A DNA stretch of 32,000 nucleotides, from contig NZ_CP064923.1 in the NCBI RefSeq assembly GCF_018336915.1, positions 5,640,001 to 5,672,000 on the forward strand, in the 5' to 3' direction. Of this stretch, positions 1-32,000 are shown piece after piece; positions within the stretch are counted from its first letter, which is position 1; each line of letters starts with the position of its first letter. The notes under the pieces are model-generated. The model made no database searches and was not told the DNA's origin. It worked only from the letters and a program-made list of their open reading frames with translations. The stretch is from Acaryochloris marina S15 (GTDB lineage: Bacteria > Cyanobacteriota > Cyanobacteriia > Thermosynechococcales > Thermosynechococcaceae). The translations under genes and the position numbers were made by a program.

Positions 1-113
1 TCGACGGAACTGATTGCTATGATCAGAACTACGGCTTGGCTTTTGGGAGGAAAATCTCGCAAAGTCAACCACTTACGGTTTGAACATTCAGCGTTGAAGG
101 ATATGGGTTGAGG

Positions 114-1592
114 ATGAAGATTCAGGCAATTGATACAGTAGCTGCAGACTGGTCAGGCGATTATTTAGGCATTGGTTTTTTTGAAGATTCCACAACAATA
201 GAGGCTTATTTAACTCAGCTAAACCAACCCCTCAGGGACGTCCTACAAGATCTAGTGAGTGAAACTGAATTTCAAGGCAAGGCTGGGGAACAGCCCTGGA
301 CCCGAATTGCAGGAAAAGGCTCTATCCGCAAAGTCATGCTCATTGGCCTTGGCTCCCAAGAAACGTTCACATTAGATAGTCTTCGCCAAGCCGCCGCCAC
401 CTTTGCCAAAGCAGCCCAAAAGCAAAAAGCGGCCTCTGCAGGCTTGCAGTTACCCCTTTGGAACGACGATGCTGCAGCCTCGACCCAAGCCACGGCAGAA
501 GGCATTGAACTTGCGTTGCATCAAGATATTCGCTTTAAGTCTGATCCAGAAGCCCAAAAGTCTGGGGAATACCCTCACGACATCAACCTGTTAGGTTTGG
601 CCAATCAAGCTGCCGCCATTGAGACAGCCCAGCAGATTTGTACAGGGGTCCTGCTGACCCGTGAACTCGTGGCAGCCCCAGCCAATGTCGTCACCCCCAG
701 TGCTTTAGCAGAAACCGCAGCCCAAATCGCCGCCGACCACGGCCTGACCCTAGAGGTTTTAGAACGAGAAGAATGCGAAGCTCAGGGCATGGGAGCTTTT
801 CTGGGTGTTTCTCTCGCTTCTGACTTGCCGCCCAAATTCATCCACCTGACCTACAAGCCCAGTGGCACCCCTCGCCGCAAGCTGGCAATTGTGGGTAAAG
901 GCGTCACCTTTGACTCCGGCGGCCTCAATCTCAAGGTCGGGGGCAGCGGCATTGAAACTATGAAAATGGATATGGCGGGTTCTGGTGCTACTTTGGGAGC
1001 TGCCAAAGCGATTGGCCAACTAAAACCCGATGTTGAAGTTCATTTCATCGTCGCAGCTGCCGAAAACATGATTAGTGGTCATGCCCTCCGTCCCGGCGAT
1101 ATTTTGACGGCATCTAATGGCAAAACCATCGAGATCAACAATACAGATGCTGAAGGACGGCTCACCCTAGCCGATGCCTTGGTCTTTGCCGAAAAACAAG
1201 GCGTCGATGCCATCGTTGACTTGGCCACCTTGACCGGAGCCTGTATCGTCGCCTTAGGCCATGACATTGCCGGCATGTGGACCCCAGAAGACAGCTTGGC
1301 AGAAGAGCTGACCCAAGCATCTGACCAGGCAGGAGAGAAGTTTTGGCGAATGCCCCTAGAGGAAAAGTACTTTGAGGGACTAAAATCTCCCATCGCCGAT
1401 ATGAAAAACACGGGTCCTCGTCCTGGTGGCTCGATTACAGCCGCTTTATTCCTCAAACAATATATTGAGAAAACCCCTTGGGCGCACTTAGATGTGGCAG
1501 GCCCAGTCTGGACTGAGAAAGAAAATGGCTATCTCAATGTGGGTGCTACGGGTTTTGCCGTGCGAACCCTGGTCAATTGGGTAATGGGGTAA
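114..1592 (+). CDS. pepA: Leucyl aminopeptidase, M17 family
   Basis: 494-aa ORF (TTG at 108; ATG at 114 preferred). M17 signatures [20 protein letters not shown] and [14 protein letters not shown]. Confidence 0.95.
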
Positions 1593-1950
1593 TCAGTGGA
1601 TTGTCCTATGGATTGATGCCTACTAAGGCAGCATCAATACCCGCCTGAAGCAGCATCCTGGACAGGTTTCATCAGCTGACGCATCCTAGATCTAAAATAT
1701 CGACTGATGAGGGTTAGCGAATGCAACCTGTCCAGCGTAAAAATCACGATACAGCTTGTGCCTGTCAGGCGCCATAACGCCCTGTATAGAAGGAGTGTTG
1801 ACATGAGATACATCCAACCATAGCCTAGATATTTCTCTGATAAAGACGGCCTGTAAAGGCTCTCAGCGCGCTCTGAATGATGAGCAAACTTTTCACAGCG
1901 TACAACTATGTAATGCTCTTAGCGTCTACCCATCTCTAACCTATTTTTTT

Positions 1951-2613
1951 ATGAGTGATTCCATCCTTACCCCAGAACAGCTCCTTCACCAACTGAAATG
2001 GCGCTACGCCACCAAACAATTTGACCCAGCCCAACAAATACCCGCAGCCACTTGGGATGCCCTCGAGCAAAGTTTGGTCCTCACCCCTTCTTCATTTGGA
2101 CTACAACCCTGGAAATTTTTTGTGGTCCACAACCCGCAAATCCGCCAGCAGCTAGTGGAATATTCTTTTGGCCAGACTCAAGTGGTTGATGCGTCCCACC
2201 TAGTTGTGCTCGCCATTAAAAAATCAGCCAATGCAGACGATGTGGATCGCTACATCCACAGAACAGCGGAAGTTCGCCAAGTTGAGGCGGAAACCTTAAC
2301 AGGATTTGCCAACGTCATCAAAAACTTTTTAGCCAATCCCAATAACCCTGACTTCGATGCGGATAATTGGGCAACCCGGCAAGTCTATATTGCTTTAGGC
2401 CAATTAATGACCAGCGCCGCAGTACTGGGTATTGATACTTGCCCCATGGAAGGCATTATTCCTGCCAAATATGATGAAGCCCTAGGCCTTACTGAGACTG
2501 AATACCGCACAGTCCTAGCCTGTCCTGTGGGATATCGTCATGCCGAAGATAAATATGCCACTCTCCCTAAAGTCAGGTACAAGCAAGAAGAGATCGTGGT
2601 CCATATTTCTTAA
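1951..2613 (+). CDS. Nitroreductase-family NAD(P)H oxidoreductase
   Basis: 220-aa ORF. N-terminal RYATKQFDP and QPWKFFVV blocks are typical of the nitroreductase fold, and the length fits. Confidence 0.8.
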   Translation: MSDSILTPEQLLHQLKWRYATKQFDPAQQIPAATWDALEQSLVLTPSSFGLQPWKFFVVHNPQIRQQLVEYSFGQTQVVDASHLVVLAIKKSANADDVDRYIHRTAEVRQVEAETLTGFANVIKNFLANPNNPDFDADNWATRQVYIALGQLMTSAAVLGIDTCPMEGIIPAKYDEALGLTETEYRTVLACPVGYRHAEDKYATLPKVRYKQEEIVVHIS

Positions 2614-2725
2614 GGCATAGCTTGTTTAGAGGCAAGATTTGATCTAGAGATCTCATCGTTCCAGTCTATTCAACCCGCAAATCTGTCTAGACTAAGATGA
2701 GAAAAACATCTATGGGTGTTTCGCC

Positions 2726-2959
2726 ATGGCCTTAGAACCCTGTCAAGTTTGTGGTGCTTTAAATAGTACTGAAGCAGAAATTTGCCTCAGTTGCGAATTT
2801 CCAACCAAAGGGCGTCGTCGTCCTGCTATTTTCCAATGGGCTGCGATTGGCTTATTTGTGCTGTTCACGATTCCCTTAATCATGACCGTGATGCATCAGT
2901 TTAAATCCAAGCCCCAGACGCCATCCCCCCAGCCTGTCTCTCTTCACCTCCCTCGATAA
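2726..2959 (+). CDS. Small membrane protein with N-terminal zinc-ribbon (CxxC...CxxC) and Pro-rich tail
   Basis: 77-aa ORF with CQVCG...CLSCEF followed by one hydrophobic helix (AAIGLFVLFTIPLIMTV). It ends 3 nt before the protease gene on the same strand. Confidence 0.5.
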   Translation: MALEPCQVCGALNSTEAEICLSCEFPTKGRRRPAIFQWAAIGLFVLFTIPLIMTVMHQFKSKPQTPSPQPVSLHLPR

Positions 2960-2962
2960 CGC

Positions 2963-4138
2963 TTGATGATGACCCACCTGAAATTACCCCGTCGCCGCCT
3001 GTTACAAATGGCAGGTGGCATAGCATTGACACTACTGTGGCCGCACCAGGCCTATGGCCAAACTGGACGACAGGTACGAGATATTGCCAAAGCCGTAACG
3101 GTCTTGGTTTCCCCCCAAAGCAGTTCCGGGTCAGGGGTCTTGATCAAGCAGGAAGGCAGCAGCTACTACGTACTCACGGCTAAGCATGTCATAGAGTCTA
3201 CTGGTGCGGGGGAAGAGGCGGATGTGATCACTGCCGATGGCCAATCTCATGCCGTTAATACTCAGGCTATCTTGTACCTATCAGGGGTCGATTTAGCCCT
3301 GATTCGATTCGATAGTGATCGCAACTATCCGGTCGCCACCCTGGGTAACTCGGAATCCATCACCGAAACGGATACCATTTACATCGCTGGATTTCCCCTA
3401 CCGGGCCAAGCCATCACTTCATCCACCTTCACGATTACGAAGGGAGCCATCACTGGCAAAGGTCAATACCAACGGGGATACGGTCTAATTTACGACAACG
3501 TCACCCAACCGGGCATGAGTGGTGGCCCTATTCTTAGTGAAACTGGACAAGTGATTGGCATTCACGGCTTAGCAGAGGGTGAACGCGTGCAAGGAGTAGC
3601 TGTCAAGGCAGGCTTGAACTTAGGCGTACCCATCAATACGATTCTGGACCTTACACCCCTGGCCCTTAAACCAACTCCTCTGGCGGCTTCATCTCCCCCA
3701 TCTTCAGCCCCTGTAGCCTCCGCAAGTGGAGCAGAACAAACCTTTCGCGCTTTTCTAGATCAGCATTATGCAGCGATGGCCCCTTTAATCGAAACGCGGG
3801 ATGCCGCTCGGCTATTTAACTATATGCCGATCGATAAGGAACGCTTTCGCTACAGGCAGCATACTGGATTGGTCCAAAACTACAACGATCGGGTTGCTGG
3901 AGCTTCAGCGTTTTTCTCCAAAAAACCAGCCAGACAAAAATGGAAACTCTCTTACGAAATCACTGATTTACAAATGCCCACGGCGGATCAAGCCATTGTC
4001 TCTCACATCGAAACGGTAAAATGGTCCAATTGGCCAGGCTTACTACGAGGGGTATTCCGCCGCCGTGAAACCACCTCTTGGGAGCGTATCAACGGCCAAT
4101 GGAAAATTGTCTCGGTGGAAGAAGGTGAAAGGCTATAG
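2963..4138 (+). CDS. Secreted trypsin-like (S1) serine protease fused to a C-terminal NTF2/SnoaL-like domain
   Basis: Catalytic triad contexts LTAKHV, VDLALIRF and GMSGGPIL. The N-terminus PRRRLLQMAGGIALTLL resembles a Tat/Sec signal. The C-terminal ~140 aa resemble NTF2-like/DUF4440 (WERINGQWKIVSVEE). Confidence 0.85.
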   Translation: MMMTHLKLPRRRLLQMAGGIALTLLWPHQAYGQTGRQVRDIAKAVTVLVSPQSSSGSGVLIKQEGSSYYVLTAKHVIESTGAGEEADVITADGQSHAVNTQAILYLSGVDLALIRFDSDRNYPVATLGNSESITETDTIYIAGFPLPGQAITSSTFTITKGAITGKGQYQRGYGLIYDNVTQPGMSGGPILSETGQVIGIHGLAEGERVQGVAVKAGLNLGVPINTILDLTPLALKPTPLAASSPPSSAPVASASGAEQTFRAFLDQHYAAMAPLIETRDAARLFNYMPIDKERFRYRQHTGLVQNYNDRVAGASAFFSKKPARQKWKLSYEITDLQMPTADQAIVSHIETVKWSNWPGLLRGVFRRRETTSWERINGQWKIVSVEEGERL

Positions 4139-4549
4139 ATTGAGCCATTTTTCAAACTTTCCCAACATCTTCCGCAATGACTTCATCTCGACCAATTTAT
4201 ACGCTTTAGCGACAGAGACCACTCGTCGTTCTCGCTCATGGTCTTCTTGCCATCGGCCATGAAGCTGGGTCACCACCAAAGGAAACACCTGCACAGTACA
4301 GGTACTTCCCCATTTTTGATGAGCATAGGTGCCGAGCGGTTCTGTGGCAATCAAACCTTCAATCCCCGCTTCTTCCCATGCCTCTTTTGCTGCCGAATCC
4401 CAGGCCGTTAGATCCGGTTCAATTTCTCCTTTAGGAATAATCCATCGACCTCGCTTACGGGATGTAATTAAGACCACCTTCAAACCATCCGGCTGAATGA
4501 GGTAAGGCAAGGCAGCAGAGTGCTGATAGAGCCCATCAACTGGTTTCAT
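4133..4549 (-). CDS. NUDIX hydrolase
   Basis: 138-aa ORF with a Nudix box GEIEPDLTAWDSAAKEAWEEAGIEG. Confidence 0.85.
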   Translation of the reverse strand: MKPVDGLYQHSAALPYLIQPDGLKVVLITSRKRGRWIIPKGEIEPDLTAWDSAAKEAWEEAGIEGLIATEPLGTYAHQKWGSTCTVQVFPLVVTQLHGRWQEDHERERRVVSVAKAYKLVEMKSLRKMLGKFEKWLNL

Positions 4550-4628
4550 AACAGGTCACTCAAACGTTATAGGGGCGATCAACCGCTGTCTAAGAGAGTA
4601 GCGAGATCTATCCCCTTTGCCAACTCTT

Positions 4629-6374
4629 TCACCAATCTTTCAGACCGTTAGTCATCTTTTCTTGCAGCAGCTCCACTGCCACTTGCCCATCGACCGGTTT
4701 AGAGAATAAATGCCCCTGAGCTTCTTGGCATCCCATATCCAGTAAAAAGCGTCGCTGTACAGGGGTTTCAACTCCTTCAGCCGTCACATTTAACCCCAGG
4801 TCATGGGCTAACTCAATAATGGAGCGCACCAGATCGAGATTATCCACATCCATCCGTTTAATAAAGGACCGATCAATCTTCAAAGTATCCACCGGTAATC
4901 GCTGCAAATACTGCAGCGACGCATAGCCTGTTCCAAAATCATCAATACAGAGGCTGACGCCCATATTTTTAAGCTGATGGAGGGTATCGATCGCCGCTTG
5001 GTCCCGACTAAACAGCACACTCTCAGTAATTTCAATCATGAGCTGTTGCGGAGAAATACGAGTTTCCAGCAACACTTGCCTGACTTGAGATGCTAAATCC
5101 GGCTGATCGAATTGCTTAGCCGAAAAATTGACACTAATCGATAGAGGTTCTTCGGTAAATCTGCGCCACTGCTGAATGCGGAAACAGGCCTCTTTTAACA
5201 TCCACTGATCGATCTCAAAAATCAGGCCCGTTTCTTCAGCAATCGGAATAAACTCTAAAGGAGGAACCATGCCCATCTTGGGATGCATCCATCGGACTAA
5301 GGCCTCAAATCCAATAATTCTTTGATCGGCTAAACACACAATCGGCTGAAAAAACAAGTTCAGTTCTTGCTCACGCAGTGCCCGCTTCAGATCATTTTCC
5401 AGCTGCAACAGTCGAACCGCTCGCGCATGCATGGTGGGATCAAATACCACATAATTAGCTCGCCCCAGCCCTTTGGCAGAACTGACCGCTGTATTAGCAT
5501 CGCGCAGTAAATCTTCAGCCCGGTCATACTCCATCAGAGTTAAGGCAATCCCGACACTGGCCGTAATAAATAACTCTTGCCCACTCAACCGAAAAGGGGT
5601 TTGAAACTCTGCCGAAATTTGGTTGGCAGCCAATATTGCTGTGCTCGTCGCATCAATTTCATCCAACAGAATAATGAATTCATCGCCACTCAACCGGGCA
5701 AAGACATCAAATTCACCCAAGCAATTTTTCAGGCGCCAAGCAATGGAAATAAGGAGCTGATCACCGGCCAAACGGCCAAAACTGTCATTAATACTTTGAA
5801 AACGGTCAATATTGACGATTAAGAGCGCAAAATGATAGCTTTTTTTGCGCTTAGATCGTTCAAAAGCATGGGCCAACTGAATCAGAAAATAGGTTTGATT
5901 CGGCAGTCCCGTCAAGGCATCATAAAACGTCGTTTTGAGAATGCTTTCGCTGGTTTGTTTGCGCTCTTCAATAAAATCTAAAGTGCTTTCCCGTGCTTTT
6001 TGAATAAAGGATAGGAGTTCAATATATTCTCCCTCTGCAGCCTTAACGAGGAGAATTTTCTGAGATCCCAAATTTAGGGCTGCCGCCTCCAAATGAATCT
6101 CCTGATCTTGGCGATCGGCTTCACACCACATGCCCGACTTATACTGCCCTGGCTGATTGTCATGCCAAAACTCCACCGCATCTACTAGAAAATTAGCTAG
6201 AAAAGGCAAGGTCTTTTCAATCCAAGCCATATCTACGGTGAGTTGAACTTGAGGATAGAGCTGGGTAAACCAAGAAGGCGCCGTTCCTACAATTGTTAAG
6301 GAATGCTCATCAACCCGCTCTAAAATCAAAATATCTAAAGCAGAGAGTACATTTGCAGGAAGCGATGCCGTCAT
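4629..6374 (-). CDS. Sensor-GGDEF-EAL protein (c-di-GMP cyclase/phosphodiesterase)
   Basis: GGDEF domain with an SGDEF A-site (ARLSGDEFIILL) and no RxxD I-site. The EAL domain has all key blocks: EALVRW, IEITES, DDFGTGYASL, KIDRSF, AEGVET, QGHLFSKP. The ~150-aa N-terminal domain is unassigned. Confidence 0.9.
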   Translation of the reverse strand: MTASLPANVLSALDILILERVDEHSLTIVGTAPSWFTQLYPQVQLTVDMAWIEKTLPFLANFLVDAVEFWHDNQPGQYKSGMWCEADRQDQEIHLEAAALNLGSQKILLVKAAEGEYIELLSFIQKARESTLDFIEERKQTSESILKTTFYDALTGLPNQTYFLIQLAHAFERSKRKKSYHFALLIVNIDRFQSINDSFGRLAGDQLLISIAWRLKNCLGEFDVFARLSGDEFIILLDEIDATSTAILAANQISAEFQTPFRLSGQELFITASVGIALTLMEYDRAEDLLRDANTAVSSAKGLGRANYVVFDPTMHARAVRLLQLENDLKRALREQELNLFFQPIVCLADQRIIGFEALVRWMHPKMGMVPPLEFIPIAEETGLIFEIDQWMLKEACFRIQQWRRFTEEPLSISVNFSAKQFDQPDLASQVRQVLLETRISPQQLMIEITESVLFSRDQAAIDTLHQLKNMGVSLCIDDFGTGYASLQYLQRLPVDTLKIDRSFIKRMDVDNLDLVRSIIELAHDLGLNVTAEGVETPVQRRFLLDMGCQEAQGHLFSKPVDGQVAVELLQEKMTNGLKDW

Positions 6375-7372
6375 TGCATTGGGTGATAAGAATATAAGCT
6401 AGGGGCGTCAGTCATAGAATTCCCAGCAAGAGATGCCGGTCGAAAAGACTTCTGCCTTTTATCTAGCCCATCAAAGGTCAGTTTGTCGATGATCAAGGTC
6501 TTACTTTCAGAATTTTCATTTAAATTCACAGCAACATCCATAGGCTGTCCCATCACCGTTAAGGTTTTGCCAAATCCGACTTGCAGCAGGCCGATCGTGA
6601 CAATCCCTGTCGTCACCACTAGGGCACATTGGGCCGATGGGCCAATGGGGGGTTGACGATCTTCAAATAATTGGAGGATACGCACACTCGCGTCTATCGC
6701 CTGCATCGAGGAGCTACGGGTAGACGGCAACACTCCAAACACAGCCACAATAGAATTACCAATACTTTGATGAATCAAACCGCCTTCATCCAGAATGGAG
6801 GGTGAAATTGCTGACAAGTATGCATCCAATATTTTCAGCGGGTTCGAAGCAGCAATATTATCATCAAGACCCTCAATATTACAACATTTCACAACTAGAA
6901 TACTGAGAGATTTTTGCTCCCCTGCAGGCCGAATATCAAGGAAGTTTTCGGCCACGATCTCTGACTGTATTAAGTGGCCTAGAGAGCGAGCATGTTTTCG
7001 CCTCAATAGACTAAGATCATTGACCTTTTGTTGAATGAGAACATGCTCTTCATTTTCAGAAGTCGCATCAAATAGGATGACCCAATCATGCTGGTTGTCG
7101 ACAAAGAGATGCACTTCAGCAATAACATCTTCGTCTAGCTGCATAAATGGAATATGCATGGCCGCTTCTTGCAACGGCAATAAGCCTGCCAAAAAGAAAA
7201 TTTGATCATCAATAGACTGGTTTAGCTCTAAAAGAGCCAAACCATACCGCTCGCAAGCACCACCAAAAGCCAGTAATTTGCCAGTTTTAGTGACTTGTAG
7301 ATAAGCTGGAAAGCGATCTCGAACGACTGTAGAACAAAGAAATGTCACAATCGGTTGTGGGAGATTTAACAT
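6371..7372 (-). CDS. Sensor domain plus degenerate class-III nucleotidyl cyclase homology domain (predicted inactive)
   Basis: The C-terminal half aligns by eye to the CHD pattern (LSILVVKCCNIEGL / GGLIHQSIGNSIVAVFG / TLTVMGQPMDVAVNLNE). Both metal-binding Asp residues and the Asn/Arg transition-state residues are replaced. ATGA overlap with the GGDEF-EAL gene. Confidence 0.7.
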   Translation of the reverse strand: MLNLPQPIVTFLCSTVVRDRFPAYLQVTKTGKLLAFGGACERYGLALLELNQSIDDQIFFLAGLLPLQEAAMHIPFMQLDEDVIAEVHLFVDNQHDWVILFDATSENEEHVLIQQKVNDLSLLRRKHARSLGHLIQSEIVAENFLDIRPAGEQKSLSILVVKCCNIEGLDDNIAASNPLKILDAYLSAISPSILDEGGLIHQSIGNSIVAVFGVLPSTRSSSMQAIDASVRILQLFEDRQPPIGPSAQCALVVTTGIVTIGLLQVGFGKTLTVMGQPMDVAVNLNENSESKTLIIDKLTFDGLDKRQKSFRPASLAGNSMTDAPSLYSYHPMQ

Positions 7373-7378
7373 GGGTAA

Positions 7379-7870
7379 CTAAATCATCATTTGCGCCAAT
7401 TTTATAAAGCACTCTTCTACCCCCAATCCAGTCCTTGCACTCCCCAAACAGTATGTCCATTGCCGCTGGGATAATTCTTCGAGATCTTCCTCTCCGATTT
7501 CCCAGTCTTGGCTTAGATCATACTTATTGAAAATCGTAATAAATGGCACTTTGCCAATGGTGTCTTCCACTTTGGTTTGTAATTGGAAGACTGTTCCTAA
7601 TGTATCTCGCCGAGTACCATCCACCACCAAAATATAGGCGGCGGATCCTCGCAAGTAAGACATTCTAATTTTTTGGAATTCATCTTCACCATGAATGTCC
7701 CATAGGATTAAATTTAAGTCTTGATCCGCAACGGTTACGCTTTTTTTATCGATTTTGACGCCAACAGTCGTTTGATATTTATCAGAATAAATGCCTTGAA
7801 CATATCGAGCGACAAGGCTCGTTTTCCCAGTCGCAAACGCACCGACCATACAAATCTTTTTTTGGAGCAT
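7379..7870 (-). CDS. Ras/Rab-like small GTPase
   Basis: 163 aa. G1 GAFATGKT, switch I TTVGV, G3 WDIHGED, G4 NKYD, G5 SAR. Confidence 0.85.
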   Translation of the reverse strand: MLQKKICMVGAFATGKTSLVARYVQGIYSDKYQTTVGVKIDKKSVTVADQDLNLILWDIHGEDEFQKIRMSYLRGSAAYILVVDGTRRDTLGTVFQLQTKVEDTIGKVPFITIFNKYDLSQDWEIGEEDLEELSQRQWTYCLGSARTGLGVEECFIKLAQMMI

Positions 7871-7876
7871 AAGCTA

Positions 7877-9631
7877 TTAATCAGCGTCCGATGGATTAAC
7901 AAAAATAACTTTAAACGTGACCTTGCGATTGGATTTAGAGATCTTAGCCGATTCTGAATTTGCGACTTCAGGAGGCTCAATACTCACTGCCTGTAACTGA
8001 CTTTTCTCAATTCCCTGCTTGGATAGCAAAGAAATGATGGCTTTAGCACGGGTCTCCCGTACATAAAGATTAATCAATTCAGACCCACTGGTATCGGTAT
8101 GTCCTTCAACCAAAACAGCAACGGTTTGGTTAATGGTTTTTGCTGTTTTAGTCAATTTTTTAATTTCTGCCACCAGAATTTTCAATTTGGCATCTTGCTT
8201 AGGCACCAACTGAGCATTTTGGGTAAATAAGAGGGTTTGAGCCTCAATTTTGGTCTTAATACTGGTCAGTACTCCCGCTTCAACTGGAATGACCTCTTGG
8301 GTATTGAAACGGGTGACATTAGGCAGTCGCACGGCTAACTGATTCGCCTGGGTTATCCAGGCTTGAGGGGCTGTCCCCGTCGCTTCAACAGCGCCATTGG
8401 CATCGACGTCTAGGGCAACTGTTTCAGGAGGCTGCAGCAGCGATTTCACTCTGGATTTCACAAATGCAGTATCGAAGGATAGATAGGGCTCCCAATGAAA
8501 ATCAATCTTGTCTGGATCGAGCTCGGTGGTTGAGATCAGGTCGGTTGGCTCAGGTGCTAGGGGATCTTTCAAGCCGGATATCACATATTTGCCGTCTTTT
8601 TTGGCAGTTTGCATCACGACGATGCCAGACTCTTGATTCAGTTGATCGACAAAGCTCCGTACTTGATTACGCTCATGGTTAGACCACATGCCCCATGCCC
8701 CTAATCCCAGAATGAGAATCCCTGCTGCTCCACCAATCCACTTCAAGGGAGACGATTTTTTCTGTTTCGTTTGATATTGGGACTGCAAACATTCTTCTAG
8801 ATAAGGCTGGCTGGGTTCAAAGGCACTGCTATCTCCTTGAAACTCGTGCAGCTGGCTTTCTTGGACTAGGTGAATTCGTTCTAGGGCATTTTCCATCGTT
8901 TGCCGCAGTTTTCCAGGAGGATTTCCCCGAATAACGCAGGCAATAATAGCTTGGGGACCTTCATTGACCCAAATCGTTAACTCTCCTACCTGCAGGCTTC
9001 CTAAGGTATCGTCACTCACACTAAAAGAGTCACGAACAAAGTCTTGAATCGCCGTAAACATAGCAGAGACCAAGTCTGCATCTTGAGCTGCAGCCGTTGG
9101 TGCTGCTAGATGCTGCAGCACCAAGCCCGAGTTTTTGTGAATCAGAAAAACCTGTTCGACCTGATAGACCAGGGTGCGCAACAATAGCACTTCCGCAAAA
9201 GATTTGCCTGTACGCCAGGCTTCAAACCGCCAACCTAAGCTTTGGGGAGAAAGGCTATGTTCGAGCCCTTGGTTCAGGGAGTCGGTTAAATTCTGTATGG
9301 CCACTGCGATCGCTTTTCGTATCGCCGGACCCATGATGGGAAAAAGGGCCTCAGACAAGATATTTTGATCGGTATTAACCGAAGATTTAATCGCCTGTTC
9401 TACCGTAGGCACCACCGCTTTAGAGACCGTTTTGTCCCCTGTCTCTAGGGTCAGTTGAATCGCTTGGGGCAACACTCGACTGACATCTTCCGAGCGGAGT
9501 TTGGTGTTCTCAAACTGATCTTTTAGATCAGGGCCAATCAGTAAGTTTCTGAGCTCATTCAACTCACTAGCCTGGGATATCTCTTTAGGGTGAGAGTTCC
9601 CACGATTTACGTTAGAAGATAAGTCACTCAT
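7877..9631 (-). CDS. Transmembrane protein: cytoplasmic Roadblock/LC7-like segment, one TM helix, periplasmic OmpA_C peptidoglycan-binding domain
   Basis: OmpA_C block VEGHTDTSGSELINLYVRETRAKAIISLL...NRKVTFKV. TM helix WIGGAAGILILGLGAWGMW. The Roadblock-like call rests on the pattern VFLIHKNSGLVLQHLAA..DADLVSAMFTAIQDFVRDSF..IIACVIRG, read by eye only. Confidence 0.8.
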   Translation of the reverse strand: MSDLSSNVNRGNSHPKEISQASELNELRNLLIGPDLKDQFENTKLRSEDVSRVLPQAIQLTLETGDKTVSKAVVPTVEQAIKSSVNTDQNILSEALFPIMGPAIRKAIAVAIQNLTDSLNQGLEHSLSPQSLGWRFEAWRTGKSFAEVLLLRTLVYQVEQVFLIHKNSGLVLQHLAAPTAAAQDADLVSAMFTAIQDFVRDSFSVSDDTLGSLQVGELTIWVNEGPQAIIACVIRGNPPGKLRQTMENALERIHLVQESQLHEFQGDSSAFEPSQPYLEECLQSQYQTKQKKSSPLKWIGGAAGILILGLGAWGMWSNHERNQVRSFVDQLNQESGIVVMQTAKKDGKYVISGLKDPLAPEPTDLISTTELDPDKIDFHWEPYLSFDTAFVKSRVKSLLQPPETVALDVDANGAVEATGTAPQAWITQANQLAVRLPNVTRFNTQEVIPVEAGVLTSIKTKIEAQTLLFTQNAQLVPKQDAKLKILVAEIKKLTKTAKTINQTVAVLVEGHTDTSGSELINLYVRETRAKAIISLLSKQGIEKSQLQAVSIEPPEVANSESAKISKSNRKVTFKVIFVNPSDAD

Positions 9632-9815
9632 GAAACATCAGGCTGCAATGATTTGATCCGGCAATATCTCAAGCAATCTACTATCGCTGTAGATATTGCC
9701 ATAGTAAAGGTCATGATGGTAATCGGCTTGAAGTTTTATTGCGCATAGCCCAATCCAATGTGACTCGCTAATGATGCAAATTTTGCCACGAGTGAACACT
9801 GGTATGAATTGAAGC

Positions 9816-10445
9816 CTAGGAGTTAGCGCGAATATTCAGCGCTAACTCGCTAAAGAGATTAGCTAAGTTAGCTCGATCACTATCATCAGCCGAATTGAGT
9901 GCTTGCACTTCACGTTCCAACAAGGCTCTAAGCTCGGCATGCTTATCATCAAAGTTGCCGCTTAAGGATGTCAGTTTTTCTTCTAGGGTAGCAATCATTG
10001 TGGAGTGTCCCTGCTCTACATCTTCCCCTAGCTGCTCAAGCTGAGCTTCGACAGCAGATATCCCTTGTTGATACTTTTTATTAAGGTCAGATACCGCTGC
10101 AGTTTGGGAATCATGATTGTCTTGCAGCGTTTGGGTTAGAGCCTGTAAATCTTGGCGGATAGACGTTTCTAAAGATTGAAGATTCTGATGGAACTGCTCG
10201 CGAATATCTGCGCATTCGCGATTGAGCTGATTTTCTAGCTGTTGCAAGCGCTGTTCTTGTCTTTGCACCTGCTGACCGAACAGCAAATCTCTGATCTTGT
10301 TCAGAGTGTCGAAATCGACTGCTTCATTCGCAGAGGCAGCGACTAACGCATCCGTATTCACAGGCTGTTCTATTGTCGCCTGATCTTCAGAAGAGGACGT
10401 TGCCAGCGCTGTCGTTGTTTTTTCTTCAGAAATTGTCATGGCCAC
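9816..10445 (-). CDS. Acidic coiled-coil protein
   Basis: 209 aa, Q/E/L-rich heptad-like sequence (QRQEQRLQQLENQLNRE...). Same strand as, and upstream of, the GTPase operon. Confidence 0.6.
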   Translation of the reverse strand: MAMTISEEKTTTALATSSSEDQATIEQPVNTDALVAASANEAVDFDTLNKIRDLLFGQQVQRQEQRLQQLENQLNRECADIREQFHQNLQSLETSIRQDLQALTQTLQDNHDSQTAAVSDLNKKYQQGISAVEAQLEQLGEDVEQGHSTMIATLEEKLTSLSGNFDDKHAELRALLEREVQALNSADDSDRANLANLFSELALNIRANS

Positions 10446-10641
10446 ATTGCGGTAGTTTACGACTTAATTGAGCCAGTCATGTTCACGGCCTGAGCGGCGT
10501 TACTGCACTATGCACTAGACATAGATTTCCCTACATTAGCTTAGATCTTAGCATTGCTTTACAGAACATGACTGGATCCACTCACTATCTCCGCCACCAC
10601 TCTTTTATCAGCGTCGATTAGACCCTCACAATGGGGCTGGA

Positions 10642-11451
10642 TTACTCGGCTACCAGCACTAGATGATAGCGATAGAGAGCAACCGGTTGATTCAAAGCTT
10701 GAAAATAGTTTGGATCCTGAGGGGATAAGTAGATAGCCGTGACTTGATCCGCATCAATTTGGGCCGGACTCGTGTTGATGTAGCGATAGGAAGTCGTATT
10801 TTCGACTTGGTTGAGATAAATTTGGGAGCTGCTGCGAAACTCTTGCTGAAAAAGTTCGCTAGCAACCCAGGTGTCGTTCTTAGCATCGAATTCAGTGGTG
10901 CGATCGCTAATGGTCGACACTAACTGTCGCCCCTGATCAAGCACCGTCGTTTGGCGATTGGGAAAGCGAGGATCAACCTTCACCGTTTGCACAGCCCCCT
11001 CTCCTAGGTAAGCAGCGGCTAAACTCCGACCATTGAACGCTAAGTCAGCAATGACCGCAGGTTTACGAGATAACAACTCCCACGGAGAAGCATTGGCTAG
11101 CACTTTTGCCTTTAAGGGCGTCCGTTCTTCTACAAAACGCACCGCAAAGGTCACAGGCTGATCTACCAAATTCTCGTTATCGGCATAACCAGGGGTAACT
11201 AATTTGGGCGCGAGGGGCGCCGCCAGATCCACTAGGGTACTGGTGACTTGCCAATCGCCTAAAAACCAGTCGGGATAGACCAAGTCCCCAGATGCAGGCT
11301 TAAGTACCGGTTTCCCTTGCCATTCTGGAAAGGCCGCTAGCCGTTCCGTTAACGGACTAGCCAGCCCTGGTAAAGACCAGCAGCAGAGCAATAGTGCAAG
11401 ACAGATACCCCACCCTTTCACTCTGTAAGGCCGCCAATCTTTACCGTTCAC
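10642..11451 (-). CDS. Secreted hypothetical protein
   Basis: 269-aa ORF with signal-peptide-like GWGICLALLLCCWSLPGLA. It starts 11 nt after the thiC stop on the same strand. Confidence 0.65.
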   Translation of the reverse strand: MNGKDWRPYRVKGWGICLALLLCCWSLPGLASPLTERLAAFPEWQGKPVLKPASGDLVYPDWFLGDWQVTSTLVDLAAPLAPKLVTPGYADNENLVDQPVTFAVRFVEERTPLKAKVLANASPWELLSRKPAVIADLAFNGRSLAAAYLGEGAVQTVKVDPRFPNRQTTVLDQGRQLVSTISDRTTEFDAKNDTWVASELFQQEFRSSSQIYLNQVENTTSYRYINTSPAQIDADQVTAIYLSPQDPNYFQALNQPVALYRYHLVLVAE

Positions 11452-11462
11452 ATCCTTTTCTC

Positions 11463-12935
<1,473 letters not shown>

Positions 12936-13304
12936 ACACAGATCCTAGCATTGACGGGCAAGACCCATCTCTGCAATTTTGTTTAAGTTTTCCAAGAATT
13001 TGTGGAGTTTTGTCTGACTTTTAAAACGAGTCGGTTAGGGACATCAGAATTTTCTTGTCTTTGGTAGAAATATGAGAATAGTCGATGTATATCATGGCTT
13101 AATCTCCAAAATCTTCTATTAAACTTACCAGAAGCTCTTTTTTGAGAAAAAAGACTCAATTCTAAAAAAAGAGTGGCAACTCCCCAGAGAAACACAGTAG
13201 GCTGGCAAACGTAGGGCTATGCTGCCATTGCAGCGATTCCCTACCGATGGGTGACCGTTGCCCGTCAATCGGGTTGAGCCAATATTCAAAACGTTCGGAA
13301 AACA

Positions 13305-14969
13305 GTGATGAGACGACCGTACTTCAATTTCCGTCGATATAGCCGCTTGCTGAGTGTGGTGTTGTCCGTGGCTTTGCTGCAAGCTGGGCCAATGCTAGCG
13401 GCTGAGCGTATCTTTTTATCCTTTCTATTCTTAGAGCGTTCTATTCCCATTCGTGATTTGGAACTCTATGCCAAGGAAGGTCGCAAGAGCAAAGCGTTGG
13501 CCCCTTATTTGGGCTACTTTAAACCAGAGCAACAAACTCAACTGCGAGCCAGCTTACAAGAGCGCCTCCCCCTCAACGCAGTAGCCGTTGCCCAGTTTCT
13601 ATACACCCCCGTCGGTGAAGCCTTACTCAAACGCATCCAACAGGTAGTGCGGACCAAGTCTGGACAAGGCAGTTTTTTTGCCCTCCGCTCTGCTTTAATT
13701 TTGGCCGCTAAAGATCCTGAAGGATTAACGGCCCTGAGCGTTTTGCGCCATTTCCCCAATGCTGGCGTCCAAGTAGATGTCAATACGGCCCTTGAACTAC
13801 TCAATCAAGTGCAAACGGCAGTCAAAACTACTAATGCCACCGTTAACGCAGTGATTCAGCAATCTAAAGCGGATCCTCAAGCCGATAGCCTAGCAGGCTG
13901 GTCTTTATCTCAGTCGGGTCTTTACGATTGGGAGCGCATCACCTTAGAGAACTTAAAGGATGATAGTGAAAAGCGCTTGAAGTACACTGGCACGGCCCGT
14001 GACTTTGCTGCTGATCTGTATTTTCCAACCACAGCTTCAGACACCCCCTATCCGGTGCTGGTGATTTCTCATGGATTTAACTCCGACCGCACCACCTATG
14101 CTTACCTAGCACAGCATTTAGCCTCCCATGGGTATGTCATCGTCATGCCGGAACATTCTGGCAGTAACGGTCAGCAAATCGTTGACCTCCTGCAAGGGCG
14201 AGCGCAAGACGTCACCGATCCCACTGAATTCATTGATCGCCCTTTAGATGTCAGCTATCTCCTCGATCAACTGGCCCAGACATCCATTCCAGATCCACGA
14301 TTCAAAGGCAGCCTCAATTTAGAGCAGGTTGGCATTCTAGGTCATTCCTATGGGGGATATACGGGTTTCGCCCTAGCGGGAGCTACGCCTAATTACAAAC
14401 AATTACAGCAGGCTTGCCAAACCGGCTTAGAATCATCCCTCAACATTTCCCTCGCCTTGCAGTGTCAAGCCCTGCAAACAGCAGATAAAACCGTGGATTT
14501 GAAGGATTCGAGAATTCAATCCGTAGTGGCCATTAGCCCCATTGGCAGCAGTTTATTTGGAAAATCCGGCTATCAAACGATCCAGGTTCCTGTGATGATA
14601 GTGGCCGGAAGTGCAGATACAATCGCACCGGTACTACCGGAACAAATCCAACCCTTTCAGTGGTTAACGACCCCTGAAAAACAGTTGGTCTTGATTAATA
14701 ATGGCTCCCATTACTCTACGGGTAATACATCTGCCAGTTCCCCTGATGTTTTGTCTGCCTTAGGGACGGGAGATGGTCCGAGTCCATTAGGCCGCTACTA
14801 TACCAAAGCTCTGAGTACGGCGTTCTTTGGCCGCTATGTTCAGGGTCAGGAACAGTTCGCCCCGTTTCTAACTTCCAGCTATGCTGCCAATCTCAGTCGT
14901 GAACCTTTAACCTTGCATCTGACGCCCACCCTGACTTTCCCCGCAGCCCCAGCCAAGCAGGACTCTTGA
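13305..14969 (+). CDS. DUF1400 domain plus alpha/beta hydrolase (dienelactone hydrolase/PAF-acetylhydrolase-like)
   Basis: The N-terminal ERIFLSFLFLERSIPIRDLELYAKEG region is typical of cyanobacterial DUF1400. Nucleophile elbow GHSYGG. Signal-like N-terminus. GTG at 13305, ATG at 13308. Confidence 0.85.
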   Translation: MMRRPYFNFRRYSRLLSVVLSVALLQAGPMLAAERIFLSFLFLERSIPIRDLELYAKEGRKSKALAPYLGYFKPEQQTQLRASLQERLPLNAVAVAQFLYTPVGEALLKRIQQVVRTKSGQGSFFALRSALILAAKDPEGLTALSVLRHFPNAGVQVDVNTALELLNQVQTAVKTTNATVNAVIQQSKADPQADSLAGWSLSQSGLYDWERITLENLKDDSEKRLKYTGTARDFAADLYFPTTASDTPYPVLVISHGFNSDRTTYAYLAQHLASHGYVIVMPEHSGSNGQQIVDLLQGRAQDVTDPTEFIDRPLDVSYLLDQLAQTSIPDPRFKGSLNLEQVGILGHSYGGYTGFALAGATPNYKQLQQACQTGLESSLNISLALQCQALQTADKTVDLKDSRIQSVVAISPIGSSLFGKSGYQTIQVPVMIVAGSADTIAPVLPEQIQPFQWLTTPEKQLVLINNGSHYSTGNTSASSPDVLSALGTGDGPSPLGRYYTKALSTAFFGRYVQGQEQFAPFLTSSYAANLSREPLTLHLTPTLTFPAAPAKQDS

Positions 14970-15841
14970 TGCTCGGTTTTTTGAATTTGCATAAGCCCAC
15001 CGGCATGACCTCTCATGACTGTGTGGGGAAAGTTCGGCGGATCTGTGGCCTTAAGCGAGTGGGTCATGGCGGCACCCTTGATCCATTAGCAACAGGGGTT
15101 TTACCGATTGCTCTTGGCCCCGTAACCCGTCTTCTGCCCTATCTGCCAGAACAGAAAGCCTATCAAGCAACGATTCGCTTTGGTATCACCACCACAACCG
15201 ATGACTTAGCAGGAGATATTCTGTCCCAACAGGCTGCTGAACATCTCACAACAGAAGCAATTGAGGCAGCATTACCGAAGTTTCTAGGCTCCATTGAACA
15301 ACGGCCACCGGCCTACAGTGCCATTCAAGTGCAGGGTCAGCGTTTATATGATTTGGCTCGCCAAGGGAAAGATGTGACGGCTCCGCTGCGCACGGTGGAG
15401 GTGTTCGACATTCAGGTACTGGATTGGCAGGTGGGTGAACATGCGGAATTGGAGGTTGCGATCGCATGTGGTCCCGGCACCTATATTCGCTCTATTGCCA
15501 GGGATTTAGGTGAAGTTCTGGGAACCGGAGCAACCTTGTCCCAACTGACGCGAACCCTCAGTTGTGGCTTCGCCCTCCCGGACAGTTTGACCTTCGAGAC
15601 GTTAGAAGATCAGGTCCAGGCAGGAACATTTACTCCCCTTGAGCCATCTTTTTCCCTACAACAACCGATTCTTCATTTGCCTCCAGCAGAGGCTCAGCGT
15701 TTTTGCTGGGGGCAAAAACTTCCTCAAGATCGGGGCAATGGCATGATGCAGGTGCATGATACTTGCGATCATTTTTTAGGGATGGGTGAAATCATCGACG
15801 GGCTGCTCAAGCCCAAGGTCGTTTTACCCCCAGCATCATAA
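14969..15841 (+). CDS. truB: tRNA pseudouridine(55) synthase
   Basis: Catalytic block GHGGTLDPLATGVLPI and the PPAYSAIQV motif. TGATG stop/start overlap with the upstream gene (the ORF track starts at TTG 14966). Confidence 0.95.
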   Translation: MLGFLNLHKPTGMTSHDCVGKVRRICGLKRVGHGGTLDPLATGVLPIALGPVTRLLPYLPEQKAYQATIRFGITTTTDDLAGDILSQQAAEHLTTEAIEAALPKFLGSIEQRPPAYSAIQVQGQRLYDLARQGKDVTAPLRTVEVFDIQVLDWQVGEHAELEVAIACGPGTYIRSIARDLGEVLGTGATLSQLTRTLSCGFALPDSLTFETLEDQVQAGTFTPLEPSFSLQQPILHLPPAEAQRFCWGQKLPQDRGNGMMQVHDTCDHFLGMGEIIDGLLKPKVVLPPAS

Positions 15842-15926
15842 AAAAATATGCTGATGGAATCACTCTAAAAAGCAGCAATGCTATACTCTGGCCAAAATTA
15901 TCGTTTCCTCCTCTCCCACCCCCACT

Positions 15927-16706
15927 ATGCGTAGGTTCACGTCGAAATCCTCTCTCCTTAAAGGTCTAGTCTTATTTATTGGCGCCTTTTTCTGCATTCT
16001 TGCCCTTCATGTCAATGCCGTTAATAGTCAAACCGTTCACTCGGAGTTAGCCAACTTCCGACCCGTAACGGTCTGGCGGCCCGCCCATAAGACCAATTTT
16101 GGCAAACGGTACCCCAAGGATATTTATGGGCGGCCCGTGAATAATCAGCCTATTGTGGTCCTCCACGAAACGGTCAGTTCAGGAGCCTCTACCATCCGCT
16201 TCTTTCAGACGCCCCATTACAATGAATCCGAGCAAGCGAGCTACCATGACTTAGTCATTCGCAATGGCACGATTGTGCATCTCGTTTCTAGGGAGAATCG
16301 AGCATTTGGTGCAGGAAATTCTACATTTAGAGGCCCCAACGGCCCCGAAAGCGTCAAAACCCATAAGATCTATTCCGCGTCGGTCAATAATTTTGCCTAT
16401 CACATTTCCCTAGAATCCCCGCCCGATGGCCGACATAATGGCAACCGTCATAGCGGCTATACCCAAGCCCAATACAAATCCCTGGCCTATCTGGTGGCGA
16501 ATAGTCAGATTCCTACATCTCGGGTTACCACTCACAAAGGGGTCGATCGCTCCGGCAGTCGTCGAGATCCTCGAAGTTTTAATAATCGCTACTTTACAAG
16601 CCTGGTCCAACGGTTTAGCCAAATCAATCAGGCAAAATCAGTCAGTCCAAATGCTCCGGCTTTTGTGGAAGCAGAGCCACCCATACCGGGTCTAGAAGAT
16701 CGCTAG
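15927..16706 (+). CDS. N-acetylmuramoyl-L-alanine amidase (amidase_2/PGRP-like), membrane-anchored
   Basis: VVLHETVSS...ASYHDLV...NNFAYHISLE...THKGVD matches the amidase_2 Zn-ligand pattern. N-terminal hydrophobic anchor. Confidence 0.75.
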   Translation: MRRFTSKSSLLKGLVLFIGAFFCILALHVNAVNSQTVHSELANFRPVTVWRPAHKTNFGKRYPKDIYGRPVNNQPIVVLHETVSSGASTIRFFQTPHYNESEQASYHDLVIRNGTIVHLVSRENRAFGAGNSTFRGPNGPESVKTHKIYSASVNNFAYHISLESPPDGRHNGNRHSGYTQAQYKSLAYLVANSQIPTSRVTTHKGVDRSGSRRDPRSFNNRYFTSLVQRFSQINQAKSVSPNAPAFVEAEPPIPGLEDR

Positions 16707-16925
16707 AGCATGATTAAAAAACTAGAAACGCCTCTACCAGGACCATACAGAGGCTTTCTATTGTTTAGCTGACATCAGTGTCAGCTGAGGATTCTGTTGT
16801 CCTCTCAGAATTCTCATTGTTCCTTTATCCACCATTCAGCAAATTACAGGGACTCACCCAGATCGCCATCATTCCAGCTTCAGGTACTCCTCGTACATTG
16901 AAGACATTGAAGTTGGAGAACAAAC

Positions 16926-17255
16926 ATGACACGCATTCATCAAGTCGCTTTTTCAGTCGTCACAAGCTTTACCGTTCTCAGTGTTGGTGTAGCTTCCTCA
17001 GCTCTAGCTGAAACCATTACCGTCACTCGCGGTCCCAATGGCGCTTCCCACCCAGTCAAAGTAGACCGCATTCCTCAAGATGCTCAGGTCCAGCCCAACA
17101 CCCCCGCGACTTCCGTGCCAGAGGTGAGTAAGAAAGGGCCTAATGGTGCTCCTCAGATTTCTAAAATCGAGACCAGCCCAGTCGCTGCTCAATCTTCTGG
17201 CAACCTGCAAGTAGTTCAGCGCGGACCGAATGGTGCAGCCCATATTGCGAATTAG
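16926..17255 (+). CDS. Small secreted protein with three (R/K)GPNGA repeats
   Basis: GGAGAA lies 5 nt upstream of the ATG. Signal peptide ends in ...SSALA|ETI. Repeats are TRGPNGASH, KKGPNGAPQ and QRGPNGAAH. A terminator follows. Confidence 0.6.
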   Translation: MTRIHQVAFSVVTSFTVLSVGVASSALAETITVTRGPNGASHPVKVDRIPQDAQVQPNTPATSVPEVSKKGPNGAPQISKIETSPVAAQSSGNLQVVQRGPNGAAHIAN

Positions 17256-17298
17256 GCCAATTGATCCAAGCTGATACGGAAGTATTCACCACATACTG

Positions 17299-17334
17299 GA
17301 GCTGATTTTACCCCCCTATCATCAGCTCTTTTCT
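17299..17334 (+). terminator. Rho-independent terminator downstream of the GPNGA-repeat gene
   Basis: GAGCTGAT (17299-17306) pairs with ATCAGCTC (17321-17328), followed by TTTTCT. Confidence 0.6.
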
Positions 17335-17554
17335 CCGTATCAGCCTTTCGTTTTTCTCCAACAGATCCCTTACGGCTAAGGGGAATACTCCTTAGTCGTA
17401 GGCTTTTATTCTGATGGAAATGACACAGGTTTATTTTTGGAAACTTTGTAGCCATCTATGAAAGGGCAGCAGCAAGTACATTCTGTAGAACGCCCACCGC
17501 AACTCAGGGGGCTAAGAGATGGGGTTAGAGGTTGCTCAAGATAAGTTGCTCTAC

Positions 17555-19108
17555 TTACGGTAACCAGAGGGGGTGAATACCTGAGAGTAGTTTCTGCGGT
17601 TTGCCATCCCTTGAGGACACCGTGTTCTCTAGCGGCAAGGGATATAACCATACAGAACTATCGCTGACCGTTTGGCCCACAGTATCTCGAACAACACTCT
17701 GACTGGGTTTATCTGTAACCGTCACTTCTTCATAAAGCAATGCCGAACCATCCGGGGCCAGGCTAAGGCTACCGCTCGACTGTTTGGGGATAGTGATCAA
17801 GCGCTGTTTTTTGCCCGTGTCTAAATCAATAGCGGTGATGTGTAGATCAAAGCTGGCCGTTTGGCTCTGATTGAAGGTCGTGTATAGACAATAGACGGTT
17901 TGCGTACTGGGATTAATCTCTGCATCCAAGAGATACCCTCCTACCGTGAGTAATTTTTGTTCTTGGCCCTGATTGGATAATAGATAAAGCGAACGAGTGG
18001 AGTCGGGATTGTTTTGGGCCATGAGGGCTGCAGAACCATCTCTGGCAAAACTTAAAATTTGGTCAAACTTGGGCCAAAAATCAACGGGTTTGCTGTTGGC
18101 ATCCCCATAGAGTGGCACCATCGCAACGCCTTGATTCTGAGAAATAACCAAGGTTTGGCCATCTGGCGTAATTAAAAATTGACCATCTGCATTATGTTGA
18201 AGCTGACGAGGGGGGGCTGAGTCGGTTAATTCCCAAAGGCTAACGGGTTCATTTTCTTGGCGGCTAAACTGCTGAACGATGAGCACTTCTCCATTGGGAG
18301 TGATCTCAAAATCTAGGAGTTGATAGTCTTGATTTTCCAATAGGAGTTGATAGCTCGGTTGAGCTGCCGGGGATGATAAAGGGACGGTATATAGCTTTTG
18401 CTCAAATAAATCTTGGTTCGATTCATCGCGCTCGACAGCGGTAAACAAAATGCGATCGCGTTTAAGATCCGCCTTAAAATCCTGCACGGTCAAAGTCGCT
18501 GGCGTTAGGATCTGATGGGTATTTTGGGTGAGATTATGCAGCACCAGTCGACCATTTTCTTCGCCATCAATCCCGAGATACATCAAGGCGCGATCTCGGC
18601 TCCGAAACTGCCCCGTAAAGGGCTGCATTTTTACCGACTCCTCTGCAGAGCCGGGAGTCGCATCTGTCGCTTGGTCGAGGGTCACTTGAAACGATTGACC
18701 GTAAGGAGCAGGCTGGTTGAGAGTATAGGCTAATCGACGGCCAGACCAGCTGAGTTTGCCAGGAATGGAGGGCTGAATCTTCAGATTATCAGTGACCGAT
18801 TGCCAATCCATCGCTCGATTAAAGGAGAGAATAAAAGCCGTATCTTCTACCCCAATCTGCTGATCTTGCCAGCTAAACCCTCGGACCTTGGGAAAAGTAT
18901 GGTCTCCGCTCCAGATAATTCCTCCAATCAACAGGCTCAACAACAGGATAGCTACAATCGCCACTCGATCTAAGGGATGCGATTTGGACCAAACGGCTAA
19001 CCCCATCAACGGCTGTTTCAAATTATCCTCACCTGCCATAGGTTTCTCCATCCCTATCTCTACGGACTGGTTTTGGCCAGAAGGCTTTGCCAGACTAGGG
19101 TATGTCAT
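17555..19108 (-). CDS. Membrane-anchored protein with Ig-like domain and TolB-like beta-propeller region
   Basis: Long ORF to 19225, but its first 39 codons are Cys-rich and atypical. ATG at 19108 (MTYPSLAK...) is preferred; the start remains uncertain. TM helix VAIVAILLLSLLIGGIIW. Repetitive PDG/beta-strand pattern in the C-terminal 350 aa. Confidence 0.65.
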   Translation of the reverse strand: MTYPSLAKPSGQNQSVEIGMEKPMAGEDNLKQPLMGLAVWSKSHPLDRVAIVAILLLSLLIGGIIWSGDHTFPKVRGFSWQDQQIGVEDTAFILSFNRAMDWQSVTDNLKIQPSIPGKLSWSGRRLAYTLNQPAPYGQSFQVTLDQATDATPGSAEESVKMQPFTGQFRSRDRALMYLGIDGEENGRLVLHNLTQNTHQILTPATLTVQDFKADLKRDRILFTAVERDESNQDLFEQKLYTVPLSSPAAQPSYQLLLENQDYQLLDFEITPNGEVLIVQQFSRQENEPVSLWELTDSAPPRQLQHNADGQFLITPDGQTLVISQNQGVAMVPLYGDANSKPVDFWPKFDQILSFARDGSAALMAQNNPDSTRSLYLLSNQGQEQKLLTVGGYLLDAEINPSTQTVYCLYTTFNQSQTASFDLHITAIDLDTGKKQRLITIPKQSSGSLSLAPDGSALLYEEVTVTDKPSQSVVRDTVGQTVSDSSVWLYPLPLENTVSSRDGKPQKLLSGIHPLWLP

Positions 19109-19254
19109 AACATTGACATCTACGCTTCTGCAAGGGAGGCAACAGCAATGACCTGATGTTTCTGATAAGCTAGGGGCAACTTTTGGGATATATCTGCCGT
19201 CTGTAGTGAAGACCCATGAGTACACTTATTATCACTGGATTAAGGGGATAGATT

Positions 19255-19683
19255 ATGTGTGTTGGATGCTATGCCATGCCAATTATGACGTTGATATCGC
19301 CGGGGCCTGAAGCGCCACCTGCTACAGCGGTTCCCTTAATTGATTCCCCAGAAGCCAAAGTCATGCAGGTTCAACCTCAAGTCAGTGCCACTCAGGTGCG
19401 AGCTGACCTTGCAGCCATGATTGAGCGGTTGCCCGATTCTGCGGATGCAGCCATTCTGCGAGAAGAATTTACGGCTGTTTATCAACGGTTAGAAGGCATC
19501 ACCAATGTGGATGAAGCCAATACGATTGTGGGCGAGGGAATGCTGAATATTGCCGATCGCTTAGGAACGAATCCCAATGCTGATCGGGTGATCAAGATTT
19601 TGTATGAGATCCAAGAACCTGAAGCTCAAAAGCAAGCAACCCATCCTTTGCTCAAACAGTCCGCTTGGGGCTGGATCTCCTAA
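19255..19683 (+). CDS. Hypothetical protein
   Basis: 142-aa ORF with AAGGGGA upstream of the ATG. No recognisable motif. Confidence 0.45.
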   Translation: MCVGCYAMPIMTLISPGPEAPPATAVPLIDSPEAKVMQVQPQVSATQVRADLAAMIERLPDSADAAILREEFTAVYQRLEGITNVDEANTIVGEGMLNIADRLGTNPNADRVIKILYEIQEPEAQKQATHPLLKQSAWGWIS

Positions 19684-19855
19684 ACCACTCGCTAGTTTGG
19701 ATATCCAAGGCTGAAAAGCCATGCCATCCCTGGGGCATACTGATTAAAACCTGAGCGGATGCCTGCCAACTCTCTTTGGAATAGCAAGCGCACCAGGGTT
19801 ATGCCGTTTACATACTGGCTATACTGGATTAAACCTCCATCACAAGGCTTCAGGA

Positions 19856-20080
19856 ATGATCGATCAAAAAAACATTCTGACTACATTAGGGTGCTCAGGC
19901 TCTCTGTTGCTGGCTTTAGCGCTGCCCCAGCCTGCCTCGGCAACTACCAATCTCCAAGATCAGATCGAGGCTGAGCAGAGTTTTCCCACTGCAGCAATCT
20001 CCCAAAGCGATTCCATAGAGGATGCCACGGGTTGTGGTTGTGCCATCTGCCAAAGAGCGCCTATCGAAACAGGGCTGTAA
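19856..20080 (+). CDS. Small secreted peptide with C-terminal GCGCAIC motif
   Basis: 74-aa ORF. Signal-like SLLLALALPQPASA, an acidic linker, and a Cys cluster near the C-terminus. Confidence 0.4.
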   Translation: MIDQKNILTTLGCSGSLLLALALPQPASATTNLQDQIEAEQSFPTAAISQSDSIEDATGCGCAICQRAPIETGL

Positions 20081-20120
20081 ATCCAGCTATATTAGACTTT
20101 AGTTTTCCTAGAGTCACCCA

Positions 20121-21008
20121 TTAGATTGGTGCAGTGTTTCCCTGTAAAAAGGGGAGGATCGCTGGTGCAATTGCATCGCCAAACTCTTCTGCCATGCCTA
20201 AGCTTCCGGGTAAGTAAGCAGCCTGGACATTCGGTAATTCGGTCATCGCTTTCATTTCAGCTTTAGAGCCAGGTGGGGCTTGTTCCGCCACGATCACCAT
20301 CACTGGCTCAGCTTGTCGAGACAAGCCAGCCAAGAATTCTTCTCGCTCATCCACTGGATCTAAGCCACCTGTAACAAAGGCTACCGGTGCATACCGAGCA
20401 CCCGGTTTCTGAGCATTTTGATAACGTTGGGAAATATATTCATCCGTCAACTGGGTTTCATCGACAAAGACATGGCGACGATACATCCATTTCAAAAACC
20501 CAGGACGAGTATTCAGCCCATATAGTGCTGGGCCGATCACAGGTGAGCGCACGAGCTGGCGAATCCCCCGACGCAGTGCCACTGGCGCACCCATCACCGC
20601 CAGTGGACCGCGCCAGGTAGGTGCAATTAATACCATGCGCGACCAAGATTGGAGGTCAAGCGCATACCCAGCAGCATGGCCTGCCGCCACAACAGCCACC
20701 TCTTGCGGCAAGGTGTCCCGAACAAATGCCCGCAGAAATTGACGATAGACATCTGGCTGGTACGGGAGTGAAGGACGGTCGGAATCGCCGAACCCCGGCC
20801 AGTCTAGAAGCGTAACTTGAAAGTAAGGCGCTAAAGCCTGAGCCAAGGTTGACAGTTCTGCTCGAGTGGAAACCGTACTCAAGGCTGGCAATAGTAATAC
20901 AGAGGGACCGGAGCCGAAGGTTTCAGTGGCAACCTTTAGGGTGTAATTCTGCCATTGCCAGGTGTAGGTGTGCTGTTGAAGATGTGCTGATGACATCCAA
21001 TCCTCCAT
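20121..21008 (-). CDS. Alpha/beta-hydrolase-fold protein lacking the nucleophile Ser
   Basis: VLLLPALS...DWPGFGDSD is typical of the fold. The nucleophile elbow reads GHAAG instead of GxSxG. Confidence 0.8.
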   Translation of the reverse strand: MEDWMSSAHLQQHTYTWQWQNYTLKVATETFGSGPSVLLLPALSTVSTRAELSTLAQALAPYFQVTLLDWPGFGDSDRPSLPYQPDVYRQFLRAFVRDTLPQEVAVVAAGHAAGYALDLQSWSRMVLIAPTWRGPLAVMGAPVALRRGIRQLVRSPVIGPALYGLNTRPGFLKWMYRRHVFVDETQLTDEYISQRYQNAQKPGARYAPVAFVTGGLDPVDEREEFLAGLSRQAEPVMVIVAEQAPPGSKAEMKAMTELPNVQAAYLPGSLGMAEEFGDAIAPAILPFLQGNTAPI

Positions 21009-21059
21009 CGCCGATCAAGATTTTATGGGCTGGTCAGTCTTGGAACGCATATTATAAAA

Positions 21060-21074
21060 TGATAATCATTATCA
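21060..21074. promoter_or_regulatory. Fur-family (Fur/Zur) box
   Basis: TGATAATCATTATCA is a perfect match to the 7-1-7 consensus TGATAATnATTATCA. The extended 19-mer TAAAATGATAATCATTATC matches 17/19 of the classical Fur box. It sits in the 96-bp divergent intergenic region. Confidence 0.7.
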
Positions 21075-21104
21075 CAATACCAAACCTCATCCTTCTCATT
21101 ATTT

Positions 21105-22331
21105 GTGAACCATCAGATTGATATTGCCATTATTGGGGCAGGTCCCCAGGCGCTGACGCTAGTCACCCACTTACTGCAGAAAAAGCCTGCTCTCAGGAAT
21201 CGCCTCCAGATCTTTGACCCCAGCGGCACCTGGATGGTCCAGTGGCGGCAACAATTTGCAGCTCAGGAAATTCCTTATTTGCGATCGCCTGGTGTCCATC
21301 ACCCCGATACAAAGGAAACCCTTTTCAACTTTGCGGACCATCGCCAGGAGGAGTTGTATTACCCTTACAATCGCCCTGGGACAAAACTGTTTCAGGATTT
21401 CTGTGAAACCGTCATTGATCGATGGCAGTTGCGCAAGCAGGTGACCGCCGCCCAGGTGGTTCAGCTGGCGCCATTGACTAGTGGCTTTCAACTTCAGCTC
21501 GATACGGGGGAGCAGGTTGTAGCGCGGCGAGTGGTGTTGGCAACGGGTGGGGGAGCTGCCCAGATACCTGACTGGACTGCCGAGGTGAATCCACATCCAC
21601 CCGGACGGTTGTGCCATAGCCAGGACATTAATCTGCCCGATTTGCCGGATCTGAGCGGTGAGACAGTTCTGATTATTGGCAGTGGTCAGACCAGCGCCCA
21701 TTTGGCCTTGGGGGCAATTAAGCGCGGAGCCAAAGTCTTGATGATGGCCCGACGGAACCTCAATGAAAAAATATTTGATGCAGAACCAGGATGGTTGGGG
21801 CCCAAGTATCTGAAGGGGTTTCAGGTCGAACCCGATTGGCAGGTGCGGTGGCAAATGATTCAAGCAGCCCGCAATGGTGGATCCATCGCCCCCGAATTGC
21901 TGACCCAGTTACGGCGGCTGTCCCAGTCAGACCAAGTCAGCTTGTATGAACAGTGCCAGGTGTCTCGTGCCCTTTGGCAACATGAAACCTGGCAGGTGCA
22001 GTGTAATGTGGCTAGCACTCATGATTGTCTGGCCCATCAGCGGATTAATCGAATCTGGTTAGCCACGGGCACCGCCACGGATATCACGACTCATCCCCTA
22101 ATGGGAGAAGTATTGGCACGCTATCCCAATCAGATTGTTAACGGCTTGCCGGTGCTAGATGAGCATTTGCGCTGGCCAGGATGTGACCTGTTTTTGATGG
22201 GGCCATGGGCTGCATTACAAGTGGGTCCCGTCGCCCGGAATTTGCACGGCGGCAGAATGGCCTGCGATCGCATTGTCCCAGCATTAACCAAAGCCAGTCT
22301 GGCCCGGACTGTGATTCATTCCCCCAGATAA
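21105..22331 (+). CDS. FAD/NAD(P)-binding oxidoreductase
   Basis: GTG start. N-terminal dinucleotide-binding motif IAIIGAGPQALTL and a second Rossmann motif VLIIGSGQTSAHLA. Confidence 0.8.
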   Translation: MNHQIDIAIIGAGPQALTLVTHLLQKKPALRNRLQIFDPSGTWMVQWRQQFAAQEIPYLRSPGVHHPDTKETLFNFADHRQEELYYPYNRPGTKLFQDFCETVIDRWQLRKQVTAAQVVQLAPLTSGFQLQLDTGEQVVARRVVLATGGGAAQIPDWTAEVNPHPPGRLCHSQDINLPDLPDLSGETVLIIGSGQTSAHLALGAIKRGAKVLMMARRNLNEKIFDAEPGWLGPKYLKGFQVEPDWQVRWQMIQAARNGGSIAPELLTQLRRLSQSDQVSLYEQCQVSRALWQHETWQVQCNVASTHDCLAHQRINRIWLATGTATDITTHPLMGEVLARYPNQIVNGLPVLDEHLRWPGCDLFLMGPWAALQVGPVARNLHGGRMACDRIVPALTKASLARTVIHSPR

Positions 22332-22349
22332 TCATCTCCGCTTATTCTT

Positions 22350-22844
22350 ATGGTTGATGTCGCCTTTTCACAGTCCTCCATTATGTCTACTGATCTATCC
22401 CTACCTCCTGCCCTTGCCAAAATTGTCCAGCGCTTCCAGAGCATTACGGATACCAAGCGTCGGTATGAGTATTTACTATGGTTTGCCAAACAACTCCCTC
22501 CCTTTCCAGAGGCGGATAAGCAGCCTGCCAATAAAGTGGTGGGCTGTGTGTCCCAGGTCTATGTCACAGCAACTTTGGAGGATGGCATCGTTCATTTCCA
22601 GGGTGACTCTGATGCCCAAATGACTAAAGGGTTAGTGGGATTGTTAATTAAAGGGTTGGATGGGCTCTCCCCAGAACAAATCGCTCGGGTCACGCCTGAT
22701 TTTATCCAACAAACAGGACTCAATGTGAGCTTGACGCCGTCTCGAGCCAATGGGTTTTATAACATCTTCACCACCTTGCAGCGACTGGCTCTCACCCTCT
22801 CATCTGCATCGTCATCATCTTCAGACCCTTTCCACACACAGTAA
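22350..22844 (+). CDS. sufE: SufE-like cysteine desulfuration (sulfur acceptor) protein
   Basis: Conserved block KVVGCVSQVYV with the acceptor Cys, then FQGDSDAQMTKGL. Alternative start at ATG 22383. Confidence 0.8.
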   Translation: MVDVAFSQSSIMSTDLSLPPALAKIVQRFQSITDTKRRYEYLLWFAKQLPPFPEADKQPANKVVGCVSQVYVTATLEDGIVHFQGDSDAQMTKGLVGLLIKGLDGLSPEQIARVTPDFIQQTGLNVSLTPSRANGFYNIFTTLQRLALTLSSASSSSSDPFHTQ

Positions 22845-23493
22845 TTGGAGGATACCGTTGACTAATTTATCTGCAAGCGTTCAAACATCCCAATCCCTCG
22901 ATATAACACTGCCTAAAAAAGGCATGCCGGTTACGATTATCACGGGGTTTCTGGGAAGTGGTAAAACCACACTTCTCAACCATATTCTCAATACCTGCCA
23001 AGATCTGAAGGTCGCTGTACTGGTCAATGAATTTGGAGATATCGATATTGACAGTCAGTTGTTGACTACCATTGATGAAAATATGGTTCAGCTGACCAAT
23101 GGCTGCATCTGCTGCACCATCAATGACGACTTGGTAGAGGCGGTCTATTCCGTCCTCGAACAAGAAGAAAAAATTGATCATGTCGTCATCGAAACTACGG
23201 GCGTAGCTGATCCGCTGCCGATTATTCTCACCTTCGTTGGCTCCCAACTGCGGGACGTCACCCAGCTAGATTCGATCATCACTTTGGTGGATTCAGAAAC
23301 CTTTACCCCGGAATGTTTTCAGAGTGAGGCAGCCCTGAATCAAATCACCTTTGGCGATATTGTCGTTCTCAACAAAACCGATCTGGCAACCGATCAAAAG
23401 GTTGAGGAACTAGAGCATTGGATTCGCGATCACAAATGGGGGGCACGGTTATTGCGATCGCAACAGGGCCAAGTCCCCCTCCCGTTGATTCTA

Positions 23494-24727
23494 TAGATCT
23501 TCAGAAAAGCATCCGTGGTTTTAGCGACACTACATCTTCATTAAATATAGTAACTAGCTCCTGATACTCTTAGCTCTGGCAAGGATTTCAAGATTATCAG
23601 AGGTCATCCAGTATGCTCGCACAATTCAAACTGCGCTTTACCCAATCAACACGCAAAAAGATTGAAGCTAAACTGCGCCAGGCATACGGGAGTCAGAATT
23701 TACGTCTGGTCAAACGTATTAGTGCTTTATTGCAGCTTGGTCAAGGTGGTTCAGTGGCACAGGTAGCTGAAACATTGGCACTAGGCGAACAAACGATCAG
23801 GGATTATCTGCATGCATTTCTAAAACGAGGTATCGCTAGCTTTAGATACAAAGCGTCTCAAGGACGTCGCAGCAAACTCACTCCACGGCAACGACAACAG
23901 CTCAAGTCATGGATTAAAGCAGGTCCGCTCAAAGCTGGATACGAGTGTGGTTGTTGGAGTGCATTAATGGTTCAAGACCTGATTGCGAAACGCTTCAATG
24001 TTTCCTATCATCCCCATTATGTGAGTACTCTACTGAGGAACTTAGGCTTTTCATTTCAAAGAGCACGGTTTGTTGCAGCTCATCTCAATGAAGCCAAGCG
24101 ACAAGAATGGATGACACACAAATGGCCTGAGATTTTGCGTTTATCAGCAGCCAAAGATGCCCTAATTTTATTTGGGGATGAGGCCAGTTTTGCGCAGTGG
24201 GGGTCGTTAAGCTACACCTGGAGTCTTCGTGGAGACCAGCCAACATTGCCCACCAGTGGTAAACGGAAGGCTTACAAGGTGTTTGGATTAATTGATTATC
24301 ATTCTGGTCAGTTCTTCTATCAAGGTCAGACGGGACGCTTCAATTCTGAAGGGTATACTGCTTTTCTAACTCAAGTACTCCAGCAGACTCACAAGCATAT
24401 TATTCTCATTCAGGACGGGGCTAGATATCACACCAGTAAAGCAACTAAGCAGTTCTTTGACCAGCAATCCGCTCGCCTTACTCCTTTCCAATTACCCACA
24501 TATTCTCCTGACTTCAACCCAATTGAATTCTTGTGGAAGAAACTCAAAAAACGCAGCACACACCTACGGTTCTTCAAGCAATTTGATGACTTAGTTCAGC
24601 AGGTCGATGAGGGGCTACTGTACTTTAGTCAGACTCCCAATGAAATTACTGTCTTAATGGGCAAATATTGCAAAACCTTGGGTACACAAGCTGCCTAGCT
24701 AATCACGGATCTTTATCTGTAGATCTA
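23494..24727 (+). mobile_element. IS630-family insertion sequence (1234 bp)
   Basis: 24-bp imperfect terminal inverted repeats: TAGATCTTCAGAAAAGCATCCGTG versus the reverse complement TAGATCTACAGATAAAGATCCGTG. TA target duplication at 23492-23493 and 24728-24729. One transposase ORF. Confidence 0.9.
23613..24698 (+). CDS. IS630-family DDE transposase
   Basis: 361 aa. N-terminal HTH region and a DDE triad context: LFGDEASF, IQDGARYHTS, DFNPIEFLWKKLK. Confidence 0.9.
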   Translation: MLAQFKLRFTQSTRKKIEAKLRQAYGSQNLRLVKRISALLQLGQGGSVAQVAETLALGEQTIRDYLHAFLKRGIASFRYKASQGRRSKLTPRQRQQLKSWIKAGPLKAGYECGCWSALMVQDLIAKRFNVSYHPHYVSTLLRNLGFSFQRARFVAAHLNEAKRQEWMTHKWPEILRLSAAKDALILFGDEASFAQWGSLSYTWSLRGDQPTLPTSGKRKAYKVFGLIDYHSGQFFYQGQTGRFNSEGYTAFLTQVLQQTHKHIILIQDGARYHTSKATKQFFDQQSARLTPFQLPTYSPDFNPIEFLWKKLKKRSTHLRFFKQFDDLVQQVDEGLLYFSQTPNEITVLMGKYCKTLGTQAA

Positions 24728-25217
24728 TAGATACAGCCCTCTTTGATCCAAAGGCTTATGAAGCGGAAGCCAAAGCCTTTGCAGAGCAGGAGGCGCATCA
24801 TCACCATGACGATCATGATCATCACCACCACCATCATGGCGATCACGATCATGACCACCACCATTCAGATCACCTCACCGTAGATGGCTTCTCATCGATG
24901 GTCTTTGAAAGCGATCGGCCCTTTATCTTAGAAAAAATGCAGGATTTCGTCACCGATCAGCTACCGGAAGAAGTTTTCAGAGCAAAAGGCTTCATGTGGT
25001 TTGAAAAAAATACATCCCGCTATATTTTTCAGCTCAGTGGCAAGCGATATACGATGGATACCGATCAGTGGCCTGATGCCCCGAAAAATCAGTTGGTCTT
25101 TATTGGCCGCAATATTGACACAGCACAGCTACAGCAACTGCTAAAAAATTGTTTGGCCCCCTAGGCCCTGACTTCGCCCAAACTTGCCCGGATTCTATGA
25201 CGCAGTGAATACGGCGA

Positions 25218-25835
25218 TTAGGCTTGTTGCATCTGTCGCCAAGCTTGCGACAAGACTTTTGCAGCTGACTGGGTAAAAACGACCGTTAGCAGCAAACCCA
25301 CCGCTAAATCCGGCAGGATAGAACGGGTCAGCGAGACTAATCCGGCGGCGGCTAAGACGGAGGTATTGGCGATAATGTCGTTGCGAGAGCATAACCACAC
25401 GGAAGACATATTCAGGTTATCTTGCCGATGCCGGGTCAGGAGTAAGAGACAGAGCAAATTGGCTAACAAGGCCACCATACCCACGATGCCCATCGTTGAA
25501 GCTGCTGGACTCGCGCCGTTAAACAGTTGATAGCTTGCCCTGGCAAAGACACCAATCGCCAACAGGAACATAATTAGACCCTTGAAAAAAGCGGCTCCGG
25601 CCTGGGCTTTAATACTTTTGTTAAGGACATACAGACTGCTGGCATAGACCAATGCATCCCCGAGCATATCCAAGGAATCTCCTGTGAGGGAGAGGGACTC
25701 TGCCCGAATCCCCGCTCCAAATTCAACGAAAAACATCAATAGATTGATCAGCAGAACGATCCAAAGCACTTTTGCCTGCTGCTTTCTCAACTTTGACAAT
25801 GCCTTGGCTTTGGCTTGGCAGCAATGATCGCTCAT
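25218..25835 (-). CDS. Cation diffusion facilitator (CDF) exporter, transmembrane domain only
   Basis: TM2 motif GDSLDMLGD and TM5 motif WLCSRNDIIAN. About 205 aa with no cytoplasmic C-terminal domain. Preferred start is MSDHCCQ (ATG 25835); the ORF track start at 25862 would run over the operator-like repeat. Confidence 0.8.
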   Translation of the reverse strand: MSDHCCQAKAKALSKLRKQQAKVLWIVLLINLLMFFVEFGAGIRAESLSLTGDSLDMLGDALVYASSLYVLNKSIKAQAGAAFFKGLIMFLLAIGVFARASYQLFNGASPAASTMGIVGMVALLANLLCLLLLTRHRQDNLNMSSVWLCSRNDIIANTSVLAAAGLVSLTRSILPDLAVGLLLTVVFTQSAAKVLSQAWRQMQQA

Positions 25836-25853
25836 AGCAACTCTCCACGTTCT

Positions 25854-25918
25854 AACATTCAAAGCAGTATTAGAATGTTACTGCACCCAAATCAAACATT
25901 CAAGCCAACATTAGAATG
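25854..25918. promoter_or_regulatory. Two operator-like repeats AACATTCAA-N6-ATTAGAATG, 41 bp apart
   Basis: 25854-25879 reads AACATTCAAAGCAGTATTAGAATGTT, an imperfect palindrome. 25895-25918 reads AACATTCAAGCCAACATTAGAATG. Both lie between the arsR-family stop and the CDF start. Confidence 0.4.
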
Positions 25919-25920
25919 AC

Positions 25921-26280
25921 TTATTCAACCAGTTGATTCAGTGCATGATGAAGAATTTCGGCGACGCGCTGATCCTTGAGGGAGTAGTAAGCTAATTTGC
26001 CATCATTTCGATACTTAAGAATTTTAAGATCTCGTAGCTTTCGTAGATGATGGGACGCTGTTGCGATCTTCATTTCTAGCAAAGATGCCACATCACAAAC
26101 ACAGAGTTCTGTCCCCCTGCTCAGGGCACACAAAATCTTTAACCGGGACCGATCAGCTAAGGCACTGAACAACACTTGAGCCTCCACCAGTAGATCTTCT
26201 CCCGGTAGTGCTTCATTCGCTTGGGTAACCAAGTCCTCATTAAAACAACGGACTTGGCAAATATCCTTGGGCTTGGTCAC
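25921..26280 (-). CDS. ArsR/SmtB-family metal-sensing repressor (CadC/AztR-like alpha3N type)
   Basis: GTG start. HTH block ELCVCDVASLLEMKIATASHHLRKLRDLKIL. N-terminal Cys pair CQVRC. The alpha5 His/Asp ligands are mostly absent. Confidence 0.9.
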   Translation of the reverse strand: MTKPKDICQVRCFNEDLVTQANEALPGEDLLVEAQVLFSALADRSRLKILCALSRGTELCVCDVASLLEMKIATASHHLRKLRDLKILKYRNDGKLAYYSLKDQRVAEILHHALNQLVE

Positions 26281-26391
26281 AGCTCTGAGGGGGGCAAAAC
26301 CTTACATACACCTTGATTCTAACGGTTCTTTGTGATGGAAGCTCACTCAATGTCTCAGCCTAGTGTCTTCTTAAGAGTTGAGATCGCAGAT

Positions 26392-26448
26392 TGCAATCGC
26401 ATTGTCCCTGCATTAACCAAGGCCAGCATTGTCCGAACCGTCGCCTAG
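26392..26448 (+). pseudogene. Orphan 3'-terminal fragment of a paralogue of the FAD oxidoreductase gene
   Basis: The fragment translates to CNRIVPALTKASIVRTVA* compared with CDRIVPALTKASLARTV at 22263-22313. The first 35 nt are 32/35 identical. Confidence 0.5.
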
Positions 26449-26621
26449 AGCTTCAAAATTGGCACATCTAGTATCTGGTGCACGCCGTTTATAGCACAAG
26501 GCTTTGCAAGCTTAAGATTCCCAGATTGGGTCTTCTGAACACGGTGAACTACAGGAGAATAGCCGACTGCCATTAAAATCGTATTTACATCGTACATACG
26601 TTCTGCGTAATAATGAAGAAT

Positions 26622-26918
26622 ATGAACGTGTACTTTGTCCTGCATGGCATTACCTTTTCTTGGAATGATGAAAAAGCGCGAATCAATCCACTCAATCACG
26701 ATGGCATTACCTTTCAATAAGCGGCTGAGGCTTTTTTTGACCCCTTCCTTGTGCTTGTTGATGCAAGTCGTAATGATGAAGCGCGAGATGCTGTAATTGG
26801 GCTAGATACTCGATGGAATCTGCTGTATGTCGTCCACATCGAGCAAGAAGCAAAAGGTATACGAATTATCTCAGCACGCAAAGCAACTCACCAGGAGAGA
26901 GCCGACTATGAAAATTGA
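26622..26918 (+). pseudogene. brnT: BrnT (DUF497) toxin with in-frame TAA
   Basis: MNVYFVLHGITFSWNDEKARINPLNHDGITFQ*AAEAFFDP...LLYVVHIEQEAKGIRIISARKATHQERADYEN matches the DUF497 pattern end to end. The TAA at 26718-26720 falls where the family usually has Glu. The toxin overlaps the antitoxin start. Confidence 0.7.
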
Positions 26919-27201
26919 AGCCCTAAAGAAGCGCCTCGATCGCAACCGTCCTATGACCAGTGTGACCATTCGGATGCCTGAAGATGTCATAGAAGACCTG
27001 AAGAGAGTTGCACCATTATTGGGATTTTCAGGCTATCAGCCTCTGATTCGCGCCTATGTTGGTCAAGGGTTGCGAGTTGATTTAGAGCGGCTTGAAAGTG
27101 AGACAGTGACCACATTGGTGAAAAGTTTGAAGCGTCGCGGTGTGAGCGATGCGGTAATTGAGGAAGCATTAGGTGAAGTCGCTCATGCTACATCTGATTG
27201 A
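26908..27201 (+). CDS. brnA: BrnA-type antitoxin
   Basis: TSVTIRMPEDVIEDLKRVAPLLGFSGYQPLIRAYVGQGL matches the BrnA pattern. ATG at 26908 is preferred over the ORF track start at 26827. Confidence 0.8.
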   Translation: MKIEALKKRLDRNRPMTSVTIRMPEDVIEDLKRVAPLLGFSGYQPLIRAYVGQGLRVDLERLESETVTTLVKSLKRRGVSDAVIEEALGEVAHATSD

Positions 27202-27293
27202 CGTTCTTGTGCCAACGGTAGAACAACTACGCTGCACCCGAAACTAGTCAGCGGCTAGTTGCAAAGGTTATCTGTGTCCGGTGAGTGCGAACG

Positions 27294-28103
27294 TTAACGC
27301 GATTCGTCCAAGCCGAGGGTAAATCCTGTAACCCATCCTCGCTGAACCCAGAGAGGGAGCAGAGCGGTGACGTCAATATCTGGGTTGTCCTCAAGCTGGA
27401 CGCAAATCTCTCCAAATGGGTCACCGGAAGCAAAGGCTTGTAGGAGCTGCCACTCAGCAGCACTGGGTAAGTCAATCCGGGTTTCATACTGGTCTCGCCA
27501 GAGAAACAGATTCACATCGCCCTCGTTCAGATCGATGGTCTCGGTACTAGAGGCATCGGCCTGATTCACTTGCCAAATTCGGTGAACGGGATAGGGGGAG
27601 GTCATTAACACACTATTGTCGGGAAGCTGGAGCACCAGTTCAGGCCAACGGTCAGATGGCACTTGACCCAAGGCGGCCAAATCTAAACCCGGTTGGTCTG
27701 TACTGTTAAAGATGCAGTGCCAATGCCACTCTAAACGAGCCACATCAGATAGGTAGGGTAACGATGCTGCCGGTTCAAACTGGGCTATAAAGACAGGGAG
27801 CTGTTCCCCATAATCTCCGAGGTCAGGGGATTGGGAGGGATGTCGGCGGATATATTGCCGAGCCATGGCGGTGAAAAACTGGACACCCACCAATCGACAA
27901 CAGACAGGATAAATCTCTTCTAGAGCCCGACTGAGTTTGCCAACTAAGCTTCCTTGATAGGCTGATAAACCCCGTTCAAAGGAGAGGTGTTCTGTGCTGC
28001 GCATCTGGGGTTGGAGCTGCTGGATGCTGTCGGCGTTTTGTGTTGCGATCGCATCGTAAAACAACTGCTGTAACTCCCTTAGTTCTGGGGGTGGTGTTGA
28101 CAT
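27294..28103 (-). CDS. bufC: DUF2063 protein (HvfC/BufC-type RiPP maturation partner)
   Basis: 269 aa. N-terminal LQQLFYDAI...YQGSLVGKLSRALEEIYPVCCRLVG...FFTAMARQYIRRHPS is typical of DUF2063. It overlaps the DUF692 gene by 25 nt. Confidence 0.85.
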   Translation of the reverse strand: MSTPPPELRELQQLFYDAIATQNADSIQQLQPQMRSTEHLSFERGLSAYQGSLVGKLSRALEEIYPVCCRLVGVQFFTAMARQYIRRHPSQSPDLGDYGEQLPVFIAQFEPAASLPYLSDVARLEWHWHCIFNSTDQPGLDLAALGQVPSDRWPELVLQLPDNSVLMTSPYPVHRIWQVNQADASSTETIDLNEGDVNLFLWRDQYETRIDLPSAAEWQLLQAFASGDPFGEICVQLEDNPDIDVTALLPLWVQRGWVTGFTLGLDESR

Positions 28104-28909
28104 AGGTAGGTATCGGCTTGCTGGGCTTCGGCCATCAAAACATCAAAGCTAGGAATATCTGTATCCCACTCAATCAGCGTTGGCACAGGACCAAACCGCT
28201 GAAGGGCCTGCTGATAAAGCGTCCAAACCCCAGGCTGTACCGGGTAGCCGTGGGTATCGAATAAAAAGTGGTCCTGCTCTTCGTAACCCGCCAGATGGAT
28301 CTCTTTGATGCGATCTACGGGAAGTGCATCCAGATAGTCCAAGGGGTCAAAGCCATGATTCGTGGCATTGACGTAGACATTGTTGATATCTAAGAGCAGA
28401 TGACAATCGGCTTCGACTAAGAGGGCGGCCAGAAACTGCCATTCAGTCAAGCTATTGTGGCGAAACTGGAGATAGGGCGATAGATTTTCAATCAGAATCT
28501 GGCGACCGAGGAAGTCCTGCACCTGCGAAATCCGATCGGCAACGTAATGGAGAACCGATTCAGTGTAGGGTAACGGCGCTAAGTCATTGAAATAATGGCC
28601 GTTGACGGACACCCAGGCCAAATGATCAGAGACATGAACTGGCTCAATCCGATCCGCAAGCTGTTTGAGCTGGGTCAAATAGTCCATATTGAGGGGATCT
28701 GCTGACCCCAGGGACAGACTGACGCCATGGAGGGTGATCGGATACTGTGCTCGAATTTGTTCGAGGTGATACAAAGGCAAACCACCCCCCAAATAATTGT
28801 CGGAGAGGGCTTCTAGCCAGGGTATGGCGGGTTGATGAGTAAGGATGTGGTTGTAGTGTTGCGATCGCAACCCAATCCCAACTCCTTGAATCGTTGTCAT
28901 AGCACCCAT
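28079..28909 (-). CDS. bufB: DUF692 / MNIO-family oxidative RiPP maturase (HvfB/BufB/MbnB-like)
   Basis: GVGIGLRSQHY...PWLEALSDNY...TLHGVSLSLGS...VSDHLAW...ILIENLS...LLLDINNVYVNA...IHLAGY...PTLIEWD is collinear with the DUF692 TIM-barrel. Start moved to ATG 28909 (GGAG 5 nt upstream), because the ORF track start at 28954 lies inside a hairpin. Confidence 0.9.
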   Translation of the reverse strand: MGAMTTIQGVGIGLRSQHYNHILTHQPAIPWLEALSDNYLGGGLPLYHLEQIRAQYPITLHGVSLSLGSADPLNMDYLTQLKQLADRIEPVHVSDHLAWVSVNGHYFNDLAPLPYTESVLHYVADRISQVQDFLGRQILIENLSPYLQFRHNSLTEWQFLAALLVEADCHLLLDINNVYVNATNHGFDPLDYLDALPVDRIKEIHLAGYEEQDHFLFDTHGYPVQPGVWTLYQQALQRFGPVPTLIEWDTDIPSFDVLMAEAQQADTYLCQHHPQN

Positions 28910-28929
28910 AAATACTCCAAAACGTAAGG

Positions 28930-28954
28930 GTGCCTGCCGATTCACAGCAGGCAC
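28930..28954 (-). terminator. Hairpin (leaky terminator/attenuator) between precursor and maturase genes
   Basis: GTGCCTGC (28930-28937) pairs with GCAGGCAC (28947-28954) across a 9-nt loop. On the transcript it is followed by CCUUACGUUUUGG. It is duplicated at 30250-30274 after the second precursor copy. Confidence 0.45.
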
Positions 28955-28978
28955 TCAAACTTCGTTGGGTCAATTAAC

Positions 28979-29284
28979 TTAACCCTTCTCCTTGCCTTCT
29001 TCAGCAGGAGGTGCAGCCTCTTTCAAGGTTGATCCAACAATCTTTTCACAGGTTCCAGCAGGCACATAAATCCACTCTTCTGGGTCATTATCGACTGTCG
29101 CTTTACCAGAGCAGTCATGCTTGCTCGTGCCACAGTCATTGAGGCCAGTCTTGACGATACCGGCACATTTTTCAAAACCGGGCTTACCGGCGACTGCATC
29201 ATCCGATCGCGTTGCCACTAGGCCGAGGGCAAGCACACCTGATAAAGCGGTGGTAACAGCAATGGCTTTGGTCGTCGTTTTCAT
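28979..29284 (-). CDS. bufA: DUF2282 secreted Cys-containing RiPP precursor (HvfA/BufA bufferin-type metallophore), copy 1
   Basis: Signal peptide [24 protein letters not shown]. Core [47 protein letters not shown] carries the four conserved Cys of DUF2282. Confidence 0.85.
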
Positions 29285-29349
29285 GATGGTGAATTTCCTT
29301 TAGCAGTTTGCATTCGTTGAGCAGAGTAGGCTGGCTGCTGCTCCCATTT

Positions 29350-29383
29350 AGAATACGAGCCAATCCTTCCTTTGGATGTAGAG
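29350..29383 (-). promoter_or_regulatory. Putative promoter of bufA copy 1 (CTCTACATCC-N18-TATTCT)
   Basis: The same architecture occurs upstream of copy 2 with identical 18-nt spacing and a shared TCG just before the -10 hexamer. Confidence 0.45.
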
Positions 29384-29678
29384 TTTTCGATTTTGTCGTC
29401 GTTTGCACCTAAGTGCATTGCCTATGGAGAATTTGGAGAATTGCAATAGTCTCCGACCAGCCTATGTCCTGCGGACAGAAAGCAACGGCCATCGCAACCT
29501 TACCGTCAGCAGCTACGACAACGGGTTTAAGAATAAAAATCTGTTTTCCTGCCGATGACACCATAGGTTAAATATAAAATTTTCCTTAAATCTTATAAAA
29601 TTGGTTACGTTCATATATTTAAAGTCTGTCTAAAAAAATCGGCACAGGCTTTGTTTTTTTATTTATTTGGAGATAAAA

Positions 29679-30191
29679 GTGAAGAAACAAGCATTAACTC
29701 TCGCATTAGCTAGTACCCTTCTTGCTACGAGCGCTTACGCTTCCGACATCACCACTGAAGAAGTTGAAGCAGCACAAGACGCATGGGGAAATGGCATTGT
29801 AGAAATAGGCAAAGCTGAAGATCCTAAACAAGCAGCCATCGCCCATATTGATAAGTTTTATGGGTTTGATATGGGTTCTGTTTTGTTCAAACCGACCTTA
29901 GCATCTGAGGATCAATTTCGAGGGACCAAACAAGAAGCCTTATCTTATTTCATTGGCCAAAATTTGAAAGAAGACAAGGGATTTGCCCTTGCACCCTACA
30001 CTAAAGTTCGTTGGGAAAATGAAGGCATCATCGTTGACGATGACTCAGCCGTAGCAATGGGGAATTACTTCTTCACTAAAACAGATGGTGAAGAAATAAA
30101 AGTGGAGTTTACCCTTGGTTACGTTAAAGACGACAATGGCAACTTAAAGATTAATCTGCACCATTCATCACTACCCTTTAGTGCCAACTAA
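29679..30191 (+). CDS. Secreted hypothetical protein (possible NTF2/SnoaL-like fold)
   Basis: GGAGA plus GTG at 29679 (the ORF track starts at TTG 29667). Signal peptide MKKQALTLALASTLLATSAYA. The coding and upstream sequence are visibly more AT-rich than the surroundings. Confidence 0.7.
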   Translation: MKKQALTLALASTLLATSAYASDITTEEVEAAQDAWGNGIVEIGKAEDPKQAAIAHIDKFYGFDMGSVLFKPTLASEDQFRGTKQEALSYFIGQNLKEDKGFALAPYTKVRWENEGIIVDDDSAVAMGNYFFTKTDGEEIKVEFTLGYVKDDNGNLKINLHHSSLPFSAN

Positions 30192-30298
30192 TCTCAGTTC
30201 AGCCCCCTGACTTGAAGTCATTGAAGCCATAAATACTCCAAAACGCAAAGTGCCTGCTATTGACAAGCAGGCACTCCAACTTTGCAGGGTGAAGTGAC

Positions 30299-30613
30299 TT
30301 ACCCCTGCTTCTTGTCTTCTTCAACAGCTTCCGCAGGGGGAGCAGCCTCCTTCAAGGTTGATCCAACAATCTTTTCACAGGTTCCAGCAGGCACATAAAT
30401 CCACTCTTCTGGGTCATTATCGACTGTCGCTTTACCAGAGCAGTCATGCTTGCTCGTGCCACAGTCATTGAGGCCAGTCTTGACGATACCCGCACATTTT
30501 TCAAACCCAGGCTTACCGGCAACTGCATTGTCAGATCGAGTCGCAACTAAACCAAGGGCAAGCACACTGGATAAAGCAGTGGTAACGGCAACGGCTTTGG
30601 TCGTTGTTTTCAT
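30299..30613 (-). CDS. bufA: DUF2282 RiPP precursor (BufA-type), orphan copy 2
   Basis: The core peptide is identical to copy 1. Differences are confined to the signal peptide (I/V, G/S, D/N) and the acidic C-terminal tail. Confidence 0.85.
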
Positions 30614-30686
30614 AATGGTAAATAGCCTTCAAGAGATTTAGTTCGTTGAGGTAGACAATCTAATACATGAGAATTTGCCCACATTA

Positions 30687-30720
30687 ATAGTACGAACAAC
30701 TCAGGCTAGCGGATGTAGAC
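30687..30720 (-). promoter_or_regulatory. Putative promoter of bufA copy 2 (GTCTACATCC-N18-TACTAT)
   Basis: See the copy 1 promoter. The shared element GGATGTAGA (plus strand) is at 30711-30719. Confidence 0.45.
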
Positions 30721-30826
30721 CTGCAAATATAATCAGGAGCGCCACAGAGGGTAGCTTCAGGGTAAATGATTGGAATTAAGACAAGCCATTGTTTCCATTG
30801 TTTATCTAATGCCTAACCCTTAGCCC

Positions 30827-31087
30827 CTAACGAAGAGATTCACAGAGTGCATCAATATCTTGCTTGGCAATCTCACTGGCGGCTCGATGGAGCTTATATT
30901 GCTGAGGGGGATGGGTCATGATCGCAATCACCGTTTCTATGGGTGGGCAACAAGGCTCATGACAGGCCAACTGACTAATTGACACCGGGATATCAGCAGG
31001 AATGGTAAAGGCTTCATAAACCCAGGCTTTCAGTTGTTCAATCTGTTCTGGATCCGCTTTAGGCGTAGATGTTTTAAACAAATCCAT
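30827..31087 (-). CDS. Small hypothetical protein with CHEPCCPP motif
   Basis: 86-aa ORF starting 23 nt downstream of the WD40 gene on the same strand. Confidence 0.5.
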   Translation of the reverse strand: MDLFKTSTPKADPEQIEQLKAWVYEAFTIPADIPVSISQLACHEPCCPPIETVIAIMTHPPQQYKLHRAASEIAKQDIDALCESLR

Positions 31088-31110
31088 TGGAAATACTCTC
31101 CACTAAATAA

Positions 31111-32000
31111 CTAGCGAAATCCTTGCCCCCGTGAACTTTGGGTCCAAAGCTGCCATTCTCCTTGCTGACCCCCTAGGGCTAAGGTCTGGCCATCTGGACT
31201 CCAAGCCAGCGCTGAACCGCTGATGCCTTTTTGCGCTTGTATTAGCTTGTATCCACCTTGCCACAGACAGAGATAGTCATCCGCCGCTGCAGATACCAAA
31301 AGGGTGCTATTGGGCTGAAAGGCAATGGCATTGACTGCCTGCGTATGCCCATCCAATAGCTCGGCTTCCCAGCCATCCCCTTCACGTTGCCAGGTAGTGA
31401 CGCAGCTACCACTGGCTGCAGACAGAAGATGAGTAGCATCCACCACGGACCAGGCCAACTGCCGAACTTTGCCTGGGAAACCCGTCATGCGCCAGGGGGT
31501 TGTTTTATCCGAAGGCCAGACCACTAAGGTGGGATCTAAATTTCCTGAGGCTAAATATTGCCCGTCGGGTGACCAAGAGACACAGAGACTCGATCCTGAA
31601 ATCTCTCGAATTTCCGGATCTTGGTCCCAATCCTGCCAAATTTTGACCCCTTGATGGCCCCCCACCGCCAGCCAATCCTGCTGAGGATGCCAGGCTAAAT
31701 CTAAAACGGAAGAGCTTTCAAAAGCGAGAGTGGTCAGGACTTGTTGAGTCTCAGCTTCCCAGACCTGGGCATAGCGCCCCAAACTAAACACCAATTCTTG
31801 ACGCCGGGGATGCCAGGCTAGTTGATCCACCCAGGCGCGAGGATTCTCTAGACAAGTAACTAGGGTTGGTGGGTCTCCGCTCATCTCCCAAATAAAAACA
31901 CGGCCATCTTGCCCCCCTGCTGCCAGAAAATGGCCGTCAGCGGAGTAAGCCAAGGCATCCACTGACTGTCCGGTACCCGTTTGCAGACAATAGGTTTGCT
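31111..32000 (-). CDS. WD40-repeat protein (5' end outside the window)
   Basis: Repeated units of the form ...LAWSPDGQ.LA.GG.DG.V.IW.... The frame stays open upstream of the GTG at 31962 to the window edge (...TYCLQTGTGQSVDALAYSADGHFLAAGGQDG). Confidence 0.85.
   Translation of the reverse strand, partial: QTYCLQTGTGQSVDALAYSADGHFLAAGGQDGRVFIWEMSGDPPTLVTCLENPRAWVDQLAWHPRRQELVFSLGRYAQVWEAETQQVLTTLAFESSSVLDLAWHPQQDWLAVGGHQGVKIWQDWDQDPEIREISGSSLCVSWSPDGQYLASGNLDPTLVVWPSDKTTPWRMTGFPGKVRQLAWSVVDATHLLSAASGSCVTTWQREGDGWEAELLDGHTQAVNAIAFQPNSTLLVSAAADDYLCLWQGGYKLIQAQKGISGSALAWSPDGQTLALGGQQGEWQLWTQSSRGQGFR

Follow-up and report, generated by a model that had tools for sequence, protein, structure and literature searches.

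The five co-directional open reading frames that occupy the minus strand at positions 4629-10445 of the window, by which we mean the whole 32,000-nucleotide stretch of Acaryochloris marina S15 DNA that was analysed, are a conserved and tightly spaced signalling cassette, and almost certainly represent in Acaryochloris the Group 1 Rup system catalogued by comparative genomics (Wuichet and Sogaard-Andersen, 2014; Genome Biol Evol 7:57, PMC4316618). The best explanation as a whole, to which we would give a probability of about 0.6, is a five-protein Group 1 Rup module organised around a Rab/Ras-like switch, with the mechanism set out further below; that this mechanism operates exactly as proposed is a good deal less assured, somewhat short of an even chance. 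In reading order the genes are:

9816..10445, minus strand: DUFY, the first gene of the cassette, a 209-aa cytoplasmic coiled-coil protein (open reading frame; weak coiled-coil-type Pfam matches)
7877..9631, minus strand: DUFX:OmpA, 584 aa, with a cytoplasmic conserved domain, one transmembrane (TM) helix, a periplasmic region and an OmpA-like domain
7379..7870, minus strand: Rup, a 163-aa Rab/Ras-like GTPase of Group 1 (Pfam Ras)
6371..7372, minus strand: a 333-aa protein with an N333 domain and a degenerate cyclase (open reading frame)
4629..6374, minus strand: a 581-aa protein with NGE, GGDEF and EAL domains (open reading frame)

A gap of 184 nt separates DUFY from DUFX:OmpA, and the last four genes are joined just as the initial annotation had described them, since the reading-frame positions and the junction sequences give 6 nt between DUFX and Rup (GAT TAA tagctt ATG), 6 nt between Rup and the 333-aa gene (ATT TAG ttaccc ATG), and an ATGA overlap between the latter and the 581-aa gene (CAATGACG). 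The genes that flank the cassette in the window are housekeeping genes, with no defence island.

The same order is kept far beyond this genome. Among 80 related loci that were retained, and counting for each gene only those with enough flanking sequence to be scored, DUFX is preceded by a coiled-coil DUFY homologue in 72/74 and followed by the Rup GTPase in 76/78, after which come a PAS-like protein of the N333 type at 59 of the 76 loci, and then an output protein carrying the NGE domain (70/74). From DUFX to Rup the gap has a median of 14 nt, from Rup to N333 one of 0 nt, and the only gene families conserved in at least 60 loci are the five of the cassette; such an arrangement is far beyond chance, and the conservation of neighbourhood by which the initial annotation had proposed to check itself is thereby found. 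Full-length DUFX:OmpA homologues occur at 40-50% identity throughout the cyanobacteria, the cassette is found in unicellular as well as filamentous lineages, and its inheritance across the phylum looks vertical. The output, for its part, is a histidine kinase in most loci and a GGDEF-EAL protein in only 5/70, mainly in Acaryochloris; the coupling to c-di-GMP turnover that had been read from the letters is thus a lineage-specific trait.

The published catalogue describes a neighbourhood formed by a Ras-superfamily small GTPase without the G3 Gln, a coiled-coil DUFY, a DUFX:OmpA whose DUFX domain is called unknown, and a GGDEF/EAL or kinase output whose N-terminal region carries an invariant Gln, proposed to serve Rup in trans; its Table S2 lists A. 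marina MBIC11017 AM1_2998 as '<Rup<DUFX:OmpA<DUFY', of 163 aa (Wuichet and Sogaard-Andersen, 2014). The MBIC11017 locus is collinear with the window, and there is no defining difference between the published system and the cassette described here. The combination of GTPase, OmpA anchor and c-di-GMP enzyme, whose novelty the initial annotation had implied, is therefore not a new system, having been published in 2014 with the A. marina locus included, and a search of the literature brought to light no experimental study of Group 1 Rup. What goes beyond the 2014 description is (i) the predicted longin/Roadblock-like fold inside DUFX; (ii) a fifth conserved component, the PAS-like protein, unmentioned there; (iii) and finally, a graded decay of the cyclase, together with the fusion, in Acaryochloris, of the PAS-like protein to the dead cyclase.

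Rup matches Pfam Ras (E 1.6e-29), has Rab23 as its best PDB match (E 4e-26) and is named 'Rab family GTPase' by NCBI. By its sequence it keeps all the nucleotide-binding motifs, the Ras/Rab motifs noted at first sight being present at residues 10-18, 32-38, 57-63, 115-118 and 144-146; across 78 orthologues G1 to G5 are conserved, and G1, G2, G4 and G5 are invariant. The Glu that had been noticed in place of the catalytic Gln of Ras (Q61) recurs in 77/78 orthologues, and a bulky Phe occupies the position of Ras G12 in 76/78, so that Rup would need a partner.

Candidates for this partnership are the two proteins encoded downstream, both of which open with a conserved sensor-like domain ending in a helix with invariant Gln (QQ in one, Q..R in the other):

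6968..7372, minus strand: N333 domain, residues 1-135 of the 333-aa protein, a predicted PAS-like fold plus a long helix with invariant Q114-Q115 (AF2 model, alignment)
6437..6925, minus strand: degenerate class III nucleotide cyclase domain, residues ~150-312 of the same protein (PDB sequence match, Foldseek)
5955..6374, minus strand: NGE domain, residues 1-140 of the 581-aa protein, N-terminal and conserved, its motif IQKAR bearing the invariant Q125 and R128 (alignment of 40 sequences)
5460..5927, minus strand: GGDEF domain with a degenerate active site (Pfam GGDEF, E 5.8e-41)
4695..5396, minus strand: EAL domain with intact catalytic motifs (Pfam EAL, E 4.8e-77)

The N333 domain is modelled as beta-beta-alpha-alpha-beta-beta-beta followed by a helix at 104-135; pLDDT is ~80-86 over residues 21-100, which form the PAS-like core, and falls to ~55-67 in the helix, and its Gln-Gln pair is invariant in alignments of 44-83 sequences. 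It is encoded on its own in most loci, as a protein of ~130 aa, and elsewhere this type of domain is fused to kinases, to sigma54 activators, and to cyclases that retain their catalytic residues. For the 333-aa protein Pfam gives no match; its residues ~150-300 match class III cyclases of the PDB by sequence (E ~2e-4), and the C-terminal half of its model resembles the catalytic domains of Cya2, CyaC, CyaB and RhGC (Foldseek E ~1e-11, TM-score 0.67-0.80). Of the five canonical catalytic residues, the two metal-binding Asp have become K and N, the substrate Lys Q, and the transition-state Asn and Arg D and N; the cyclase had rightly been called dead, and in place of catalysis the domain probably serves dimerisation or regulation. 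The NGE domain, with which the histidine kinases of most other loci also begin, corresponds to the N-terminal region with invariant glutamine of the earlier survey (Wuichet and Sogaard-Andersen, 2014). Sequence comparison detects no homology between N333 and NGE, and neither matches by sequence a Pfam family or a GAP in the PDB. Behind NGE the GGDEF site reads NID for DID and SGDEF for GGDEF, and lacks RxxD, at positions that we take to correspond to D327, K332 and G368 of PleD, while the EAL motifs are all there (EAL, EITE, DDFGTG, KIDRSF, EGVET, QGHLF); going by these motifs, the protein looks like a phosphodiesterase.

The part that would join this switch to the envelope is DUFX:OmpA, within which the following can be distinguished:

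9200..9571, minus strand: residues 21-144, a helical region, conserved and modelled with low confidence (AF2 helices H2-23 to H110-121, pLDDT ~45-70)
8846..9199, minus strand: residues 145-262, predicted longin/Roadblock-like alpha-beta-beta-alpha-beta-beta-beta-alpha domain (AF2 and Foldseek)
8684..8740, minus strand: single TM helix, residues 298-316, glycine-rich and without Asp (the sole strong hydropathy peak)
8297..8644, minus strand: conserved periplasmic module, residues 330-445, without a Pfam match (conserved columns)
7934..8218, minus strand: OmpA-like peptidoglycan-binding domain, residues 472-566 (Pfam PF00691, 32.7 bits against a cutoff of 27.2)

The single TM helix and OmpA domain of the initial annotation are thus recovered. 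A Lys-rich stretch precedes the helix, so that a topology with N inside and C outside fits; the periplasmic module shows the conserved columns GxxDPLA and WxPYxS...LxPPxT, and is duplicated in one member of the family. The OmpA-like domain matches the C-terminal domains of Pal, YiaD and OprF in a PDB sequence search, and the Asp of its GHTD motif is present in the window protein and variable across the family. DUFX:OmpA is accordingly predicted to be an inner-membrane protein whose C-terminus reaches the cell wall. Such an architecture also invites comparison with a stator or with the Zorya defence machine, in which case DUFX would be an anchor of the MotB/ZorB type and DUFY a tail like that of ZorA; some homologues carry the annotation 'flagellar motor protein MotB', and among PADLOC and NCBIfam models DUFY weakly matches ZorA tails (E ~1e-4), the C-terminus of DUFX weakly matching ZorB (E ~1e-6). 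These matches, however, are confined to the coiled coil and to the generic OmpA-like domain, a channel protein of the MotA/ExbB type is absent from the cassette, and the Asp-less TM helix, the housekeeping neighbours and the seemingly vertical inheritance all speak against such a machine, which is largely refuted and which we regard as most improbable.

On the cytoplasmic side, the DUFX part used alone as query retrieves 4409 cluster representatives at E<=1e-3, and many residues of the helical region 21-144 are invariant in the alignment. The AF2 model of the cytoplasmic part, obtained from an input alignment of 97 sequences that all share 53% identity or more with the query, is of medium confidence (mean pLDDT 66, pTM 0.48), and within residues 145-262 the ten-residue blocks mostly average 66-92, two that contain loops being lower, at 59 and 51. 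Among the top 50 Foldseek matches of the model in the PDB, longin/Roadblock-family proteins or complexes with such subunits predominate overwhelmingly, with AP sigma subunits, Mon1-Ccz1, Sec22b, MglB and LAMTOR as the top-ranked folds (9ddt_B, E 2e-4; 5ldd_B/E of Mon1-Ccz1, E 5e-4; 1ifq of Sec22b, TM-score 0.76; the MglB entries 3t12, 1j3w and 3t1s, TM-score ~0.55). At sequence level the Robl_LC7 match stays below threshold, scoring 14.1 bits where the cutoff is 23 (E 0.039), and is seen in one member of the seven that were tested, although it is in register with the start of the alpha/beta domain; a profile search against PDB sequences gave no match. The modelling thus suggests that residues 145-262 carry a longin/Roadblock-like fold, of the kind that regulates such GTPases elsewhere; the segment that the initial annotation had likened to Roadblock regulators falls inside this domain, and the likeness holds at the level of prediction.

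The fold match is no proof of a regulating role, because the profilin-like topology of the sheet is common to PAS and GAF domains. DUFX could be a wall-anchored scaffold or sensor only, in a Group 1 Rup system where Rup is regulated solely, and in trans, by the Gln of the output's N-terminal domain, with an exchange factor either unneeded or other. To this reading, which we hold to be unlikely though of some weight, belong the presence of NGE with its invariant Gln and Arg in 70 of 74 loci, the published hypothesis built upon that Gln, the sub-threshold Roadblock score, and a fold class shared with domains that do not bind GTPases; but few parts of the protein are as well conserved as the alpha/beta domain, which holds invariant residues by the dozen, DUFX stands tightly spaced directly upstream of Rup in almost every locus, and it is not PAS or GAF domains that head the list of fold matches but, from rank 1 down, longin/Roadblock proteins, in many cases regulators of GTPases.

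If we accept the regulatory reading of DUFX, the wall-anchored protein, probably a dimer, would form together with the coiled-coil DUFY a fixed membrane platform, where its longin/Roadblock-like domain would bind Rup and set its nucleotide state through exchange or GTPase activation, the two ways in which MglB, Mon1-Ccz1 and Ragulator-type domains set that of their GTPases. Rup-GTP would then engage the N-terminal domains of the pseudo-cyclase and GGDEF-EAL proteins, which would be its effectors and may also give the missing catalytic Gln in trans, turning Rup off; the universal GAP cannot be a protein of the N333 type, because this is absent from 17/76 loci. The net output would be an altered hydrolysis of c-di-GMP in Acaryochloris and an altered histidine-kinase activity in most other cyanobacteria.

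Of the known systems, MglA/MglB of Myxococcus xanthus and Thermus thermophilus likewise places the gene of a small Ras-like GTPase beside that of a protein with a Roadblock-type fold. Rup, however, is Rab/Ras-like, sits on the other prokaryotic branch and keeps the G3 Asp that is missing in MglA-family proteins, none of the Rup genes surveyed was coupled to an MglB homologue (Wuichet and Sogaard-Andersen, 2014), and the Roadblock-like domain, with its sub-cutoff score, is embedded here in a 584-aa wall-anchored membrane protein instead of standing alone at ~160 aa. A polarity or motility switch of this kind, in which the wall-anchored Roadblock domain would mark a site and the GTPase would cycle there and position type IV pili or other machinery, could appeal to the likeness of the DUFX fold to MglB and MglC, and to the fixed spatial landmark that a peptidoglycan anchor would provide; but the gene context shows neither a stand-alone MglB nor conserved pilus or motility genes nearby, the outputs are conserved as kinases or c-di-GMP enzymes, which points to signalling rather than to the positioning of a machine, and the carriers are both unicellular and filamentous, so that we consider this switch improbable.

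The actinobacterial conservons (CvnA-D, Mfp), to which Rup systems were already likened by Wuichet and Sogaard-Andersen (2014), likewise bring together, in one multi-gene cassette, a small GTPase and a protein of Roadblock type with a membrane-linked component and an output of histidine-kinase type. Their GTPases are of the MglA family, their CvnC (DUF742) has no homologue in the Rup cassette, they have neither the OmpA anchor nor the coiled-coil DUFY, and in the Rup cassette the kinase or GGDEF-EAL protein is soluble, the membrane component being a separate protein. The pseudo-cyclase protein resembles proteins with PAS, signalling-helix and class III cyclase parts, such as soluble guanylate cyclase, Cya2 and CyaC, the alpha chains of the first aligning with its model across ~400 columns (Foldseek), but none of the five canonical catalytic residues is preserved in it. 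As in the GTPases served by trans-acting GAPs (the TBC RabGAPs with their Arg/Gln dual finger, the RapGAPs with their Asn thumb), Rup is without a catalytic Gln of its own, and its candidate partners offer an invariant QQ or QKAR; the N333 fold, by contrast, is predicted to be PAS-like, and the role assigned to the Gln residues is the one put forward as a hypothesis in 2014. Finally, Mon1-Ccz1, Ragulator/LAMTOR, GATOR1, FLCN-FNIP and AP sigma, which include the best fold matches of residues 145-262, are membrane-tethered platforms for Rab, Rag and Arf GTPases; the sequence identity of such regulators to the DUFX domain is just 8-21%, the likeness could be one of homology or of convergence, and they are typically heterodimers of two such domains, none of them bearing a peptidoglycan anchor like that of DUFX.

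The cassette is made up of five co-directional genes on the minus strand, occupying positions 4629-10445 of the window, and all five open reading frames are found where the initial annotation had placed them:

9816-10445, minus strand, DUFY, a 209-aa coiled-coil protein
7877-9631, minus strand, DUFX:OmpA (hereafter DUFX), a 584-aa membrane protein with a predicted wall anchor
7379-7870, minus strand, Rup, a 163-aa Rab/Ras-like GTPase
6371-7372, minus strand, the 333-aa protein
4629-6374, minus strand, the 581-aa GGDEF-EAL protein

The close packing that had been claimed for the last four genes can likewise be read from the sequence, the DUFX gene lying 6 nt upstream of the Rup gene (TAA-tagctt-ATG), the Rup gene being followed after another 6 nt by the next one (TAG-ttaccc-ATG), and the final pair sharing an ATGA overlap; a gap of 184 nt separates the DUFY gene from the DUFX gene. 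The cassette proteins are identical to entries of Acaryochloris sp. 'Moss Beach' / A. marina. Promoter and terminator scans returned counts equal to the shuffled expectation, and are therefore uninformative on transcripts. In the surroundings, a TPP riboswitch (Rfam RF00059, 64.6 bits; 12847-12940, minus strand) sits directly upstream of thiC (11463-12839, minus strand), an ordinary arrangement; a trypsin-like protease gene (2963-4138, plus strand) and a NUDIX gene (4133-4549, minus strand) are convergent, with 3′ ends that overlap by 6 nt (4133-4138); and, about 13 kb from the cassette, an IS630-type transposase gene (23613-24698, plus strand) with DDE_3 and HTH domains suggests an insertion sequence there.

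Prokaryotic small GTPases of the Ras superfamily are split into the MglA and Rup families, and the Group 1 Rup proteins, in which the glutamine of the G3 motif is missing, came out as the prokaryotic proteins nearest to eukaryotic Rab, Ras, Rho and Ran (Wuichet & Sogaard-Andersen 2014, PMC4316618). The genes of this group have three conserved partners, namely: (i) a coiled-coil cytoplasmic protein; (ii) a DUFX-type protein, whose conserved unknown domain often precedes a membrane helix and an OmpA domain; and (iii) an output protein, as a rule either a histidine kinase or a fusion of diguanylate cyclase and phosphodiesterase, with an N-terminal region containing an invariant glutamine which, as those authors suggested, is perhaps given to the GTPase in trans (PMC4316618). 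No Rup gene was coupled to an MglB homologue, and DUFX was called unknown (PMC4316618).

In the window, Rup is a single-domain Ras-superfamily GTPase with motifs G1-G5, whose 163 aa fall within the 150-240 aa of the group, and which keeps the Asp of G3 and lacks the catalytic Gln (WD58-I-H-G-E62); its gene is accompanied by a DUFX gene coding for a TM helix and an OmpA domain, by the gene of the coiled-coil DUFY, and by an output protein, the 581-aa one, with the invariant Gln in its N-terminal region (Q125). Orthology points to the same place, as Table S2 of PMC4316618 lists AM1_2998 of A. marina MBIC11017 as '<Rup<DUFX:OmpA<DUFY', with 163 aa, and the MBIC11017 locus in our set (L001), which from its length and layout we infer to be AM1_2998, is collinear with that of the window, the two DUFX proteins being 84% identical. 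The block in the window is thus a catalogued member of a known system, and we put the probability that it belongs to the Group 1 Rup systems at about 0.95. The cassette is already in the literature down to the species' own locus, as part of a published system that is purely computational, so the novelty that the initial annotation saw in joining a regulator-like module, a peptidoglycan anchor and c-di-GMP turnover does not hold; its anatomy of the cassette was largely right, down to the guessed likeness to Roadblock and the inactive cyclase. In the searchable literature, outside which many subscription journals lie, citations of the 2014 paper were found and no experiments on a Group 1 Rup protein. 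To that paper the present analysis adds a predicted fold for DUFX, another conserved component, the fifth, and precisely defined residues for mutation.

A scan of one genome per species gave at least 595 loci with a DUFX relative, the best 80 of which were analysed, the synteny counts being restricted to loci with enough flanking sequence for scoring. These 80 loci are mostly cyanobacterial, with a few MAGs labelled Acidobacteriota, deltaproteobacteria, Desulfobacteraceae, Clostridia and Sericytochromatia. In these loci, the order of the five families is conserved: a DUFY homologue lies upstream of DUFX in 72 of 74 loci and Rup downstream of it in 76 of 78, a protein related to residues 1-135 of the 333-aa protein (N333) comes next after Rup in 59/76, and one headed by a domain like residues 1-140 of the 581-aa protein (NGE) then follows in 70/74, the median gap being 14 nt from DUFX to Rup and 0 nt from Rup to the gene that follows it. 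When the neighbours were clustered all against all, only the five cassette families reached at least 60 loci; no other conserved neighbour, be it a response regulator or genes for pili, appeared, the next commonest, in at most 29 loci, being transporters and a Usp protein. A role in polarity or motility like that of MglA/MglB, which the pairing of a small GTPase with a Roadblock-like protein had brought to mind, is not backed by the gene neighbourhood. Just upstream of the cassette, the gene for a DUF6816 protein (10642-11451, minus strand) is syntenic only in the Acaryochloris/Acaryochloridaceae loci L001-L004, and for this reason is probably not a component of the system.

The last component is the variable one: the output of the Nostocales loci is an HATPase_c kinase of ~370 aa, and that of the loci outside the cyanobacteria a hybrid kinase. 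A GGDEF-EAL output occurs in five loci only, from Acaryochloris and one Thermosynechococcaceae MAG, and the link to c-di-GMP is thus a lineage-specific choice of output and not a defining feature of the cassette. On a Coleofasciculaceae contig (L023), two copies of the cassette core lie ~5 kb apart (4591-7660 and 9181-13567), one consisting of DUFX:OmpA, Rup and an intact-looking cyclase, and the other of DUFY, DUFX:OmpA, Rup and a kinase-type output.

The GTPase itself matches the Pfam Ras model with an E of 1.6e-29, is named 'Rab family GTPase' by NCBI, and has as its nearest solved relatives Rab23 (E 4e-26), an Asgard Rab, and other Rab and Rap proteins. In the 78 orthologues, the P-loop GAFATGKTS, the switch I Thr (T35), DxxG, NKxD and SAK/R show little or no variation; the Asp of G3 is present in 78/78, the position of Ras Q61 is Glu in 77/78, as had been noticed for the window protein, and that of Ras G12 is Phe in 76/78 (P-loop at 7817-7843, minus strand). 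Judging from Ras, both a bulky side chain at position 12 and the loss of Gln61 should leave a GTPase with very low intrinsic hydrolysis. By analogy, the intrinsic GTP hydrolysis of Rup would be very low and an arginine finger of the RasGAP style unlikely, so that Rup may need a partner, in agreement with the initial annotation and with PMC4316618. The P-loop Phe is unusual among Ras-superfamily proteins and apparently is not discussed in PMC4316618.

With regard to who that partner could be, the first ~140 residues of the 581-aa protein are the output-protein domain of PMC4316618. In an alignment of 40 NGE sequences, Q125 and R128 (IQKAR) are invariant, and the same type of domain also heads the HATPase_c kinases of other loci. 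The remainder matches the Pfam GGDEF and EAL models (EAL, E 4.8e-77), and all six EAL motifs (EAL, E(I/L)TE, DDFGTG, KxD, EGVE, QG) are present. The GGDEF domain lacks the GG[DE]EF site and the metal-binding Asp of active diguanylate cyclases: it reads NID instead of DID, with the Asp replaced, and has Gln at a further position, which we take to correspond to PleD D327 and K332, respectively; there is no RxxD, and the window strain and MBIC11017 both have SGDEF for GGDEF. Judging by these motifs, the protein most likely acts as a phosphodiesterase, its GGDEF domain being regulatory.

The 333-aa protein, with no Pfam match, has full-length relatives in Acaryochloridaceae only. Its first ~135 residues belong to a family of 282 proteins, also lacking a Pfam model, nearly all of which are stand-alone 'hypothetical proteins' of ~130 aa, and the same type of domain also heads one histidine kinase, two sigma54 activators and one recognisable cyclase. 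In the AlphaFold2 model (mean pLDDT 73, and ~80-86 in the N-terminal core, residues 21-100), a beta-beta-alpha-alpha-beta-beta-beta unit is followed by a long helix (104-135), on which sits an invariant Q114-Q115 pair, and then by an alpha/beta domain. With Foldseek, this C-terminal half matches the class III cyclases Cya2, CyaC, CyaB and RhGC (E ~1e-11, TM 0.67-0.80), and the full-length model aligns with the alpha chains of soluble guanylate cyclase, with their layout of PAS, coiled-coil and cyclase. The cyclase had been called dead, and the alignment to Cya2 and to the intact cassette homologues of L023 and L045 bears this out: the cyclase homology domain fold is there, and all five catalytic residues are lost, K, N, Q, D and N standing in the window protein for the two metal-binding Asp, the substrate-defining Lys and the Asn and Arg of the transition state. 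The homologues form a gradient, in which the five residues are all kept in L023 (6641-7660) and L045 (2121-3143), partly lost in four loci (L005, L027, L077, L080), and all lost in Acaryochloris (window 6437-6925), the domain being absent in Nostocales. The conserved element of this protein is the PAS-like domain, not the cyclase. Between N333 and NGE, hhalign gives a probability below 1% and HMM cross-searches an E above 0.03 in a tiny database, and therefore they are treated as two separate families; BLASTP of the 333-aa against the 581-aa protein gave no match, nor did the profiles of either domain find a meaningful one among PDB sequences.

The cytoplasmic part of DUFX is strongly conserved and belongs to a large family that Pfam does not model; a search at E<=1e-3 finds 4409 cluster representatives. 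Residues 21-300 were modelled with AlphaFold2 from 97 homologues whose identity to the query is 53% or more. The model is of medium overall quality (mean pLDDT 66), and after low-confidence helices it contains a predicted alpha-beta-beta-alpha-beta-beta-beta-alpha domain at residues 145-262, where most 10-residue blocks average a pLDDT of 66-92 and two blocks containing loops 59 and 51. When the PDB is searched with Foldseek, the matches, beginning with the top-ranked one, are proteins of the longin/Roadblock family or complexes in which such subunits occur:

AP-1/AP-2 sigma subunits, best E 2e-4
Mon1-Ccz1, exchange factor for Ypt7, E 5e-4
Sec22b longin domain, TM 0.76, rmsd 2.6
Thermus MglB (3t12, 1j3w, 3t1s), TM ~0.55
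MglC (7ct3)
LAMTOR/Ragulator subunits, Rag C-terminal domains, and GATOR1 and FLCN-FNIP components

At the level of sequence, the Pfam Robl_LC7 model (PF03259) aligns to the window DUFX in register with the domain start, with 14.1 bits for a cutoff of 23 (E 0.039), and it does not match six other members of the family; a profile of the alpha/beta domain had no meaningful match among PDB sequences, MglB included. Thus, the segment that had been likened to Roadblock does lie in a domain whose longin/Roadblock-like fold is supported as a prediction, but its sequence does not establish membership of the family. No later paper that gives DUFX this fold was found, and for that reason the assignment appears to be an addition to the 2014 description.

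Further along DUFX there is a single hydrophobic helix (residues 298-316) preceded by a Lys-rich stretch, which would fit a cytoplasmic N-terminus and a periplasmic C-terminal domain. The latter, at residues 472-566, matches Pfam OmpA (PF00691) with 32.7 bits for a cutoff of 27.2 and shows GHTD...N...R in the window protein, with an Asp that is variable within the family; it is OmpA-like and predicted to bind peptidoglycan. Between the two, residues 330-445 (8297-8644, minus strand) form a well conserved module with the patterns GxxDPLA and WxPYxS...LxPPxT, with no Pfam match, tandemly duplicated in one homologue (P0040); this module could be the sensing part.

A membrane protein with an OmpA-like domain also invites comparison with MotB-like stator anchors and with the Zorya defence system. 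DUFY, for which Pfam gives weak matches of coiled-coil type only, has many weak PADLOC matches to the cytoplasmic tails of ZorA (9816-10445, minus strand; best E 1e-4), and the OmpA region of DUFX one to ZorB (7877-8300, minus strand; E 9e-7); the PADLOC matches are weak and limited to the coiled-coil, OmpA and cyclase-fold regions. Both readings fail because the cassette has no channel protein of the MotA, ExbB or ZorA type and the TM helix of DUFX, WIGGAAGILILGLGAWGMW, contains no Asp; as there is no MotA-like channel, the ZorA and ZorB matches probably reflect generic coiled-coil and OmpA similarity.

If these elements are put together, the cassette could work as follows: (i) DUFX, in the inner membrane and tied to the peptidoglycan, would form a stationary platform together with the coiled-coil DUFY; (ii) its longin/Roadblock-like domain would bind Rup and control its nucleotide state; (iii) Rup-GTP would engage the two proteins that come next at their PAS-like N-terminal domains, which would be effectors and maybe donors of the missing Gln; (iv) and finally, the activity of the output enzyme would shift, being c-di-GMP hydrolysis in Acaryochloris and kinase activity elsewhere. 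As a whole, we give this mechanism somewhat less than an even chance. The main rival explanation keeps the idea of 2014, in which the output-protein domain, with its invariant glutamine, is the GAP, and DUFX a scaffold only. A further reading, in which the conserved cytoplasmic domain of DUFX is a true longin/Roadblock regulator of Rup, as an exchange factor or a GAP platform, kept in a fixed position by the peptidoglycan anchor, and the downstream PAS-like domains give a finger of Gln, or of Gln plus Arg, in trans, seems to us rather unlikely.

If DUFX were such a regulator, the pairing of a GTPase with a longin/Roadblock protein would extend beyond the MglA branch to the branch nearest eukaryotic Rab, Ras, Rho and Ran, it would predate eukaryotes on both branches, and there would be a new route by which the state of the cell wall is reported to second-messenger or two-component signalling. 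If, in addition, the Gln were supplied from downstream, the cassette would be a compact and testable model of Ras-like switches in bacterial signalling before eukaryotes, and would show how envelope state could reach c-di-GMP or kinase outputs in cyanobacteria. In any case, concrete, testable hypotheses can be drawn from the longin/Roadblock-like domain predicted in DUFX, from the PAS-like protein that is the fifth conserved member, and from the invariant Gln and Arg, on how the closest bacterial relatives of Rab and Ras are regulated.

Among the known systems with which the cassette can be compared, the actinobacterial conservons (CvnA-D) have four core genes that include a DUF742 protein (CvnC) and a membrane histidine kinase (CvnA), a set that the cassette does not share, there being no DUF742 match in its proteins and nothing CvnC-like among the five conserved families. 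MglA has a G3 motif without the conserved Asp (PMC4316618), in contrast to Rup, where D58 is found in 78/78 orthologues. A partner of the MglB type would be expected to be recognised as Roadblock/LC7 by sequence, at or above the PF03259 cutoff, unlike DUFX with its 14.1 bits against 23; and yet, at the level of prediction, residues 145-262 of DUFX share with MglB the Roadblock/longin fold, alpha-beta-beta-alpha-beta-beta-beta(-alpha).

What the first reader, a model, noticed from the sequence alone, without database searches (positions are those of the whole stretch)
27294..29284. DUF2282-DUF692-DUF2063 cluster: MNIO-dependent bufferin/Hvf-type RiPP metallophore system in a cyanobacterium
The gene order is precursor (signal peptide plus four-Cys core [20 protein letters not shown]...GTCEKIVG), then DUF692 multinuclear non-haem iron oxidative enzyme, then DUF2063 partner. 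The last two genes overlap by 25 nt.

This trio was an uncharacterised conserved neighbourhood until it was recently shown in proteobacteria to make periplasmic copper-binding peptides (bufferins), with Cys residues converted to thiooxazole-type heterocycles. The cyanobacterial version here lacks a DoxX-type fourth gene and has an acidic, Pro/Glu/Lys-rich C-terminal tail on the precursor. It sits next to Zn/Cd-type homeostasis genes, so its metal specificity and chemistry are open.
Basis: partly seen in the sequence, partly recalled or inferred. Interest (0 to 1): 0.85.

Follow-up and report, generated by a model that had tools for sequence, protein, structure and literature searches.

The report
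Ordinary bufferin copper-peptide operon in Acaryochloris
This is a genuine three-gene operon for a bufferin, a small exported peptide whose cysteines are enzymatically converted into metal-binding rings, but it belongs to a large, well-described family and these exact Acaryochloris precursor proteins are already labelled as such in public databases.

Summary
The minus strand carries bufA (28979-29284, DUF2282/BufA1), bufB (28079-28909, MNIO, above the NCBIfam BufB equivalog cutoff) and bufC (27294-28103, DUF2063 partner). bufB and bufC overlap by 25 nt. All testable defining features of a Buf1-type bufferin cluster are met.

It is not novel. The two precursor proteins are already named "BufA1 family periplasmic bufferin-type metallophore". 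The A. marina MBIC11017 trio is listed in a 2025 survey table. The absence of DoxX and the acidic tail are not distinctive. About 60% of MNIO clusters lack DoxX, DoxX is dispensable in Caulobacter, and non-cyanobacterial homologs have similar tails.

- A second precursor gene (30299-30613) sits upstream. A periplasmic iota-carbonic-anhydrase homolog lies between the two copies.
- Both copies are followed by a hairpin. Its structure is conserved in all cyanobacterial loci examined.
- The two copies share a 140-nt identical core, best explained by gene conversion.

The zinc-type neighbours are real and more extensive than reported: Zur-box operons, two COG0523 genes, SmtB-like/CDF. They are syntenic only within Acaryochloris, and no shared operator links them to buf. 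Metal specificity remains untested.

The parts
28979..29284 (-). bufA_1: bufferin precursor of 101 aa. It has a Sec-type signal peptide (residues 1-32, predicted cleavage AVA|GK) and a 69-aa core with Cys40, 51, 58 and 79.
   Evidence: PF10048 scores 81.7 bits. G4, E6, K7, C8, N17, C19, H24, C26, C47 and other columns are invariant across 50 homologs. The AF2 model of the mature part has pLDDT 81 with a disordered tail. NCBI/UniRef name it a BufA1 family bufferin.
28930..28954 (-). 10-bp GC-rich hairpin between bufA_1 and bufB, followed by CCTTACGTTTT. It is a probable attenuator, partial terminator or mRNA-stabilising element that would set a high precursor-to-enzyme ratio.
   Evidence: The 81-nt region folds at -30.7 kcal/mol with z = -4.1. 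The scan flags it as terminator-like. All 13 cyanobacterial loci have a hairpin at this position with different stem sequences, with median dG -20 against -4 in other phyla.
28079..28909 (-). bufB: MNIO (DUF692) maturase of 276 aa, counted from ATG 28909. The mechanical ORF from GTG 28954 is 291 aa.
   Evidence: NF050167 MNIO_BufB scores 377.6 bits against a cutoff of 310, and PF05114 scores 365.6 bits. The best PDB match is 3BWW, E 3.6e-46. H61, H96, E141, D174, N177, H205, D218, H220, E247 and D249 are invariant in 79 of 79 homologs.
27294..28103 (-). bufC: DUF2063/PME1 partner protein of 269 aa. It overlaps bufB by 25 nt, which suggests translational coupling.
   Evidence: PF09836 scores 75.4 bits. 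The AF2 model has pLDDT 91.7. Foldseek matches TglI (8HI7/8HCI, prob 1.00, TM 0.59-0.62) and 3DEE (TM 0.51/0.66).
30299..30613 (-). bufA_2: second, stand-alone precursor gene of 104 aa. Its mature core is identical to that of bufA_1 up to residue 94; only the last 7-10 residues of the tail differ.
   Evidence: PF10048 scores 81.6 bits. The copies are aligned. The same two-copy arrangement occurs in complete genome CP071717.1 and in SRR17348483. A 140-nt stretch is identical to copy 1 (29022-29161), whereas the sister genome shows 8 synonymous differences between its copies.
30248..30276 (-). Copy of the hairpin downstream of bufA_2. It probably terminates this monocistronic gene.
   Evidence: The stem is preserved, with a U-G to U-A change relative to copy 1.
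30192..30230 (-). Remnant of the 5' end of bufB (RBS, ATG and about 10-14 codons). It marks the boundary of the duplication and abuts the stop codon of the iota-CA-like gene.
   Evidence: The alignment of the two copies extends through TTTTGGAGTATTTATGG and into the bufB start. Collinearity with L003 runs to this point.

Best explanation
This is a Buf1-type (DUF2282 group) bufferin/captophorin biosynthetic cluster of an Acaryochloris cyanobacterium. Two precursor genes encode about 100-aa pre-peptides. In the cytoplasm, the BufB-BufC complex is predicted to act on them. BufB is the multinuclear non-haem iron oxidase and BufC is its DUF2063/RRE-like partner. The complex is predicted to convert the two central cysteines (Cys51 and Cys58, in the invariant N-D-C-G and H-x-C motifs) into 5-thiooxazoles. 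The Sec pathway then exports the peptide, signal peptidase cuts after Ala32, and Cys40 and Cys79 form a disulfide. The product is a folded 69- or 72-residue peptide. It is predicted to chelate copper outside the cytoplasm and buffer excess metal. A conserved hairpin after bufA probably keeps the precursor in excess over the enzymes, and the 25-nt bufB/bufC overlap couples their translation. The gene content, family membership, catalytic residues, partner fold, duplication and hairpin conservation are shown here. The modification chemistry, export, copper binding and attenuation are inferred from characterised homologs.
For: The family HMMs are above curated cutoffs. All MNIO metal-site residues are invariant, including the equivalents of HvfB N175, D242 and H244, which were shown to be essential. 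The BufC model matches the MNIO partners TglI and 3DEE. The four Cys and the motifs around them are invariant across 50 homologs. bufA-bufB-bufC is conserved in 12 further cyanobacterial loci spanning several genera. In Caulobacter, BufB1 and BufC1 are necessary and sufficient to install two thiooxazoles on the central Cys residues, the outer Cys residues form a disulfide, and DoxX is dispensable (PMC11626156; PMC12452194). 5-Thiooxazole formation is reported as general to MNIO-PME1 clusters (PMC13097082). The two precursor cores differ only by synonymous changes in the sister genome, which indicates purifying selection on both. The hairpin is conserved in structure but not in sequence.
Against: There are no experimental data for any cyanobacterial member. 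No copper gene and no SigF/NrsF-type regulator lies in the window. In Acaryochloris the immediate neighbourhood is zinc-themed rather than copper-themed. The signal peptide was judged by inspection only. In a cyanobacterium a Sec signal could direct the peptide to the thylakoid lumen as well as to the periplasm. The hairpin lacks a clean U-tract, so its role is uncertain.
Confidence: 0.8

Rival explanations
1. The enzymology is the same, but the physiological metal in Acaryochloris is zinc or cadmium rather than copper. Under this reading the peptide is part of a zinc-homeostasis island, acting in buffering, in acquisition, or in protection against mis-metallation during Zn limitation.
For: The locus lies between two operons with Zur/Fur-type boxes. 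One is a perfect box at window 21060-21074, upstream of the oxidoreductase-SufE-COG0523 operon. The other precedes a second COG0523-WD40-orf86 operon, which lies directly upstream on the same strand in CP071717.1 near a FUR-family gene. The locus is also next to an SmtB-like/CDF pair. A metal-independent carbonic anhydrase homolog is nested between the two precursor genes. MerC-bufferin fusions suggest that some bufferins serve metals other than copper.
Against: The synteny with these genes holds only within Acaryochloris and is absent from L006-L013. No Zur box lies within 400 nt upstream of any cyanobacterial bufA. The ArsR-type palindromes occur only between arsR and the CDF gene. The spacing between bufC and arsR varies from 172 nt to 4 kb and holds mobile cassettes. 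The Zur consensus I used was recalled from memory.
Confidence: 0.1
2. The precursor is modified differently (oxazolone-thioamide as in methanobactin, or another MNIO reaction), or it is not modified at all and acts as a plain Cys-rich secreted protein.
For: MNIOs catalyse varied reactions, and the assignments for related products were disputed for a time.
Against: BufB passes the BufB equivalog cutoff and fails the MbnB (69 against 325), ApyH and ChrH cutoffs. Recent work reassigns the Hvf and oxazolin products to 5-thiooxazoles and generalises this to MNIO-PME1 clusters. The tight linkage and overlap of bufB and bufC with bufA across cyanobacteria argues for modification.
Confidence: 0.06
3. 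bufC encodes a DNA-binding transcription regulator (the old DUF2063 annotation), and the three genes are not a biosynthetic unit.
For: The legacy Pfam and NCBI descriptions read 'putative DNA-binding domain'.
Against: The confident model matches TglI, the partner subunit of the MNIO TglH, and 3DEE, which is now classed as PME1 (PMC13097082). PME1 proteins are almost always encoded next to MNIOs. The bufB-bufC overlap also argues for a unit.
Confidence: 0.02

Closest known systems
Caulobacter vibrioides buf1 (bufA1B1C1D1) and the Cupriavidus/Legionella 'gig' operons: Buf1-type bufferins (PMC11626156)
   Same: The precursor is a DUF2282 protein with a Sec signal and four Cys. It is followed by an MNIO (BufB equivalog) and then a DUF2063 partner, in the same gene order.
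   Different: This locus has no DoxX gene and no SigF/NrsF pair. A strong hairpin separates bufA from bufB. There is a second stand-alone precursor. The host is a cyanobacterium, and the genomic context is zinc-themed rather than copper- or gold-responsive.
Caulobacter buf2 (bufA2B2C2)
   Same: It is a three-gene cluster without DoxX, with an MNIO plus a DUF2063 partner.
   Different: BufA2 has six Cys (Cys-Lys type). The window's precursor scores only 19 bits against the BufA2 model, whose cutoff is 60.
HvfABC(D)/oxazolin of non-typeable Haemophilus influenzae, and fontiphorin/gonophorin (captophorins; PMC11252979, PMC13097082)
   Same: The MNIO-PME1 enzyme pair is shared, as is Cys to 5-thiooxazole chemistry and copper-binding peptides with signal peptides.
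   Different: Those precursors carry repeated EGKCG motifs and are largely unstructured. Here there is a single folded four-Cys domain. The HvfB and HvfC equivalog cutoffs are not reached.
Methanobactin MbnABC
   Same: An MNIO with a partner protein modifies Cys residues of a ribosomal peptide into Cu-binding heterocycle and sulfur ligands.
   Different: The MbnB model scores 69 against a cutoff of 325. That system uses a leader-peptide rather than a Sec-signal precursor, has a different partner (MbnC), makes oxazolone-thioamide, and secretes a chalkophore for Cu uptake.

Membership tests
Buf1-type bufferin cluster (DUF2282 group of captophorins) | The precursor matches DUF2282/BufA1 (PF10048) above the gathering score. 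| tested here: met
   81.7 and 81.6 bits for the two copies against a cutoff of 22.4.
Buf1-type bufferin cluster (DUF2282 group of captophorins) | Four conserved Cys (CysI-IV) in the core peptide. | tested here: met
   C40, C51, C58 and C79 are present. All four columns are invariant in 50 homologs.
Buf1-type bufferin cluster (DUF2282 group of captophorins) | [quoted passage not shown] | tested here: met
   By inspection: a basic n-region (MKTTTK), a hydrophobic h-region, and A-V-A|G-K. The junction is conserved across homologs. There is no lipobox and no twin-arginine motif. No dedicated predictor was run.
Buf1-type bufferin cluster (DUF2282 group of captophorins) | An adjacent MNIO enzyme of the BufB type. 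| tested here: met
   NF050167 scores 377.6 bits against an equivalog cutoff of 310, and PF05114 scores 365.6 bits.
Buf1-type bufferin cluster (DUF2282 group of captophorins) | The MNIO iron-site residues are intact. | tested here: met
   H61, H96, E141, D174, N177, H205, D218, H220 and E247 are invariant in 79 of 79 sequences. The motifs align to 3BWW. N177, D218 and H220 correspond to the essential HvfB residues N175, D242 and H244.
Buf1-type bufferin cluster (DUF2282 group of captophorins) | A PME1 partner with a DUF2063 N-domain and an RRE-like C-domain. | tested here: met
   PF09836 scores 75.4 bits. The model (pLDDT 91.7) matches TglI and 3DEE with probability 1.00. A weak structural match to the RRE protein TbiB1 also appears.
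Buf1-type bufferin cluster (DUF2282 group of captophorins) | A DoxX fourth gene. This is frequent but not required. | tested here: not met
   0 of 13 cyanobacterial loci and none in the 32-kb window, against 31 of 68 other loci. It is not a defining feature. Only about 40% of MNIO clusters have it and it is dispensable in Caulobacter.
Buf1-type bufferin cluster (DUF2282 group of captophorins) | The central Cys residues are converted to 5-thiooxazoles (-4 Da each) and the outer Cys residues form a disulfide. | not testable with these tools
   This needs co-expression and MS/NMR. The predicted masses are given.
Buf1-type bufferin cluster (DUF2282 group of captophorins) | Copper binding and protection under copper stress. 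| not testable with these tools
   There are no expression or phenotype data for cyanobacteria. A literature search found no paper that discusses cyanobacterial members.
Hvf/oxazolin-type (EGKCG repeat) captophorins | A precursor with repeated EGKCG motifs, and HvfB/HvfC equivalogs. | tested here: not met
   The precursor has a single FEKCAG and no repeats. HvfB scores 260.5 against a cutoff of 360, and HvfC scores 36.7 against 142.
Buf2 (Buf_6/12Cys) bufferins | A six-Cys precursor matching BufA2. | tested here: not met
   NF050166 scores 19.3 and 19.9 bits against a cutoff of 60, and the precursor has four Cys.
Methanobactin | An MbnB equivalog with MbnA and MbnC. | tested here: not met
   TIGR04159 scores 69.2 against a cutoff of 325. 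No MbnA or MbnC is present.

The most novel reading that the evidence does not exclude
In Acaryochloris the bufferin genes are embedded in a zinc-homeostasis island. That island holds a FUR-family regulator, two COG0523 operons with Zur-type boxes, an SmtB-like/CDF pair, and a metal-independent iota-carbonic anhydrase nested between two precursor genes. The most novel reading not excluded is that this cyanobacterial bufferin serves zinc economy rather than copper detoxification in the periplasm, for example as a Zn/Cd buffer or as protection from Cu mis-metallation when Zn is scarce. A related possibility is that its Sec signal delivers it to the thylakoid lumen.
Probability: 0.1. Interest if true: 0.6.

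Novelty: new member of a known kind. Interest (0 to 1): 0.25.

Why it matters
It matters little as a discovery. Bufferins/captophorins are now a large, surveyed RiPP class with more than 24,000 MNIO-PME1 loci, and this locus fits the Buf1 template and is already annotated. Its modest value is as an entry point to the function of bufferins in oxygenic phototrophs. These organisms must supply copper to plastocyanin and cytochrome oxidase while avoiding toxicity, and no member has been studied in them. The Acaryochloris alleles with one or two precursor genes, with or without the nested carbonic anhydrase, offer a natural series for testing precursor dosage.

Tried and rejected
1. Shared regulation with the ArsR/SmtB-CDF pair. 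The ACATTC-N12-GAATGT palindromes occur only in the arsR-CDF intergenic region, and none lies near either bufA copy.

2. Zur control of buf. No match to a Zur/Fur-type box with up to 3 mismatches lies within 400 nt upstream of any cyanobacterial bufA. The one exception is a background-level hit in L013.

3. A regulatory motif conserved across cyanobacteria upstream of bufA. No 9-mer is shared by 6 or more lineages. Only subclade-specific blocks appear. The TCTCAG-N5-TCTCAG repeat of L010 and L013 is absent near buf in the window.

4. A functional link between buf and the nested iota-CA gene. The CA gene is absent from L003 and from all non-Acaryochloris loci, so I rejected it as a cluster component.

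5. A hidden DoxX. An iterative search with Pfam-verified seeds found none in any cyanobacterial locus.

6. Solved-structure relatives of BufA. None was found by sequence or by fold.

7. Metal-related neighbours in other cyanobacterial buf loci. None was found.

8. Assembly artefact as the explanation for the two precursor copies. I rejected this because the same arrangement occurs in a complete chromosome and in an independent SRA assembly.
Full report
**Observation.** The minus strand between 27294 and 29284 carries three ORFs exactly as described.

- The 101-aa product of 28979-29284 matches Pfam DUF2282 (now called BufA1) at 81.7 bits against a cutoff of 22.4.
- The product of 28079-28954 matches the MNIO family PF05114 at 365.6 bits. 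It also passes the NCBIfam BufB equivalog cutoff (377.6 against 310).
- The product of 27294-28103 matches DUF2063 at 75.4 bits against a cutoff of 27.2.
- The bufB stop and the bufC start overlap by 25 nt (28079-28103).
- The real bufB start is probably ATG 28909, not the mechanical GTG 28954. A GGAG lies 5 nt upstream of the ATG, and the GTG extension would run through a stable hairpin.

**Organism and distribution.**

- BufB is 97% identical to the chromosomal gene of Acaryochloris marina MBIC11017.
- Twelve cyanobacterial species in the genome collection carry bufA-bufB-bufC in the same order. They are Acaryochloris (4), an uncultured cyanobacterium, Pseudanabaenaceae (2), Caldora, Oscillatoria, Symploca (2) and Hormoscilla.
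- Protein searches add Moorena, Dapis, Hydrocoleum, Okeania, Trichodesmium, Xenococcaceae and one Synechococcus.

**Membership.** Every testable defining feature of a Buf1-type bufferin cluster is met.

- The four Cys and the surrounding motifs (E-K-C, N-D-C-G, H-x-C, G-T-C) are invariant in 50 homologs.
- The N-terminus has the form of a Sec signal, with a conserved A-x-A|G-K junction.
- The mature peptide models as a small folded domain (pLDDT 81) with a disordered tail.
- BufB retains H61, H96, E141, D174, N177, H205, D218, H220 and E247, which are invariant in 79 of 79 relatives. These align with the metal-site motifs of 3BWW. N177, D218 and H220 correspond to HvfB N175, D242 and H244, whose substitution abolishes activity.
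- The BufC model (pLDDT 91.7) matches TglI, the partner of the MNIO TglH, and 3DEE, the Neisseria PME1 protein, each with probability 1.00.
- The locus is not Hvf-type, Buf2-type or methanobactin-type. Those equivalog models all score below their cutoffs, and the precursor has no EGKCG repeats.

**Mechanism (inferred from characterised homologs).**

- In Caulobacter, BufB1 and BufC1 are necessary and sufficient to convert the two central Cys of BufA1 into 5-thiooxazoles. The outer Cys form a disulfide, for a total shift of -10 Da. The Sec signal exports the peptide, the product binds copper, and DoxX is dispensable (PMC11626156).
- Later work generalises 5-thiooxazole formation to MNIO-PME1 clusters, with the DUF2282 group as one of three precursor groups among more than 24,000 loci (PMC13097082).
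- Here the predicted targets are Cys51 and Cys58, with a Cys40-Cys79 disulfide. Mature masses are predicted to fall from 7146.44 to 7136.36 (copy 1) and from 7502.61 to 7492.53 (copy 2).

1. *A second precursor gene lies at 30299-30613.*
   - The duplication spans about 40 nt of upstream sequence, the coding sequence, the hairpin, the RBS and roughly the first 10-14 codons of bufB.
   - The two mature cores are identical. Only the last 7-10 tail residues differ.
   - A 140-nt stretch (29022-29161) is 100% identical between the copies, while the flanks are 55-83% identical.
   - In the sister genome CP071717.1, the same two copies differ at 8 positions in that stretch yet encode identical proteins.
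   - So both copies are under purifying selection, and the window's strain has undergone a recent gene conversion.
   - The arrangement is real. It occurs in a complete chromosome and in an independent SRA assembly.

2. *Acaryochloris has three structural alleles of this locus.*
   - L003: orf86-bufA-bufBC.
   - MBIC11017 and two MAGs: orf86-[CA]-bufA-bufBC.
   - The window: orf86-bufA_2-bufB'-[CA]-bufA_1-bufBC.
   - Each of the window's two bufA upstream regions is the sole bufA upstream region in another strain. Both copies therefore probably have promoters (inference).

3. *A hairpin follows each bufA copy.*
   - The 81-nt region downstream of bufA_1 folds at -30.7 kcal/mol with z = -4.1.
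   - All 13 cyanobacterial loci have a strong hairpin at that position with unrelated stem sequences, and L004 shows compensatory changes. Median dG is -20 kcal/mol.
   - In other phyla the gap is typically about 23 nt and has no hairpin.
   - I infer attenuation or transcript stabilisation that favours the precursor over the enzymes. This comparison is partly confounded by intergenic length.

**The features offered as distinctive.**

- *DoxX.* It is absent from all 13 cyanobacterial loci and from the whole window, and present in 31 of 68 other loci. However, only about 40% of MNIO clusters have DoxX, it is dispensable, and A. marina has seven DoxX proteins elsewhere.
- *The tail.* The acidic, Pro-rich tail is real but short and variable. 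Longer versions occur in Beggiatoa-like and other non-cyanobacterial homologs.

- A perfect TGATAATCATTATCA box at 21060-21074 precedes an oxidoreductase-SufE-COG0523 operon. Its cobW gene is split by an IS630-family transposase.
- In CP071717.1, just beyond the window edge, there is a FUR-family gene with its own box. There is also a second COG0523-WD40-orf86 operon with a box, on the same strand as buf and immediately upstream of it.
- An SmtB-like regulator and a CDF transporter, with their own palindromes, lie downstream.
- However, this synteny exists only within the genus.
- No Zur-type or ArsR-type site lies near bufA.
- The space between bufC and arsR is variable and holds a toxin-antitoxin cassette.
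- The box consensus I used was recalled from memory. I therefore rate a zinc-related role at about 0.1.

**Novelty.**

- The window's two precursor proteins are WP_212663711.1 and WP_212663713.1. Both are named "BufA1 family periplasmic bufferin-type metallophore". The Acaryochloris BufC homologs are named "HvfC/BufC N-terminal domain-containing protein", although the window's own BufC sequence was found only in an unannotated SRA assembly.
- The MBIC11017 trio is a row in the supplementary genome table of the 2025 MNIO landscape paper.
- Neither that paper nor the 2024 paper discusses cyanobacteria in its main text.
- This is an uncharacterised but routine member of a known family. The interest score of 0.85 is not justified, and I score it 0.25.

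Noticed in passing
window 29667-30191 (+): A secreted 174-aa homolog of metal-independent iota-carbonic anhydrase sits between the two bufferin precursor genes. It matches PDB 7C5V (Anabaena all2909) at E 5e-31 and also 7C5X. NCBIfam NF047901 scores 132 bits, below its cutoff of 350. The KPT, YF.G and HHSS motifs, which carry the catalytic Thr, Tyr, His and Ser of all2909, are retained. It is flanked by direct repeats of about 450 nt (the two bufA copies), so recombination could excise it. It is present in some Acaryochloris strains and absent from L003.
   Followed up: partly
window 21060-21074: A perfect 7-1-7 Zur/Fur-type palindrome, TGATAATCATTATCA, lies about 30 nt upstream of an operon at 21105-25164. 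The operon encodes an FAD/NAD(P) oxidoreductase, SufE and a COG0523 (CobW/ZigA-like) GTPase. It is probably a zinc-limitation operon. The consensus was recalled from memory.
   Followed up: partly
window 22750-25164: The COG0523/CobW gene is split by an IS630-family (DDE_3) transposase. The GTPase domain is at 22750-23496 and the transposase at 23613-24698. The His-rich linker and CobW_C domain follow at about 24740-25164. The gene is intact (364 aa) in the sister genome CP071717.1.
   Followed up: partly
L082 (CP071717.1) 57-71, 136-531, 3461-5720, just beyond the window's high-coordinate edge: A FUR-family regulator has its own Zur-like box. A second COG0523 gene with overlapping boxes immediately upstream follows, overlapping a WD40 gene and then orf86. 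All are on the same strand as the buf genes and directly upstream of bufA_2.
   Followed up: partly
window 30827-31087 (-): orf86 is an 86-aa protein with no Pfam or NCBIfam match that carries a C-H-E-P-C-C-P-P motif. It is conserved downstream of the COG0523-WD40 pair in all Acaryochloris loci. It may be a small metal-binding protein.
   Followed up: no
window 25855-25878 and 25896-25919: Two operator-like palindromes, ACATTC-N12-GAATG(T/A), lie in the 58-nt gap between the ArsR/SmtB-family gene and the CDF transporter gene. The regulator has an ELCVCD motif typical of thiolate-type metal sites. The count of 2 is not above chance window-wide, but the tandem placement is suggestive.
   Followed up: partly
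window 26751-27201 (+): A BrnT-like toxin (PF04365, 42 bits, N-terminally short ORF) and a weakly BrnA/CopG-like antitoxin form a cassette between bufC and arsR. This spacer varies from 172 nt to about 4 kb among Acaryochloris strains, so it is an insertion hotspot.
   Followed up: partly
L010 about 9270-9300 and L013 about 4920-4950 (upstream of bufA): Oscillatoria sp. SIO1A7 and Hormoscilla share a block, TTCTCAGGTTAGTCTCAGATT, upstream of bufA. It contains the direct repeat TCTCAG-N5-TCTCAG with an 11-nt period, which resembles an OmpR-type response-regulator site. It is absent near buf in the window.
   Followed up: partly
L001 (Logan SRR12447961 contig, 2123 nt): This short-read contig is identical to the window's bufA_1 3' end, bufB, bufC and orf124. 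It begins exactly 30 nt inside the 140-nt stretch shared by the two bufA copies. That is what a k-mer assembly break at a repeat would give, so that sample probably has the two-copy allele too.
   Followed up: no
(protein hits P0006, P0043, P0149, P0153): The closest non-cyanobacterial BufA and BufC relatives are from large sulfur bacteria (Thiomargarita, Parabeggiatoa, Albibeggiatoa). Their identities equal or exceed those of many filamentous cyanobacteria. Some are 149-aa precursors. This hints at lateral transfer between these groups.
   Followed up: no
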